The notes under the pieces were generated by a model. That model did not search any database and was not told the DNA's origin. It saw nothing but the letters and a program-made list of their open reading frames with translations. From positions 1 through 64,000 of the forward strand of contig JBAMMA010000006.1 of the NCBI GenBank assembly GCA_039794005.1: a stretch of 64,000 nucleotides of DNA, given 5' to 3'. This document shows, piece by piece, positions 1-64,000 of the stretch. The stretch is from Thermoplasmata archaeon. Its GTDB lineage: Archaea > Thermoplasmatota > Thermoplasmata > Thermoplasmatales > ARK-15. Position numbers and translations under genes: made by a program. The stretch's first letter is position 1, and each line of letters begins with the position of its first letter.

Positions 1-805
1 TCGTTGGGCTTCGACCTGCCCAGGTCTAGATCGACCGGCTTCGGGTCTCTCGCCGCCAACTCCAGGCGATCGCACCTGGCCCCTTGTCCTTGCGGACTGC
101 GGGCATCTTGCTTTCGCTACGGCTCCTCCCTTTCGGGATTAACCTCGCTGGCAGCTCGAACTCCCTGGCCCGTTCTTCAACACGGACAATAGGACGCTGA
201 TCTGAATCCTATTAGGGATTCTTCACTTCTTTTGCGCCCTATAAGGTTGTCACCGACTGGTTTCAGGCTCTTTTCACCCCCCTTTCGGGGTACTTTTCAG
301 CTTTCCCTCACGGTACTGGTCCGCTATCGGACTCGAGGAGTATTTAGGATTGGATCTTGATGGGACCCATCTTCCCGCGCAATATCCAATGCACGGTACT
401 CAGGAACTACATCCTCGTAACTCGCAGGGTTACGTGTACAGGGCTTTCACCTTCTATGGCGGGCCGTTCCAGGCCACTTCCACTTCCCCTGCAGGGTATT
501 GGGATGTGTCCATACTCCACATCCACCCTCCCTTTCGGAAAGGTGTTCGGTTTGTCCTCTTCCCTTTTCACTCGCCGTTACTCAGGGAATCCCTATTGGT
601 TTCTTTTCCTCGGGGTACTAGGATGTTTCGATTCCCCCGGTTCCCCTTCCCAATGGGAATGCCACCCGAAGGCGGCAGGAAGTCCCATTCGGACATCTCC
701 GGTTCAAAGGCTCCATGCGCCTACCCGGAGCGTTTCGCCGCTTGGCGCGTCCTTCATCGGCTCTCGAGCCAAGCCATCCACCAGCCGGTTTGGGGACATG
801 GTAAT
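1..805 (-). rRNA. rrl: 23S rRNA, 5' portion (continues off the left edge of the window; mature 5' end approximate)
   Basis: GC-rich island. The reverse complement reads ...CTGGTGGATGGCTTGGCTCGAGAGCCGATGAAGGACGCGCCAAGC... and ...CCGATAGCGGACCAGTACCGTGAGGGAAAGCTGAAAAGTACCCC..., which are conserved archaeal LSU rRNA domain I segments. Confidence 0.97.
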
Positions 806-937
806 GTCTACCCATCCAACCGGAAAACCTATACTGGCGTCAATGATCCTGAAGAGGATCTCCACCCTTCCCCAGAAACTTTATTCAAATCCCTGGGTGC
901 ATCATTCAAAGGTAAGATATCATAATGATTGACTATG

Positions 938-945
938 ATATAAAG
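938..945 (-). promoter_or_regulatory. Putative TATA box (CTTTATAT) of the stand-alone 23S rRNA transcription unit
   Basis: TTTATAT on the minus strand, about 25 nt before the structured leader begins and at the edge of the AT-rich spacer. Confidence 0.55.
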
Positions 946-1102
946 ATTACGATTATTTTTATTTCAATCGTTTTTATTTTACATTAATTTTCAAATAATT
1001 TATTATATTAGGACATTTAATATTTTTATTAAATTTATGTTTTTATATTTTAATCAATATATTAACAAATAAGTTTTTATTTTATCATTTTTTTCCAATA
1101 TC

Positions 1103-2383
1103 ATGGATAATGAATTAACAAAATTAAGGGGTTTTAGAGAATTTTATCCCGATGAAATGGAGGCCAGAAAAATAGTATTTGATAAAATGAGGGAAATATC
1201 AACAAAATTTAATTTCAGGGAAATAGATGCTCCAAGTCTAGAGAATTTCGAAATATTTAGGAGAAAGAGCGGTGATGAGATAATAAATCAAACATTTTCG
1301 TTCTATGATAAAGGAGGTAGGCATATAACGCTTATTCCTGAAATTACACCAATAGTTGCGAGGATGGTTTCACAGGTAAAAAATATGCCAATGCCGCAGA
1401 AATGGTTCTCGATTCCAAAATTATGGAGATATGAAGAACCACAGAGCGGTAGGTTGAGGGAATTTTATCAATATAATGCTGACATATTTGGTTCTAAATC
1501 TGTATATGCGGATGCTGAAATTATTCTCCTTTCCAAATCAATATTAAACAATTTGGGATTAAAGGACAAATATATTATAAAAATTAGCGATAGATATTTA
1601 GCGGAAAATATTCTGAAGAAGGAGGGATTTGAAAATATAGAGGAAATATTCAAAATTATAGATAAAATGGAAAAGATTGGAAAAGAAAAGACAAAGGAAA
1701 TTCTTTTAAACGTTGTAGGGGAAGATAAGGCTAATAGAATAATAGAAATATTTTCATTAAGTGGAGAATTTGATCATATAGTTAATAAGATTGAATATAA
1801 TGAAAGGCTTGATTATCTTGGTACATTGAACGATATTTTAAAGGATATTGATTATGGAAAATTTATTTTTGATCTTTCTATCGTGAGAGGTTTGGCATAC
1901 TATACAGGCCTTGTGTTTGAGGGCCACGATTATAAAAATGAGTTTCGTGCAATTTTAGGTGGAGGAAGATATGATAGGCTAACAGAGATGTTTAATGCGA
2001 ATATACCTGCCGTGGGGTTTGGGATGGGTGATGCCGTATTGGAACTGTTGATGAAAAGAGAAAAAGTCTGGCCGGAATATAAAAGGTATTTGGACTTTTT
2101 TGTGGTCATAGTTGGAGATTTTCAAAAATATGGTATGAAAATAATAAAAGAATTGAGGGAAATGGGGTATTCGGTGGATTATGATCCAGACTTTAGGAGC
2201 ATTCAAAAACAGATGAGGATGGCTCAAAGGGAAAATGCGAGATATGCAATAATATTAGGAGAAGAGGAATATAAAAATAATAATATAAAAATAAAGGATA
2301 TGGAAACCGGGAACCAGGAAACGGTTCCTTTTGAAAATTTGACTTTAATACTACGAAAATATAATTTACCCAAAAGACATTGA
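1103..2383 (+). CDS. hisS: Histidine--tRNA ligase
   Basis: Motifs LRGFREFYP, WRYEEPQSGRLREFYQ, RGLAYYTG and GGGRYD, plus a C-terminal anticodon-binding domain. Confidence 0.97.
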   Translation: MDNELTKLRGFREFYPDEMEARKIVFDKMREISTKFNFREIDAPSLENFEIFRRKSGDEIINQTFSFYDKGGRHITLIPEITPIVARMVSQVKNMPMPQKWFSIPKLWRYEEPQSGRLREFYQYNADIFGSKSVYADAEIILLSKSILNNLGLKDKYIIKISDRYLAENILKKEGFENIEEIFKIIDKMEKIGKEKTKEILLNVVGEDKANRIIEIFSLSGEFDHIVNKIEYNERLDYLGTLNDILKDIDYGKFIFDLSIVRGLAYYTGLVFEGHDYKNEFRAILGGGRYDRLTEMFNANIPAVGFGMGDAVLELLMKREKVWPEYKRYLDFFVVIVGDFQKYGMKIIKELREMGYSVDYDPDFRSIQKQMRMAQRENARYAIILGEEEYKNNNIKIKDMETGNQETVPFENLTLILRKYNLPKRH

Positions 2384-2391
2384 ACATTTTG

Positions 2392-4500
2392 ATGGTTATG
2401 GGAAAGACTCTAGATTCAATGTTTAAACCTCAATCTATTGCAATAGTTGGAGCTTCTAGAGATCCACATTCAATTGGTTATTCAATAGTTAAAAATTTGA
2501 TAGATTCAAAATATCAGGGTAAAATATTTCCCGTAAATCCAAAGGCCGATGAAATTTTGGGATTAAAATGTTATCATAGTGTGACTGAGATAGAGGAAGA
2601 TGTCGATTTAGCTGTGATTACGGTGCCTGCTGCAATAACTCCACAGGTAGCGGAGGAATGCGGGAAAAAGGGTGTTAAATCCCTGGCTGTTATTGCCTCT
2701 GGATTTAGCGAAGTCGGTAGAATAGATCTGGAAAAACAATTAATTGAGGTAGCCAAAAAATATGGAATGAGGGTTCTGGGGCCAAACATAGTCGGAATAA
2801 TGAACAATCCATTAAAAATGAATGCATCATTCGCACCATATCTACCTTATCCTGGAAAGATAAATCTGATTTCACAGAGTGGCGCTTTATTGGTTGCGCT
2901 TGACAGCAGGACATGGGTAGACAGGGTAGGTATGTCATATTTAATAAGCATAGGAAACATGAGCGATTTGGATTTTGCGGATCTCATAGATTACTTTAAG
3001 GATGATCCGGATACTTCCTGTATTTCACTTTATGTTGAAGGAATTAAAAATGGAAGGAAATTTATAGATATTACAAAAAGGGTCCTGGAAAAACCGATAA
3101 TCGCTTTAAAATCCGGGGTATCGGAAAGGGGTTCCATAGCGGCTGCTTCACACACCGGATCTCTGGCTGGTTCCGGGAAAATTTATGCGGCCGCGTTTAA
3201 ACAGGCGGGTGTTGTACAGGCTGAAAACCTGGAGGATTTATTTGATAAATCATTGGCCCTATCAATGCAGCCACCCATGAGGGGGGATAATCTGCTTATA
3301 ATAACGAATGGAGGCGGTGTTGGTGTTTTGGCAACGGATGCGGCAGAAAAGTTTGGTATTCCTTTAAAGGAACCTCCGGATGATCTTAAAAATGAATTAA
3401 AGAAGATAATGCCTGATTTTGGAAGCGCAAAGAATCCGGTTGATCTGACAGGAATGGCAGATGCGGAATGGTATGGAAAGGCTTTAAAGATTGCCCTGAA
3501 ACATCCCTGGGTGGATGGTGTTACCGTTTTATACTGCGAAACGTCCGTGAGCGACCCGAGGGATTTGGCAATAGAAATATATGAGGCAAATCTTGAGGCA
3601 TCGGAATGCAATAAGATAAAGAAACCTATTACAGTATCATTCATTGGAGGAGAAGTAACGGAAAGGGCCATAGAATGGTTGCAAAAGAAGGGGATACCCG
3701 TATTCAGGTCACCCGATAGGGCCGTTAGTGCGATTTCAGCGCTCAGGGAATATGGTAGATTTATAGACAAAGGATTTGATGAATTCCAGAAATTCTGGGA
3801 TGTCGATTACGAGGGAGTAAGGGAAATTTTAAAGGATATTCAGTTAAATAAGAATAATTACGTTTCGGAGATAGATGCCAAGATAATATTGGATAAATAT
3901 GGTATACCTGTTGCAAAAACCGTTTTAATAAAATCAAAGGATGAAATTGATAATTTGGATATAAACTATCCAGTGGTTGCAAAAATCGTTTCCAGGGATG
4001 TAATTCACAAAAGCGATGTCGGAGGGGTTATACTGAATCTAAAAAATAAAGATGAATTAAAAGAAGCATACGATAAAATAATTGATAATGTCAGGAAGAA
4101 ATTGCCAAATGCAAATATTGAAGGTATAGCTGTCCAGGAAATGGCACCCCAGGGAATTGAAATTATCGTTGGTTCTACAAAGGATCCACAGTTTGGGCCA
4201 ACCATAATGTTTGGCCTTGGAGGAATATTCGTCGAAGTCATGAAGGACGTTAGTTTTAGGATAGCACCATTCTCAAAGTCTGTTGCAATAGAGATGATCA
4301 ATGAAATTAAGGGAAAGTCGATATTATACGGTGCCAGAGGATCCAGGGGAGGAGACATAGATAAACTTGCTGAGGCGATAAGCAGGATTTCACAGCTGGT
4401 AACAGATTTCCCTGAAATTAAGGAGTTTGATGCAAATCCAATCATGGTATATGAAAATGGTATCAAGGTAGTTGATGCAAGGATAATTTTGGAAAAATAA
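2392..4500 (+). CDS. acdAB: ADP-forming acetate/acyl-CoA ligase, fused alpha+beta subunits
   Basis: CoA-binding IAIVGAS, RVLGPN, phospho-His motif ASHTGSLAG, NPVDLTG and an ATP-grasp C-terminus (HKSDVGGV, DPQFGP). Start could be 2392 or 2398. Confidence 0.93.
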   Translation: MVMGKTLDSMFKPQSIAIVGASRDPHSIGYSIVKNLIDSKYQGKIFPVNPKADEILGLKCYHSVTEIEEDVDLAVITVPAAITPQVAEECGKKGVKSLAVIASGFSEVGRIDLEKQLIEVAKKYGMRVLGPNIVGIMNNPLKMNASFAPYLPYPGKINLISQSGALLVALDSRTWVDRVGMSYLISIGNMSDLDFADLIDYFKDDPDTSCISLYVEGIKNGRKFIDITKRVLEKPIIALKSGVSERGSIAAASHTGSLAGSGKIYAAAFKQAGVVQAENLEDLFDKSLALSMQPPMRGDNLLIITNGGGVGVLATDAAEKFGIPLKEPPDDLKNELKKIMPDFGSAKNPVDLTGMADAEWYGKALKIALKHPWVDGVTVLYCETSVSDPRDLAIEIYEANLEASECNKIKKPITVSFIGGEVTERAIEWLQKKGIPVFRSPDRAVSAISALREYGRFIDKGFDEFQKFWDVDYEGVREILKDIQLNKNNYVSEIDAKIILDKYGIPVAKTVLIKSKDEIDNLDINYPVVAKIVSRDVIHKSDVGGVILNLKNKDELKEAYDKIIDNVRKKLPNANIEGIAVQEMAPQGIEIIVGSTKDPQFGPTIMFGLGGIFVEVMKDVSFRIAPFSKSVAIEMINEIKGKSILYGARGSRGGDIDKLAEAISRISQLVTDFPEIKEFDANPIMVYENGIKVVDARIILEK

Positions 4501-4501
4501 C

Positions 4502-4945
4502 ATGAATGACGGAATAGTAGACATATCGGATAAAAAAATATCAAGGAGGGAATCGATAGCAGAAGGTAAAATCGTTTTGAAGAAAAATACAATAGAAGAA
4601 ATAAAAAACAAAAGAATAAAGAAAGGTGATGTTTTTGAGGCTGCAAAAATAGCTGGAATTTTGGCCATCAAAAATACACCTTACACGATACCTGAAACGC
4701 ACAACATTCCAATAGAATCCATCGAATTTTCATTTTTTATTGAGGAGGATGGCATAAAGGTGAGATGTAAAGTTAAAACAACATACAAAACAGGTGTTGA
4801 AATTGAATCATTAAACGGCGTTATGGTTGCATTGTTGACAATCTGGGACATGGTTAAATATCTGGAAAAGGATGAGGATGGACAATATAAAACAACATTA
4901 ATAAAAGAAATAAGGGTGATAGAAAAGAAAAAGGATTTTATTTAA
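4502..4945 (+). CDS. moaC: Cyclic pyranopterin monophosphate synthase MoaC
   Basis: Motifs VDISDK, KKGDV, KTGVEIE and TIWDMVK. Confidence 0.93.
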   Translation: MNDGIVDISDKKISRRESIAEGKIVLKKNTIEEIKNKRIKKGDVFEAAKIAGILAIKNTPYTIPETHNIPIESIEFSFFIEEDGIKVRCKVKTTYKTGVEIESLNGVMVALLTIWDMVKYLEKDEDGQYKTTLIKEIRVIEKKKDFI

Positions 4946-5207
4946 ACTTAACTTTGCTCGACGCCCTGAAAACGAGCTTGGATTTTTCAGGGATATTTAT
5001 AATCTCCTTCGTTTTTGGATTCCTTGCCTTCCTCGCCTTCTGCTTTCTCCTCTCGAAGATTCCAAAGCCAACCAGGTTGACTTTCTTTCCATTGTCCACA
5101 TTCTTTAAAACTTCATCAATGAAATACTTTATTACGAGAAATGCCTCCTTTTGTGTTACTCCAGCCTTCTTTGAGACAACCTTGCTAATCTGGGTTATTC
5201 CCACCAT
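4938..5207 (-). CDS. HU-family DNA-binding protein (Thermoplasma HTa-like)
   Basis: 89 aa and basic, with GFGIF and ARNPKT HU signatures. The N-terminus (MVGI...) and C-terminus (FRASSKVK) resemble T. acidophilum HTa. Confidence 0.95.
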   Translation of the reverse strand: MVGITQISKVVSKKAGVTQKEAFLVIKYFIDEVLKNVDNGKKVNLVGFGIFERRKQKARKARNPKTKEIINIPEKSKLVFRASSKVKFK

Positions 5208-5349
5208 AATTGATCACATGATTTTAATCTTAACATAACTATTTAAATTTTACTTAAAAATGTCATTCAAAGGTTTATAAAAATTTATTATTTTTAATGG
5301 AAAATCATATTAATGTATTTGCATTATAATAATTTAAAAGGTGAATATT

Positions 5350-6498
5350 ATGACAGAGGAAAATATAAGCAGAGGATTGGAGGACGTTAATATAAAATGG
5401 ACAAGGTTGACAACAATAGATGGTGAAAAGGGTATTTTGATGTACGCCGGATATTCCATTGAGGATATAATAAATGGTAATGCCCTGGCAGAGGAAATAC
5501 AGTATTTATTCCTTTACGGTAAACTTCCAAATAAAAAGGAATTGGAAGAATATAGGATGAAGGTAGAAGAGGGATATAACGTTCCCGATTTCATTTTGGA
5601 CTTAATCATGAAATTGCCACCGGAATCTGATGCCGTTGCAATGCAGATGGTCGCATATGCTGCACTGGCAGCAAAGGAGAGAAACTTTAAATGGGATAAA
5701 AGTACAAACAGGGATGTTGCCGCCAGGAGCATTGGAATGATGAGCACAATTACGGCAAATGTATTCAGACACATTATGGGCAAGGGGCCTAAAAAGGTTG
5801 AAAAATCTGAATCCTACGCAAAAAGCTTTCTGAGGGCTGTTTTTGATAAGGAACCAACAAGGGATGAAATAGATGCAATGAATGCCGCTTTAATACTTTA
5901 TACAGACCATGAGGTCCCGGCATCCACAACTGCGGGCCTTGTTGCGGTATCAACACTCTCGGACATATATTCTGGTGTTACTGCCGCACTGGCCGCATTG
6001 AAGGGTCCACTGCACGGAGGTGCCGCTGAAGCTGCAATCATGCAGTTTGAGGAAATAGGGGATGAAAATAAGGTGGATGAATGGTTTAACAATCTTTTAA
6101 AGCAAAACAAGAGGCTGATGGGTTTTGGACACAGGGTTTACAAGACCTATGATCCAAGAGCCAAGATATTCAAGAGATATGCTGAGAAATTGATAAAAAA
6201 TAATAAGGAAGCAGAGAAAATGTACAGGATAGCCACAAGGCTCGAGGAATTGGGAATAAAACAATATGCAAGCAAGGGCATATACCCAAATACGGATTAT
6301 TATTCGGGAATTGTTTACATGTCCCTGGGATTTCCTTTAAAGAATAACATGTATACTGGATTATTCGCACTATCAAGGATTACAGGCTGGGAGGCACATT
6401 TCATTGAATATGTAGAGGAACAGCACAGGTTGATAAGGCCAAGGGCAGTATACAAAGGACCTGAAAAGAGGGAATTTATACCTTTAGGTAAAAGATAA
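5350..6498 (+). CDS. gltA: Citrate synthase (Thermoplasma/Sulfolobus type)
   Basis: Motifs GLEDV, DHEVPAST, GPLHGGA, MGFGHRVYK, YPNTD and LIRPR. Confidence 0.96.
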   Translation: MTEENISRGLEDVNIKWTRLTTIDGEKGILMYAGYSIEDIINGNALAEEIQYLFLYGKLPNKKELEEYRMKVEEGYNVPDFILDLIMKLPPESDAVAMQMVAYAALAAKERNFKWDKSTNRDVAARSIGMMSTITANVFRHIMGKGPKKVEKSESYAKSFLRAVFDKEPTRDEIDAMNAALILYTDHEVPASTTAGLVAVSTLSDIYSGVTAALAALKGPLHGGAAEAAIMQFEEIGDENKVDEWFNNLLKQNKRLMGFGHRVYKTYDPRAKIFKRYAEKLIKNNKEAEKMYRIATRLEELGIKQYASKGIYPNTDYYSGIVYMSLGFPLKNNMYTGLFALSRITGWEAHFIEYVEEQHRLIRPRAVYKGPEKREFIPLGKR

Positions 6499-6555
6499 TT
6501 CCTTTAAAAATTTTATTTAATAATTTTTAAATATTGAATTACTATCCAACTCTTC

Positions 6556-7485
6556 ATGGAAGTGGAAAAGAATTACTGGTGGTATACCGTTGTAATATAT
6601 CTTATCATTTCAGGAATTGTCCTATTGCTGATATTACCGTTTATATATATAACTCCACAAAATATCCTTTATGTTTATTTAATGATATTATTGACAGGAT
6701 TCTTGGTTGCTCTTTTCTCCGCATATATCTTAACTCCAATGGCATTCTGGAGAAAATATAAGCCATTGCCAATTCTTCCATTGGAATTGGAAAATAGAGT
6801 AAATGAAATGATTAAAAAATCCGGTATTAAGAAACCGAAATTCTTCGAATACAATTCGCCAGAGTTAAATGCATTCACATATTCCAGCATATTCGGTCCC
6901 AGAATAATTTTGACGACGGGACTGATTGATTCATACAACACCGGAAAAATTTCCCTCGATGAACTATCGGCCATAATCGGCCATGAGATGGGGCACATCA
7001 GGCATAAAGATTCTTTGAGGGGAGCTATTGCCCTGTCCTGGGTATCCATAATAAACGGTTTCGGTACATATTTTATCTTCATTGGATTCATGTTTCTTGG
7101 CATCGGCACGCTTGAAACATTCTTTTCAAGGGATGAAGAAAATGCATTTTTAACAATAGTTATTGGAATTGTATCAATAGTTGTTGGATTCATAATGAAG
7201 ATTATTGCAAAGTTGATTTCACTGATTTCCCTGCACCATTCGAGAATTATGGAATACCAGGCGGATGCGTATGGAGCTTACCTAACATCCAATGTATACA
7301 TGGCCGATGCTTTGAAGAAAATTGAAAATTACAACAACTCTCTGATCGCAAAAAATCTCGGGTATGCACCGTATCCTGAAGGATGGCAGGTTCCTCCGGT
7401 AAAACAGACATGGATTGATAAATTATTTAGCACACATCCTCCTACGGAAAAAAGGATAGAAAGATTGATTGGAAAAAATCAATAA
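6556..7485 (+). CDS. htpX: M48 family membrane zinc metalloprotease (HtpX-like)
   Basis: Motifs NAF, HEMGH, EYQAD and FSTHPP, with transmembrane segments. Confidence 0.9.
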   Translation: MEVEKNYWWYTVVIYLIISGIVLLLILPFIYITPQNILYVYLMILLTGFLVALFSAYILTPMAFWRKYKPLPILPLELENRVNEMIKKSGIKKPKFFEYNSPELNAFTYSSIFGPRIILTTGLIDSYNTGKISLDELSAIIGHEMGHIRHKDSLRGAIALSWVSIINGFGTYFIFIGFMFLGIGTLETFFSRDEENAFLTIVIGIVSIVVGFIMKIIAKLISLISLHHSRIMEYQADAYGAYLTSNVYMADALKKIENYNNSLIAKNLGYAPYPEGWQVPPVKQTWIDKLFSTHPPTEKRIERLIGKNQ

Positions 7486-7576
7486 AACTTATTTTATAAT
7501 TTATTTTTATGAAACATTGTAAGAAAAGCTTTAAATAAAACCATTTTGATAAATTTTGTGTTAAGGAGGTACAAGC

Positions 7577-8068
7577 ATGAAAGCAATATATGGAAAGGAA
7601 AAAGGTGTCTCGCCGGTCATAGCAACTATCCTGATGGTGGCTATTACGGTTGTACTGGCTTCTGCCGTCTATCTGATGGTCTCCGGATACATTGGAAGTA
7701 CACCCAGCAAACCGACATCAATGGCGTTTGTAGTATCCGATAATTCAACTTCTACACAATTCCTGGTAGCGGGAGGTAATATTTCAGTTACAGCTTCATC
7801 ACCATTGATAATAACAATACAGAATAATTCTGGTATTACTACTATAACACTTACAACATTGACATCAAGCTCAGCACAAGGATTAGGCAGTTATTATGTT
7901 AAAGTTAATGTGATAACAGTAACAGGAACTACATATCTTGCAGCTGGAGATATTTTAGCAATAACATCAGGAAAATCAAATTCATTAAAGTGGGGATCTC
8001 CACTATTTCCTGGAACAACCGTGACATTCACGTACGAGGGATCCGTCTTCTATAAATACACAGTATAA
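7577..8068 (+). CDS. Archaeal type IV pilin
   Basis: Class III signal peptide KG|VSPVIATILMVAITVVLA followed by a Ser/Thr-rich beta domain. GGAGG RBS upstream. Confidence 0.9.
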   Translation: MKAIYGKEKGVSPVIATILMVAITVVLASAVYLMVSGYIGSTPSKPTSMAFVVSDNSTSTQFLVAGGNISVTASSPLIITIQNNSGITTITLTTLTSSSAQGLGSYYVKVNVITVTGTTYLAAGDILAITSGKSNSLKWGSPLFPGTTVTFTYEGSVFYKYTV

Positions 8069-8605
8069 ATCTTAAAAATTTTTTAATTATTATTTTTTAT
8101 AAAATCTCTTTTTATTTGGAATTTTTTGATGTTGAGAAAAAATGTGAATTTTGATATTCTTTTTCCATAGTTTTAAAATGACCATTTCAATATGTCTTTT
8201 TCTAAAGAGTTGATAATATTTTGCATTATTTGAATGGATATTAATAATAAATAATTCCTAAGAATTATTGATGAAGATAAGAGGAAATAACAAAATTTGA
8301 AATTCTCAGATATTGATAAGATAATCTAATTTCTTAAAGGATTAAATGATATAGATAACTTTATAATTGATCTGTTACTGCTATTGAGAAAACTTAGAGG
8401 TATCATGAGAATTTTAATGTAAAAGTAAATATTTTAAAATGGCAATTATCAAGGGCGAGACCTGGGCATAAATAATTTTCCCTTCAGAGTCTTTCTTACT
8501 TCCCGGAAATTTTATTCACATTATCAATGTTATCCATAAATCACCGACAGCCACTAACACACGGATATACTTTAATTTTAAATTAAATTTATAGACAATA
8601 TCCAC

Positions 8606-8770
8606 TTTTTTGATGCCCACAAAAATTTTTTTATAATTTTTTAAAGTTTTTTTAATACCCTTGAAAAGTTTTTTTACAGTTTTTTATTAATTTCTTTATA
8701 AATTTTTGATACACTCGGAAATTTTTCTCATATTTTTCTTAAATTTTTATTAATTTTTTATAAAAATTTT
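8606..8770. repeat. Helically phased T-tract array containing three degenerate ~24-bp direct repeats
   Basis: T runs start at about 8606, 8626, 8637, 8647, 8669, 8680, 8691, 8703, 8722, 8733, 8744 and 8754. The repeats are TTTTTGATGCCCACAAAAATTTTT, TTTTTAATACCCTTGAAAAGTTTTT and TTTTTGATACACTCGGAAATTTTT. Confidence 0.6.
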
Positions 8771-9019
8771 ATAGCATATATAAGTGTGATATTATTCAGA
8801 ATTTTTTTACAATCGATTATAAAAAATCGGTTTGATTCGAATAAATCTTATTCGATAAAAATAATAATTTGGAAAATGGATGACATAAAATAATTTGAAA
8901 TTTTTATTTTTTAAATAATTATGTATGAAAACCTTAAAAATATCTCATATCAAATATTTTCATCATATCATCCTTACATATATTGAATCCAAGGACTGTC
9001 CTTATACAGTATTTATTAT

Positions 9020-9631
9020 TTTTCTCAATGATCTGTGTATCAATTTCGGATATTTATTGTTCCATTTTTATTTGTAATCGTTAAAATCTTCTCCTTGCAT
9101 CTTCATCTGATGATTAATGATCATTTTCATTCTCCCTGCCTATGATATCATTATATTCATCTCTTACCTTTGATTACAAATTCCTCTCAGCATGAACTAT
9201 GCAGGATTGAAATTCTCATGGAATAATATTTCCTGATTGTTTTCTGAATCCCTGATGGATTATCTGCCATGAATAATAAAACTCCCTTTACTTTTCTTTA
9301 TTAAATCATTTATTATTTTCAGATATTTGATGATTCTGTTGGATTAGTCCAGAATCTAAGAATCTCTTTTTTACCATCAAGATCTATGCCCAGTGCGATA
9401 TTCAGTAAATCATTTCCCAATATATCACTTCTCGGATTCAGAAATAGAGCATCTATGTATATGGCAAAATATTTTTCCTTCATAATTCAATATTGTTACT
9501 AATATTTCTTTCACGTTTTTCTCAATACTAAAAAAATTTTATCCGGATTTTCCATATTATTCATGCCTCCTCGCTTGTGATTTTGCCGAGGAGATATATT
9601 TTCCTTTTACACGAAATTTACTGACACTATC
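9020..9631 (-). mobile_element. Decayed IS256-family element: left end plus a frameshifted, internally deleted transposase
   Basis: The minus strand encodes KEKYFAIYIDALFL..NIALGIDLDGKKEILRFW..PTES, then LFMADNPSG, QSCIVHAERN and KYPKL in shifted frames (IS256 DDE core motifs). A terminal sequence GATAGTGTCAGTAAATTTCGTGTAAAA starts at 9631. GGAGG plus ATG at 9564. Confidence 0.85.
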
Positions 9632-9799
9632 GAATTTTTGGATCCAAATCTGAAATATTATCATTTTTTTAATGATTCCATCATTTTTTGAGTAATTCTA
9701 TATTTTTAGGCATTCATTTTTTTTAATTTTGAAATTGCTGTCAAGTTTTTTTACATTTTAATGAAGGATATTATGAAAAACTTTCTAGTCAAGGAAAAT

Positions 9800-10260
9800 A
9801 CAGATTATCTATCTCTTTAAGTGTCCTTTGTACCACCGAAACTAACTCTATCGATCATTCTTATGAAGAATATAGATCCCTCTTTATTCTTCTCAATATT
9901 TTATTCCTCTCTATCTGGATCTTGAATTTCTATACTGTAAATATCTTTGCTGAAATAGATGTGGTGAAAGTCGTTTACACTTCAATTTTTGCACAATAGG
10001 AGATATTGTGATCTATCTTTATAGTCTCCATATTTTTGCATCATACTGCATTTTAAAATATGCAATATCCTTTTTTATGTGAGACTATTTTATTGAACTT
10101 TAATGTGTGGTAATGATAACCCATATCCCTTATCTTATCCTTATTTTTCTTCGTGTTTCCGCAATTTTCGAAAATTAATATTAAATTTTTTGTTATCACT
10201 CTTATTGTTACGTTTAATATCTCCTTCATGTGTTTTTTATCGCTTAGATTTCCTTTCTAA
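9800..10260 (-). mobile_element. Decayed IS1634/IS4-like transposase fragment
   Basis: The minus strand encodes KGNLSDKKHMKEIL...LILIFENCGNTKKNKDKIRDMGYHY and later IYFSKD / VQRTLKEIDN, with stops. This resembles the GNxxD...LIFDxG..K.I...G.HY pattern of IS1634-family transposases. Confidence 0.55.
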
Positions 10261-10424
10261 ATGATAAAGGCATTAATTATCTCATTAAATCATCTTTAAT
10301 AAAAAACTTTAGATTCATTTTATCTGCTCCTTAATATTTTGAATAGTAATATACCTAATTCTGATTTATTGCATTCAAAATATGAGAATGAAAAATTAAC
10401 AAACTGCTTATATTTTTTAAAACA

Positions 10425-10499
10425 TGCTCCGGCCGGGATTTGAACCCGGGTCGTCGGCTCGAAAGGCCGGAATGCTTGACCGGACTACACCACCGGAGC
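10425..10499 (-). tRNA. tRNA-Glu (TTC)
   Basis: GCTCCGGTGGTGTAGTCCGGTCAAGCATTCCGGCC-TTTCGA-GCCGACGACCCGGGTTCAAATCCCGGCCGGAGCA folds as a cloverleaf with anticodon loop CTTTCGA. No encoded CCA. Confidence 0.96.
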
Positions 10500-10544
10500 T
10501 AAACCAGAATACTTTTACTTATAAATTAAAATGATAAAAAAACT

Positions 10545-10715
10545 TTACGTTATAGGGAACCAGACCTTTAACAGTTCTACCAATATTATCCCCAATACTG
10601 ATAAATATATTACAAACTTAGGATCCATCCTTGGGCCTTTTGATCTTTCCTCCTCAAAATACCTGACTAAACCTGCAGCTGACTGAAATCCAAGTGATTT
10701 TCTATCATCGGCCAT
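10545..10715 (-). CDS. secG: Preprotein translocase subunit Sec61-beta (56 aa; not in the ORF track)
   Basis: Translated by hand: MADDRKSLGFQSAAGLVRYFEEERSKGPRMDPKFVIYLSVLGIILVELLKVWFPIT. It carries the SAAGLVRYF..E and xDP + TM signature. Confidence 0.92.
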   Translation of the reverse strand: MADDRKSLGFQSAAGLVRYFEEERSKGPRMDPKFVIYLSVLGIILVELLKVWFPIT

Positions 10716-10809
10716 ATATTTTTGAATATTATTATGTATTAATTAAATTTTTCATTGATTTTCTGAATAGATTTATATATTAGATATAAATATTCATACT
10801 TGCATTATT

Positions 10810-11700
10810 ATGGCGGATGTTCTTGAAAACATTGAGGAAAAATACGATTCAAGGAAGAAAGAACTTGAAATACATAAGAGCTCCAGGGAAAGATTCTTCA
10901 AGGAAGCTGAAGAATGGGAAGCAAAGAGGGATGAACTGAATAAACAGACAAAAGAACTCTTTGCAAGGGCAAATGAAATGAAAGAAAAGAGGGATAAAAT
11001 CACTGAGGAGATCAAATCCTTAAAAGCGCAGAAGGATGAACTCCTGAAAGAATTTCTGTCAAAGAAGGAAGAATTGAAGGAAATAAAGGAAAAAGTAATA
11101 AAGATGAAGATGTCCGAGAGGCCATCAATAAAGTCCTTAAAAAAGAAACTCGAAGATTTGGAGATGAAACAGCAGACGCAGAATTTAACGAAGGAAAAAG
11201 AGGATGAATTAGTTGAAGAGATCAGAAGATTGCACGCAATGATAGAAAAATACAAGAAAGAAGAAGAGGAATTTGTAAAAAATGATAAAGAGTATCAAGA
11301 GAAAAGGGCCGAATATCTTAGCATAAAAATTAAGCTGGACGAAATAAACCAGAAGATTAGTCAGCTAATAACAGAAAGGGAACAGATACACCAGCAGGCC
11401 ATGGAGCTATTCGAGCAGGCCTATCAATCAAAGGCAAAGTCGGATGAAGCTCATCAGAATTATATAAATTCACTTCAAAAGGCAAGGGAAGAGGATGAAA
11501 AGGTAAAAGAAATAATTAAAGAATTAAAGGATTATGAAAAGATCATAGTTGCCATTAAACAAACGCAGACCACGCAGAAGAAGCAGGAGAAGGAAATAGA
11601 ACTCAAGAAGGTTGCAGAGGACATTTACCAGAAATTCAAGAGAGGAGAGCCCCTTACAACTGAAGACATATTGATTTTACAAAAGGCCGGATTTTTGTAA
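10810..11700 (+). CDS. Conserved archaeal coiled-coil protein (COG1340-like)
   Basis: Long E/K-rich heptad sequence with KRDELN, QQT..LT.EKE and C-terminal FKRGEPLTTEDILILQKAG. Confidence 0.85.
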   Translation: MADVLENIEEKYDSRKKELEIHKSSRERFFKEAEEWEAKRDELNKQTKELFARANEMKEKRDKITEEIKSLKAQKDELLKEFLSKKEELKEIKEKVIKMKMSERPSIKSLKKKLEDLEMKQQTQNLTKEKEDELVEEIRRLHAMIEKYKKEEEEFVKNDKEYQEKRAEYLSIKIKLDEINQKISQLITEREQIHQQAMELFEQAYQSKAKSDEAHQNYINSLQKAREEDEKVKEIIKELKDYEKIIVAIKQTQTTQKKQEKEIELKKVAEDIYQKFKRGEPLTTEDILILQKAGFL

Positions 11701-11738
11701 ATCAAATAATTTAATTTATTTTATTTCATTATATATTT

Positions 11739-12599
11739 ATGGGTTTTGTTGATTATATTAAATTAGGCAAACTTAAAGAATCGTTATTATTGGTATTTGC
11801 GGGGGCAGCGGGAGGGGCTGTGGTGAACGGAATTTATACCAAATATTTTCAAATTTACATCTATTCATTGATAATGTTGTTTATAGCGGTAATGGGAACA
11901 AATTCTATAACAAACTATATCGATAAGGACATAGATTCAATCATGGAAAGGACAAGGAAAAGGCCGCTCCCCTCCGGAAGAATAAATCCCCCTGAAAAGG
12001 CGATTTACTATGGATCAATATTAATTTTGATTTCCATTGTTGGATTTTTGTTAATAAAAAGGTATTATTCGATTATTTGGTTAATATTCGGTATAACCTT
12101 TGATCCATTTCTTTACAATTATTTAACAAAAAGAAGAACGGTCTACAATATTTTAATAGGAAGTTTTGCTGGGGGAGCTCCAGTAATGGTAATATACTCC
12201 TCAGTTTCAAACAACTTTTTTTCCTTAATCCCTTTTTTGATAATGATTACAATTGTGGTATGGACACCGTTACACATATGGAGTTTGGCCATCAGATATC
12301 ATGATGACTATAAAAAAGCAAATGTTCCCATGCTTCCTGTTAAATATGGTGAAAAATTTACCACGAAGATTATGATAATATTTCTCATGATTTTACTGTT
12401 GGATTCTATCCTATTCTTTTACTTTTATTTTATATCTCTTTTAATCTTCATCATAATAATCGATATTATTATAGCTGTACCAACAACATATTTATATTTT
12501 AAACCAAATAAAAACATTTCATTCCTGATTTTCAAGCTAAGTTCGCCATATCTTGCTTTATTTTTATCATTAATAATTTTAACCTCCATTTTAAAATGA
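11739..12599 (+). CDS. ctaB: Protoheme IX farnesyltransferase (heme O synthase)
   Basis: Motifs NYIDKDIDSIMERTRKRPLPSG, WTPLH and DYKKANVPMLPV. Polytopic membrane protein. Confidence 0.92.
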   Translation: MGFVDYIKLGKLKESLLLVFAGAAGGAVVNGIYTKYFQIYIYSLIMLFIAVMGTNSITNYIDKDIDSIMERTRKRPLPSGRINPPEKAIYYGSILILISIVGFLLIKRYYSIIWLIFGITFDPFLYNYLTKRRTVYNILIGSFAGGAPVMVIYSSVSNNFFSLIPFLIMITIVVWTPLHIWSLAIRYHDDYKKANVPMLPVKYGEKFTTKIMIIFLMILLLDSILFFYFYFISLLIFIIIIDIIIAVPTTYLYFKPNKNISFLIFKLSSPYLALFLSLIILTSILK

Positions 12600-12655
12600 C
12601 AAACTACCTAAAATTTAAATAAATGTAAATTTTATAAATGAGAAAGGTGATTTTA

Positions 12656-13318
12656 ATGTCTTTAATAAGTGAGGAAGATAAGAAATTTCTGAGGAAGGAA
12701 TTCGAGAAAAAGATGAAGGAAGATGTTTATATATATATATTTACAACGGATAAAAATTGCAGGTATTGCAACGAGACAGTTGAAATAAGTAAGGAGACAG
12801 CTTCATTGCACGACGCAATTCACGTTGAAGTTTATGATTTGAATAGCGATAAGGCAAAGGAAATGATGGTAGACAAAGCACCTACAACAATTATAACGGA
12901 TAACAAAGAATATGATGGAAGGATCAGATATATTGGAATTCCAGCAGGCTATGAATTCTCTTCCCTGATCGAAGATATAATTAGCGTATCACAGAGGTAT
13001 GTTAAATTTGATCCCCATGTGAAGGAACATTTGGATGAAATAGATGAGCCAATTGAAATCAAGGTTTTTGTGACACCCACATGCCCATACTGTCCAAGGG
13101 CAGTGAGAACTGCACATAAATTTGCACAATATAATAAATTCATACATGGAAAGATGATCGAGGCCATTGAATTCCCGGACTGGGCAGACCAGTATGGAGT
13201 ATCTGCCGTTCCACACGTGGTTATAAATGACGACGTTGTATTCCAGGGAGCTTTGCCTGAACACGACTTTGTTGAAAGTGTAATGGAGGCATATAACAAG
13301 ATCAAAAACCAGAAATGA
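12656..13318 (+). CDS. Protein disulfide oxidoreductase (two-domain glutaredoxin-like PDO)
   Basis: CRYC and CPYC motifs, GIPAGYEF. AGGTGA RBS before the ATG at 12656. Confidence 0.92.
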   Translation: MSLISEEDKKFLRKEFEKKMKEDVYIYIFTTDKNCRYCNETVEISKETASLHDAIHVEVYDLNSDKAKEMMVDKAPTTIITDNKEYDGRIRYIGIPAGYEFSSLIEDIISVSQRYVKFDPHVKEHLDEIDEPIEIKVFVTPTCPYCPRAVRTAHKFAQYNKFIHGKMIEAIEFPDWADQYGVSAVPHVVINDDVVFQGALPEHDFVESVMEAYNKIKNQK

Positions 13319-13352
13319 CAAAATTTATTTTAATAAATTTTTTATTTAATTT

Positions 13353-15641
13353 ATGTTTGGTTTAGTAAGGAAAAGAAATGGAGATTATGTTTTATATAAT
13401 AGGAGTAAAATAAAAGAGGCAATAAAAAAAGCTTTTGTTGAAACAAATGAGGTTAAAAATGCAGATGAAGTTTCTGAAGATTTGAGCAAAAAGGTAGAGG
13501 AGATTTTAATAAAAAAGTTCGGTAATGATGTTCCTTCTGTGGAAGATATTCAGGACATTGTGGAAGAAGTCCTAATGCAGGAAGGATACGTAAAAACCGC
13601 AAAGGCATATATACTTTACAGGGAAAAGAGAAAGGAAATAAGGGAAATAAAAAACCTTTTTGGAATAAAGGATGATTTAAAGTTAACGGTAAATGCAATT
13701 AAGCTTCTACAGGCAAGGTATCTTCTGAAGAACGAGGAGGGAAAGATAATTGAGACACCCAGGGAAATGTTCTGGAGAGTTGCCAGATATGTTGCATTAC
13801 CTGAAATATTATACCATGAAGAAGTTTATGACATAAACGGAAAGCAAAAGGAAAAAGGCATAGAAATAAAATATACTTCAAAGAAGGCAAATCTATCCAA
13901 GTATGAAATGGATATGTTGTATAGGGCTTACAGATCTTTAAACTCCGAGGGAAAAATGAAAGTATCATTTGACGAATTGATGAAATTTTTGGATGACCAT
14001 TACGATGAGGTAGAAAAACTTGCCAAAAAGTTCTACGAGATAATGGTAAATTTAGAATTTTTGCCAAATTCACCCACCCTGATGAATGCAAATACACCAA
14101 TAGGCCAGTTATCGGCCTGTTTTGTAATACCAATAGATGATTCCATTGAAAGCATATACGATGCTTTAAAATATACAGCAATAATACACAAATCCGGAGG
14201 GGGAACTGGATTCTCTTTCTCCAAGCTAAGGCCTCAGGGAGATATTGTAGGAAGTACGATGGGGGTGGCATCAGGACCGGTTAGCTTTATGCAAATTTTT
14301 GATGTATCAACGGATGTAATAAAACAGGGAGGAAAAAGAAGGGGGGCAAACATTGGAATATTGAATGTGAACCATCCGGACATTATTCAATTCATTAACG
14401 CAAAGGGGTTTGAGGGTAAATTTAAAAATTTTAACCTCAGCGTGGCGATAACAGATTCTTTTATGGATGCACTGTTGGCAAATGAAGATATTGAGCTAAT
14501 AAATCCAAGGAACAAAATGCCTGTCTCGAGGATACCTGCGAGGCAGATATGGAATCTGATAATATCAAACGCATGGAAAACGGGAGATCCTGGAGTTTTG
14601 TTCATTGATGAAATTAATAGAAGAAATCCAACACCCTTGCTTGGCGATATAGAGGCTACAAACCCATGTGGGGAGCAGCCCCTTTTACCATTTGAATCAT
14701 GTAATCTAGGATCTATTAATCTAAGCAAATTTGTAAACGATAAAGGGGAGATTGAATGGGATAGGCTTAAAAAGGTAATAAAGGTTGCAGTACATTTCCT
14801 AGACAATGTTATTGATGCAAATAAATATCCAATACCCCAGATAGAGTACATGACGAAACAGACCAGAAAAATAGGGTTAGGAGTGATGGGTTTTGCTGAA
14901 ATGCTAATAAAAATGAAGGTACCATATGCAAGCAAGAGGGCAATAGAAATAGCAGATGAAGTGATGAGTTTTATTGAAAATGTCAGCCATGAAGAGAGCG
15001 AAAATTTGGCAAAGTACAAGGGGACTTTCAAGGCATGGGAATTTTCAGTATGGTATGAAAAAGGTATTAAAATGAGGAATGCTACAACGACAACGATCGC
15101 TCCCACTGGATCGATATCAATAATAGCCGGCACATCCTCAGGAATAGAACCTCTGTTTGGTCTTGTCTTTGTAAGAAATGTCTTGGAAAATACCGAGATG
15201 ATAGAGATAAATCGTCTTTTTGAAGAGGAGTTAAGGAAAAGGAATTTGTATTCAGATGAAATTCTAAGGGAAATCTCTGAAAAGGGGTCAATACAGAATA
15301 CAAGTTTGCCGGATGATCTAAAGAGGATTTTTCAGGTAGCCCATGACATCGATTTCAGGTGGCACGTATTAATGCAGGCCACCTTTCAGAAGCATACTGA
15401 CAACTCTGTTTCAAAAACCATAAATTTGAGGAATGATGCCACGCTGGAGGAAGTGGAAGAGGCATACATGCTTGCATACAAGTTAAAATGCAAGGGAATA
15501 ACAGTATATAGGGACAGGAGCAAGAGGGAACAGGTCATTTACACGAGGCTAGATGAAAAGGAATTGAAGGAAATATTGAATGAAAGAATAAACAGGGAAA
15601 AGGAGGAAAAGATACAGAAAAGGATATCGGATAATCTATGA
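13353..15641 (+). CDS. nrdJ: Adenosylcobalamin-dependent (class II) ribonucleotide reductase with N-terminal ATP cone
   Basis: ATP cone (VRKRNG...VEDIQDIVE), PNSPTLMNA, LSACF, QGGKRRGAN, ATNPCGEQ, TIAPTG and KGITVYRD. Confidence 0.95.
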   Translation: MFGLVRKRNGDYVLYNRSKIKEAIKKAFVETNEVKNADEVSEDLSKKVEEILIKKFGNDVPSVEDIQDIVEEVLMQEGYVKTAKAYILYREKRKEIREIKNLFGIKDDLKLTVNAIKLLQARYLLKNEEGKIIETPREMFWRVARYVALPEILYHEEVYDINGKQKEKGIEIKYTSKKANLSKYEMDMLYRAYRSLNSEGKMKVSFDELMKFLDDHYDEVEKLAKKFYEIMVNLEFLPNSPTLMNANTPIGQLSACFVIPIDDSIESIYDALKYTAIIHKSGGGTGFSFSKLRPQGDIVGSTMGVASGPVSFMQIFDVSTDVIKQGGKRRGANIGILNVNHPDIIQFINAKGFEGKFKNFNLSVAITDSFMDALLANEDIELINPRNKMPVSRIPARQIWNLIISNAWKTGDPGVLFIDEINRRNPTPLLGDIEATNPCGEQPLLPFESCNLGSINLSKFVNDKGEIEWDRLKKVIKVAVHFLDNVIDANKYPIPQIEYMTKQTRKIGLGVMGFAEMLIKMKVPYASKRAIEIADEVMSFIENVSHEESENLAKYKGTFKAWEFSVWYEKGIKMRNATTTTIAPTGSISIIAGTSSGIEPLFGLVFVRNVLENTEMIEINRLFEEELRKRNLYSDEILREISEKGSIQNTSLPDDLKRIFQVAHDIDFRWHVLMQATFQKHTDNSVSKTINLRNDATLEEVEEAYMLAYKLKCKGITVYRDRSKREQVIYTRLDEKELKEILNERINREKEEKIQKRISDNL

Positions 15642-16451
15642 ATGAGTTGAAATAAATATCAATATATCTAACAACAATGATATATCGATTATGAGTATTG
15701 CGCCCAGGAATATGAAATATGACATATACAAAAGATTATGTGACCTGTGGAAAAGAGTAAATGATGCATTTACGAATGTCAATACTGTGATTGTTGTTAA
15801 TATTATTAGAATTAATATTGGAAGATTATTATACCAAATCTGTTTTAGAAATATTGGTGTTGTAAATATCAACAATGTGAATAATATTATGCCGATTTCA
15901 ATATATACAGAAAGATTTGGCTTTTCAAAATGAAAATAGTGCATGTAAGATATAAAACCTACAGAGAGCATTAAATATAAAACATATATTAAAAAGAAAC
16001 CTTCTGTGAAATTGATGTAAAATATTGATTGCATATGGAATGGCAATATGGATAATAATAAAATAAACCATATTATCATGATCAAAGAAAATAAAATGTT
16101 GTTATAAAATATGATTCTGTAATTCAACTGTTCCGATAAATTCTTGGCATTTTGATTATTATCTATAATATTCGAATAAATATTATCTATTCTATTTGAA
16201 ATTACGTTCACCCTAATACCATTTGAAGTGAGAATTTTCTGGACATTTCCATTTTTTAATAAATTCTTTACATCATTAATCCTTTCTTTTTTCAAAGAAT
16301 AATAATTGTAATATTTGTTGATCGATTTGTTTATTTCAATATATTTTTTCAAATTGGATTTTAAGACATAGTATATTAAATAAATTACAATAAATGAAAT
16401 AATTATATAAGGGAGGAAAGGTATTATTCTGAACAAATCAATTACTATCAT
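15636..16451 (-). CDS. Hypothetical multi-pass membrane protein
   Basis: 271-aa ORF with one N-terminal TM helix, a soluble Asn/Lys-rich segment and about five C-terminal TM helices. No family recognised. Confidence 0.65.
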   Translation of the reverse strand: MIVIDLFRIIPFLPYIIISFIVIYLIYYVLKSNLKKYIEINKSINKYYNYYSLKKERINDVKNLLKNGNVQKILTSNGIRVNVISNRIDNIYSNIIDNNQNAKNLSEQLNYRIIFYNNILFSLIMIIWFILLLSILPFHMQSIFYINFTEGFFLIYVLYLMLSVGFISYMHYFHFEKPNLSVYIEIGIILFTLLIFTTPIFLKQIWYNNLPILILIILTTITVLTFVNASFTLFHRSHNLLYMSYFIFLGAILIIDISLLLDILIFISTHS

Positions 16452-16596
16452 TTCTTAACGTTTTTTAAATATAACAATTTAAATTATAAATTTTTCCAAT
16501 TCGAAATATAATAATTACAAAAAAATTCTAAATTATTTTCCTAACTTGATTTTAAAACAAAAAGATTTAAGATTAAGTATCTTATTATATAATTGA

Positions 16597-16671
16597 AGCG
16601 GGGTGGGGTAGCCTGGAAATCCCGACGGGCTCATAACCCGTAGATCAGTGGTTCAAATCCACTCCCCGCTA
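16597..16671 (+). tRNA. Initiator tRNA-Met (CAT)
   Basis: AGCGGGG...CCCCGCT-A with an A1:U72 pair, three G:C pairs in the anticodon stem (GGG/CCC) and loop CTCATAA. Confidence 0.96.
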
Positions 16672-16672
16672 T

Positions 16673-17632
16673 TCATTCTATTAATTTAAAATCATCATCC
16701 GTGATTAAAATGATTTTTTTATTTCTTATTCCAAACTTACCCTTGATATAAATCGCGGGAACCAATACAAAAACCATGTTTCTTTCCAAGACATCTTCTG
16801 AATTTGGATAACAGTATGGTTTTGTAAATTCACCGAGGGGATATCCAGAAAAATGAGGGAAATTTAAATTGTATCTGCTTAAAAATTCTCTTAAATATAA
16901 ATCTATTTTACTGCATTCCACACCGGGCTTTAAATACTGTTCCAAATTTTCATACATCATTTCATATATTTTCCATACCTTTTCATGCTCTTCATTAAAT
17001 TCTGTGAAAAAGGTTTCTGAATAGCTCAAAAGATAATTATTGTAATATGGAGATGTATCCACAATCATGTTCTCCCCTTTAATGAAAATTTTATCAGAAG
17101 TCTTTCCCAGTGGTATTGATGTCCTTTGGCCCGTTAATACTACCGTGGGATATGAAAAACCTAACATACCCATTTTTTCAATATTATAATCGAATATTGC
17201 CATTATTTCATATTCCCTCATATTTTCAGAAATATTGTTTATTGAATTTTTGAATGATCCCTTCAAAAGTCTCATACCATTTTCTATAGTTGGAATTTCT
17301 TCATCAAGAGGTTTTCTAAATATATGGGATAAATCTATCTTTTCTGTTGGAATAAAATTTATTTCTTCTCCATAAACATATGGAATTCTTCCATTCAAAA
17401 TCTTTTTTAATTCTGCTTCAGGATTAGATGATACAATAAAATTTTCATTTTTAAATAAATATTCATCCTGAGATTCATGGAGTATAAAATAATCTTCATT
17501 ATCTATAATCAAATAGTAAAAATCGGTATACTTCGATACCTTCCTTGAAAATTTGTTTGTTGAAGAAAATATCACAGGTCTTCCATTTGCAAGGTTCCTT
17601 ATTATGTTCCTTCTCATTTGAAAAACATCCAT
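16673..17632 (-). CDS. M24 (Xaa-Pro peptidase) fold protein with degenerate metal ligands
   Basis: Pita-bread pattern SYPTVVLTG...IVD...KPGV...PHFSGYPLG...P.IYIKGKFGIR. Most metal ligands are replaced. Confidence 0.8.
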   Translation of the reverse strand: MDVFQMRRNIIRNLANGRPVIFSSTNKFSRKVSKYTDFYYLIIDNEDYFILHESQDEYLFKNENFIVSSNPEAELKKILNGRIPYVYGEEINFIPTEKIDLSHIFRKPLDEEIPTIENGMRLLKGSFKNSINNISENMREYEIMAIFDYNIEKMGMLGFSYPTVVLTGQRTSIPLGKTSDKIFIKGENMIVDTSPYYNNYLLSYSETFFTEFNEEHEKVWKIYEMMYENLEQYLKPGVECSKIDLYLREFLSRYNLNFPHFSGYPLGEFTKPYCYPNSEDVLERNMVFVLVPAIYIKGKFGIRNKKIILITDDDFKLIE

Positions 17633-17736
17633 AATTAAAAATGGATTCAATATTTAATGGTTATTTTTCACAAAAAGTTTTAATATTCATATAAAGATAG
17701 GACATTTTGCATAAAAAAGTCAGACAGGTGATAAAA

Positions 17737-18795
17737 ATGATATATAATGGATTTAATATTTCGGATAAAAACATTCTCATTGAAAAATCAAAGGATCAGG
17801 TATCAACTTTAATATTAGGCATTGGCGGCATGGGGACGAATGCCGTTACATCATTATTTTCAACCGGAATGAACGAGGCCGATTTTGCCATAATAAATGT
17901 TTACAATGGGCAAAACACCAATATGCCCTATGGTATAAAGAAGGTGATATTAAAAGATCCGAGTGGAAAACCTTTATCAACAAATGGATCGATAGAGAAT
18001 GGTGAAAGCATTGCATTATTAACGGAGCAGGCATGGAAACAGGTAGTTAGTGGATACGATGTAATTATAATAATAGCAGGTTTGGGCGGAGGCACTGGAG
18101 GTGGCATGGGACCGATAATTGCACAATACTCAAAGAAGAAAAGCAAATCTTTGGTTATATCGATCGTAACAATGCCATTTACACTTGAAGGAGAGAGTAA
18201 AAAATTAAATGCAATAAGGGCATTGAAAAAATTTAAGGCCAGTTCAAACACCACAATTGTTTTGGAGAATGACGTAATATTCAACATGTTTAGGAATCTA
18301 CCATTCCAGAGGGCAATAGAAATAATGAATTCTGGTATTATTTACAGCATAATAGAGACTTTGTTGGATATAATTAAGGGAAAATCAACGCATATGAGCA
18401 TTGATTTCGATGTTCTTAAAGAAATTATGAAAAATGGTGGGGAATCCACTGTAATTTATGGAGAGGGCGAGAAAAATAACGTTGATAATATCGTTAGGTC
18501 TATGTTTAATTCAAGATTTTCATCCCTTGATCCCTCTAACTATAAAAACGCCATAATAAACATAAATTCAGATGAGAATTTTACATATGAGGACTTGGAT
18601 AAGATATCAAAATCTATTTTTGATGTTTTGGGTGATAGAATTGACGTTCGATTTAGCATAAAAACGCAGCCAAATTTCAGAGAAAAGATAAAGATAACTG
18701 GAATATTGATAAAAGGTCCGGACGAAGAGATAAATTTAAAAAAAGAGAATGTCTCCGACTATGCCATCACGGATTACTATCCAATTTTCTTTTAA
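17737..18795 (+). CDS. Divergent FtsZ/tubulin-family protein
   Basis: Motifs GIGGMGTN, AGLGGGTGGG, TMPF..EG and VLEND, with an FtsZ-type C-terminal domain. AGGTGA RBS. Confidence 0.85.
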   Translation: MIYNGFNISDKNILIEKSKDQVSTLILGIGGMGTNAVTSLFSTGMNEADFAIINVYNGQNTNMPYGIKKVILKDPSGKPLSTNGSIENGESIALLTEQAWKQVVSGYDVIIIIAGLGGGTGGGMGPIIAQYSKKKSKSLVISIVTMPFTLEGESKKLNAIRALKKFKASSNTTIVLENDVIFNMFRNLPFQRAIEIMNSGIIYSIIETLLDIIKGKSTHMSIDFDVLKEIMKNGGESTVIYGEGEKNNVDNIVRSMFNSRFSSLDPSNYKNAIININSDENFTYEDLDKISKSIFDVLGDRIDVRFSIKTQPNFREKIKITGILIKGPDEEINLKKENVSDYAITDYYPIFF

Positions 18796-19477
18796 TATCT
18801 GACAACATGCCCATCAAAATGTGATATTCCCATTCTGTTATCCCTGCTCTACCAATAATCCTCTTTAACATTCTATAATTATTTTTCTTTTTTATTTCCG
18901 GATAATCTGTTAAATCTATGATTTCTGTTATTTTTTTATATAGAAGGTCCAGTTCATGCTTATTTGCATAATTTATAACCTTTGGTTGAAATGATATTTT
19001 TCTATAGATAATGTATAATATAACTGATGCGGCATGGGTTATGTTCATTACGGGATATTCAGGATTTGCAGGTATTGTTAAAAACATGTCCATTTTCTCG
19101 AGTTCATCGTTCAACAATCCTATATCTTCTCTGCCAAAAAAGATTCCCACCTTTCCATCAAAGTTTTTTATATGTTCTGCAATTTCTTCCGGTGTCTTTG
19201 GTATCCTTAAAAAATTGTTCTCGGTTTTTGTTGAAATTGCACTTGTCCCAACAGTTAATTTAAATTCATTTAAAATTTCATCTATAGAATTAACAATTCT
19301 TGCATTATCCAAGATATCTGAACCGTGCATGGCATACCTATAAGATTCATCATCAATATTGCATTGAGGATTAACGAGAAACAATTCTTTGAAGTTGAAA
19401 TTTTTCATCACCCTTGCCAGTGAACCAATATTTCCGGAATATTTCGGAGATACAAATATAATTGAAATTTCAACCAT
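18767..19477 (-). CDS. trmJ: TrmJ/LasT-type SPOUT RNA methyltransferase
   Basis: Motifs PKYSGNIGSLARVMKNF, FGREDIGL, IPANPEYPVMNITHA. Confidence 0.9.
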   Translation of the reverse strand: MVEISIIFVSPKYSGNIGSLARVMKNFNFKELFLVNPQCNIDDESYRYAMHGSDILDNARIVNSIDEILNEFKLTVGTSAISTKTENNFLRIPKTPEEIAEHIKNFDGKVGIFFGREDIGLLNDELEKMDMFLTIPANPEYPVMNITHAASVILYIIYRKISFQPKVINYANKHELDLLYKKITEIIDLTDYPEIKKKNNYRMLKRIIGRAGITEWEYHILMGMLSDIKRKLDSNP

Positions 19478-19888
19478 TAACTTTCATGAATTTTAATGGA
19501 ATAATAAATTTTGTTCAAATGATAAATTGATGTTTTTAAAATAAATCCATGTGGTATTTTTTAATGAAAAATTTAAACTAGAGTTATGCGTTAATTTTAT
19601 CCTTTATAATAAATAATATCAAAAATATGTACAATTGAGACTTTTGCATCATTTTTAAATAATAAACTGTTTAATCGAATCTTTTTTATGATAAATTAAG
19701 TCTTCTATTAACTTTATATTTTTATTTTATGATATAAATTAAATTAATGTAAAACTTGAGATATTAATTTACTTTTCCAATTTCATATTTTTAAATATTA
19801 AAAATATGCCTGATTCAGAGATATTTAATGAAAATGATATTTTCCGAATAACTTAAATTGTGTGATTACCTGACAATTTTATATATAT

Positions 19889-20110
19889 ATGAAATTGAAT
19901 GATTTTTTAATGATGAAAGAAAAAGGAGTATCAGATGTTATAGGTACGCTGTTAATGCTCGCAATTACTGTTACATTATTCAGTTCTGTTTTTTATTATG
20001 TTTCAACCCTTCCTCCACCACCATCACAGATATATTCCTCCTTCCAGGTAAAATATCTGCCTGACTATACCAATGGTACTTTCATATTATATATGCTTTC
20101 TTGCCAGTGA
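19889..20110 (+). pseudogene. Type IV pilin-domain protein truncated by an IS256 end
   Basis: Class III signal KG|VSDVIGTLLMLAITVTLF. The frame runs into IS-derived sequence at about 20085 and stops. Confidence 0.75.
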
Positions 20111-20161
20111 CCTTGCCAAGGAGGTATCCTTTCCTTTTACACAAAATTTACGGAGACTACC
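20085..20161 (-). mobile_element. Isolated IS256-family left-end remnant (~75 bp)
   Basis: GGTAGTCTCCGTAAATTTTGTGTAAAAGGAAAGGATACCTCCTTGGCAAGGTCAC aligns by eye with the IS end at 9631 (GATAGTGTCAGTAAATTTCGTGTAAAAGGAAAATATATCTCCTCGGCAAAATCAC). Confidence 0.8.
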
Positions 20162-20331
20162 GGGAAATTCAGATAAAAGTAAAGAAATATTTAATAAATT
20201 AATAAAGTTGTTAAAATTTAAGAATATACGATAGAAGAAGATGGGAAAAAGATAATGAAAGAAGCGACCCAAAAAGGCAAGAATGATGGATAAAAAATTA
20301 GAAATAAATATATTTCATATAATTTACTGAT

Positions 20332-21834
20332 TTAAGGTTCATAAGTAATGGGGATATATGAATAGTGATTAATAATGTTTATTTCGTAAAAGTATGTAAT
20401 TATTATTGCATTTCCTGTTTCTAAATTGACCTCAAAATAAATTGTAGAATTATATGCCATATTAGGCATGTATGTGAAATTTATTAATACAGAATTACCA
20501 GAATACAAATTTGCTGGGTTTGCGGGATTTTTAAGTATATTTTGTGGCCAGTTATAATAAAATTCAAGGTTTAATTTATTATCTGAACCTTTGAAATAAA
20601 CAGTAAAGTTATACATATTATATATATATTTTGAATTAATATAATTTAAACTTATAACAAAATTTAAAGGACAAGAAGAATCCAATTTTAATGCTGTATT
20701 AGTTTGATATAAATCATATACAAATACATCCCCCCAAGAATTTGCATCAATCCCATCAGTTGTATATGCTATTGTGTCATTCGTCTGCAATACATACCAA
20801 TAATTATAACCATTAATTATTGAGTCATACATATCAAAAGTGACTGCTTGGTTTGTTCCTTCCGTATCTATGTTAACTCCATATGTTTGGAATGACTGTG
20901 TATTTGGATTATATTCATACATAGGAGTGTTATTGTTTAACTGAATTATAAACAGAGTATATTGATTTAAATCTGTTGAATATCCAATCGTAATACCGAT
21001 AGTATTTGATATTTTATTTGACACACGTAATGTATTCCACCCATTTTTTTTAAGTTGGTAAACATTACCAGTGAATGATATTCCATACAAATCATTACTT
21101 CCTTTACGGTATTCATCATAAAAAGCAACAGTAGAAATTATTTTATCATTTGTAGGGGTTACTGACCACCATCCAGAATAATTTTTCCCGGTTCTGGTTG
21201 CATTATATGTGGTATCAAATGCATATACTTCACCGTTTAAATTTGTAAATATGAAAAGTTCATCATATCCTTCATAATCTCCAAGAACATTCGATGTGAC
21301 AGATGTCCATGGTGAATGACCGTTATTCCATACATTTTGTAAAGTTAATCCCCATACATGAGAAGCATTAAACCATGCACCAGCATTCATATCATAAACA
21401 AAAACGTATCCATATTCAGTTAATAATGCAACATACCAATAATATGAATCATCAATCACCGCAATTGAAACAATTGGTCCTGCATATGAAAATCCGCTGT
21501 AATAAGGACTGGGTATATAATACCATCCATAATAATAATAAAATACTGTTCCGTAGTTATCCGTATAATAAACTATTCCGGAATCATCCACATAAATATC
21601 TTGAGCCCAGATACTTGTTAAATTCATATAAGCTTGATCTTTATATGAATTGAGATGGGTTGTCCAATATGGATAAAAATTTGTTGAGTTATCAAATGTT
21701 ATACAAGGACTTCTTGTTCCTACACTTACAGGATAATTATTAGAAATAATCACATCTGACTTGGTTACGGGTATCTCAAACATTAAAATAAAAACAATCG
21801 AAAAAATAATAAAAATTTGAAATATTTTATCCAT
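20332..21834 (-). CDS. Secreted Tyr/Asn-rich surface protein; putative filament tip adhesin with an inserted beta-rich (propeller-like) domain
   Basis: Sec signal peptide with mature start near DVIISNNYPVSVG, repeated G.VY/F..D...W blade-like units, many N-glycosylation sequons and no C-terminal anchor. Confidence 0.6.
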   Translation of the reverse strand: MDKIFQIFIIFSIVFILMFEIPVTKSDVIISNNYPVSVGTRSPCITFDNSTNFYPYWTTHLNSYKDQAYMNLTSIWAQDIYVDDSGIVYYTDNYGTVFYYYYGWYYIPSPYYSGFSYAGPIVSIAVIDDSYYWYVALLTEYGYVFVYDMNAGAWFNASHVWGLTLQNVWNNGHSPWTSVTSNVLGDYEGYDELFIFTNLNGEVYAFDTTYNATRTGKNYSGWWSVTPTNDKIISTVAFYDEYRKGSNDLYGISFTGNVYQLKKNGWNTLRVSNKISNTIGITIGYSTDLNQYTLFIIQLNNNTPMYEYNPNTQSFQTYGVNIDTEGTNQAVTFDMYDSIINGYNYWYVLQTNDTIAYTTDGIDANSWGDVFVYDLYQTNTALKLDSSCPLNFVISLNYINSKYIYNMYNFTVYFKGSDNKLNLEFYYNWPQNILKNPANPANLYSGNSVLINFTYMPNMAYNSTIYFEVNLETGNAIIITYFYEINIINHYSYIPITYEP

Positions 21835-21839
21835 AGTCT

Positions 21840-22418
21840 TTAAGGAGTATATGTAGATCCTGCAGGTTCAACGTAGTATGTTATATAAATTGTTCCAGTA
21901 TATGTTACGGAAGACGCTGAACCGCTCCACAAACAAAGAGATATATACAGTACAGGACCAGAGGTTGTAGTTTTTGGTATATAAAAAGCATAACTTGAAG
22001 TAATATTGATACCACTTGTAGGCCAGTTTATTGGTGATGTTGACGCAATTACTGCAACATGATTTAAATTACTAACATTTATGAGTACATATACAACTCC
22101 ATTAGATGTATCCCAGCCGCTTGTATTCACTATCTCCAATACATTTAAAAGATAAACGCTATCTGACCCTGTAACGTTGTTTATTATGATTGTTTGCTGC
22201 ATTATTACATTTGAATTAGAAGGAGGAGGATTTGTAAGACTGATCAACCCCATTTCTGATGCTTCCGGATAATTTGGTCCTGGAGCAAGATAAATATATG
22301 GTTTGGTACTTCCAAAGGTCAAAGGATATTCATAGGATATTACTACAGTCGCAGCAACGAGCATAGGCACCAAGATTCCAAGGATTGTTGATAATAATGC
22401 TAAACTTTTTATCTGCAT
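21840..22418 (-). CDS. Secreted beta-rich protein; putative thread-like (donor-strand) pilus subunit
   Basis: Signal peptide ...LVAA, N-terminal strand TVVISYEYPLTFG, PYIYLAPGPNY, YLLNVLEIVN. 192 aa with no anchor. Confidence 0.55.
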   Translation of the reverse strand: MQIKSLALLSTILGILVPMLVAATVVISYEYPLTFGSTKPYIYLAPGPNYPEASEMGLISLTNPPPSNSNVIMQQTIIINNVTGSDSVYLLNVLEIVNTSGWDTSNGVVYVLINVSNLNHVAVIASTSPINWPTSGINITSSYAFYIPKTTTSGPVLYISLCLWSGSASSVTYTGTIYITYYVEPAGSTYTP

Positions 22419-22589
22419 TTTTTATCACCTGACATTTTAAGAAAAAATATCATTATATAAATTTTTATGTTTTTAAAAATATATTATCTATGCCAATTAT
22501 ATTAAAATAAAAATTTTTATTTTATTATTTAATTTTTCATAAATTTATTAAACAAAGGGTTCATATTATCCTCTTTATCTATAACAAAT

Positions 22590-23819
22590 ATGGATGATAA
22601 AGAGATAGAAAAATATATAGATGAAATATACAATTTACTTGGAGGTAACGTTTCGAGAGAAGAGATAAAGAAAATTTTTGATTCATGGTTAAAATTTCAA
22701 TATTCCCCAAAAACTATAAAGGAGAAGATATTGCAAAAATACGCTTCTATGAGAATAATGAAAATTTCTGAAATTAAGGATGAGATGAGCAGCATAAATG
22801 TCATAGGGAAAATTCTATCGTTAAAAGAAAACGAAAAAAATGGAAAAAAATTTTATCTTGGCCTTTTGGGAGACGAGACAGGTGTGATTCCCTTTCTTTT
22901 GCCGGGGAATTATAAAATAAATGCTGGAGATGTTATAAAAATAAAGAATGGTTATGTAAAATCGTTTAAAGATGTTTTAAGAATTTATGTAGGCAAATCT
23001 GGGAGCATCGAAAAACTTTCAAACGTCGAGATTAAAATTGCAAGGCCACAATCGACGTTTTACACAATCGATAAATTAAAGGTAGGTATGAAGAATATAG
23101 AAATCAAGGGAAGAGTCATAAATTTAAAAATTTCAACTGTAAAATCAAAGAACATTTACAGAGGGGTCATAGCAGATTCAACGGGAGGAATTCACTTCAC
23201 ATCATTTGGATTAGAATTGAAGGAAAATAATAATTATAGAATATCCAATGCCTTTGTAAGGGAATACAAGGGCAGGCAGGATTTAATAATAAATGAAAAT
23301 AGCATTGTTGAACAAATAAAAGAGGATATAGACATATTTATAAAAAAGGTATCGATGGAGGAGGCATTGGAAAGGAATTTGCCCTATGCACCATTTGAAG
23401 GTATTCTGGTAGATGTGATGGATTCCACCGGTATAGTTGCAAGGTGCCCAAAATGCGGTATAATTTTGAAAGGGAGAGAATGCCCAACGCATGGAGAGGT
23501 GGAGCCTATAAACGATATAATTGCAAAGGTTGTATTCGATGATGGTTCTCTAGCATCTCTGATGATGATTGAATCCGTTGGACTAGAAAAGCTCCTTTCT
23601 AAAACAAAGGATGAGATTATGAAGGATATTTTAAAAACTCCTGGACTTCCTGTTCTTAAAGAGGAAATTGAAGACAAAATTTTGATGAAACCATTTGAAA
23701 CGTATTGTAAAATTGTTAAAAAGGATTCAAACAGGATAGTCTTATATCCATACATATTCAAGTTTTTGGTTGAAAAGGACCTTGATGATATGGAAAACGC
23801 TTTGAGGGGTGAATTGTAA
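22590..23819 (+). CDS. rpa: Replication protein A large subunit (OB folds plus Zn finger)
   Basis: Repeated OB motifs LGDETG, IADSTG and FDDG, and a CPKC...CPTH zinc finger. Confidence 0.9.
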   Translation: MDDKEIEKYIDEIYNLLGGNVSREEIKKIFDSWLKFQYSPKTIKEKILQKYASMRIMKISEIKDEMSSINVIGKILSLKENEKNGKKFYLGLLGDETGVIPFLLPGNYKINAGDVIKIKNGYVKSFKDVLRIYVGKSGSIEKLSNVEIKIARPQSTFYTIDKLKVGMKNIEIKGRVINLKISTVKSKNIYRGVIADSTGGIHFTSFGLELKENNNYRISNAFVREYKGRQDLIINENSIVEQIKEDIDIFIKKVSMEEALERNLPYAPFEGILVDVMDSTGIVARCPKCGIILKGRECPTHGEVEPINDIIAKVVFDDGSLASLMMIESVGLEKLLSKTKDEIMKDILKTPGLPVLKEEIEDKILMKPFETYCKIVKKDSNRIVLYPYIFKFLVEKDLDDMENALRGEL

Positions 23820-24616
23820 TGCCAAGGGAACCGGCATGGAGGGTTTTTTCATTTGAATTCAATGATTCAATAATTTTGGAAAAAAAGGGGGAAGAAAAAG
23901 AGGCGCAGTATATTTTAACGAAACTCGGTGCAAAGATAAACAGGGTTTTCATGGTAGGGATACTTGAAGATAAAAGGTCCGTTGCAAACGATTCAATGAT
24001 TATTATAGACTTTAACGATAGGTTTGGAAATGTGAAGCTCATGGTAGATAAAAATTATACGCCAGGTAAAGTGTTCAAATTCTTTTCAACCCATGAACCG
24101 CCGGAGTTGATATCATTTGTCGGTAAGGTGAGAATTTGGGGTGAAAATAACAATGTTGAATTGAGAGTCGAATCCGTTAGCGGTTCAAATGAATTCATAT
24201 ACAGGTACTGGAAATTGAAATCTCTGGAAAGTTTGATATACAGAATAAAGTTGATGGAGCTTTCCATTCAAAGAAATGAAAAGGAATCATTGTTGAAGGA
24301 GGGGTATCCAAAAAATCTGGTTGACAATATTTTCCTTTCAATAGAAAAATTCGGGAATATAGACCTAAACGGGTACAAAAACCAGGTCTATGAAATTTTA
24401 GGAATAAAGAAGGAGGAGGGCATGGACAAGGAAAAGATAATTCTTGAAATAATAGAAAGATTGGATACATCGGGAAAGGGTGCAAAATATGATGATGTTG
24501 TAAAAGAGGCTGAAAAGTATGGTATCTCTGCTCAGGAGGTGGACAGAATACTTAACGATTTACTCGAAAGAGGTATTTTGTATGAGCCAAACATAAATTA
24601 TATTAAAATTTTATAA
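23819..24616 (+). CDS. RPA-associated protein (RPA32-like OB fold plus C-terminal winged helix)
   Basis: MPREPAWRVF, INRVFMVG and C-terminal LLERGILYEP. Translationally coupled to rpa. Confidence 0.88.
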   Translation: MPREPAWRVFSFEFNDSIILEKKGEEKEAQYILTKLGAKINRVFMVGILEDKRSVANDSMIIIDFNDRFGNVKLMVDKNYTPGKVFKFFSTHEPPELISFVGKVRIWGENNNVELRVESVSGSNEFIYRYWKLKSLESLIYRIKLMELSIQRNEKESLLKEGYPKNLVDNIFLSIEKFGNIDLNGYKNQVYEILGIKKEEGMDKEKIILEIIERLDTSGKGAKYDDVVKEAEKYGISAQEVDRILNDLLERGILYEPNINYIKIL

Positions 24617-25327
24617 AAATATCCTGCTTTTTAAATGGTTGTATTTGCCAAAATATATTATGCCTAATTTACTGTCTATGCCATAGATATCCTCATCCCC
24701 CTTCAATCTATTTTTCAGTATGGGTGACAGAATATCTCCAGCAAGGATATCAGAACCCGATGAATATATACTTGGGGATGGCAAAACCACTATATCTTTC
24801 CCTATCAAAAACGATGGATAGTTTATCAGTCCGCCGTAGGATTCCCTTATTTTCACCGATGGATGTTCATGGCCGATAATTAATTTTTCATTACCCTCAT
24901 ATTCCTTATGGCCATGTAAAAAAAGGTAATTGTCTATCATAATCTTTTCATGCAATTTTATGTCATATTTTGCAAGTATTGCCTTTAGATAATTGTCATG
25001 GTTCCCCCTTATTATTATAATATTACATCGTTCTTTCAAATAATTTATTATGTATTCAATTTCATTCCATTCCTGTTTCATGTTCCTGGAAAATTCATGT
25101 TTAAAATCTCCATCGATGAGGAAATTTTTTATTTCATAATAACTAAAAAGTTTTTCAAATATATCCAACAATATTGATTTTTGAACCTTGGGCAAAAAAA
25201 GGCCCTTTTCCGCCATGACATCTTCAAATCCAATGTGCAGATCTGCCATTACCATCGTTTTTGATTTCTTTAAATAAAGAGAATAATATTTTGTAATTAT
25301 AAAATCTCCCAGGTCAATTTCTTCCAT
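24611..25327 (-). CDS. Calcineurin-like metallophosphoesterase (COG1407 / Lhr-associated type)
   Basis: Motifs ADLHIG, GDFKHEF, RGNHD, HGH and GHEHP. Confidence 0.9.
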   Translation of the reverse strand: MEEIDLGDFIITKYYSLYLKKSKTMVMADLHIGFEDVMAEKGLFLPKVQKSILLDIFEKLFSYYEIKNFLIDGDFKHEFSRNMKQEWNEIEYIINYLKERCNIIIIRGNHDNYLKAILAKYDIKLHEKIMIDNYLFLHGHKEYEGNEKLIIGHEHPSVKIRESYGGLINYPSFLIGKDIVVLPSPSIYSSGSDILAGDILSPILKNRLKGDEDIYGIDSKLGIIYFGKYNHLKSRIFL

Positions 25328-25372
25328 TCATTAATGATTAAAATTAATTACTTATAAATTTTACATATAAGC

Positions 25373-26314
25373 ATGAAGATTGATGGCATGGGCGAGAGAA
25401 ATTTAATAAAAAATATAATGGATATTTTTCCTGATATAATAAATGATGATTCATTTTATTTTGATAACGGATCTAATTATATTTTGATAACAACGGACAT
25501 AACAAATAACGTAAAACATTATCCTGAAAATGCAGATCCCGAAAAGATGGGATACTTTTTTGTATCCCTGAATCTGAGCGACATAGCTGCCATGGGAGGT
25601 ATTCCGGATTATTTTCTATCATCATTTTCCATGTCCAGGGACATTGAATATGAATTTTTTGAAGAATTCTTGCTTGGTATGAAAAAATGTTTAAATAAAT
25701 ATAATGTGAAAATGGCAGGGGGAGACACAAAGGAAGGTATTGGATTCACAGCTTCAGGAATGGTCGTGGGCCATGTTGAAAAGGATAGGATAATGCTGAG
25801 GAGAAACTTCAAGCCTGGCATGTACGTTGGAATTACAAACGATTTGGGGAAAAACGCTTCTGGATACTACATGTGGATTAACGGGGAAGAGGAGGGGGCA
25901 AACATATTAATAGACATTGAACCAAGGATAGAGGAATCCAGAAGATTGTCTGAGCTCGGAGTCAAGGCTGCGATGGATTTATCCGATGGAATATATTCTA
26001 GCATATATCAGTTGAAAAATATAACAGGTACTGGATTTAGAATATACTTTGACAAAATACCCAGGAATCCTCTTGTGAAATATGTAAATGAAAATTATGG
26101 TGTTGATGAAAAGGAATTGTTATTAAATTTTGGTGGTGAATATGAAATTTTATTTGGAATAGAAAAAGATAGGTGGGATTTTGTGTATAAAAAAATGGAT
26201 GAATATGGATACAAGATTTCGATTATAGGTGAAACTTATAATGGTGAAAATGTATTGGTAGAAAATGGGAGTGAAATAAAAATAGATGGAAGGGGGTATG
26301 AACATTTTGCGTGA
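25373..26314 (+). CDS. thiL: Thiamine-monophosphate kinase
   Basis: Motifs GERNLI, NLSDIAAMGG, GGDT, MDLSDG and GGEYEI. Confidence 0.92.
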   Translation: MKIDGMGERNLIKNIMDIFPDIINDDSFYFDNGSNYILITTDITNNVKHYPENADPEKMGYFFVSLNLSDIAAMGGIPDYFLSSFSMSRDIEYEFFEEFLLGMKKCLNKYNVKMAGGDTKEGIGFTASGMVVGHVEKDRIMLRRNFKPGMYVGITNDLGKNASGYYMWINGEEEGANILIDIEPRIEESRRLSELGVKAAMDLSDGIYSSIYQLKNITGTGFRIYFDKIPRNPLVKYVNENYGVDEKELLLNFGGEYEILFGIEKDRWDFVYKKMDEYGYKISIIGETYNGENVLVENGSEIKIDGRGYEHFA

Positions 26315-27329
26315 GGCAATGTATTATGAAAAATTGAATGGAAAAGTGAGATGTCTATTATGCCCTCATAGATGTATAATAGATAATGGAAAATATGGAA
26401 TATGTAATGTTAGAAAAAATATAGATGGAAAATTATACTCAATGGTATACGGCAAGGTTTCTGCCATGGCCATGGATCCAATAGAGAAAAAGCCCCTCTT
26501 TCACTATTATCCCGGGGATTATATATTTTCCCTGAGCACTGTGGGATGCAATTTAAAATGCCTACACTGCCAGAATTGGGAGATCAGTCAGGCCACGGTT
26601 GAATCTTCATATCTAAGGGAATTTACACCTGAAGAAATTGTTGAAATGGCAATTTCAGAAAATTCCAGGGGAATAGCATGGACCTACAATGAACCAACAA
26701 TATGGTATGAATTCAACTATGAAACATCAAAGATCGCAAAGTCAAAAGGCCTTTATAATGTATATGTTACAAACGGATACATAAATGAAGAACCTCTAAA
26801 GGAGATATCGAAATATGTTGAGGCAATGAACATAGATGTCAAAGGTTTCACCGATGAATTCTATGGAAAAGTAACATCCGCCAGGCTGGAACCTGTTTTA
26901 AGAACCGTTGAATTGGCGAATAAGTTGGGCATTCATGTGGAATTAACGTATTTGATCATTCCGACTCTCAACGACAAAATTGAAGATATTGATAGATTCA
27001 CAAAATGGGTATACGATGTATTTGGGGAGGATGGCATAGTTCACTTTTCAAGGTTTCATCCAGATTACAGGTTATTAAATTTACCGGAGACACCGAGGGA
27101 AACGCTGATAAAAGCTTATAATAAGGCAAAGGAAAATGGTTTAAAATATGTTTACATAGGAAATCTATGGGAAGAGGAATATGAAACAACTTATTGTCCA
27201 GAATGCAATGCGCCTTTGATAAGGAGATCTGGATATAGAATAAGGATTGAGAATCTGACAAAGGATGGAAGATGTAAAATTTGTGGCAGAAAAATTAAAA
27301 TAAAATTGAGGGAAGATTCGTTCAAATGA
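26298..27329 (+). CDS. AmmeMemoRadiSam-system radical SAM enzyme (PFL-activase-like)
   Basis: Motifs CLLCPHRC, DPIEKKPLFH, CNLKCLHCQNWEISQ, YNEP and a C-terminal CPEC...CKIC. Confidence 0.9.
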   Translation: MNILREAMYYEKLNGKVRCLLCPHRCIIDNGKYGICNVRKNIDGKLYSMVYGKVSAMAMDPIEKKPLFHYYPGDYIFSLSTVGCNLKCLHCQNWEISQATVESSYLREFTPEEIVEMAISENSRGIAWTYNEPTIWYEFNYETSKIAKSKGLYNVYVTNGYINEEPLKEISKYVEAMNIDVKGFTDEFYGKVTSARLEPVLRTVELANKLGIHVELTYLIIPTLNDKIEDIDRFTKWVYDVFGEDGIVHFSRFHPDYRLLNLPETPRETLIKAYNKAKENGLKYVYIGNLWEEEYETTYCPECNAPLIRRSGYRIRIENLTKDGRCKICGRKIKIKLREDSFK

Positions 27330-30300
27330 TCTTTAACTCAAGGCCCATTTTGTTTGATATCTTTTCAAGTATATCAAGGGCATTCTCTTTATATTCTTCT
27401 ATATATTCAAAATCATAAATTTCTAGGGAATTCTTTTTTATTTTATATTCAAAAGATGCTATTGGATCTGGCCCTTTCATGATAACACTTTTATTTTCAA
27501 ACCCCATTTTTCTCAGAATTTCCCTTATCAGAACATAGTATGGATCTTTATCTGATACAATGTATATTAAATTATTAAAAATAGATTCATCAAATTTTCT
27601 TGATCTTGATTTATTTTTCTTTGCATCCCCTTTATAGTAATTTTCAATGTTTGTATAAACTATTTCCATGTTATCTAACAAAAATGGTTTTAGAGAATAT
27701 TTCTCCTTCACGTATGATACTGCGTTCTTCACATCATGGAGATGCATGTGATCCTTTGAAAATAGGTATAATCTTTTTACATTTATGAAGCCAAACATTT
27801 CATAAAACTTTTCAGCAAAAATCTTTATTGCGGTTTCACGATCTAAATCGGATTCAATGTATACTAGAGTATTCTTAGGACCCTCGCACAAAACCGATTT
27901 TTCTATTAGATATTCTATGATCTTTGATGTCTTTTCCTTTCCCAGGATGGATTCATATTCAATGCTGTTCCTTTCGGGCATAAAAGATTCTTTTATTATG
28001 TTGATGATTTTTCTGTCATCCTCCCCTATTTCAGGATTCTTAATAGATTGAAATATTCTTGCGTTTTCCTCGCTCACGTATGTAATGATATCTGGAATGC
28101 CCCTCGTCTCGCACAATACCCTACTTCTCTTTAATCTTTCGGTTGATATGTATTGAACGCATTTGCTTGCAATTTCAATGTCGCTCCTTAAGCCCATGTT
28201 CTGTTTTTCAAGGTCCATGGGAAGCCTTTTCATGTTGTACCTATAATAACCCTGCTTAAATGCAGCATATGATAATATGTCGTAATAAGTTAATTCTCCA
28301 GTTATTACTTCATTTGATATTAAAAATTCATCCTTTTTCCTGTAATTTTCAATTTCAATGTTATCTTTATTCTTTATCAAAATATAGCAATTGTCATAAT
28401 ATTTTGATAAAAATTCCATACTTTTCAAAAATTCTTCCCTTGAAACAAATTCATAATCCCTTATCACCAATATATCATATTCATATTGTGAAAAAATTGC
28501 ACCCTCAGGCTCATTTTCCTTTATATAATAATATGTGAATGTTTCAGGGAACTTCTGAATTATTTTGTTTTTTAAATATATAAATATTGGATCGTATGAA
28601 TCAATGATAATGCTGTATTTTTCATCTGAAGATCCAATCTCTCCATAGAACCTTATTCCTGAAACATCTTTTATTTCAAATGATTTAATCAATTCTGAAA
28701 CCTCTTTTGAATCTACTCCCAATAAATCACAAAGCTCTGATGAAGTCAATGGACCATACGTTTCTATTATCTTCTTGAAAATATTATCCTTTGGCCTTTC
28801 CTCTCCAACATAGATAAATCTGTCCGATGGCTCTATGAATTCATCTTCGTAAAATTCCCTTGATACTATCGCATTTTTTTCCAGAAGAGTTATATAATTC
28901 TTAACTACCTTCTGGTTTAAAGATAATATTGAGGATATTTTTTCAATGTCCACAGAATTGTTTGAGGATAATATGGAAATTATATTTTTGATATTATCAT
29001 CGTATTCAAATTCATAAATCCTGAAAAGGTGTGCGTATTCTTTTAGAATATAAATATACCTATTCCCCAGGAATTTCCCGTATATTATTTCATTTCTTTT
29101 CCTTAAATTCACCCATTCATCCATGCTGAAATTATTCACTCTTAACGATGCTTCAAAAGGAGTCCTGAAAAATATGTAATATCTGAATGCCTCCTCTATA
29201 GAATTAAACTTTTTCAATGCTTTTGATATTCTATAATTGTTTATTTTATTTATATCAAAGTTGGCCGTTGGCCTTAGATTCAGATAGTCTTGATATAGCA
29301 TATATTGTATATCATAACCTGGAAGAAACTGCCCTGATATTACTATCTTATCATTTTCCATTTCTCTTAAAATATCTTTTGTTATTTCTTCCCTGGCATT
29401 GATGTAATATGATATCTCAGATAATGTTATGGGCCCATAATAACCCAGGATCTTTTCTATCAAAAATTTTCTTGATTCAATTATATCTGCCCTTTCAACG
29501 TTCCTTTTGTCATAATATATTTCACCGGCTTTTATATCTATTCTTTTAATTAAATACGCCTTTTCCAGATTTTTCAATATTTCAAAGACCTCATCCCTTT
29601 TAAGTCCAGACAATTTCCATATCTCCGTGGAAGAGTTTTTATTTATTGAATTCAATACCTTGAGAACCTTTTCATCTTGCACGATATCCCTTGAATATAC
29701 TGCTGCATAATATTTAACATATTCTGGAATGGTGAACAAAACCTTTTCGGCATATATGGACTCAATTTCACCATTCCTCAATTTTTCTAAAGCGTATTCT
29801 CTCAGTTCATCATATGGGATATCCGAATGATCAAAGATGTTTATTCCCTTTTGCTGCAGTATATCTGCCGCCCCCACATCCCTGAAAAATTCGAATATGT
29901 CTTCCTTATTTTTAATTTTAAATTTGGATGAAAAGTAGGAATTTATTTCTTCTGGATTGAATAAATATCCCTGATTTTCTCCAAGAACCTTTTTTAGTAT
30001 GTTCATGTGTATTTCCCTAAACAATGCTGAGCGGTCCTCCATCAATACTATGTCTGATACACCGGCCAAAATTATTGAGTTTGCAAATACGGAGGGCCTC
30101 TCCGAATAATCCTTCAGTTTTATTTCAATCTCACCATTCTCAATCTTCTTCAAAATTTCCAATGCGTTTGGGACATCCATGGTTATGTTGAATATTTCAT
30201 TAAATGTTTCTTCTATAACAGGGAAATCTGGGATGTCAGATAAAATTTGAAGCATCTTATCGCTTTTCAGCTGCTGTTTTGTAACGGATATATCTTGTCC

Positions 30301-32538
30301 CTTATACTTTTTCAAAACCATGAAAGATCTTGCGGCACAATGCCTAAACCTTTGCTTAAAGAGTTCTGAATTAAAAACGGCTGACCTTAAATCCCTTAGA
30401 AAAGAACTTGAATTTATTAAAGATAGAACGTCTTTCAGTGGAATTTTCTTTTGCACGGTTATCATGAATGCGTCATCTGTTACAGTTATTCTCGTTCCTA
30501 CTGAATATTTGTTTGCAATTTTATAGGCATATGCCCTCGAAAGGGAATCGTTCACCCTCCTTCCATATGGGAAATGAAAAATTATGTTATACATGCCAGA
30601 TGGGTCAACATAACCCTCAATCAGAAGTGATTTATCTGTTGGAACGTGGTCTATCATCTGCTCCTTTATGTATTTATAAATACTAATGGCAGAACCCCTG
30701 TCAAGAAAATATTCATCCATTAAATACGATACTACATCTTCATTTTTCAATATCATTTCCTTGATTTTGTTTCTAAATTTTCCTACCTCAATGCTCAAGT
30801 CAAAGCTCCTTGGGAGCATTTCACCTACCCATGACGGTACCGTAGGCCTCCTACCCTCCGCCTTTTTTACATATACCTTTGTGCCTCTGGAATATAGATA
30901 TTCATATGTCCTACCACCGAGAACAAAAATATCTCCCGGCCTTAGCTTCTCTACAAACTTTTCACTCAATTCACCGATCCACTGATTGTTTTCATCGAAT
31001 ACGTGAAAATTTGCTTCATCCGGTATTGTGCCTAAATTCATAAAATAGATCATTCTTGTAGATTTCTTCTTCCCGAATTTGCCGGATTCCTCATCATACC
31101 AAATCTTTGAATATATGATGTCGCCATAGGTTTTAGAGGATAGATAATTTATGACCTGCATGAATTTATCAAAAGAAAGATCAGAATAACAATAAGATCT
31201 CTTTATTAATCTATAAGCATCTTCAACTTTCCATGTATTTTCTAGACTCATTCCCACAATTACCTGTGCCAATACGTCAAGGGAATTTTTTGGAATGTTT
31301 ACCCTGTCTATTTTTCCCTTGTAAGCTTCATGTGTCAATACTGCACATTCTATTAGATCGTCCATTTCTAGGGCTATCATCCTGCCTTTTGATACGGACC
31401 CGTATGCATGACCTGACCTTCCTATTCGTTGTAATCCCTTTGCAATGCTTTTTGGAGAACCTATTTGTATAACCAAATCAATATAACCAATGTCAATGCC
31501 CAACTCCAGGCTTGTCGATGATATAACGCATTTCAATTGACCGTTCTTCAGCATCTCCTCCACCTTGAACCTGGTATCTCTTCCCAATGAAGAATGGTGG
31601 GCCTCAAGACTCTCTATTCCCCTTTCTCTCAATTTATAGGCAACGTGTTCTGTACCGCTTCTTGTGTTTGTGAAAATCAATGTAGTTCTATGTGTCTTGA
31701 TGAATTTTTCAATGACATCATACATTTTCTCGTTTATAATATCAAATGGTGTGTTGAATAGATCATTAACTGGCGTGATAACCTTTAAATCGAGGGACTT
31801 TTTTGAATCCACTTCCAATATGTATACATCTCTAACCTCTCCATCATCATTGTAACCGGCTAACAATTTTGCCATCTCCTCAATAGGAGCTTGTGTTGCC
31901 GATAAACCTATTCTTACAAGATTTTTTGAATAATTTTGTAACCTTTCCAAATTTAATGAGAGCATTACACCCCTTTTCGATGATGATAATTCATGTATTT
32001 CGTCTACAATTACGTACTTTACGTTCATTAGTTTCTCCCTCATCTTTGTTGATGAGAGCATCAAACCAAAAGATTCTGGAGTGGTAATAATTATATGCGG
32101 TGGAAGTTTTGTCATCTTGCTTCTCTGGGATTGACTTGTATCACCAGACCTGACCATATGCCTTATTTTTGGTATCTTGATTCCTCTTGATTCCGCCAAC
32201 TTTTCAATTTCCTCCAAGGGTTCCGTTAAATTTCTATGTATATCATTTGCCAATGCTTTTAGGGGGGATATATAAACACAGAAAACCTTATCCTCAAGTT
32301 TATTTTCCTTTGCAAGCAAAAATAGTTCATTTATGATCGATAAAAATGCAGTTAGCGTTTTTCCAGAACCTGTAGGAGCCGAAACAAGAACATTTTTTCC
32401 AGAATGTATATATGGGATGGCATATTCTTGAGGTTCTGTCATCTTTTCAAACTTGGAATTAAACCACTCCCTTATTATTGGATCAAAAAGCTCGAGAACC
32501 TTTTCTTTATCGGTCTTTTTTTCTATTCTGTATATCAT
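27322..32538 (-). CDS. lhr: Lhr-family SF2 helicase, long form (1738 aa) with an extended winged-helix C-terminus
   Basis: APTGSGKT, SPLKALAND, DEIH, SAT, SLELGID, QRIGRSGH and VPSWVGE, followed by about 850 aa of C-terminal extension. Confidence 0.93.
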   Translation of the reverse strand: MIYRIEKKTDKEKVLELFDPIIREWFNSKFEKMTEPQEYAIPYIHSGKNVLVSAPTGSGKTLTAFLSIINELFLLAKENKLEDKVFCVYISPLKALANDIHRNLTEPLEEIEKLAESRGIKIPKIRHMVRSGDTSQSQRSKMTKLPPHIIITTPESFGLMLSSTKMREKLMNVKYVIVDEIHELSSSKRGVMLSLNLERLQNYSKNLVRIGLSATQAPIEEMAKLLAGYNDDGEVRDVYILEVDSKKSLDLKVITPVNDLFNTPFDIINEKMYDVIEKFIKTHRTTLIFTNTRSGTEHVAYKLRERGIESLEAHHSSLGRDTRFKVEEMLKNGQLKCVISSTSLELGIDIGYIDLVIQIGSPKSIAKGLQRIGRSGHAYGSVSKGRMIALEMDDLIECAVLTHEAYKGKIDRVNIPKNSLDVLAQVIVGMSLENTWKVEDAYRLIKRSYCYSDLSFDKFMQVINYLSSKTYGDIIYSKIWYDEESGKFGKKKSTRMIYFMNLGTIPDEANFHVFDENNQWIGELSEKFVEKLRPGDIFVLGGRTYEYLYSRGTKVYVKKAEGRRPTVPSWVGEMLPRSFDLSIEVGKFRNKIKEMILKNEDVVSYLMDEYFLDRGSAISIYKYIKEQMIDHVPTDKSLLIEGYVDPSGMYNIIFHFPYGRRVNDSLSRAYAYKIANKYSVGTRITVTDDAFMITVQKKIPLKDVLSLINSSSFLRDLRSAVFNSELFKQRFRHCAARSFMVLKKYKGQDISVTKQQLKSDKMLQILSDIPDFPVIEETFNEIFNITMDVPNALEILKKIENGEIEIKLKDYSERPSVFANSIILAGVSDIVLMEDRSALFREIHMNILKKVLGENQGYLFNPEEINSYFSSKFKIKNKEDIFEFFRDVGAADILQQKGINIFDHSDIPYDELREYALEKLRNGEIESIYAEKVLFTIPEYVKYYAAVYSRDIVQDEKVLKVLNSINKNSSTEIWKLSGLKRDEVFEILKNLEKAYLIKRIDIKAGEIYYDKRNVERADIIESRKFLIEKILGYYGPITLSEISYYINAREEITKDILREMENDKIVISGQFLPGYDIQYMLYQDYLNLRPTANFDINKINNYRISKALKKFNSIEEAFRYYIFFRTPFEASLRVNNFSMDEWVNLRKRNEIIYGKFLGNRYIYILKEYAHLFRIYEFEYDDNIKNIISILSSNNSVDIEKISSILSLNQKVVKNYITLLEKNAIVSREFYEDEFIEPSDRFIYVGEERPKDNIFKKIIETYGPLTSSELCDLLGVDSKEVSELIKSFEIKDVSGIRFYGEIGSSDEKYSIIIDSYDPIFIYLKNKIIQKFPETFTYYYIKENEPEGAIFSQYEYDILVIRDYEFVSREEFLKSMEFLSKYYDNCYILIKNKDNIEIENYRKKDEFLISNEVITGELTYYDILSYAAFKQGYYRYNMKRLPMDLEKQNMGLRSDIEIASKCVQYISTERLKRSRVLCETRGIPDIITYVSEENARIFQSIKNPEIGEDDRKIINIIKESFMPERNSIEYESILGKEKTSKIIEYLIEKSVLCEGPKNTLVYIESDLDRETAIKIFAEKFYEMFGFINVKRLYLFSKDHMHLHDVKNAVSYVKEKYSLKPFLLDNMEIVYTNIENYYKGDAKKNKSRSRKFDESIFNNLIYIVSDKDPYYVLIREILRKMGFENKSVIMKGPDPIASFEYKIKKNSLEIYDFEYIEEYKENALDILEKISNKMGLELKII

Positions 32539-32639
32539 ATTCAGGTACCTTTTCCCCTTATGGAATTGTTAATTATAAAAATGAAAGGTATATAAAAGTA
32601 TCTCACAACATTTTTTTATTAAAAATAAGATATTCCCCT

Positions 32640-33155
32640 ATGGATCTTGCAAATATGATCATAGAGTCTGGTGCAATAATGTTTGGTGATTTCACACTAA
32701 CAAGTGGAAAAAAGAGTAACTATTACATCAATATCAAAAAGGCCATAACAAAACCTGAAATTTTAAAAGAGATCGCAATTGAGATGTCTAAGAAAATTAA
32801 AGATGAATACATTGTGGGAATTGAATTGGGGAGTGTTCCTATCGCAGTTGCAGTTTCATTGGAAATTATGAGGGAATATGTTATAGTTAGAAAGGAACAA
32901 AAATCACATGGAACAGGATCTTTGATTGAGGGAGAAATAAAGAAAAATTCCAAATATGTTGTTATAGAGGATGTAATAACTACAGGTTCATCCGTATTGA
33001 GGGCCGTAAATGCAATAAGAGGTGAGGGAGGTATTGTTGAAAGAGTAATTTGCGTCGTTGACAGGGAAGAAGGGGGAGAAGAGAATCTGAAAAATTACAA
33101 TGTAAAATTGGACCCTTTATTAAAGGTATCTGAAATATTGAAAAGAAAATTTTAA
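32640..33155 (+). CDS. pyrE: Orotate phosphoribosyltransferase
   Basis: FGDFTLTSGKKS, VRKE.K.HG and the PRPP motif IEDVITTG. The start is the ATG at 32640. Confidence 0.95.
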   Translation: MDLANMIIESGAIMFGDFTLTSGKKSNYYINIKKAITKPEILKEIAIEMSKKIKDEYIVGIELGSVPIAVAVSLEIMREYVIVRKEQKSHGTGSLIEGEIKKNSKYVVIEDVITTGSSVLRAVNAIRGEGGIVERVICVVDREEGGEENLKNYNVKLDPLLKVSEILKRKF

Positions 33156-33180
33156 ATAAAATCTTATAAATTTTTAATCC

Positions 33181-35460
33181 ATGATTAAAAAAATATTGGC
33201 TATTTTTATAATTATTGTTTTGATCTTAACCATACCCATGAATTTTTCAAAGTCTTCCAATCCTTATTGTAATAAAGAAACGGTCACTTTTTACATTCAA
33301 AATTTAACAAATTCAGTAAATGTAAACAATGTTACCACCACATATACATTCAATACTTTAAAAGGTGTAAGGGGTACAATTGATCATTCTGTTCATTATA
33401 TAATTGAGGACTGGTATTTATATCCACTACTGGCTGGAAATTTCTATATTTTTAATGGAACCTTTTGGATATATATTAGATTTAATGGAACGGATAACAA
33501 TCCAAATTTATATTTGACTTTATACGAAAGGTCTCCCTCCGGCCAGGAAACACAAATAGCAAGAGGGTCTTCTCATCCAATACTTGCAACCTCAATAGAA
33601 TCTTATTCAGTAAGTTTTAACACCACAGGGGTTGAGATTCCCTCTGGATATTCTTTGCATATTCATTTTGAGCTAGCCGGTGGTACTTCAACAATTTATT
33701 GGGTATACTATGGTAATTCTACGTATGCATCTGGAATGAATATAATTACAAATACCTCAATGTATATAAGCTCCGTTGAAACTTTAAATTATTTAAATCA
33801 GCCAGTCAAAGGATTTAGTCCAAATTCAACAAACAAACAAATAACGTTTTTAGCATACATAAACGATCCTCTGGGGGGATATGACATAAGAAATGTTTCA
33901 TTAAACATAAACGGAATTTCTTATATAATGATTAAAATTTCTGGAACAGAGGATTCATATACAAATATATATGAATTGCAATTAAACTATACCGGCTGGC
34001 AAACGGGAAATTATACTTATACCGTCTATGCACTTGACTATTCGGGTTTTTATTATTACCAAAATTATTACAAATATTTATGCTATCTAAGGTCATACGA
34101 ATCATATTTTTGGATCGGATTCCCATTAAAGATAGATATCACATTATACACATCATCAGGAATTCCAGTTTCAAATGCTTACGTTGGATTGCGGGTAAAT
34201 AATACTGTATACGGAAATTACACTATAAATGGGAAAACCTTAATATATGCATATGCTGGCACATATAATATTTTCATTGTTTATGACAATTATACTCTGC
34301 CTCCTGTAATGAAGACAATAATGAATGGAAAGGTATATGGAAATGTAATTAGTATTTCAAATTCAACAAACATAACGATATTTTCAGACATTGGAAATTC
34401 ATCCATAGAAATTCTGACATCAAACGGAATTCCAATTTACAATGCCCTGGTTTACATTCAATATCCCAATGAAAAGACTTTTATTTATCAAACTCCAAAA
34501 AATGGAACGTTAACATTTTATAACGTTGGTGGAGGAATTTATAAGGTTGTTGTGTATTATCAGGGAGTTGAAGTGTACAATTCTACGGTGAATTTTGTAT
34601 TTAATACAAGCAGTCCTTCTATTTTATTGAAAATATTTACGAAGGTATACAACGTAGAAATAATAGCTGGAAGCTATGCAGGAATAAACATTTCAAATGT
34701 TATGATTTTCATTAAGAATGTTTATGGATCTGAAAACATTAATACTACGAATTCTTCTGGAATTTCAACATTTGAATTACCTTATGGAAATTATCAATAT
34801 GAAATGGAATATATGAATACAATAGTTTCAGAAGGCAGTTTCAATGTAAGTAATAATGAATCTTTATATATTAAAACAGAAATATTCAAAGTGAATATAA
34901 AAATAGTGGATTCCCTTGGGAATACATTGAATTATTCTTACGTGGAACTAATTGGAAATGGTAACACATTAACCACAATTTCAAATGGAACTTTATCATA
35001 TATAATACCAATTGGAAATTATACAATAAATGTCTATTGGGATAACAAAGACGTGAATTCAACAAACATTTTTGTTTATGGAAATGAGAATATAACTATA
35101 AATAGCAGGGTATATTATTTGACGGTAAATGTCTATGATTCAAATAACATTCCCCTGAATTCATCATTTGTCATAGTTGAGAATAATCAAACGGTTGTTG
35201 CATTCTCATACAAGCCAATAAACACATTTAAGCTACCTTACGGTAATTATAGGATTTACGTTATTTATAAAGATACTTACTATTGGACAGATATAAATTT
35301 AATAAAGGAATACAACGTCACATTGAACAGTAATTATTTAATAAATGCAAAACTTCCATTCCCAATACCTTTTTATGAAACAGTTCTGTTCATTTTTGTT
35401 GTTATATTCTTAATTGCAATTGCACTGACTTTCATAATCACAAGAAAGATATTCAAATGA
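33181..35460 (+). CDS. Membrane-anchored cell-surface glycoprotein with tandem carboxypeptidase-regulatory/Ig-like repeats
   Basis: Signal peptide, repeats such as S.GIP..NA.V and LPYGNY, numerous NxS/T sequons, and a C-terminal TM helix followed by RKIFK. Confidence 0.8.
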   Translation: MIKKILAIFIIIVLILTIPMNFSKSSNPYCNKETVTFYIQNLTNSVNVNNVTTTYTFNTLKGVRGTIDHSVHYIIEDWYLYPLLAGNFYIFNGTFWIYIRFNGTDNNPNLYLTLYERSPSGQETQIARGSSHPILATSIESYSVSFNTTGVEIPSGYSLHIHFELAGGTSTIYWVYYGNSTYASGMNIITNTSMYISSVETLNYLNQPVKGFSPNSTNKQITFLAYINDPLGGYDIRNVSLNINGISYIMIKISGTEDSYTNIYELQLNYTGWQTGNYTYTVYALDYSGFYYYQNYYKYLCYLRSYESYFWIGFPLKIDITLYTSSGIPVSNAYVGLRVNNTVYGNYTINGKTLIYAYAGTYNIFIVYDNYTLPPVMKTIMNGKVYGNVISISNSTNITIFSDIGNSSIEILTSNGIPIYNALVYIQYPNEKTFIYQTPKNGTLTFYNVGGGIYKVVVYYQGVEVYNSTVNFVFNTSSPSILLKIFTKVYNVEIIAGSYAGINISNVMIFIKNVYGSENINTTNSSGISTFELPYGNYQYEMEYMNTIVSEGSFNVSNNESLYIKTEIFKVNIKIVDSLGNTLNYSYVELIGNGNTLTTISNGTLSYIIPIGNYTINVYWDNKDVNSTNIFVYGNENITINSRVYYLTVNVYDSNNIPLNSSFVIVENNQTVVAFSYKPINTFKLPYGNYRIYVIYKDTYYWTDINLIKEYNVTLNSNYLINAKLPFPIPFYETVLFIFVVIFLIAIALTFIITRKIFK

Positions 35461-35461
35461 T

Positions 35462-36022
35462 TTACCAGGGTACATCCTTTTTTCCAATTTTATATCCTAT
35501 TATATTTACAAGTCTATGCAATACGATGGTAATGATGATCAAAAATATTATAGAATAAATATTCCAGATGTATTTTAAAAATAGAGTGCTATTGAAAATA
35601 TAAAAAAATATTAAAGAGCATATTATAAAAGGATATTGATCCAGGAACAACGCCTCTGATCCGCTTGGGAAATTCATCCTCCTCTTTATAAACGATCCGC
35701 AAGAATCACCTAGCATAGAAGAAAAAGATAGAAAAAACACTATTATAATGGCATACAAAAATGAATTTGAAAATTCTGGAATGTACGGACTATTTACAAA
35801 AGTTGATATCGTTTCTTCAACAATTCCAAAAAATGTTCCTGATAATGTTCCCCCAATGAATCCTTTCCATGTTTTACCTTTCCCCAATATTCTCCTACCA
35901 TCTATGAAATTTTTATTAAAATCCATTGGCAATTTCCCTTTGAATATGACAGCAGATGGATTTGCTATGTATGATGGTATGAGTAGCCAAAATGTGCCCA
36001 CTATAACTATAAGAATATTCAT
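35462..36022 (-). CDS. carS: CDP-archaeol synthase
   Basis: PSYIANP...PMD...DGRRILGKGKTW, GD..GSFIKRR, LDQ and KDVPW. Confidence 0.95.
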   Translation of the reverse strand: MNILIVIVGTFWLLIPSYIANPSAVIFKGKLPMDFNKNFIDGRRILGKGKTWKGFIGGTLSGTFFGIVEETISTFVNSPYIPEFSNSFLYAIIIVFFLSFSSMLGDSCGSFIKRRMNFPSGSEALFLDQYPFIICSLIFFYIFNSTLFLKYIWNIYSIIFLIIITIVLHRLVNIIGYKIGKKDVPW

Positions 36023-36702
36023 TATATAATCAAATCCGATTCCAAAATTTTATTTAATATTTCAGCAGTACCATCCGAATATAATTTTTCCGAATGGAAC
36101 TTTGATCTGGACCTCAATTTTGGAACAGAATTGCCAATGGTTGCACCGTTTTCGGTAATCTCAAACATATCATAATCATTTTCGCCATCTCCAAAAACCA
36201 TTAATTCCGATGGTTGAACTTTAAAGAAATCCAGTGCATATTTCAAAGCATTCCCTTTATTCACATTTTTGACCAGTACCATTATCCTGTCAATATTGCT
36301 AACGATGTCAATTTTATCCATATATGGTTCTAAAATCTTTGAACATTTCATGGATTCTTCTATCGGTATTGATATTAATAGTTCACCTTTAATAAATGGA
36401 ATGTGATTTTCTTTTAGCAGTTCCATTAATTCCTTTGCCAAATTTTCCTGCCATTTTTCGAATAATTTTATCCTTAAATTTTTTGATGATATATATATGA
36501 AATATCCATTTTCATAGATTATGAAATCAACATTGGATTTCATATGCTCTATATGCATCCATCTTCTTCCAGTAACAATCCCTATTATAGCGTTTTTCTG
36601 CTTTAACTCTTTTAATAGAGGAATTATTCTGTAGTCAAAGGTCAATGAAGAAGTTGTTAAAACTCTATCGTAGTCAAAAGCAAACATTTTTAATTTTGAC
36701 AT
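36022..36702 (-). CDS. Cof-type HAD hydrolase (phosphoglycolate phosphatase-like)
   Basis: Motifs DYDRVLT, VTGR, ENG, NKG and GDGEND. Confidence 0.88.
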   Translation of the reverse strand: MSKLKMFAFDYDRVLTTSSLTFDYRIIPLLKELKQKNAIIGIVTGRRWMHIEHMKSNVDFIIYENGYFIYISSKNLRIKLFEKWQENLAKELMELLKENHIPFIKGELLISIPIEESMKCSKILEPYMDKIDIVSNIDRIMVLVKNVNKGNALKYALDFFKVQPSELMVFGDGENDYDMFEITENGATIGNSVPKLRSRSKFHSEKLYSDGTAEILNKILESDLII

Positions 36703-36802
36703 CAATTTTGATATTGTTTAATAGATAAAAAATTTTTTTCAGAAATTTGATTGAATTAAAAATAGAAAAAAATATATTTTTAATTAAAATAACCACATTA
36801 TA

Positions 36803-36876
36803 GGGCCCGTGGTCTAGCTGGTTATGACGGTGCCCTTACACGGCGCAGGTCACCGGTTCGAATCCGGTCGGGCCCA
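36803..36876 (+). tRNA. tRNA-Val (TAC)
   Basis: GGGCCCG...CGGGCCC-A acceptor stem, anticodon loop CTTACAC, T-loop TTCGAAT. Confidence 0.96.
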
Positions 36877-37725
36877 TTAACACATAGGTAATAATAACGA
36901 AAAAATTTGATTTTTAAAAAATAAATATGAAAATTAACACTTTTTAATTAGTCAAAGATTCATTATAACCTTTATTATAATTTCAATATAATTTTAACAA
37001 TCTTGATATAGAAATTAAATGTTTAAACATTCTTTACATCTTTTTTAACCCGATACAGAGAATCTTGTGATATAAACTTATACCTGAAACATTCTTAAGT
37101 CTAAATGAAAAAATCAATGAATTCCTTACTCTTAAATATTTCATGATCCTTTATATATTTTAAATAATCCTCCTCATTTATATTGATTCTCATACTTATA
37201 TCAAGGTTCTTGGATTACTGCCGATGTATCTGATTCGCTCAAATATTACATGTTTCCTAGCATATATATTGATGTAATCGATCTAGTTATCCTTATTCCT
37301 AAATTGTTAAGATATCGTAAAATATATTATTTTGTGAATTTTTGAATCCAAAAGAAATGCGTGAAATTTGATTTAGATATTTTCAACCATAAAAGAGAAT
37401 ATTTTAGGAAAATAATTGTTTAAAAAGAAGGTACGAAAAATTGGAGGAGGTTAAAAAACTATATTTAATGTTTATTTGAGAATTTTAGGATTTTTTCGAA
37501 TTGAAAAATATGTATCCATAAAAATTAATTTCCACGCTTAAAGGGGATTATTAATATGAAGGGATATATATACTTGCCTGGTAAGGAATAGATAATATTT
37601 GATATTAAAAAGGGCAAATGTGAAAAAATTCTAACAAAATTTTAAATAATGGAATATCATAAATTTTCATTGAAAAAATTGATAAATATATTTTAATTTA
37701 AAAAAGCATATGAGGTGTATTTAAG

Positions 37726-37929
37726 ATGAATCTATATGAATATATTAATAACTTATTTTCCTTGTTATACCTGCAGAATTTAATAAATAAAAATGGGAAC
37801 ATTAAAATAGTAAAGATAAATGCTATTTTAAACGAAAAATCAATTCTTACTTTTCAACCAAATGATGATATAAAGTATCCTTTAACAGCCTCTTTTAAAG
37901 TTGGTGATTCTTTGATAAAAGAGAAATAA
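37726..37929 (+). CDS. Small hypothetical protein (possible relic of an integrated element)
   Basis: 67-aa ORF with a GAGGTG RBS, coupled to the next ORF by TAATG. Confidence 0.4.
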   Translation: MNLYEYINNLFSLLYLQNLINKNGNIKIVKINAILNEKSILTFQPNDDIKYPLTASFKVGDSLIKEK

Positions 37930-38123
37930 TGAATATAAAAAAAGAAATAGAAAAGCATGTTAAAGGGGATTTTTATAATTTGTATAAAAGATATCCTACT
38001 GAAAATGAACTTGAAACATTCATATCTGAAAATATAACATTCGTTATAAAATTTTATCCGGATGAAATTTATCTAATTCCAATTTATAAAAATATTAATA
38101 GAGTGAAAATAAATTTTGGTTAA
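37929..38123 (+). CDS. Small hypothetical protein (possible relic of an integrated element)
   Basis: 64-aa ORF overlapping the previous stop codon. It is followed by AGGTG and another short ORF at about 38135. Confidence 0.4.
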   Translation: MNIKKEIEKHVKGDFYNLYKRYPTENELETFISENITFVIKFYPDEIYLIPIYKNINRVKINFG

Positions 38124-38339
38124 AGGTGTTGAACATGATAGATAGCAACTTTGATAGAGAGATCCTTCCAGAAAAGATAAATGACCTTTTTGATACATTA
38201 AAAGATTTAAAAAATTTATTTGTATTATTATAAATATTTTCTTTAATATATCATCTTAAATTAACTGAACTTTCGTATATTCACCATTTATTTCATAATG
38301 AAACTGAATAAGCAACTGGATAAAACAATCTGTAATGCG

Positions 38340-38500
38340 ATGAGAGATATGATATGTGAAATTCAGATAGAATTTGAACTTCCTTTTATCATATTTTATT
38401 TGAAGCTATCTTCCATTTATTTTCCTTTTAAGCTTATATGTTTTCAATGCTTATGATTCCTGATATTTTTCTGTCTTAAAAAACGATGATGGAATTGCAA
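38340..38500 (-). pseudogene. Possible TnpB/Cas12f-like fragment
   Basis: Minus-strand frames give KWKIAS / QIKYDKRKFKFYLNFTY, resembling the strand just upstream of RuvC-I in TnpB/Cas12f. No GIDLG follows. Confidence 0.3.
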
Positions 38501-38772
38501 ATATTCTTTCATTTAACTATTTACATTTCTCTTATTGAGATTATTTTTGTTGAATATTTTTTAAAATTATAGTAAAGATAATCCATATTGGTTATTTAAA
38601 CTGCTTTATCTTTTCAATGAGCGTTATTTATTACTCTCAAGAATTTATTTATATATTTACATTGAAAAATGTTCATGTATCTATTCCCCGAAGGTTGCAG
38701 TATAAAGATTTTCATAAATCGTTAACATTGCCATAGAAATGTATATTATTATTATGCTCATTTAAGCATAAT

Positions 38773-39948
38773 ATGAATCTGAAAATTTTATCTGTGGTAA
38801 TGTTTGTTGTGGGAATATTATTGGGCTTAGGGATAGGCTATTCAATCATGAATTTACAAAATACAACAGTTACTAAAAATCAGGGTATTTCAGTTATAGC
38901 GGCAGGATCTCTGGGTTATGCCTTCAACGAAATTGCACAAAACTGGTCTTCCCTTTATCCTGGCATACCGATTACACCTGGAGGCGGCATATTCATGGGA
39001 AGTGTAAAAGCTGCTTACGAAATAGCAGTTTTACACGAACATTACGACATTTTTGCATCTGCTGCTTCTGATGTAATTCCTATGGTCTTATATCCAAAAT
39101 ATGCACAATGGATGGTCCTCTTTGCAACAAATGAAATTTCAATATTATATGCACCAAATTCGAATGCAACTGTTGATTTAAATGGTACCATAATGAAGGT
39201 TGACCAAATAAACGAAACGAACTGGTTTATGTTCATAACGGCACCTGGAGTTACAGTTGGAGTGAGCAATGGATCAACAGACCCCGCTGGATTTCAGGCC
39301 ATACAGGCAATGAAGCTAGCCGGAATATATTTGGTTGAAAATGATAACAAAGCTTATAATGAATGGTTCCATGGCGTTTTGGGATATCCATTAAATGACA
39401 CAAACGCGATTTTTGAAGCCATATGGTGGCATAAGTACAAAACAGGACATCTTATGCCAGTGGGTATTGAAGCAAGTATGGATGCAATGATTAAGACTGG
39501 AAAACCATACTTTGGAATATCTTATAGAAGTCTTGCAAAATCTTACGGCCTAGGATATGTGGAATTACCATGGCAGATTAATTTAGGTTCAACAAATATA
39601 ACGGCAATTAATTATTATGCACAGGTTAATAGCAGCGGTGCCCCGATAGGTCTATCAGGAACACCATCTGAAGCATCTGCCCCTGCTGGACCAATATTTT
39701 ATGCTGTCACAATACCATCTACAGCAACCAACGTTATGCTTGCAATAGATTATTTGACGATATTATTAGGACCCATTGGCCATCAAGTTTTGATAAACAC
39801 ATATTTCGATCCATTACCTTCCCCCTACCTGGTATTATTGGGAAACAATGCCACATTCCCATCTGTTTTGTTGCCTTATGTACAACCGCTTCCAGAATAC
39901 CTCCAATCCGGTCCCGGGTACATTGCCGTTATGGGTACTCAATCGTGA
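38773..39948 (+). CDS. wtpA: Tungstate/molybdate ABC transporter substrate-binding protein (WtpA-type)
   Basis: N-terminal TM anchor, AAGSL, GSV, ASA, FATNE, DPAGF and PIFYAVTIP. Confidence 0.85.
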   Translation: MNLKILSVVMFVVGILLGLGIGYSIMNLQNTTVTKNQGISVIAAGSLGYAFNEIAQNWSSLYPGIPITPGGGIFMGSVKAAYEIAVLHEHYDIFASAASDVIPMVLYPKYAQWMVLFATNEISILYAPNSNATVDLNGTIMKVDQINETNWFMFITAPGVTVGVSNGSTDPAGFQAIQAMKLAGIYLVENDNKAYNEWFHGVLGYPLNDTNAIFEAIWWHKYKTGHLMPVGIEASMDAMIKTGKPYFGISYRSLAKSYGLGYVELPWQINLGSTNITAINYYAQVNSSGAPIGLSGTPSEASAPAGPIFYAVTIPSTATNVMLAIDYLTILLGPIGHQVLINTYFDPLPSPYLVLLGNNATFPSVLLPYVQPLPEYLQSGPGYIAVMGTQS

Positions 39949-40901
39949 ATAATTACAAATCTTTTAATTTTTATTTTTAATTTATTTTTATTTATTTCTG
40001 GGAAATTATTTGTTTTTATTATCAGATCACTATTACCCAATCTAGCATTTATTTTATAAAGATTGTATTCGTTTATTATACTTTTTATCTCTATTTCAAT
40101 TCCATCTTCGGATATTTCTATCTCATCAGATTTAAAGGCAACCTTTTTATCTCTTTCGATTCCTAGATATTCATTTAAGGCATTTTCTAAAATTATGTTA
40201 TCAAATCCCAGAAATGATGCCACAAATTCAGAGCCAGGATTATTTTCAATATCTTTAAATTTACCTACCTGAATCAATTTTCCGGAATTTATTATTCCTA
40301 TTCTATCCGACAATAACCTTGCCTCCTCCAATGAATGGGTAACATGAAGCGCTGTAAATTTCATATCTTCATGCAGTTTCTTTAATTCCTCTAGAAACAT
40401 TTCCCTTGTTTTTGGATCGAGACTTACCAATGGTTCATCTAACAAAAGAATGGAAGGATTAATGGCCAATGCCCTTGCCAATGATACCTTTTGCTTTTCA
40501 CCACCGCTCAACTGATATGGATATTTATCAAGAATATTTTCAATTTTTAATTTCTCGATTATATGTTCCACATTTTTATATGCATCATTTTTTGGAACCT
40601 TTCTTATTCTTAGTCCAAATGTTATGTTATCAATCACTTTCATATGATCAAAGAGGGAATAATCCTGGGTTACATAACCGATATTTCTTTTTTCGGGGGG
40701 CAATCTTGTTACATCCCTGTTGTTAATTATTATTCTGCCTGAATCTGGTACGACTATGCCTGTGATTATTTCCAATAACAATGTCTTTCCACTACCTATT
40801 GGACCTAATAGCACGAAATATTCAGATTTATTAATTTTTATATTTATATTTTCAAGATGAAATGATTTTAAATTCAATGATACATTTTCAATTTCTATCA
40901 T
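39939..40901 (-). CDS. wtpC: ABC transporter ATPase (WtpC/ModC-like)
   Basis: Motifs GPIGSGKT, LSGGEKQ, LLLDEP and VTH. Confidence 0.88.
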   Translation of the reverse strand: MIEIENVSLNLKSFHLENINIKINKSEYFVLLGPIGSGKTLLLEIITGIVVPDSGRIIINNRDVTRLPPEKRNIGYVTQDYSLFDHMKVIDNITFGLRIRKVPKNDAYKNVEHIIEKLKIENILDKYPYQLSGGEKQKVSLARALAINPSILLLDEPLVSLDPKTREMFLEELKKLHEDMKFTALHVTHSLEEARLLSDRIGIINSGKLIQVGKFKDIENNPGSEFVASFLGFDNIILENALNEYLGIERDKKVAFKSDEIEISEDGIEIEIKSIINEYNLYKINARLGNSDLIIKTNNFPEINKNKLKIKIKRFVIIHD

Positions 40902-41737
40902 GTTCTAAGCCTCGGAACATAAAACAGTCTTTCCTGTCCCTGTATTATCTTTAAAATTATAAATATTGTAAGAGATATAATTATCAATAGAGATGATATA
41001 CCTACTGCACCCTCGAGTCCTGTAACTTCAAATTGGTTGTATACTTCAACTCCCGCAATGCTCTCATATCCGGGAATTATATATGGTGCAACTATCAATA
41101 TCGCACCTACTTCGCTAACTGCCCTTGACCAGCTCAATATTGCACCTGTTAAAATGCTCCTTGCCGTTTGAGGTAAAACAATTCTAAATATTACTTGTAA
41201 CTGCGAGGCCCCAAGGGTTCTTGCAACTATTTCCATCCTTGGTGGCAGAGATTTTATTGCCTCTTCCATGGTTTTTATGGCATATGTTCCGCTGACAAAA
41301 ATGTATGCCATAACAACTGCGAGAATATTATAACCAAAGGATATACCAAAATAATTAAACAGAATCCCTCCCGGTTCTGATGCAGCAAATACGAAGAGCA
41401 ATCCTATACCGACTACACTGTGTGGTATCATTATCGGTATTTCAACTATTGCATCTAATATCTTTTTCCCCGGAAAACTGAACCTTGATAGAAGGTATGC
41501 AAGAGGAAATCCGAAGAATATTATTATTATTGTTGATATTGTGGCGGCGTAAAGTGTAATTTCAACTGAGTTAATATTCTGTGGTGTTAATAATTGAGTA
41601 AATATTGATGATGGTGAAATTAGGGATAGAATCCTTATTATTGGTAGCAAAATGAATAAAATGAAAATGATTGAAATGATCCAGATTGTTAACCTAAATG
41701 ATTTACTGTAACGCATATCCCCTTTTTTAATATGCAT
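40898..41737 (-). CDS. wtpB: ABC transporter permease (WtpB/ModB-like)
   Basis: PLAYLLSR..FPGK, IPHSVVG, the EAA-like loop ARTLGAS and WSRAVSEVGA. The start may be at MRYSKS. Confidence 0.88.
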   Translation of the reverse strand: MHIKKGDMRYSKSFRLTIWIISIIFILFILLPIIRILSLISPSSIFTQLLTPQNINSVEITLYAATISTIIIIFFGFPLAYLLSRFSFPGKKILDAIVEIPIMIPHSVVGIGLLFVFAASEPGGILFNYFGISFGYNILAVVMAYIFVSGTYAIKTMEEAIKSLPPRMEIVARTLGASQLQVIFRIVLPQTARSILTGAILSWSRAVSEVGAILIVAPYIIPGYESIAGVEVYNQFEVTGLEGAVGISSLLIIISLTIFIILKIIQGQERLFYVPRLRT

Positions 41738-42864
41738 AAAAAAGCATAATAAAATAACAATCTTAATTTTTATCCCTTATAATTCGGATTTAGATGATAA
41801 TTTATATGATTATTCAAATATTTATTTTCTAATCTTGAAAAAATTGTACATTGGCCTGGCATTACAAGATTTATATTGTTAATTAAAAGAGTATTTTTTC
41901 TTTCATTGATTTTATTTAATATCTATGACCTATACGTTCTGACAGGTATCATGATTAAATTTAATACAAAATATTATTCATGAAAATGGAAAGATAAAAT
42001 TGGCAGGAGTTTTTTACAATAATGCCTTTTCCCATCATCTATTTTCTTCCTTTCAATTTTATTATTTTTAAAATTAAATTTTCTAATTGTATTTTTTTGT
42101 ACCTGGGCATCGTTTTAAGCACAATTCATTTTCATGCAATAAAGACATGTATAGTGAATATAAAAACAAAATTCAAAAAATTTTAATCAAATAATATAAA
42201 TGACGAATTTTGGGGAAGCATAAAATCTCTTATATTTTCAATATCATAAGAAATCAATTTTTTATTATATTTTTTGCATAAATAGCATCTTTAAATGAAA
42301 CGTATTTTCCAAAGATTGAAGAAATCGTTTAATTCTCATTGAAAATATTAAAATAAGACAGATTTTATGATTTTATTCCGGTCAGCGTAATTCAGATCTT
42401 TGATCTGGGATAGAACAAAGTGATTAAAAACTATACTTTCTACTTTAAAAATCTCGTGTCATGGATATAAGTTATAAATATTAATTTAAAGGAATACTCG
42501 TTAAAGTTTTCCAATCCAATATCCAGACCTATGTCAGAGTCTAAAAAGATATATCATCCTTGATGTACTTTTCCGTATTCTTAATTCTTTTTTGTTTTTT
42601 TATTTTTATGTCTATTTTTGCTTCTTGTTAAAAAATGGCCAAAAAACACAGAAAATAATAATAGAATCTAACATAAATGGAATGCATAGAGGCATATAAA
42701 ATTTAATTACAGGCTTCGATATTTTTTTAAATATATATTAGCAAATATTATCTTTATGTATTGAAATCCACACCATACATATTCTGAATTTATATAACAT
42801 TTATAAAAGATTATCAATATATTTTTACATTTTGTCTCCTTATTGAATATTGCCAATTAAAAAA

Positions 42865-44094
42865 TTAATTTCTGGAATATATCCATGAAAGAAGAATAGG
42901 TGAAAGAAAAGTTGTACCAATTGTAACAAAAATTGCAGAAGAATAAAGTTCATTGTTTATTATACCGTATAAAAAGGCGTCGTTTGAAAGTATGAGGCCT
43001 ATTTCACCCATAGAAAGGAGACCTGCCCCTATAATTATCGATTCCTTTTTTTTATAATTCAACAACCAAGCAGGAATTGCTGCACCGGATAGTTTTGATA
43101 TGACCGCAATAGCAAAAATTATTAGGGATATTATTAAAACATTGTATATTATATGTATATTTACTAGCATTCCAACAAAGACAAAAAATATTGGTGTAAA
43201 GAAATCCCGGAGACTTTGAGAATATGTCATTAGATTCTCTTTCCCCTCTATACCAGATAGGATTAGACCAAATGCATATGCACCAACTATTATTGTGAGA
43301 TTCAATGAAAGGGATATCAATACGAAAATGAAAAGCAAAAGCATTATGAATGAAAATCTTGTTATCTCATTTTTGAATGTAAAAATCATTTTATTTACAT
43401 ATCTTTTTAATTTAAGACCTATAAACAATGATATGGACCAGAATATGATAACATCGATTATCAAAAAAATTATAGATGTATAACTGAAAATTGTGTTAAT
43501 ACCGGTTATGATTGCAATTAATGTTATGCTTATCACATCCACAATAACTGTGGAGCTCATTATTGCTATACCTTCCCTTGAATTTATTTTTCCCATGTCG
43601 TACAATAGCTTTGCTGTTATTCCGGTGGAACTTGATGTTAGAACGGCACCTATGAACAGGGCCATCGAGACATTATATGTATAAAAATAAATGAATAAAA
43701 AACCAAGAAAGAATGGTAACATAGTTTCTCCAATTGAAATTATTAATGATTTTTCCATTGCCCTTACAAACTTTTCGATATCTGTATTTAAACCTACATG
43801 GAAAAGAAGTAATATAATGCCGATTTCGGCAAATATATAGAACGCCTGTGGTACAGGTATTGTTCCAGACACAGGAGCAAGAAAACCAGAATCTGTTTCT
43901 GGTATCAGGGTAAATCCGATTATTGAAATCGAACCCAGGGCATATGGGCCTATGACTATTCCGGTTATTATTTCACTTACTACCTCTGGAAGATTAAAAT
44001 ATCTTTTCCCTATGGATGAAAAAATCCTGGCAACAAGGAGGCTTACGCTGACCAATATGAGAAAATGGATAATTTCAAAGATAATGTTCATCAT
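42865..44094 (-). CDS. CPA2-family cation:proton antiporter (NapA/KefB-like)
   Basis: P.VVSEI..G..IGP, EIG..LLLF.VGL, PIFFV.VG and GEIGL, with about 12 TM helices. Confidence 0.9.
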   Translation of the reverse strand: MMNIIFEIIHFLILVSVSLLVARIFSSIGKRYFNLPEVVSEIITGIVIGPYALGSISIIGFTLIPETDSGFLAPVSGTIPVPQAFYIFAEIGIILLLFHVGLNTDIEKFVRAMEKSLIISIGETMLPFFLGFLFIYFYTYNVSMALFIGAVLTSSSTGITAKLLYDMGKINSREGIAIMSSTVIVDVISITLIAIITGINTIFSYTSIIFLIIDVIIFWSISLFIGLKLKRYVNKMIFTFKNEITRFSFIMLLLFIFVLISLSLNLTIIVGAYAFGLILSGIEGKENLMTYSQSLRDFFTPIFFVFVGMLVNIHIIYNVLIISLIIFAIAVISKLSGAAIPAWLLNYKKKESIIIGAGLLSMGEIGLILSNDAFLYGIINNELYSSAIFVTIGTTFLSPILLSWIYSRN

Positions 44095-44224
44095 AAATAT
44101 AATGAAAAATAAATAGAAGAATATTTTTTTATAATTAATTTATAAATTAAAATCATTAATATTTATTTATGAATAAGGAAAGTTTATAATTAAAGATTAA
44201 AATGATAAAACATAGGTGGAATGT

Positions 44225-44764
44225 ATGGGGAAGATCCTGGTAGGAGAAGTTATGTCAAGCAATCCTCTTATGATGGAAAAGGATGTTATTTTATTTGACG
44301 CAATAAAAATTTCAGTGAATAAAGGTGCAAGCGCTATAATAGTAACAGACAAAGACATTCCTGTAGGTATCGTTACTGACAGGGATATCATAACAAAGGT
44401 TTTTTACAGGGCTTTGAACCCCTTTGAGATAAAGCTTGAAGATATAATGACAAAACCCATAATAACGATAAGAAAGGATGATCCACTAGAAAAGGCTGCA
44501 ATGATTATAAACAAAAAAAAGATAAGGAAACTTCCAGTGATAGATGATGGAAAGATAGTTGGCCTCCTTTCGGAGAACAACATAGTGAAAATCTCACCCT
44601 ACCTCCTTGTGATTGCTGAAAAAGAGGAGAGCAATGAAAATGAAAAAGAGATTGATGAGGATATATATTATACCGGCATATGCGAGGGGTGTGGGAAGTT
44701 CAGTCATGAACTTAAATACAAAAACGGGATGTTTTTGTGCCCGGATTGCATTAAGGATTATTGA
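44225..44764 (+). CDS. CBS-pair protein with C-terminal Zn ribbon
   Basis: GIVTDRD, DIMTKP, LPVID and C-terminal CEGC...CPDC. Confidence 0.9.
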   Translation: MGKILVGEVMSSNPLMMEKDVILFDAIKISVNKGASAIIVTDKDIPVGIVTDRDIITKVFYRALNPFEIKLEDIMTKPIITIRKDDPLEKAAMIINKKKIRKLPVIDDGKIVGLLSENNIVKISPYLLVIAEKEESNENEKEIDEDIYYTGICEGCGKFSHELKYKNGMFLCPDCIKDY

Positions 44765-44773
44765 GGTGGTAAG

Positions 44774-45448
44774 ATGAAAATTACATGGTTGGGACATGCG
44801 GCTGCGATAATTGAAGGAAAAAAGAGGATACTGGTAGATCCATTCCTAGATGACAATCCATCGTCAAAATTGAAAAAGGATGATGTTAAGGCCGATCTTA
44901 TTTTAGTAACACATGGCCATGGAGATCATCTCGGAGATTCAATATACATATCCAAAAAGTTGAACATACCAATAGTGGCAATATACGAATTGGCGGAATA
45001 TATCTCATCTAAAGGTGCAGAATCAATTGGAATGAACTTTTCTGGTACATTCGATTTTGATGGTGTGAAAATAACTATGGTACCTGCATTGCATTCATCA
45101 GGTATAAGCGAGGACGGTTTTCAACACTCTGGTGGCCTTCCATGTGGATATATTATAAGGGACGAGAAGACAATATACCATGCAGGGGATACTGGGATAT
45201 TTGGGGATATGGAATTAATAGGCAAACTCTATTCACCAGACATATCGTTATTACCGATAGGTGGATTCTTCACCATGGGTGTTGATGAGGCTGTTCTTGC
45301 CGCTAAAATGCTTAGGACTAAATATGTAATCCCTATACACTATAATACCTGGGACCCAATTAGAGCAAATCCGGAAGAATTAAAGAAGAAGTTGTCGGGG
45401 ATTTCAGAAGTGATAATATTAAAACCTGGAGAGACAGCTTCATTTTAA
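44774..45448 (+). CDS. Metallo-beta-lactamase-fold hydrolase (UPF0173)
   Basis: Motifs WLGHA, THGHGDH, YHAGDT and PIHYNTW. Confidence 0.92.
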   Translation: MKITWLGHAAAIIEGKKRILVDPFLDDNPSSKLKKDDVKADLILVTHGHGDHLGDSIYISKKLNIPIVAIYELAEYISSKGAESIGMNFSGTFDFDGVKITMVPALHSSGISEDGFQHSGGLPCGYIIRDEKTIYHAGDTGIFGDMELIGKLYSPDISLLPIGGFFTMGVDEAVLAAKMLRTKYVIPIHYNTWDPIRANPEELKKKLSGISEVIILKPGETASF

Positions 45449-45464
45449 AATTTTTTGATTTTTT

Positions 45465-46361
45465 ATGCTTGAAGTTAAAATATCATCGTTAAAATTGAGA
45501 AATCCCCTCATGTTGGCCAGTGGTATTCTTGATGAGCAAGCAGATTCAATGATCAAAGCCTATGAAATGGGAGCATCTGCTGTGGTGACAAAATCTATAG
45601 GTATTGATGAAAGAGATGGTTATGATAACCCTGTCATTTACGAAACCGATACTGGTCTAATAAATGCGATCGGTCTTGCAAACCCAGGCATTCATAATTT
45701 TAAAGATGAGGTATTAAAGCTAAAAAGTAAAAAAATTCCTGTCATAATGTCAATATTTGGGAAGCCGGATGAATTTATAACACTGGCAAAAAAAGCAGAG
45801 GATTTTGGTGTGGATGCAATAGAATTAAATCTATCCTGCCCACATGTGAAGGGATATGGCTCTGAAATTGGTCAAGACCCTGAAATGGTGGAATATATTG
45901 TTAAAGAAGTGAAGAAAAACGTGAAAATACCTGTTTTCACAAAATTGACCCCCAATGTTACAAATATAGTTGATATAGCAAAATCTGCGGAAAGATCCGA
46001 TGCATTGGTGTTAATAAACACGGTTAAATCCATAGCCATAGATGTATGGTCTAAAAGACCTGTCCTTTCAAACAGATTTGGAGGTTATTCAGGGCCTGGA
46101 ATTAAACCAATAGGTTTAAGGGCTGTTTACGATGTAAGAAAAGAAATGGATATTCCTATCATAGGTGTTGGTGGTATATTAAACTGGAGAGATGCAGTTG
46201 AATACATACTTGCGGGGGCAAATGCGCTTCAGATAGGTACTGCAATATATTACTATGGATGGAATGTATTTAATGATATAAATGAAGGTATTAAAAAATA
46301 CATGGAAAGTGAAGGTTTTAAAAGCATAGATGAATTTTCAGGCTTGGCACAAAAGTGGTAA
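45465..46361 (+). CDS. pyrD: Dihydroorotate dehydrogenase, catalytic subunit (family 1B)
   Basis: Motifs NAIGLANPG, ELNLSCPH, KLTPN and GGYSGPGIKP. Confidence 0.96.
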   Translation: MLEVKISSLKLRNPLMLASGILDEQADSMIKAYEMGASAVVTKSIGIDERDGYDNPVIYETDTGLINAIGLANPGIHNFKDEVLKLKSKKIPVIMSIFGKPDEFITLAKKAEDFGVDAIELNLSCPHVKGYGSEIGQDPEMVEYIVKEVKKNVKIPVFTKLTPNVTNIVDIAKSAERSDALVLINTVKSIAIDVWSKRPVLSNRFGGYSGPGIKPIGLRAVYDVRKEMDIPIIGVGGILNWRDAVEYILAGANALQIGTAIYYYGWNVFNDINEGIKKYMESEGFKSIDEFSGLAQKW

Positions 46362-46363
46362 TA

Positions 46364-47110
46364 ATGTACATGAGGGAAAAAATAATTGAAAGGGTTAGAG
46401 AAAGCGAACATGTTTATACACTAAAATTTAAAAGTGAAATGAAGGTGAAACCAGGACAGTTTGCAATGGTATGGTTACCGGGCGTTGATGAAATTCCTCT
46501 GAGTTTTTCATATGTGGATGAAATAAAGGGATTTACATTCAAGGTAGTTGGAAATGGAACAAGAGAACTTAGCAAATATGATGTGGATGATTACATCATA
46601 TTTCGAGGACCTTATGGAAATTGGTACTATGATGATGGTGAAAAAGCCTTATTTATAGCTGGAGGTACGGGAATAGCTTCAATTGCACCATTCATTGAAA
46701 AATCTAATGCCAAAAAAAAGTTTGCAATATTGGGAGCAAAATCAAAAGGTGAAATATTTTTCTATAATAGAATAAAAAATAGTGTGGATGATATTCTTGT
46801 ATTTACAGAAGATGGATCATTCGGTGAAAAGGGGATTGTTACGGACGGTCTTTCAAGATTCGATTATGACATTATTTATGCATGCGGACCTGAAAAAATG
46901 GTTAAAAACATATTAAGTAAAAAACAAATCAAAATGCAGGCAAGTCTCGAAAGGTTGATGAAATGCGGTATAGGGATATGCGATTCTTGCTCTATAAATG
47001 GATATAGAGTATGCAAAGATGGACCAGTATTCAGCTATGATATACTAATAAACATGGAAGACCTTGGAAATATAAATAGGTCGGCATCTGGAAAAATTGT
47101 AAAAATGTGA
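46364..47110 (+). CDS. pyrK: Dihydroorotate dehydrogenase electron-transfer subunit
   Basis: PGQFAM, GPYGN, GGTGIA, CGP and MKCGIGICDSC...CKDGPVF. Confidence 0.95.
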   Translation: MYMREKIIERVRESEHVYTLKFKSEMKVKPGQFAMVWLPGVDEIPLSFSYVDEIKGFTFKVVGNGTRELSKYDVDDYIIFRGPYGNWYYDDGEKALFIAGGTGIASIAPFIEKSNAKKKFAILGAKSKGEIFFYNRIKNSVDDILVFTEDGSFGEKGIVTDGLSRFDYDIIYACGPEKMVKNILSKKQIKMQASLERLMKCGIGICDSCSINGYRVCKDGPVFSYDILINMEDLGNINRSASGKIVKM

Positions 47111-47115
47111 TTTAA

Positions 47116-47922
47116 ATGAATGCATATTTTAAAATAATCAGGCCTGTAAATTCATTCATGTCCGCATTCTCAGTTATTGTTTTATCCATTTCAATAGGAA
47201 AAATTGATTTTATAAAAATATTATTTGGTATGTTAGTTACATTTCTTACAACATCTGGTGGTAATGTTATAAATGATTATTTTGATTATGAAATAGACAA
47301 AATAAACCATCCGGAGAGACCCATTCCCTCTGGAAAGATTGATAGAAATCATGCCCTATACTATTCAATTTTACTTTTTATTTTAAGCGTTATATTTTCG
47401 ATATTTCTGGGAATAATACCTTTAATAATAGATGTGATTGCTATTTTATTGTTGATAACATATGAATATAAAACAAAAAATGTTGGTTTCATAGGGAATT
47501 TACAAATTTCATTCTTAATATTCATGTTGTTTCTCTTTACAGGTTCAATATATTCAGAATATATTTTACCGTCCCTGCTAGGTGTTATGGCAATGTTTTC
47601 AAATCTTGCAAGGGAAATAACAAAAGATGTTGAGGACGTTGAGGGAGATATAAACAGAGTAACGTTACCTAAGAGGATTGGAATAAAAAAATCGCTTTGG
47701 ACATCCACAATTTTTGTTTTATTATCTGTTTCATTATCACCCCTACCATACTTCTTAAAATTCTATAATATTTATTATATTATAATAGTATCAATTGCAG
47801 ATGCTATATTTTTATATTCTTCTTACATACAATGGAAAGATCAAAGGAAAGGTCAAAAATATTTGAAATTGGCAATGATAATTGCCTTGATCTCATTCCT
47901 CATCGGAGGTCTGTTTAGATGA
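47116..47922 (+). CDS. Digeranylgeranylglyceryl phosphate synthase (UbiA family)
   Basis: NDYFDYEIDKINHPERPIPSG and REITKDVEDVEGD. Adjacent to GGGPS. Confidence 0.92.
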   Translation: MNAYFKIIRPVNSFMSAFSVIVLSISIGKIDFIKILFGMLVTFLTTSGGNVINDYFDYEIDKINHPERPIPSGKIDRNHALYYSILLFILSVIFSIFLGIIPLIIDVIAILLLITYEYKTKNVGFIGNLQISFLIFMLFLFTGSIYSEYILPSLLGVMAMFSNLAREITKDVEDVEGDINRVTLPKRIGIKKSLWTSTIFVLLSVSLSPLPYFLKFYNIYYIIIVSIADAIFLYSSYIQWKDQRKGQKYLKLAMIIALISFLIGGLFR

Positions 47923-48665
47923 ATGTTGAAAAATATTTGATTGAAAAAATAAAGAATGAAAAAGTGCACCTCACATTAATAGATCCCGCTAAACAGAGCC
48001 CTGAGAAGGCTGGAGAAATTGCAAAAAATATAGAAAAATCCGGGTCTGACGGAATAATGATCGGTGGCTCAACACATATTACAAATGATTTAATGGACAA
48101 CACAATATTAAAAATCAAGGAAAATTCATCACTTCCGGTTATAATTTTCCCAAGCGGAGTAAGCAGTATTTCAAAACATGCTGACGCTATATTTTTCATG
48201 AGCATGTTGAATTCATCATCCAGGGAATTTTTAATAGAGCATCAGGTTATGGCATCTAAGCCGATTAAAGATATGAAGATAGAACCAATATCAATGGCCT
48301 ATCTGGTTGTTGAACCCGGTATGACTGTTGGAAAAGTAGGAAGGGCAATTTTAATAAAAAGGGATGACATAAGAACAGCAGTTTCATATGCTTTGGCCGC
48401 CCAGTTCCTAGGATTCCACTTTGTTTATTTGGAGGCTGGTTCTGGTGCACCTGATCCTGTAAGCGAGGAAATGGTAAAGGCTGTTAAAAGCGAAATAGAC
48501 ATTCCCCTGATAGTTGGTGGGGGTATAAGAACACCCGAAAAGGCAAAAAGTATTGCCTCATCCGGGGCCGATATAATAGTTACGGGCACACTCGTTGAAA
48601 AGCATCAAAATTACGGGGAAATCATAGAATCGATAGTTAAAAGCATAAAAAATATTAAATATTAA
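47919..48665 (+). CDS. Geranylgeranylglyceryl phosphate synthase
   Basis: Motifs TLIDP, MIGGS, YLEAGSGA, VGGGIR and IVTG. Confidence 0.95.
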   Translation: MNVEKYLIEKIKNEKVHLTLIDPAKQSPEKAGEIAKNIEKSGSDGIMIGGSTHITNDLMDNTILKIKENSSLPVIIFPSGVSSISKHADAIFFMSMLNSSSREFLIEHQVMASKPIKDMKIEPISMAYLVVEPGMTVGKVGRAILIKRDDIRTAVSYALAAQFLGFHFVYLEAGSGAPDPVSEEMVKAVKSEIDIPLIVGGGIRTPEKAKSIASSGADIIVTGTLVEKHQNYGEIIESIVKSIKNIKY

Positions 48666-48685
48666 AATGATTATATTCATTTTGA

Positions 48686-49009
48686 ATGCTTATTAAAGAC
48701 AAGAATAATAAGGATGCAGAAAATACAGATTTATCTCTATCAATACTCTATGATAAAGAGAAGAATATTGAGAACGAAATAAAGGAGATATCTCTGGAAA
48801 TTACAAAAATAAAGAATGATCTGACAGAAATCAAAAAATCGCTCGGTATTCTGCAGAACAGTCTTTCCACTTTAAATGTTATATCCACAAAAATAAGCTC
48901 AATTGAATTCACTTTGAATGATAAACTTGATAAAAAAACGGATGAAATCGTATCAACCATATTAACGACAATTCCGGAAAAAAAAGAAAGAAAGAAAAAA
49001 AATTTATAA
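48686..49009 (+). CDS. Small coiled-coil hypothetical protein with a basic C-terminal tail
   Basis: Heptad pattern across most of its 107 aa, ending in KKERKKKNL. Lies immediately upstream of the ATPase. Confidence 0.65.
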   Translation: MLIKDKNNKDAENTDLSLSILYDKEKNIENEIKEISLEITKIKNDLTEIKKSLGILQNSLSTLNVISTKISSIEFTLNDKLDKKTDEIVSTILTTIPEKKERKKKNL

Positions 49010-49021
49010 TGGTTGATTGAA

Positions 49022-51547
49022 ATGGGAGGGGAATTAGACGTTAAAAATAATGCATATTATTTTAGCTTTCCCAACGTTCATGTAGACAAGGAAACGCACA
49101 AAGATTTGTCTTTGATATATTCCAACTATGTACATTCAACGCACAGATCATTTGGAATAGGCATTTTTGTAAATAATGGGAACGTAAATTTCTTTACATC
49201 TAACGATGACATATATTCATTGAAAACGATTTACAAGAATTTAGAGAGGGATCATATAATAGGTAAATTTGATATCAGGAATTTTAATCATAATTTTACA
49301 TCTGCATTTACGAAAAAGGATTTTATAAATCCGTATAATGAAAGGATAGATTTTTTTGAACACATAATATCTTACATTTCATGGTTCCACGATATATCTT
49401 TTCTGCTTTACATACTTCTCGAACCTTGGTATTATGAAAAAAATAGGAAGGTTTTCAAAATAAGGATTAAACTTTCACTTGATGATAAAAATTATTCGGA
49501 TAGATTGATATCAATAATAGAATCCTACTGGGGAAATGCTAACAATAGATTGAAAATGGTTCCTGAAAATAGGATTAACATATTTTACAAAAAGTATGCA
49601 TATTTGGATAACAAATTCTTTCATACAATAATTCCTTATCCAGGGGAGCACATATTAAAAATTAAAAAGAAAAATATCGAAAATGATATAAAGATAAGAA
49701 TACCGATTGGAAATGATTCTGTATCATCAGAGGAGATTAATTTATTGTTAAATGAATATGATGGTTCTACAACATTTATAATAGGACAAACAGGTTCTGG
49801 TAAAAGTACTCTTTTATTAAACATTTTTTCAAGAATTAAAGAATTGGATTATCCAATAATAGTTCTAGATCCGACGGGAGATTTGGCCAGAAAGATGATT
49901 AATATAACTGACGATAAAAGAACAATATACATTTCTCCCATTGAAGTTCCTGTTTCAATGAATTTGATGAAGAGTGCACATGAAAATATAAAATATAGTG
50001 CTCCCAAAATTGCTGAAGATTTAATAATGATGTTAAAAGATGTTACAGAGAGCGAATCAAAAATACCCGGAGGCCTTGTTGGGACAAAAATTGAAGATAT
50101 AATAAGAAATTCCGTTGCCGGTTTGGCAGAACTGCCAAATACAACAATTCTTGACATTTATGATATTATTTCAAATGAGGAAAAGAGGAAAATGTTTCAT
50201 TCGATTTCAAAAAACGAGGAGTTTAAAAATTTCCTTGAAAGAATTGAAGATATGGATGATGAAGACATTGGAAGCACCAGGAGGGTATTATCATTCATAA
50301 AAACGAATCCAATTTTAAAAGAAATGTTATGTTCACGATCACCACTCTTTGACTTCGAGGAAATATTTGAAAAAAATATGATTGTGATCATAGACGGAGA
50401 TAGATCTAACATAGGTGAAAATGTATCTAAATTCATATTATCTTCAATGTTGACAATGATATGGATAAATGTGCAGAGGAAAAATAAAAAGGCATTTTTA
50501 ATATTGGATGAAATACAGGACTATTCAAATTCATCGCTGAATGAAATGGTATCAATGGGAAGGAAAAATAATGTTGAAATACTGATGGCAACAACACATC
50601 TGTCATCTTTAAAACCCGGCATCATAGATTCTCTTATGGCAAATGCAAAAAATTTCGTTATATTTAAGAGCTCACCTTCAGACGCGAGGGATTTTTCAGA
50701 AAAGATAGGAATTGACAAAAACGTTTTAATTAATCTGGATATTGGAAAGGCATACTTCCATTCATCTTATTATTCGGGAATAATAAACACACATAATATC
50801 AAATTTATTGAAAAGGATTACAGAAATATAATTTCTTATTCAAAAATGTATGTTCATAACATTCCAAAGAAAAATAAATCCATTATTTATGACACAATAT
50901 TTTTGAAATCCATGAACGTTGAGCCTTCGATTGAAGAAATAAAGAACATCAGGATATATTCAAAAACCGGTGATCAGGATAGCATAGAAGAAGAAATAAA
51001 AAATCTATTGGATAATGGTGAAATTGAGATCAAGAACAGCGTTATATCATTGAAAAACAACATAGTTTTGGATAAAAGGATAGAAAAATTGATTTCCCTT
51101 GGTTTGCTAATTAGGGAAAATGGAGAACACAAATACCTTTGTTTCCCCTATTCGGGTTTTGGATCATTGAACTTTTTTGAAAAGGTAAATGTGGAATTTT
51201 TGGAAAATGAAATAATATTAAACGATAAAATATATTCCCTGGAAGAATTCTTGCAGATAAAGAATGATGATAAATTGCTGAAATTAATTGAAAACATGTT
51301 TGGATCTTTAGATGGGAAAAATATTATAATTACATCATCAAGAAAAATTTCAGAATGTTTTAGAAAATTATATCCGGATGAATCAAAATATTATATGAAT
51401 ACATTGGAAAGAGCTATTAAAAATGAATTGTTGAGGAATAAAAAAGCTGAATTGATAAAAACAAAAATAGGAAAAATATCCATGAGGGTTTTAAAACTAA
51501 ATATTTCCAAAATGCCAGATTGCGATATATACATTGATAATTCATAG
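49022..51547 (+). CDS. HerA/FtsK-superfamily (VirD4/TraD-like) ATPase with N- and C-terminal extensions
   Basis: Walker A IIGQTGSGKST, VLDPTGD, Walker B LILDEIQ and an arginine finger GRK. No obvious TM helices. Confidence 0.85.
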   Translation: MGGELDVKNNAYYFSFPNVHVDKETHKDLSLIYSNYVHSTHRSFGIGIFVNNGNVNFFTSNDDIYSLKTIYKNLERDHIIGKFDIRNFNHNFTSAFTKKDFINPYNERIDFFEHIISYISWFHDISFLLYILLEPWYYEKNRKVFKIRIKLSLDDKNYSDRLISIIESYWGNANNRLKMVPENRINIFYKKYAYLDNKFFHTIIPYPGEHILKIKKKNIENDIKIRIPIGNDSVSSEEINLLLNEYDGSTTFIIGQTGSGKSTLLLNIFSRIKELDYPIIVLDPTGDLARKMINITDDKRTIYISPIEVPVSMNLMKSAHENIKYSAPKIAEDLIMMLKDVTESESKIPGGLVGTKIEDIIRNSVAGLAELPNTTILDIYDIISNEEKRKMFHSISKNEEFKNFLERIEDMDDEDIGSTRRVLSFIKTNPILKEMLCSRSPLFDFEEIFEKNMIVIIDGDRSNIGENVSKFILSSMLTMIWINVQRKNKKAFLILDEIQDYSNSSLNEMVSMGRKNNVEILMATTHLSSLKPGIIDSLMANAKNFVIFKSSPSDARDFSEKIGIDKNVLINLDIGKAYFHSSYYSGIINTHNIKFIEKDYRNIISYSKMYVHNIPKKNKSIIYDTIFLKSMNVEPSIEEIKNIRIYSKTGDQDSIEEEIKNLLDNGEIEIKNSVISLKNNIVLDKRIEKLISLGLLIRENGEHKYLCFPYSGFGSLNFFEKVNVEFLENEIILNDKIYSLEEFLQIKNDDKLLKLIENMFGSLDGKNIIITSSRKISECFRKLYPDESKYYMNTLERAIKNELLRNKKAELIKTKIGKISMRVLKLNISKMPDCDIYIDNS

Positions 51548-53119
51548 AAAATCGAAAAGTGTACTCTGTCCTTTAATATTTTTTCTATTCAATTTATTAT
51601 CACTTTTGCTCATGTTTTTCAACTTTGATTTCATCTTTTTTTCTTTCATCAATGAGGCATAATACATGTTTTCGTCCATTGTATCCTCGTATATTAAAAA
51701 CACAACCCTCCCCGGCCTTGCCCTTCCGGTTCTACCTCTCCTCTGTATATTTCTTATTTCTGAACCTACGGCCTCATGGAATATTACGAGGTCTGTTTCG
51801 GGGATATCTAAGCCTTCTTCTCCGATCTGAGTGCTTATTAATACGTTTATTTCACCGTTTTTAAACATTTCAAGTATTTTTATCTGTTCTTTTTGAGACA
51901 TGCCCTTGTCTGAACCCTTTGAGCTCTGACCCAAAAACCTTGATGGCTTAACTCCGGGTAATGTTGATAAATAATTATAAAGATCCATGTTTATGTTTCT
52001 ATAATTTGTAAAGACAATTATCCTGGATTTTGGATTTCTCTTTAACTGATCCAATATAATATCTCCTATCACCTTTATCTTAGGTGATATTGATGACTTT
52101 TCAACCAAATACTTTGCTCCAATTATCAGATCTACAAATTCTTTCATTTTGGATAATTTCATATCACCCTTGTTTTTCTTCTCAATTCCATTTTTATATA
52201 TTTCTTCGAGGTATTCTAGAGATGTTTTTGGGTCCTGGGTTTCAAGGTATTCGATTGCAACCAACATCTTCATTATTATTCCTATATAAGATAACAATGG
52301 ATAAAATGATTTATTACCATTCTGTATTTCATTCCATATGCTTTTTTGCAATTCAACAACTTGACCCTTTGTCAATTTCTTTGGTATATTTATGTCTGGA
52401 TACTTTTCTTCAATCTCATTTATTACCTTCGATATTATTTCCCTCAACTTTTCCCTCATGGGTTCAAATTCTGAGGGAAATTCCAATTTTATAACTTCTA
52501 TCTTTACACCGTGTATGTATGGGGTAACATCTTCATCGGATTCTGTTCTTATTTCAACATTTTCAATATGAAGATTTTGCATGATCTCCTTCAGTCTTTC
52601 CTCATCTGATCCTGGAGATGCCGTCAAGCCTATTATCAACGCATTTTTACATTTTTCTGTAACATATGTATAAGCATACTTTCCAACAGACCTATGAGCT
52701 TCATCGACTATGAGCAGTTTTATTTCATCCGGATTGAAAATATTTGATGAAATGTCATTTTCAATAACTTGTGGTGTGCTAACAATGATGTCGTTATTTT
52801 CATAAAGTTCTTTTCTCTGTTCTTTTTTAATGGTTCCCGTTATACTAACGATCTTTTGATTTTTCAGATATTTTTTAAGCCTTTCTGCATGCTGGTTTAC
52901 CAAAGGCCTAGTAGGGGCAAGCAGTAATATTTTAGGGCCTCTTTTGTTTAAAAGTTCAGCCATGATGAGAATCGCAATTTCTGTTTTTCCTGCACCCGTT
53001 GGCAAAACTATTAATGAATTTTTTCCCTTATTTAATACACTTTTTGCAATTGATTCCTGGTATTTTCTTCTCTCCAATGTATTTTCTTTTATTTCTGGAT
53101 GATTTACGTATTCAGGCAT
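51542..53119 (-). CDS. hef: Hef/FANCM-like SF2 helicase (helicase-only, no ERCC4 nuclease domain)
   Basis: YQ, LPTGAGKT, PTRPLVNQH, DEAH, TASPG, EEGLDIP and QRRGRTGR. Ends with a PIP-box-like QSTLFDF. Confidence 0.92.
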   Translation of the reverse strand: MPEYVNHPEIKENTLERRKYQESIAKSVLNKGKNSLIVLPTGAGKTEIAILIMAELLNKRGPKILLLAPTRPLVNQHAERLKKYLKNQKIVSITGTIKKEQRKELYENNDIIVSTPQVIENDISSNIFNPDEIKLLIVDEAHRSVGKYAYTYVTEKCKNALIIGLTASPGSDEERLKEIMQNLHIENVEIRTESDEDVTPYIHGVKIEVIKLEFPSEFEPMREKLREIISKVINEIEEKYPDINIPKKLTKGQVVELQKSIWNEIQNGNKSFYPLLSYIGIIMKMLVAIEYLETQDPKTSLEYLEEIYKNGIEKKNKGDMKLSKMKEFVDLIIGAKYLVEKSSISPKIKVIGDIILDQLKRNPKSRIIVFTNYRNINMDLYNYLSTLPGVKPSRFLGQSSKGSDKGMSQKEQIKILEMFKNGEINVLISTQIGEEGLDIPETDLVIFHEAVGSEIRNIQRRGRTGRARPGRVVFLIYEDTMDENMYYASLMKEKKMKSKLKNMSKSDNKLNRKNIKGQSTLFDFL

Positions 53120-53735
53120 GCCAGAAGGTCACCAACCATCCAGATATTCCATTTAATATGTATTGAACTGCAAAAGCTGCAACCAAAAGTCCTAAAATTC
53201 TTGTAAACGCCCTGGAACCCTTGAGACCTATTAATTTAAACACTTTATCGGCATATAAGAAGAATAGATAGACTGTCAAAAATACCAATGCCATTGAAAC
53301 TAATACTAGAATATAATTATATGATTTCATCAATATTATTATTAAAGAGATTGCACCTGGACCCGCAAGCATTGGTGTAGCCAATGGGACAATACCAACA
53401 TCTCCGGATTCCTGGAACGATTCTTCACCTTTCTTTGATATTCTTGGTTTGTCCCCCTCTCTTACCATTTCTATACCTATCAATAGAATTAATATTCCTC
53501 CGGCAATTTCCAATGCCTCTATTGAGATACCAAATAGAGATAGTATATAATCTCCTGCAAATGCGAAAAATAATAAAATTAAAAAGCCGTATACTGTACT
53601 TTCATACCTTGTTTTTTTCTTTTCATTTTCATCCATATTGCTTGTTAAAGAAATATATAATGCTAAGGATGCAAAGGGATCTATCATAACAAACAATGGA
53701 ATAAAAACGTCCAAAAACTGATAAATTGTAAACAT
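53112..53735 (-). CDS. MarC-family membrane protein
   Basis: Motifs IDPF, FGIS..AL.IAGG, VPLATPMLAGPGAI and RILGL. Confidence 0.92.
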   Translation of the reverse strand: MFTIYQFLDVFIPLFVMIDPFASLALYISLTSNMDENEKKKTRYESTVYGFLILLFFAFAGDYILSLFGISIEALEIAGGILILLIGIEMVREGDKPRISKKGEESFQESGDVGIVPLATPMLAGPGAISLIIILMKSYNYILVLVSMALVFLTVYLFFLYADKVFKLIGLKGSRAFTRILGLLVAAFAVQYILNGISGWLVTFWHA

Positions 53736-53736
53736 A

Positions 53737-53934
53737 TTATTTAACCCATGTAGCCCTTTCTATATCCCTTTCTTTTTTTGTTTTTTTCTTGTATTGCTTA
53801 TAATGTTCTTTGCATAGATGTATATGAGAGGAATTTGTTTTAAGACTAAACATATTTTCTACCTTTTCCCTTGGCAATGACTTTACAGCCTGTTCACTGC
53901 ATCCTGAGACATCACATATCGTATTTTCTCTCAT
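53737..53934 (-). CDS. Small Zn-finger protein (CxxxxC...HLCxxH)
   Basis: CDVSGC...HLCKEHYK with a basic C-terminus. Co-oriented with marC and hef. Confidence 0.75.
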   Translation of the reverse strand: MRENTICDVSGCSEQAVKSLPREKVENMFSLKTNSSHIHLCKEHYKQYKKKTKKERDIERATWVK

Positions 53935-53981
53935 GTTTGATAATAGAAACCATTGAATATAAAATTTTTATTATAAGTATT

Positions 53982-54386
53982 ACGAATGAAAAGATAGGCT
54001 TTTTCTCTAGATACAGGTGGGGTCCAGGAAGTATTATAACGATAATATTATGGATTTCTTTATCAATAATATTTTTTATTTTATATTTAAATTATAAATA
54101 TAAATCTTATTTATTTTTATCCATTTTATCTATGATAGCCACGTTTATAATATTAATAGTAAAGGGTTCTGAGAATATAACGATAGATGAAAATAATGAT
54201 GATGATATAATTGACAAGGATGGCTTTGTTTTGATGGATATTGACATTAATAAACCCGGGGTAGTTAAAATAGAAAATCAGATCTGGTCTGCAAAAAGCG
54301 ACGAATATATAAAAAAAGGGGAAAGGGTAATTGTAGTTAGAAGAGAAGGACTCTATTTAATTGTCAAAAAAATAAATTTTAAATAA
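53982..54386 (+). CDS. NfeD-like membrane protein (OB-fold C-terminus); start codon uncertain
   Basis: Two TM helices followed by G.VKIENQIWSA.S...IKKGERV.VV.REGL.L.V. Confidence 0.75.
   Translation, partial: TNEKIGFFSRYRWGPGSIITIILWISLSIIFFILYLNYKYKSYLFLSILSMIATFIILIVKGSENITIDENNDDDIIDKDGFVLMDIDINKPGVVKIENQIWSAKSDEYIKKGERVIVVRREGLYLIVKKINFK
54378..54385 (+). promoter_or_regulatory. Putative TATA box for RNase P RNA
   Basis: TTTAAATA, preceded by an A-rich BRE-like run, ending about 22 nt before the start of P1. Confidence 0.5.
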
Positions 54387-54406
54387 CAAAAATTTTTAGT
54401 TTAATA

Positions 54407-54709
54407 TGCGAAGAGCCCGAGGGCAACTGACGCTGGTATCTATGTGATACCGGTGAGGAAAGTCCCCCCTCCTGAGACACCGGTCACACCGCAAGGTGTG
54501 GTCTCGAGAGAGACGGCAATGGCACAGAAACGACACAGCCATGGTAAAGGATGATTTCATGCGAAGGACGTTTCCATGGATTTGTTGAAACGGCCAACCA
54601 CCGGGGAGCAAGCCCAAGCAAACGCGATGACAGGTCTCTCGAGCGTTGGGTGGGGCGCATAGTCGAATGTTGCCTGAAACAGAAGGGGGCTTACTACGGG
54701 CACTTCGCA
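54407..54709 (+). ncRNA. rnpB: RNase P RNA (archaeal)
   Basis: Conserved regions GAGGAAAGTCC, ACAGAAA, TGAAAC and AACAGAAGGGGGCTTAC. P1 helix TGCGAAGAGCCCG / CGGGCACTTCGCA. Confidence 0.96.
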
Positions 54710-57700
54710 CTAAATTTCATAATACCTGTATGAAAACGCCTTTTTAACGCTATTTGATATTTCATCGAATATTTCTTTTAATGTTTCAATATAATCCCTC
54801 TTTCCACTTTCAATTTCATCAATTTCTTCGTACAACTTCGCTGTTCTGTTTTCACTTACAAGATGCGGATAATTGTTTATTAGATATCCATAACCTTCTT
54901 CTCCCAGGGTTGTTGAATATAGATATTTAGACTTATCTTTTATAACATATTTCCTCGTCTCCAGGTTTGTGATTATCATTGAATATGTGCTTGGTCTTCC
55001 CAATTTCTTGTTTTTCATATCCCTTACCAGTTCACCTTCCGTATAAGGATTTACTTCCGATATGTATATGTTCCACTTGGGCTGTAAAATACATTCCTTC
55101 ATGCACATCCTTTTTACACTTTCACCCATTGATTCTTTTATGACTGAGGGTGTGTAAACAAACTTCTTTAAAATGTTCATATCTATATCATCAAGTTTAA
55201 CAGAAACAATTCTCTTTTCCATGTTCTTTATTTCTATGATTTTGCCGTTCAATTCACCCTCCAATATTATATTCTCCTCCTCATATTTCACATTGTCAAT
55301 CTGTGATGTTATAAATCTTTTGAATATCATATTGTATAATAATAAATGGTCCTTTGTCAATCTGCCTTCAAATGATATTTCACCAGATTCTATTGAATCT
55401 ATGAGCATTTCGAGGTCTAGGGGTTTTGTTGGCCTGATGCATTCATGCGTACCGGATTCTCCCCAACTCCTTGGTTTGAAAAATTCAATATCATCTTTTC
55501 CAAATATCTGTTTAAAATACGATTTTGCAATCGATATGCCGTGCCGTGATACGTGGGTGGAATCGGTTCTATGGTATGTTATTAAACCTAGCTCAAAGAG
55601 ATCCTGGGCCAGGTTCATGGTCTTTCCAACATCGAATTTTAATATATATGAGGCATCGGTTAAAAGCGTATCGGTGGTATAAGGAGGCAATATTGCCATA
55701 TCATTTATTTTATATTCTATGGACTTTAGCCTTGCTTTTATTGGCTCCGTAACCTGAGAATCAATTATAAACGATAATTTTTCTATACCTTCTATCTTCA
55801 GTATTGTTGAAAGTCTTCTCATTTTATAATATTCTTTTGTCCTTTCTACAATCCATCCCAAGACCGGTGTTTGAACCCTTCCTGCGCTCAAATTCTTGTT
55901 TATTTTACAGTTTACCTTATCGCTTAGACCCACCTTCTTGCAATAGAATCTCCAAAATACAGTCTGCATTTTCCTTGATAAAACAAACCCAACCCACCTG
56001 TCTTCAATCCTCCTTACTAGCTGGGCTTTGATCATATTCAAATCCATTTCCCTTGGGCTATTTATCGCCTTTAGTATGGCCTCTTTTGTCACCTCATGGA
56101 ATTCCACCCTCTTTATGTTTCTGTTCATAGGCCTGATATTTAAAAATATGTCCCATGCAATCTTTTCGCCTTCAATATCCGGATCTGTACCTATAAAAAC
56201 CTCATCCACTTCAAATGCAAGCTTTCTTATATCTTCAATTGTATTAATTTTATCCATTACTATTTCTTCACCGCATTTTGGACACCTGTTTCTAATGGAA
56301 TCTGTTACCTGATGGCCATTCTTACACCTCTTGATGGAATTGTAATATGGAATAAAATTGATTTCACCATCTTTTTCAACCTTTTCAATTCCATAGAATC
56401 CCAATGGTCTGGTTGTAAGATCAAAAAGATGGCCCTGTGATGCAACGATCATCATTGTCATTTTACCAAGGAATGTTTCGTAAATCCTTATTCCGTTCAT
56501 GTCAAAAAATCCAGGTTTTCCAAAAAATGATGATATTGTCCTTGCTTTAGTAGGAGATTCGACAACCATTAAAACATGTTTCATTTCCGATAATGATGAT
56601 ATTACATTTTTTTCAATGCCATCATTCATTATATCCCTATCTTTTTCAACCTCCCTTATGTTTAATTCCAAATTTTCAATTCTCTCTTTTTCAAAATCTT
56701 TGAATTCTATATCGGGAATTGAAATTTTCAATTTATTCTCAAACTTTGAAAAGAGGGCATCGTTTTCATATAACACTATAGATATCCCCTTTGTAAGTTG
56801 TCCTCTGAACAATCTTGAAGTTCTACCAGATGCATGAATATATGTTGTATGTGACGGTACCATGACCCAGCCATTCATAATAACAAAGTTTGTCTGCTTA
56901 TTCATATAATCTGTAAATTCGGGATCGTTTAGATATCTTTCAACGATCTCATATGCCTTTTTGATATCTTCATCAACATTTTGTTCCTCAATCTTTTTCT
57001 GTAAAACAATCAATGCCCCTTGGCTCATGTTTTTTAACATCTTTTTCATCTTTTTTGATAATGAAGAAATCTCGGGATCATTGCTTTTTCTGGCAATTAA
57101 ATTTAATATTCTTACCATCTGCTGGAATGGTAGTATTTCACCTATCTTTATTGCAAATTTCGGAATACCATAAAAAATGGAATACTTAATTCTCCATGGT
57201 ATATCTATACCTCTTACCAAAAGACCATTATGACTCGACACTCCGACGAGAACATTCACTTTACCATTGATAAAATCTTCAATACCCTTAGAATTTTTGG
57301 AAGTAATGGCCAAAGATTTTATTCCATTTTTATTTAAATATTTTGATATTTCTTCAGCCTTTTCAATTCCATATTCCGGAGATACAAATATTATTATTCC
57401 ATCCTTAAACATTTTAACCATATTTAATATTTTGTTCATGCCATCTTCCAGTTTAGCCTTATAATCTATGATATTTCTCAAAAATATTGAAACGCTACCG
57501 GGCCTGAAGCCTAAAACGGATGTGATCAATTTATTACCACCTGTCATTGTTGCGGATGAAAATATTATAATTTTATCCTTCAACTTTTTATTTTTAATTT
57601 CCTGCAGCTTTCTATACCTCTCAACATCATCTTGTTCCTTCAATATTTCCTGTATCCTTGAAATATCGTTTTCATCAAATCCTATTACCTTCAATATGGA

Positions 57701-58378
57701 ATATACACCCTTTTTTGTTTTTATCGCTGAATCAATATCATCAACAAAGATTAAATTGTATTCCAAAGAAGTTATTTTTTCAGCATTGTTCATTATATAT
57801 CTTCCTGTAAAAACGGCAATATCAAAGTTTCCGGAATAAAAATTGTTCTCATTTTCTATTCTTTCAGCTTTTTTCATTCCTGAATGAACGGAGACTATTT
57901 TTGGATTTAAGCCCAATTTTTCAGCATATTCTTTTAAAATTTTTAATGATTGATCTAGCAATGTTCTTGTTTGAAATATCAGTATAGATTTTTTACCTTT
58001 TGTAAAATAGTATAAAGAGGATATCAATCCAAAGGTAGTTTTACCAAAACCTGTAGGTGCTACAATTCCAAAACTTTGACCTCTAGATAATCTGGATATC
58101 CAGGACCTTTGAATTCCTGAAGGAGAAAAACCTATTGAACCTTTAAACAGCTTTTCAAAATCTTTCAACATATTGATTGTATTTTCCATCCATTGCAAAT
58201 TTTTCAGCTTACCTAAAAATTTCAAATTTTCAACCAATTCAATTGGACTACTGAATTCTTTATGACCTGATAGACACTCCTCACAAACAGAGCCATAAAA
58301 TAGCCTTCGTGCATTAATATTTTTACCACAATTCGGACATGTATTAATAAACGTTGATTCTGGTATATAAGAATTCAT
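54710..58378 (-). CDS. rgy: Reverse gyrase
   Basis: N-terminal CPNC...CEEC zinc finger, helicase-like APTGFGKT/DDID/SAT, TOPRIM VESPTKA and DPDIEGE, SAGRVQ and catalytic ITYHRTDS. Confidence 0.97.
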   Translation of the reverse strand: MNSYIPESTFINTCPNCGKNINARRLFYGSVCEECLSGHKEFSSPIELVENLKFLGKLKNLQWMENTINMLKDFEKLFKGSIGFSPSGIQRSWISRLSRGQSFGIVAPTGFGKTTFGLISSLYYFTKGKKSILIFQTRTLLDQSLKILKEYAEKLGLNPKIVSVHSGMKKAERIENENNFYSGNFDIAVFTGRYIMNNAEKITSLEYNLIFVDDIDSAIKTKKGVYSILKVIGFDENDISRIQEILKEQDDVERYRKLQEIKNKKLKDKIIIFSSATMTGGNKLITSVLGFRPGSVSIFLRNIIDYKAKLEDGMNKILNMVKMFKDGIIIFVSPEYGIEKAEEISKYLNKNGIKSLAITSKNSKGIEDFINGKVNVLVGVSSHNGLLVRGIDIPWRIKYSIFYGIPKFAIKIGEILPFQQMVRILNLIARKSNDPEISSLSKKMKKMLKNMSQGALIVLQKKIEEQNVDEDIKKAYEIVERYLNDPEFTDYMNKQTNFVIMNGWVMVPSHTTYIHASGRTSRLFRGQLTKGISIVLYENDALFSKFENKLKISIPDIEFKDFEKERIENLELNIREVEKDRDIMNDGIEKNVISSLSEMKHVLMVVESPTKARTISSFFGKPGFFDMNGIRIYETFLGKMTMMIVASQGHLFDLTTRPLGFYGIEKVEKDGEINFIPYYNSIKRCKNGHQVTDSIRNRCPKCGEEIVMDKINTIEDIRKLAFEVDEVFIGTDPDIEGEKIAWDIFLNIRPMNRNIKRVEFHEVTKEAILKAINSPREMDLNMIKAQLVRRIEDRWVGFVLSRKMQTVFWRFYCKKVGLSDKVNCKINKNLSAGRVQTPVLGWIVERTKEYYKMRRLSTILKIEGIEKLSFIIDSQVTEPIKARLKSIEYKINDMAILPPYTTDTLLTDASYILKFDVGKTMNLAQDLFELGLITYHRTDSTHVSRHGISIAKSYFKQIFGKDDIEFFKPRSWGESGTHECIRPTKPLDLEMLIDSIESGEISFEGRLTKDHLLLYNMIFKRFITSQIDNVKYEEENIILEGELNGKIIEIKNMEKRIVSVKLDDIDMNILKKFVYTPSVIKESMGESVKRMCMKECILQPKWNIYISEVNPYTEGELVRDMKNKKLGRPSTYSMIITNLETRKYVIKDKSKYLYSTTLGEEGYGYLINNYPHLVSENRTAKLYEEIDEIESGKRDYIETLKEIFDEISNSVKKAFSYRYYEI

Positions 58379-58499
58379 GATTTATTTATTAAAATATACA
58401 TTTAAAAAATATTCCATAATATTTTATATTTATTTGTTTAAATATTTTACATAAAAATATAAAAAATTTTTTTAAACAATATTTTGGATATTTTTATCC

Positions 58500-59765
58500 A
58501 TGAGCATTTTGATTAAAAATGGATTTATCGTAACTCAAAATAAAAACAGAGATATATTTCTTGGGGATATTTATATTGAGGGAAATAGGATAGTGGAAAT
58601 CGGAAAAAATCTATCCTATGAAGCAGAATACAGAATAGATGCCACAAACAATATAATAATCCCGGGGTTGATAAATACTCACACCCATGTTGGAATGGGT
58701 GGATTTAGAGGATTGATTGAGGACATGCAGTTAGACGATTTTTTAAAAAAGACATTCGACCTGGACTCAAAAAGAACAGATGAGGACATATACCATTCAT
58801 CCATGGTCTCCATTGCAGAGATGCTTAGAAATGGGATAACATCATTTTTGGATCTTTATTATTCTGAGGACATTATAGCAAAGGCCGTAAGGGATTCCGG
58901 CATTAGGGGATTTTTGTCTTGGGTCACACTTGATGAAAGGTATACAACGCAGAAGGGAAATCCCCTTAAAAATGCCGAGGATTTTATCATTAAATTCAAA
59001 GGTAATGAAAGGATCTATCCATCAGTTGGCTTTCAAGGCGTATACGTATGTTCTGATGAGACTTTAATGAAGGGAAAAGAAATCGCTGAAAGGCACAATA
59101 CTTTAATGCACATGCATCTGAGCGAAACTAGAAAGGAGGTATACGATTTTCTAAAAAAGACAAATAAAAGACCCGTTGAGCATCTATATGACATTGGATT
59201 TTTAAATGACAGATTAATGGCAGTTCATACTGTATGGATTACGATAAGAGAAGTAAAATTCCTGAGTGAAAAGAGAGTTAATATATCCCACAATCCAGTT
59301 AGTAATATGAAACTTGGCACTGGTGGAGCTTCTCCTATTCCTGAATTGATTAAATACAATGCTAATGTAACACTTGGTACTGATAGCAATACTACAAACA
59401 ATAATCTTGACTTGTTCGATGTGATGAAAACCACAGGGCTTTTGCACAAAAATGAGAGATGGGACGCATCAATTTTAAAGGCCCAGGAAATTTTTGATAT
59501 GGCCACAATAAATGCTGCAAAGGCCCTAAAGATGGAAAACCATTTGGGTTCCATAGAGGAGGGTAAAATGGCAGATATTGCGATCATTGATCCATATCCA
59601 AATGGCATTCCGCTCAGAAAAGATTCTTTAATTCCAAATTTAGTCTATTCAATAAAAGGCCTTAACGTGACAAAAACTATAGTTGATGGAAAAATCGTAA
59701 TGGATAATGGAAAATTGACTTTATACGATATGGAAAAGACAATAAACTTCTTCAAAAATCTTTAA
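58500..59765 (+). CDS. Amidohydrolase (MTA/SAH deaminase-like)
   Basis: Motifs PGLINTHTH, MHLSET, HNPVSNMKL and GTDS. Confidence 0.88.
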   Translation: MSILIKNGFIVTQNKNRDIFLGDIYIEGNRIVEIGKNLSYEAEYRIDATNNIIIPGLINTHTHVGMGGFRGLIEDMQLDDFLKKTFDLDSKRTDEDIYHSSMVSIAEMLRNGITSFLDLYYSEDIIAKAVRDSGIRGFLSWVTLDERYTTQKGNPLKNAEDFIIKFKGNERIYPSVGFQGVYVCSDETLMKGKEIAERHNTLMHMHLSETRKEVYDFLKKTNKRPVEHLYDIGFLNDRLMAVHTVWITIREVKFLSEKRVNISHNPVSNMKLGTGGASPIPELIKYNANVTLGTDSNTTNNNLDLFDVMKTTGLLHKNERWDASILKAQEIFDMATINAAKALKMENHLGSIEEGKMADIAIIDPYPNGIPLRKDSLIPNLVYSIKGLNVTKTIVDGKIVMDNGKLTLYDMEKTINFFKNL

Positions 59766-60957
59766 TCAACTTATAAAAAACCTTTGCATCGTTTACCATA
59801 TTTTTTATAACGCAGTATTCATCTGGACTATGTTCAACAGGTTCTAAAGTTGCCCAGACGACAGCATGATAACCCCTTTTCCTCGCCATTGCCGCTACTG
59901 TTCCACCACCAATGCCTATCAATTTTGGTTCTACTTTCAGTACATCATTTATACTCTTTTTTAAATTTACAACCAATGGTGAACTCTCTGGCGTTTTTGG
60001 AGCAGGGTCGTTTCTCTGAACTGTTTCTAAGGTTATTTCTATTCCATACTTATTTTTGTATGATTCAACAATTTTTATAATCGTATTTAAAACATCATCT
60101 ATTTTATATTCTGGTAGGATCCTCATATCAAAATATACCTTTGCACTTCCAGGAATTGTATTGATATTTTGAACAGCGCTCGACATCATCGTAGGTTCAA
60201 ATGTCGAATATGGGGGTATGAAAACATTATCATAGATATCGAAATTTTTGTGCAATTCCTTGTCTATTTCCATGGAAATTTCAAATAAATATCTTGAGGA
60301 ATTTTTTCCGAGATCTGGCCTTGATCCATGAGACTGTTTCCCAATGACCTTTATTCCTAGCCACAGTATGCCTTTTTCGGCAATCTCTATTTCATCCCCC
60401 TTTTCGTTACCGGCATCTGGAATTATAAAATAATCATCCTTACCAAATTCCTTATAATTTTCCATAACATATTCCATGCCATATTTTGAGCCAACCTCTT
60501 CATCGCTTAATGACATGAAACCTATGTTGTATTTTGGCCTGATCCCATTATCTATTATCGCCTTTATTGCAAAAAGGCCTGCCACCAAATCTTGACCGTT
60601 ATCCTCTGTACCCCTTCCATATATCCTATCATTAACAACGGTGGCCTTGAATGGATCGTAATGCCATTGATTAATATCCCCTTCAGGAACTGTATCCATA
60701 TGGGCTGCAATCCATATCGTCTTTTCCCTAATTTTACCATAATATTTTGCTATAATATTTGGCCTAGTGTAGTTTTTATCATCTATTGCATTCAATTCTT
60801 TTATATAATCAAAACCCATGTTTTCAATGTAATTCTTTATAAATCTAGATCTTTCCCATTCACCATTTCCACCGAGATCCGGGCTTATTGCCTTTATCGG
60901 TATCATTGATGTCATGAATTCTATCATCTCTTCTCTATAATCTTCAATTTCTTTCAT
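59752..60957 (-). CDS. M20 family metallo-hydrolase (DapE/ArgE-like)
   Basis: Motifs HMDTVP, YGRGTEDNG, DEEVGS, GGGT and EHSPDE. Confidence 0.9.
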   Translation of the reverse strand: MKEIEDYREEMIEFMTSMIPIKAISPDLGGNGEWERSRFIKNYIENMGFDYIKELNAIDDKNYTRPNIIAKYYGKIREKTIWIAAHMDTVPEGDINQWHYDPFKATVVNDRIYGRGTEDNGQDLVAGLFAIKAIIDNGIRPKYNIGFMSLSDEEVGSKYGMEYVMENYKEFGKDDYFIIPDAGNEKGDEIEIAEKGILWLGIKVIGKQSHGSRPDLGKNSSRYLFEISMEIDKELHKNFDIYDNVFIPPYSTFEPTMMSSAVQNINTIPGSAKVYFDMRILPEYKIDDVLNTIIKIVESYKNKYGIEITLETVQRNDPAPKTPESSPLVVNLKKSINDVLKVEPKLIGIGGGTVAAMARKRGYHAVVWATLEPVEHSPDEYCVIKNMVNDAKVFYKLIKDF

Positions 60958-61138
60958 ACTTTACACCCTTTTCAGGTAACAAAACTGGGATGCCATCAAT
61001 GATTTCATAATATACATTACAACTTTCGCATAACAATTTTCCAGAAAAAATTTCATTATCCCTCCCAACACTTTCAATAAGTGTGAGAGGGTTTTTGCAC
61101 ACAGGGCATACTATTATTTTTAACGTTTCACTTTTCAT
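60944..61138 (-). CDS. Trm112 methyltransferase activator
   Basis: CPVCK.PL...L.CESC..YEIIDGIPVLLP. Confidence 0.9.
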   Translation of the reverse strand: MKSETLKIIVCPVCKNPLTLIESVGRDNEIFSGKLLCESCNVYYEIIDGIPVLLPEKGVKYERN

Positions 61139-61486
61139 TTATATGCTGTATAACAAATATATTCCATATATTAACGATATTATTGCAATTACCCATAGTA
61201 TACCATTGATGAGTGATTTTCTTTTTATGCCGAGATCGAATATTATTCCCCTTAGGCCATTAAGACCATGGTAAACAACTGCCAATAAAAATCCAATGTA
61301 GAATGCTTTCCACCATGGGTTCTGTATTCTTTGCAAAATAGCCTGAATCGTCAATTCTATAGAACCTTCGACGTGCATTATCCATAGATGAACGCCAAGG
61401 AAAAATACCATAAAAATTGCGGTAATTAATTGCAAAAGCCATGCCAGTGGCGCAATTGATCCTTTTATACTTTCCTGATTTGTCAT
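61139..61486 (-). CDS. sdhD: Succinate dehydrogenase membrane anchor subunit
   Basis: WLLQLITA, YHGLNGLR, three TM helices, and operon position. Confidence 0.9.
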   Translation of the reverse strand: MTNQESIKGSIAPLAWLLQLITAIFMVFFLGVHLWIMHVEGSIELTIQAILQRIQNPWWKAFYIGFLLAVVYHGLNGLRGIIFDLGIKRKSLINGILWVIAIISLIYGIYLLYSI

Positions 61487-61504
61487 TATATATCACCTCA
61501 TTTT

Positions 61505-61915
61505 TTAAGAATGCAGGAATGCATCAACAACAACATAACTCAGCAGAATCCATCCTATTATGCCTAATGCCATCATTATCCAGAAGAATAATTGTCTCTT
61601 CTTTGTTCCAATGCCAAACTCATTTATAACCAACCTAATACCATTTGCGCCATGATAAAATATCACGAGGAATAGCAATATATCGAGTGCAACGAATGGA
61701 GGGCTTTCAACGGTTTTTAGGAAATTCTTGAAATTTGATCCTCCTGTTGATTGTGTCCCTATTAACTGTGATAATGCGGCGAAGTGGATATAAAGGTATA
61801 ACAATATTACAAGACCCGTTAGCCTGTGGAAAAGGAATGCAATTCCATCGGATAAATGCCTTCCTTTCAATTTTATCCAATATAATGAATCCTTTAATGA
61901 CATTTTATTCACCAC
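61505..61915 (-). CDS. sdhC: Succinate dehydrogenase cytochrome b subunit
   Basis: HRLTG, YHGANGIR, three TM helices. Confidence 0.92.
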   Translation of the reverse strand: MVNKMSLKDSLYWIKLKGRHLSDGIAFLFHRLTGLVILLYLYIHFAALSQLIGTQSTGGSNFKNFLKTVESPPFVALDILLFLVIFYHGANGIRLVINEFGIGTKKRQLFFWIMMALGIIGWILLSYVVVDAFLHS

Positions 61916-62654
61916 CTTTTATGTGGAATATTCTCTTTAATTCATATGCTGCTGCCTGAACCTTTAGCTTTTGAATTGCGGTTGCAGGATCTATCTCCTT
62001 TGGACATGCATTGGAACATTCAGATGAGAAGTGGCATCTCCAACAACCCTCTGGGTCGCTCACTATCGCCAGCCTTAAATTTTTACCCTGGTCCCTGCTA
62101 TCTGCATTGAACCTGTATGCGGCAGTTAATGCAGCAGGGCCCAGATAATTCGGATCGCTATTTGATATTGGACATGCTGCTGTACATGCACCGCATTTTA
62201 TACATAATGTTAAAATATAATATTTTTTCAATTCCTTTGGATATTGCAATAATTGACCTTCTGGATTGTCCTTCCTGATCAAATATGGTTTAACATTTTC
62301 ATGCTTCCTGAAAAATTCATCGAAATCAACAACAAGATCCCTAATCCATTTAAATGCGGCACCTTGTAAAGGTTCGATTATGAACACCTTTTTGCCATTC
62401 TCAATTTTTGCGGGCTCAATCTTTGAAAATAATGTGGAACATGTGGTCCTTGGGAAATTATTTACCATCATTGCACATGAACCGCAAACTTCCATACGGC
62501 ATGATGCCCTGAAAGAGAGTGAATGGTCTATGTTATCCCTGACATAAAAAAGGCCGTCAAGTACCGTAGTGTCCTTTTCAATGGGGATTTCATAATCTTT
62601 ATATTCCCAGTGTGATGGATCTCCCCTTTTTATCCTTAATATTATGTTCTCCAT
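61905..62654 (-). CDS. sdhB: Succinate dehydrogenase iron-sulfur subunit
   Basis: SCRMEVCGSC, CIKCGAC...CP and CH....C...CP. Confidence 0.96.
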   Translation of the reverse strand: MENIILRIKRGDPSHWEYKDYEIPIEKDTTVLDGLFYVRDNIDHSLSFRASCRMEVCGSCAMMVNNFPRTTCSTLFSKIEPAKIENGKKVFIIEPLQGAAFKWIRDLVVDFDEFFRKHENVKPYLIRKDNPEGQLLQYPKELKKYYILTLCIKCGACTAACPISNSDPNYLGPAALTAAYRFNADSRDQGKNLRLAIVSDPEGCWRCHFSSECSNACPKEIDPATAIQKLKVQAAAYELKRIFHIKGGE

Positions 62655-62663
62655 ATTATCACC

Positions 62664-64000
62664 TCAATATTTCCTCTCTTCTGGCTGCCACTTCGTAACC
62701 CTTACAGGTATGTATGACAGTTCAATCTTTCCATCCCTCTTAATCGCTATGGTATGCTTCATCCAATTAACATCATCCCTCTTTGGATAATCGGTTCTAT
62801 AATGAGCTCCTCTGCTCTCTTTTCTTGCGATTGCACCCAATATTACTACTTCCGCAACCTCCAACAAATTGCTCAATTCTAAATATGTTACCAAATTCAT
62901 GTTGTAAAACATATTTTTATCTTCAACGTAAACGTTTTCAAACCTCTTTTGTAATTCCTTTACCTTTTGCAATGCATCTGTCAAATCCTTTTCATTCCTG
63001 AATATTCCAACCTTTTCTTGCATGGTGTTTTGCAGCTCCTTTCTAAGGCTTGCAACACTTTCAGAACCTCTCTCCTTGAAAGGTTCTTTGAATATTCTGT
63101 TTTCTTCTTCCTTTACCCTTTGCATGTTCAATTCTGGTATGTTTGAAACCTTCTGAACATATTTTGCAGCTGAAACACCTGTTATATCTCCATATGCAAG
63201 GCACTCCGCCGTTGAATTTGATCCCAGCCTGTTTGCACCGTGTATGCTAACACATGCCGCCTCACCTGCGGCAAAAATACCTGGTATTGGAGACATTCCA
63301 TCTATATCCACCTGGATACCACCCATTGTATAATGTGCCGCAGGCCTTACAGGTATTGGTTCTTTTGCAGGATCTATGCCATTAAACTTTATTGTCAAAT
63401 CCCTTATGGCAGGCAATCTCTCCTTTATCTCTTCATCACCTAAATGCCTTAAGTCCAACAATACATATGGACCCCATGGGCCTTCGAATCCTCTTCCGGC
63501 CTGAATTTCCCACATGATTGACCTTGACACCACATCCCTCGGCGCAAGTTCCTTTTTCTGTGGAGCATACCTCTGCATAAATCTTTCTCCATCCTTATTT
63601 ATTAAATAACCGCCTTCTCCCCTGGCACCTTCTGTTATAAGAATACCAGAAGGAACAAGGCCTGTTGGATGGAATTGAACAAATTCCATATCCTCCAGAA
63701 GCATTCCAGCCCTCAGTGCCATTGCAGCTCCATCACCTGTAACAGTATGTGAATAAGTTGTGAATGGGTACAACCTTCCAAGACCGCCTGTTGCTATAAG
63801 CAACCCTTTTCCCTGGAATATTTCATATTCACCTGTTTTCATGTTTATGGCAGTCAATGCATTAAATCTTCCATTATCAATGATTATTGATGTGGCAAAA
63901 TATTCCTGAAACTTTTCAACACCATCATATGTCAAAAGCCTTTCATAAAGGGTATGCATAGCATGGAATCCTGTTCTGTCTGCAGCGTATGTTGCCCTTG
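62664..64000 (-). CDS. sdhA: Succinate dehydrogenase flavoprotein subunit (5' part lies beyond the window)
   Basis: QFHPTG, EGARGEGG, HYTMGG, HGANRLGSNS and ESRGAH. The frame is open to the window edge. Confidence 0.96.
   Translation of the reverse strand, partial: RATYAADRTGFHAMHTLYERLLTYDGVEKFQEYFATSIIIDNGRFNALTAINMKTGEYEIFQGKGLLIATGGLGRLYPFTTYSHTVTGDGAAMALRAGMLLEDMEFVQFHPTGLVPSGILITEGARGEGGYLINKDGERFMQRYAPQKKELAPRDVVSRSIMWEIQAGRGFEGPWGPYVLLDLRHLGDEEIKERLPAIRDLTIKFNGIDPAKEPIPVRPAAHYTMGGIQVDIDGMSPIPGIFAAGEAACVSIHGANRLGSNSTAECLAYGDITGVSAAKYVQKVSNIPELNMQRVKEEENRIFKEPFKERGSESVASLRKELQNTMQEKVGIFRNEKDLTDALQKVKELQKRFENVYVEDKNMFYNMNLVTYLELSNLLEVAEVVILGAIARKESRGAHYRTDYPKRDDVNWMKHTIAIKRDGKIELSYIPVRVTKWQPEERKY

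Follow-up and report, generated by a model that had tools for sequence, protein, structure and literature searches.

A secreted protein pair of a Thermoplasmata archaeon as a candidate thread-class, non-type-IV surface filament

Do two adjacent genes for secreted, beta-rich proteins in a Thermoplasmata archaeon encode a surface filament that is not a type IV pilus? We addressed this question in a window of 64,000 nucleotides (the whole stretch of DNA analyzed, contig JBAMMA010000006.1 of assembly GCA_039794005.1, positions 1 to 64,000), where a reading of the sequence without database searches had singled out the pair. That observation is confirmed and its interpretation supported. In our assessment, the pair probably specifies a surface filament of the thread/ABP class in the TasA superfamily, exported by Sec and distinct from type IV pili. 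The best reading of the family is one of new, distant thread/ABP-class donor-strand subunits with modular end subunits. The small gene and the region before it contain the following features.

21840..22418, minus strand: 192-aa product of the small gene, a candidate for the main (shaft) subunit of a donor-strand filament of the thread/ABP class
22350..22418, minus strand: residues 1-23 of the small protein, read as a signal peptide with a probable cleavage site after V-A-A (sole hydrophobic segment; family pattern)
22269..22349, minus strand: TVVISYEYPLTFGSTKPYIYLAPGPNY, the first 27 residues of the mature small protein, an N-terminal tail proposed to act as donor strand
22421..22461, minus strand: putative archaeal promoter and ribosome-binding region, from direct reading
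22461-22454 and 22429-22425, minus strand: TTTATATA and GGTGA, respectively, upstream of the small-gene ATG at 22418

The sequence-only reading described two secreted proteins without a membrane anchor, encoded 5 bp apart, and the open reading frames and hydropathy profiles agree. In each protein, the sole 19-residue window with a mean hydropathy of at least 1.6 lies at the N-terminus; the best later windows of the small and large proteins reach 1.54 and 1.22. Between the small-gene stop codon (TAA) and the large-gene ATG there are five bases, AGACT, and because this spacer is so short, co-transcription and coupled translation of the large gene are likely. A sigma-70 scan, whose consensus is unsuited to archaea, found 34 sites against 28.1 expected and hence no enrichment, and the same scan, equally unsuited to archaea in this respect, returned no terminator-like site.

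Read as a pattern, the N-termini of the small family conserve a K/R n-region, an h-region, and a [VA]-x-A site, which aligns in register with the thread-family site before Asp. This suggests a Sec/SPI signal peptide that is likely cleaved directly before the conserved tail. The mature small protein begins TVVISYEY, and the family start is T/S/A-V-V/I-I/V. A short charged N-terminus that leads into some 20 hydrophobic residues, including a proline, in a genome with many Pilin_N proteins (10 matches), would also suit a type IV pilin-like protein that keeps its hydrophobic helix and is cut by prepilin peptidase at K-S (MQIK|S). We regard this as very improbable, since neither the Pilin_N nor the archaellin N-terminal model (PF07790, TIGR02537) matches the small or the large protein, and the [KR]-G/A prepilin site is not conserved across 34 small-family N-termini. 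Immediately ahead of the hydrophobic stretch the family has K, R, S, L, M, or H, with no conserved G or A, whereas [VA]-x-A is kept ahead of the conserved T/S/A-V-V/I-I. The structural model of the small protein and its PDB matches are, moreover, all-beta donor-strand pilins. The earlier opinion that the small protein is no type IV pilin is upheld by these results.

The earlier reading had also placed a destroyed type IV pilin gene next to the pair.

19889-20110, plus strand: Pilin_N stub, 73 aa (Pfam Pilin_N match, 1.8e-8)

A Pilin_N remnant is indeed there, but it does not derive from a small pilin. The stub comprises only the first ~68 codons of a paralog family with open frames of ~1550 aa; it is 83% identical to the member at G000:C1:55870, and the DNA similarity ends after ~237 columns. 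Judged from these alignments, it is the 5′ remnant of a giant Pilin_N-anchored surface protein.

With type IV pili set aside, we turn to the fold of the small protein, a single beta domain according to the earlier reading. AF2 agrees, modeling the mature protein with 10 strands and one short helix (pLDDT 84.3, pTM 0.79), and residues 1-18 of this monomer model are without regular secondary structure. In the Foldseek check that had been proposed for it, a comparison with 350,542 PDB chains, only two matches reached E ≤ 1e-3, namely AbpA (7ueg_A, 1.4e-5) and the thread subunit (7pnb_A, 2.4e-5), both with a probability of 1.00. The model thus matches the head-domain fold of the thread and likewise the jelly-roll pilin fold of AbpA. 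Of the 28 entries that came next in a second look, 25 are subunits of donor-strand pili or cannulae. In a comparison by Z score, the AbpA and thread chains stand 1.5-2.4 Z units over all other chains of 48,161 and cover 141-142 of 169 residues. Pfam, NCBIfam, PHROGs, and PADLOC assigned no family to the small, large, or membrane proteins, and the best score of a protein atlas search with the homolog P0012 (0.77) was under the noise level of that tool.

The thread of Sulfolobus acidocaldarius is described as an assembly of Saci_0406, which has Saci_0405 as its neighbor (PDB 7PNB; Gaines et al. 2022, PMC9715654). Profile similarity to its family (arCOG10215) had been set beforehand as a test, and it was found (E 4e-5 to 4e-4). 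Without signal peptides, hhalign aligned the small-family profile (A3) with the thread family over 146 columns, in register from the start (mature residue 2 to 2), with a score of 38.6, Prob 70.5%, and E 3.9e-5. Mature against mature, residues 9-157 aligned with residues 9-166 over 133 columns, again in register (score 30.5, E 4.4e-4); the hhalign probabilities for A3 against the thread family are modest, at 34-70%. Among the controls, 100 and 60 column shuffles gave maxima of 20.1 and 20.2, reversed alignments gave 15.6-19.6, and five unrelated families gave 13.0-21.7. The similarity is a remote one. With the mature small profile, 7pnb was absent at E ≤ 10 from a search of PDB sequences; with the full-length profile it appeared at E 0.26, a score leaning on the signal peptide. 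Mature profiles run in both directions between the small and thread families yielded 0 matches at E ≤ 10 among 477 and 328 ORFs, and the thread profile found nothing in the source genome.

The thread motif DVIYYY given in the sequence-only reading is correct: the 7pnb chain starts with it, and the mature end seen by cryo-EM is reported to begin DVIYYY, with the first 7 residues identical in known homologs (PMC9715654). The thread hallmarks of an N-terminal Asp and YYY are missing from the small protein, and the large protein (DVIISNNY) has the Asp without the YYY. Thread subunits are reported to be joined by an isopeptide bond from Asn57 to the N-terminal amine of Asp24 (PMC9715654); by our reading of the alignment, the small protein has no Asn at the colinear position, and that position is not fixed within the thread alignment either. 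A motif scan of genome contigs gave four stretches, three of them bacterial chance matches and one a thread locus (L057), with no Sulfolobus record.

The common N-terminal pattern that had been noted in the two proteins is weak in pairwise comparison (BLASTP, 15/62 identities, E 0.04 for a single comparison) and real at the family level, where the large-family profile (A2) aligns with A3 over 46 columns (Prob 79%, E 1.6e-5). When signal peptides are removed, residues 1-27 of the mature large protein align without gaps to residues 1-27 of the mature small protein (hhalign score 24.8, E 2.2e-4), and the large tail aligns with the thread family at E 0.05. The small tail aligns gaplessly with its counterparts in the large protein, in second-gene proteins elsewhere, and in thread subunits; over 27 residues the positions colinear with the thread are V2, I/V3, Y6, P17-18, I/L19, L/F21, and G24-P25-N26. 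By conservation entropy, the tail of the small family (1.88) is not clearly more conserved than the body (1.99). Among 22 distinct small genes with a downstream ORF on the same strand, 19 are followed by an ORF of 150-620 aa with a signal peptide and the same tail. One tail on otherwise unrelated second-gene bodies is what strand donation requires, and we propose that the tail of the mature small protein is the donor strand.

Both products might instead be secreted or surface beta-rich proteins that do not polymerize, for example in a carbohydrate- or cell-binding complex. The common N-terminus would then serve export, glycosylation, or docking to the membrane protein, and the likeness to pilins would be a mere beta-sandwich arrangement. 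We consider this unlikely given the Z lead of archaeal donor-strand pilins, the Foldseek result for AbpA and the thread with nothing else at the same threshold, the thread profile match, which spans the full length in register and exceeds every control, and the recurrence of the tail on unrelated second-gene bodies.

Returning to the filament, we next consider the second gene of the pair.

20332..21834, minus strand: 500-aa product of the large gene, a candidate for a minor subunit at the fiber end, as initiator or cap, bearing a beta-propeller
21676..21756, minus strand: tail of the mature large protein, residues 27-53, starting DVIISNNYP (hhalign with the small family)
20677..21702, minus strand: beta-propeller, about residues 45-386, 6-7 four-stranded blades (DSSP of the model, Foldseek)
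20371..20661, minus strand: C-terminal eight-stranded beta-sandwich, about residues 392-488 (model), ending in the family-wide IINH[FY]SYIP

The earlier description of blade-like repeats followed by a C-terminal sandwich fits the AF2 model (pLDDT 85.7, pTM 0.84), which has about 28 strands in groups of four (residues 45-386) and then 8 strands (residues 392-488). The tail is its only long low-confidence stretch, with pLDDT below 50 at residues 19-40. In the model of the large protein, then, a disordered tail leads into a beta-propeller, which is followed by a beta-sandwich at the C-terminus. Foldseek returned at least 500 matches at E ≤ 1e-3, and the top matches listed are almost all beta-propeller proteins (best E 5.5e-9). 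Self-comparison gave a weak internal repeat of ~50 residues (E 0.007-0.009) with a recurring G.VY.Y motif. The large protein has 29 relatives, and the family profile (A2) includes conservation at the C-terminus. In relatives, too, the small gene is the direct upstream neighbor. Second-gene proteins of ~200 aa align to both ends of the large protein; their body (residues 90-169) is colinear with its C-terminus (370-446), weakly, at E 0.021. This alignment to the two ends agrees with a domain having been inserted. The C-terminal domain had no significant match to the small and thread families (E 0.1-0.3), and PDB sequence searches with the large family, the 854-aa variant P0022, and the membrane family gave nothing useful. 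The large protein may act as an adhesin located at the filament end.

If the proteins do form a donor-strand fiber, it might be of the bundling or matrix kind, as in AbpA/TasA or Tafi/DUF1102, and the large protein would then be a nucleator of the TapA, AbpB, or TafC type. DUF1102 provides some sequence similarity in that direction: A3 aligned with 7 DUF1102 proteins at 33.6 (E 2.9e-4) or 25.0 (E 0.0073), with shuffles no higher than 19.3, and the A5 profile scored 19.6-25.3 against the same proteins. Placing the family with threads over this sister class is soft, because the DUF1102 alignment also beats its shuffles. Still, we assign the bundling or matrix kind a small chance. The thread gives the best and longest profile match (see above), while hhalign of the small family against 6 TasA-like proteins of the same phylum scored 9.9, and 23.3 over just 12 columns. 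Pfam PF12389 and PF06510 matched 0 of 43 family members at E ≤ 10, and the source genome has no PF12389 match over the cut-off and no PF06510 match. DUF1102 occurs in none of the sampled genomes of the source order and in 7 of 401 in the phylum. A SipW-like signal peptidase, which the sequence-only reading had thought worth seeking, is absent near the locus, as is any dedicated signal peptidase.

A thread-class filament remains our preferred reading, and its genomic setting adds a third component.

15636..16451, minus strand: polytopic membrane protein, 271 aa, with 1 N-terminal and about 5 C-terminal hydrophobic segments

Of the 169 genomes of the order, 54 have the small gene; behind it there usually come a second gene with the tail and a gene for a polytopic membrane protein. 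At the source locus, this usual third gene lies 3.9 kb away. Its family (A4), which has no Pfam, NCBIfam, or PDB match, occurs in 54 of the 169 genomes, and a comparison of place tables shows 31 genomes in which it shares a contig with a small or large gene at a distance of no more than ~1.5 kb. Repeats in the 15-23 kb region were sought as a reason for the distance of the membrane gene, and only AT-rich chance matches came up. The module is also found in complete genomes of the order, and material for cryo-EM may therefore be available from cultured strains. Separately, a common synteny via an FtsZ-like gene was considered and dropped, the two proteins being only 24% identical.

Most likely, the two genes supply a thin adhesive fiber with its shaft and with an end piece that bears the propeller. 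The 192-aa protein would be cut after residue 23, and its free tail of 18-27 residues would enter the incomplete beta-sandwich of an adjacent subunit as a donor strand, giving a thin beads-on-a-string fiber. The 500-aa protein would be translated from the same message; it has the small protein's tail and therefore could dock in the acceptor groove of one terminal shaft subunit. There it would display the beta-propeller as a binding module, for which relatives would use other inserted domains. As to polarity, the large protein may either start or cap the fiber. The polytopic membrane protein is a candidate anchor or assembly platform in these organisms.

A further possibility, which we hold only tentatively, is that the family forms a separate branch of the TasA superfamily between the threads and DUF1102/Tafi. 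Such a branch would have its own anchoring through the polytopic membrane protein, in place of an S-layer pore or a dedicated peptidase, and swappable end subunits in which a propeller or an extra 350-aa domain is inserted in a minor-pilin scaffold. If so, this would be the first such fiber in Thermoplasmatales.

Thread and ABP pilins reportedly have no homologs outside Thermoproteota, as far as the account in PMC12337348 extends. In a 2026 preprint on the TasA superfamily, threads, AbpA, and CanA are located “predominantly” in Thermoproteota and Thermoplasmata are not mentioned, and the excerpt of a 2025 study of the Thermoplasmatales surface names only a type IV pilus and an archaellum. A thread-class fiber in about one-third of the order's genomes would therefore widen the range of Sec-dependent donor-strand pili, and the family would form a sequence bridge between threads and Tafi/DUF1102 pilins. 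The thread assembly machinery is described as still unknown, and the module would offer a candidate membrane assembly factor. Thermoplasmatales are described as lacking a paracrystalline S-layer (PMC12448462, in part); the module, if correctly read, hints at how archaea without a regular S-layer anchor fibers and vary the binding end by domain insertion.

The thread is among the closest known systems. Both have a Sec-type preprotein of ~200 aa in which a conserved N-terminal tail precedes a beta-sandwich head, and the small gene with its co-oriented, tail-bearing neighbor mirrors Saci_0406 and Saci_0405 as these are described. Thread loci, too, include a paralog whose head contains an inserted domain (L099:5128-6153). 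Here the partner with the tail is downstream, whereas the larger paralog is upstream in the thread loci examined, and the accessory genes are unrelated: the 260-aa and 272-aa thread-locus proteins (Saci_0407/0408 type) gave a best E of 0.012 against A4, A2, A5, and second-gene proteins. The hosts also differ, being Thermoplasmata here and Thermoproteota for threads.

The AbpA/AbpB bundling pilus of Pyrobaculum calidifontis (PDB 7UEG; Wang et al. 2022, PMC9245690) is likewise described as built from an SPI-processed protein of ~200 aa by donor-strand assembly, as we predict for the small protein. In both systems the next gene encodes a larger secreted protein and a dedicated signal peptidase is absent, as far as the published description goes; AbpB is proposed there to provide the first donor strand and to bear distal domains for adhesion (PMC9245690). 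Unlike AbpA, which reportedly matches the TasA Pfam profile in HHpred, none of the 43 family members matches it. The 7ueg chain was absent from the PDB sequence-search lists, and TasA-like sequences do not align with the small family.

In the Tafi filament (pilins TafA/TafE), the tip initiator TafC is reported to donate a strand, and DUF1102 proteins are Sec-dependent and 150-200 aa long (PMC11821415, PMC12337348). Its likeness to the small family consists of the weak DUF1102 profile similarity and a language-model lead, whereas Tafi loci are described as holding a dedicated signal peptidase, of the kind not found near the locus here, and a DUF5305 protein.

Chaperone-usher pili (FimA, FimG, CfaB) offer an analogy only. 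To our knowledge, an archaeon that lacks an outer membrane would not be expected to have a chaperone or usher. The tip adhesin of those pili accepts a strand, whereas the large protein here could donate its tail.

The gene pair, its lack of membrane anchors and its shared N-terminal tail (mature residues 1-27) were confirmed as first observed. The two genes, here called small (candidate shaft subunit) and large (candidate end subunit), and the putative upstream signals read from the sequence are as follows:

21840-22418, minus strand: small gene, ORF of 192 aa
20332-21834, minus strand: large gene, ORF of 500 aa, co-oriented with the small gene
22461-22454, upstream of the small gene: putative TTTATATA box
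22429-22425, upstream of the small gene: putative GGTGA

The small-gene stop TAA is followed by five bases, AGACT, and the large-gene ATG, which is the 5-bp gap within one operon that the sequence-only reading had described; the N-termini it quoted recur in the ORF listing of both proteins. In each protein, a strongly hydrophobic 19-residue window occurs at the N-terminus only. Both mature proteins are acidic (pI 4.2) with few Lys or Arg, and the pair's neighbors are housekeeping genes, encoding an RPA-like OB-fold protein, a SpoU methylase, an FtsZ-like protein, an M24 peptidase and ribonucleotide reductase. Neither protein matched Pfam, NCBIfam, PHROGs or PADLOC, and no PDB chain matched either one by sequence.

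A destroyed type IV pilin gene had also been claimed beside the pair. A Pilin_N stub does lie there (19889-20110, plus strand; 73 aa, class III signal peptide, 1.8e-8), but it is the 5′ stub only of a family of ~1550-1610-aa surface proteins, whose members elsewhere in the genome are 83%, 70% and 65% identical; DNA similarity to a paralogue ends at ~68 codons. The window also holds the 5′ part of a 23S rRNA gene running off its start (1-805, minus strand), a 759-aa ORF with no Pfam match at E<=1e-5 (33181-35460, plus strand) and a complete archaeal RNase P RNA (54411-54705, plus strand).

For the small protein, a word-based search kept only 8 of 269 candidates as close relatives, and exhaustive profile searching through 1.84 billion representatives returned 51 members at E<=1e-3. 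The family alignment comprises 42 of these, all of ~175-240 aa, plus the window's protein; the nine left out were five fragments, one 39-residue piece and three long or repeat proteins. The N-termini have a basic start and continue with a hydrophobic stretch and a [VA]-x-A site, followed by T/S/A-V-V/I-I; no prepilin site [KR]-[GA] is conserved across them. Using a mature profile (29 of 34 references, signal peptides cut off), the family was found in 54/169 genomes of the order Thermoplasmatales, including 24/74 high-quality genomes, and in 23/37 genera. Of the 401 genomes sampled from the phylum, 16 have it, 11 of them in the order, with the best match outside the order in genome G420 (2.1e-10). 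In that high-G+C genome, from a different family of the phylum, a 220-aa protein (L132:3532-4194) matches the mature profile at 7.4e-13; neither a second tail-bearing gene nor a membrane partner was found within ~4 kb.

The predicted structures agree with the proposed domain layout. AF2 modeled the mature small protein from a 29-row alignment (pLDDT 84.3, pTM 0.79) as a single beta-sandwich behind residues 1-18, which lack regular structure. The Foldseek comparison called for by the sequence-only reading gave exactly two matches at E<=1e-3 among 350,542 PDB chains: AbpA of Pyrobaculum calidifontis (7ueg_A; 1.4e-5, TM 0.54) and the Sulfolobus acidocaldarius thread subunit Saci_0406 (7pnb_A; 2.4e-5, TM 0.46). 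VIA-align ranked AbpA first and the thread subunit second among Foldseek's 991 candidates, and again in a search of 48,161 representative chains made independently of Foldseek, followed by chaperone-usher pilins and cannula subunits. The large-protein model (pLDDT 85.7, pTM 0.84) has a signal helix (2-19), a low-confidence stretch that includes the tail (19-40, pLDDT 29-38), ~28 strands in groups of four (45-386) and an eight-stranded sandwich (392-488), in keeping with the blade-like repeats and C-terminal sandwich first described. Beta-propeller proteins made up almost all of the top Foldseek matches listed (best 5.5e-9).

What the two proteins have in common is the tail. BLASTP between them was weak (E 0.04), and the family profiles aligned across the signal peptide and the start of the mature chain (Prob 79%, E 1.6e-5). 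Once signal peptides had been trimmed, residues 1-27 of the mature large family matched 1-27 of the small one without gaps (E 2.2e-4), which bears out the common N-terminal pattern. Thread subunits keep the same register, at E 0.05 alone.

Sequence similarity to threads is remote. The first PDB match of the full-length small profile was 7pnb_A (E 0.26), but it disappeared with the mature-only profile and was thus mostly due to the signal peptide. Thread sequences were obtained by scanning contigs with a back-translated 8-residue motif. One of the four matches (L057) carries a thread gene pair, and 26 of the 39 relatives of its thread protein, Sulfolobales by source names, formed a thread alignment. 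Profile-profile comparison (hhalign) of the small and thread families gave Prob 97% and E 8.5e-11 with signal peptides included. Without signal peptides on the thread side, the score was 38.6 (Prob 70.5%, E 3.9e-5, 146 columns, from mature residue 2 in both), and with both families mature it was 30.5 (E 4.4e-4, residues 9-157 to 9-166). Controls stayed lower: column shuffles peaked at 20.1 (100 shuffles) and 20.2 (60 shuffles), reversed alignments 15.6-19.6 and five unrelated families 13.0-21.7. HMM-to-sequence searches with the mature small and thread profiles, in both directions, found 0/477 and 0/328 ORFs at E<=10, and the thread profile had no match in the window's own genome. Thus, the anticipated relation to thread subunits appears at the profile-profile level only.

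The L057 thread pair itself (1393-1986 and 2353-3108, both minus strand) belongs to a 3.5-kb contig from a MAG carrying the label Candidatus Rehaiarchaeum (Parvarchaeota). Its thread protein shares 91% identity with a Saccharolobus MAG protein (P0089), and the contig is either mis-binned or carries a transferred gene.

We also compared two further classes of filament. TasA-like proteins (PF12389) were present in 20/401 sampled genomes of the phylum, none of them in the order, and six from the phylum did not align with the small family (9.9; 23.3 over 12 columns). DUF1102 proteins, the Tafi pilins, occur in 7/401, likewise none in the order. Their alignment scored 33.6 as query (E 2.9e-4, 111 columns) and 25.0 as target against the full-length small family and 19.6-25.3 against the mature one (shuffles max 19.3), and only 17.9-18.6 against threads. 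Because the thread score is higher and DUF1102 still exceeds its shuffles, the small family appears to lean toward threads yet also to touch the Tafi class. This dual affinity would fit a single TasA superfamily, an idea put forward in the accessible part of a preprint.

For the large protein, 2711 candidates yielded 29 relatives, and 25 of these were aligned with it; left out were the protein's own record, two partial sequences and a match that spanned only 41% of the query. The family is found in 16/169 genomes of the order, a narrower spread than that of the small family. Its forms are ~500, 607 and ~850 aa long, and all end in IINH[FY]SYIP. The 850-aa forms have an extra domain of ~350 residues immediately behind the conserved N-terminal stretch, directly after the tail (P0022-P0028, P0031 and P0036; about 835-855 aa), and a ~110-residue insert lies within the first blades of P0021 and L008:1498-3369 (607-623 aa). 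Neither inserted domain matched Pfam, NCBIfam or PDB by sequence. Five short second-gene proteins of ~200 aa, taken from relatives, match the large family in two separate pieces: residues 1-77 to 1-76 (Prob 91.5%, E 8.5e-7) and, weakly, 90-169 to 370-446 (E 0.021). This fits the proposed inserted-domain layout, in which a propeller would have been inserted into a minor-subunit scaffold, the C-terminal piece being the weak one.

Gene order is largely conserved. A same-strand ORF lies <=200 bp downstream of 22 distinct small genes; in 19 cases its 150-620-aa product has a signal peptide and the same tail, the three exceptions being L048, L035 and L029. A polytopic membrane-protein family, with one N-terminal and ~5 C-terminal hydrophobic segments, is present in 54/169 genomes of the order. 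By comparison of place tables, 31 genomes have it no more than ~1.5 kb from a small or large gene; three of these are single-contig genomes in which the genes run small, second, membrane. It is not adjacent to the pair in genera g19 and g33. Its copy in the window is:

15636-16451: membrane-protein gene, 3.9 kb from the pair

The intervening block holds SpoU, the FtsZ-like gene, the M24 peptidase and tRNA-Met. The same order occurs in same-genus G008, whose contig stops where the pair would be. The tRNA-Met (16597-16671, plus strand) lies between the membrane-protein and peptidase genes, and no flanking repeats were found. In the G013 bin (9% contamination), at least five small/large/membrane modules sit on short contigs (C77, C92, C104, C117, C119, C154, C172 and C204), and many matches in other bins lie at contig ends, which suggests that there are several or strain-variable copies and that these break assemblies.

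According to the accessible parts of the filament literature, thread, ABP, TasA and Tafi subunits polymerize through an N-terminal strand that completes a neighbor's sheet, and the larger neighbor-encoded proteins Saci_0405, AbpB, TapA and TafC are proposed caps or nucleators donating their own strand. At this locus, both proteins would be exported by Sec and cleaved by the general signal peptidase. A SipW-like peptidase had been named as something to look for; no dedicated signal peptidase gene lies near the pair, and the genome has two weak TIGR02228 matches only, of which the nearer is ~83 kb away on this contig and the second is on a different one. The fiber shaft would consist of the small protein. 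The large protein, with a tail to donate and no requirement for its body to accept a strand, would sit at the fiber end with a free groove and its propeller exposed, and anchoring or assembly of the fiber may fall to the membrane protein.

The thread-like filament interpretation is supported in its tested parts, with strand donation proposed. Thread and ABP pilin homologues are reported as not found outside Thermoproteota in the accessible part of PMC12337348, and that of a Thermoplasmatales surface study (PMC12448462) describes a type IV pilus and archaellum, with threads as background only. In the available text of the ABP paper, Thermoplasma wording concerns the phylum Thermoplasmatota in a TasA survey and a reference-list title; in the literature accessible to us, none was found that treats the TasA superfamily together with Thermoplasmata. 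Metagenomic thread loci (L099:5128-9631, L069, L084, L086, L098 and L104) have a fixed gene order: a ~340-aa paralogue with an insert, the thread subunit, a 260-aa TM-anchored beta protein, a 272-aa polytopic membrane protein, and 183-aa and 142-aa thread-like proteins that could be further minor subunits. Their membrane proteins have no detectable relationship to the membrane-protein family described here. Their ~335-340-aa paralogue, with a domain inserted in its head, is analogous to the large protein with its propeller, and the pair would represent a new, distant variant of this known kind of filament in a lineage without a described example.
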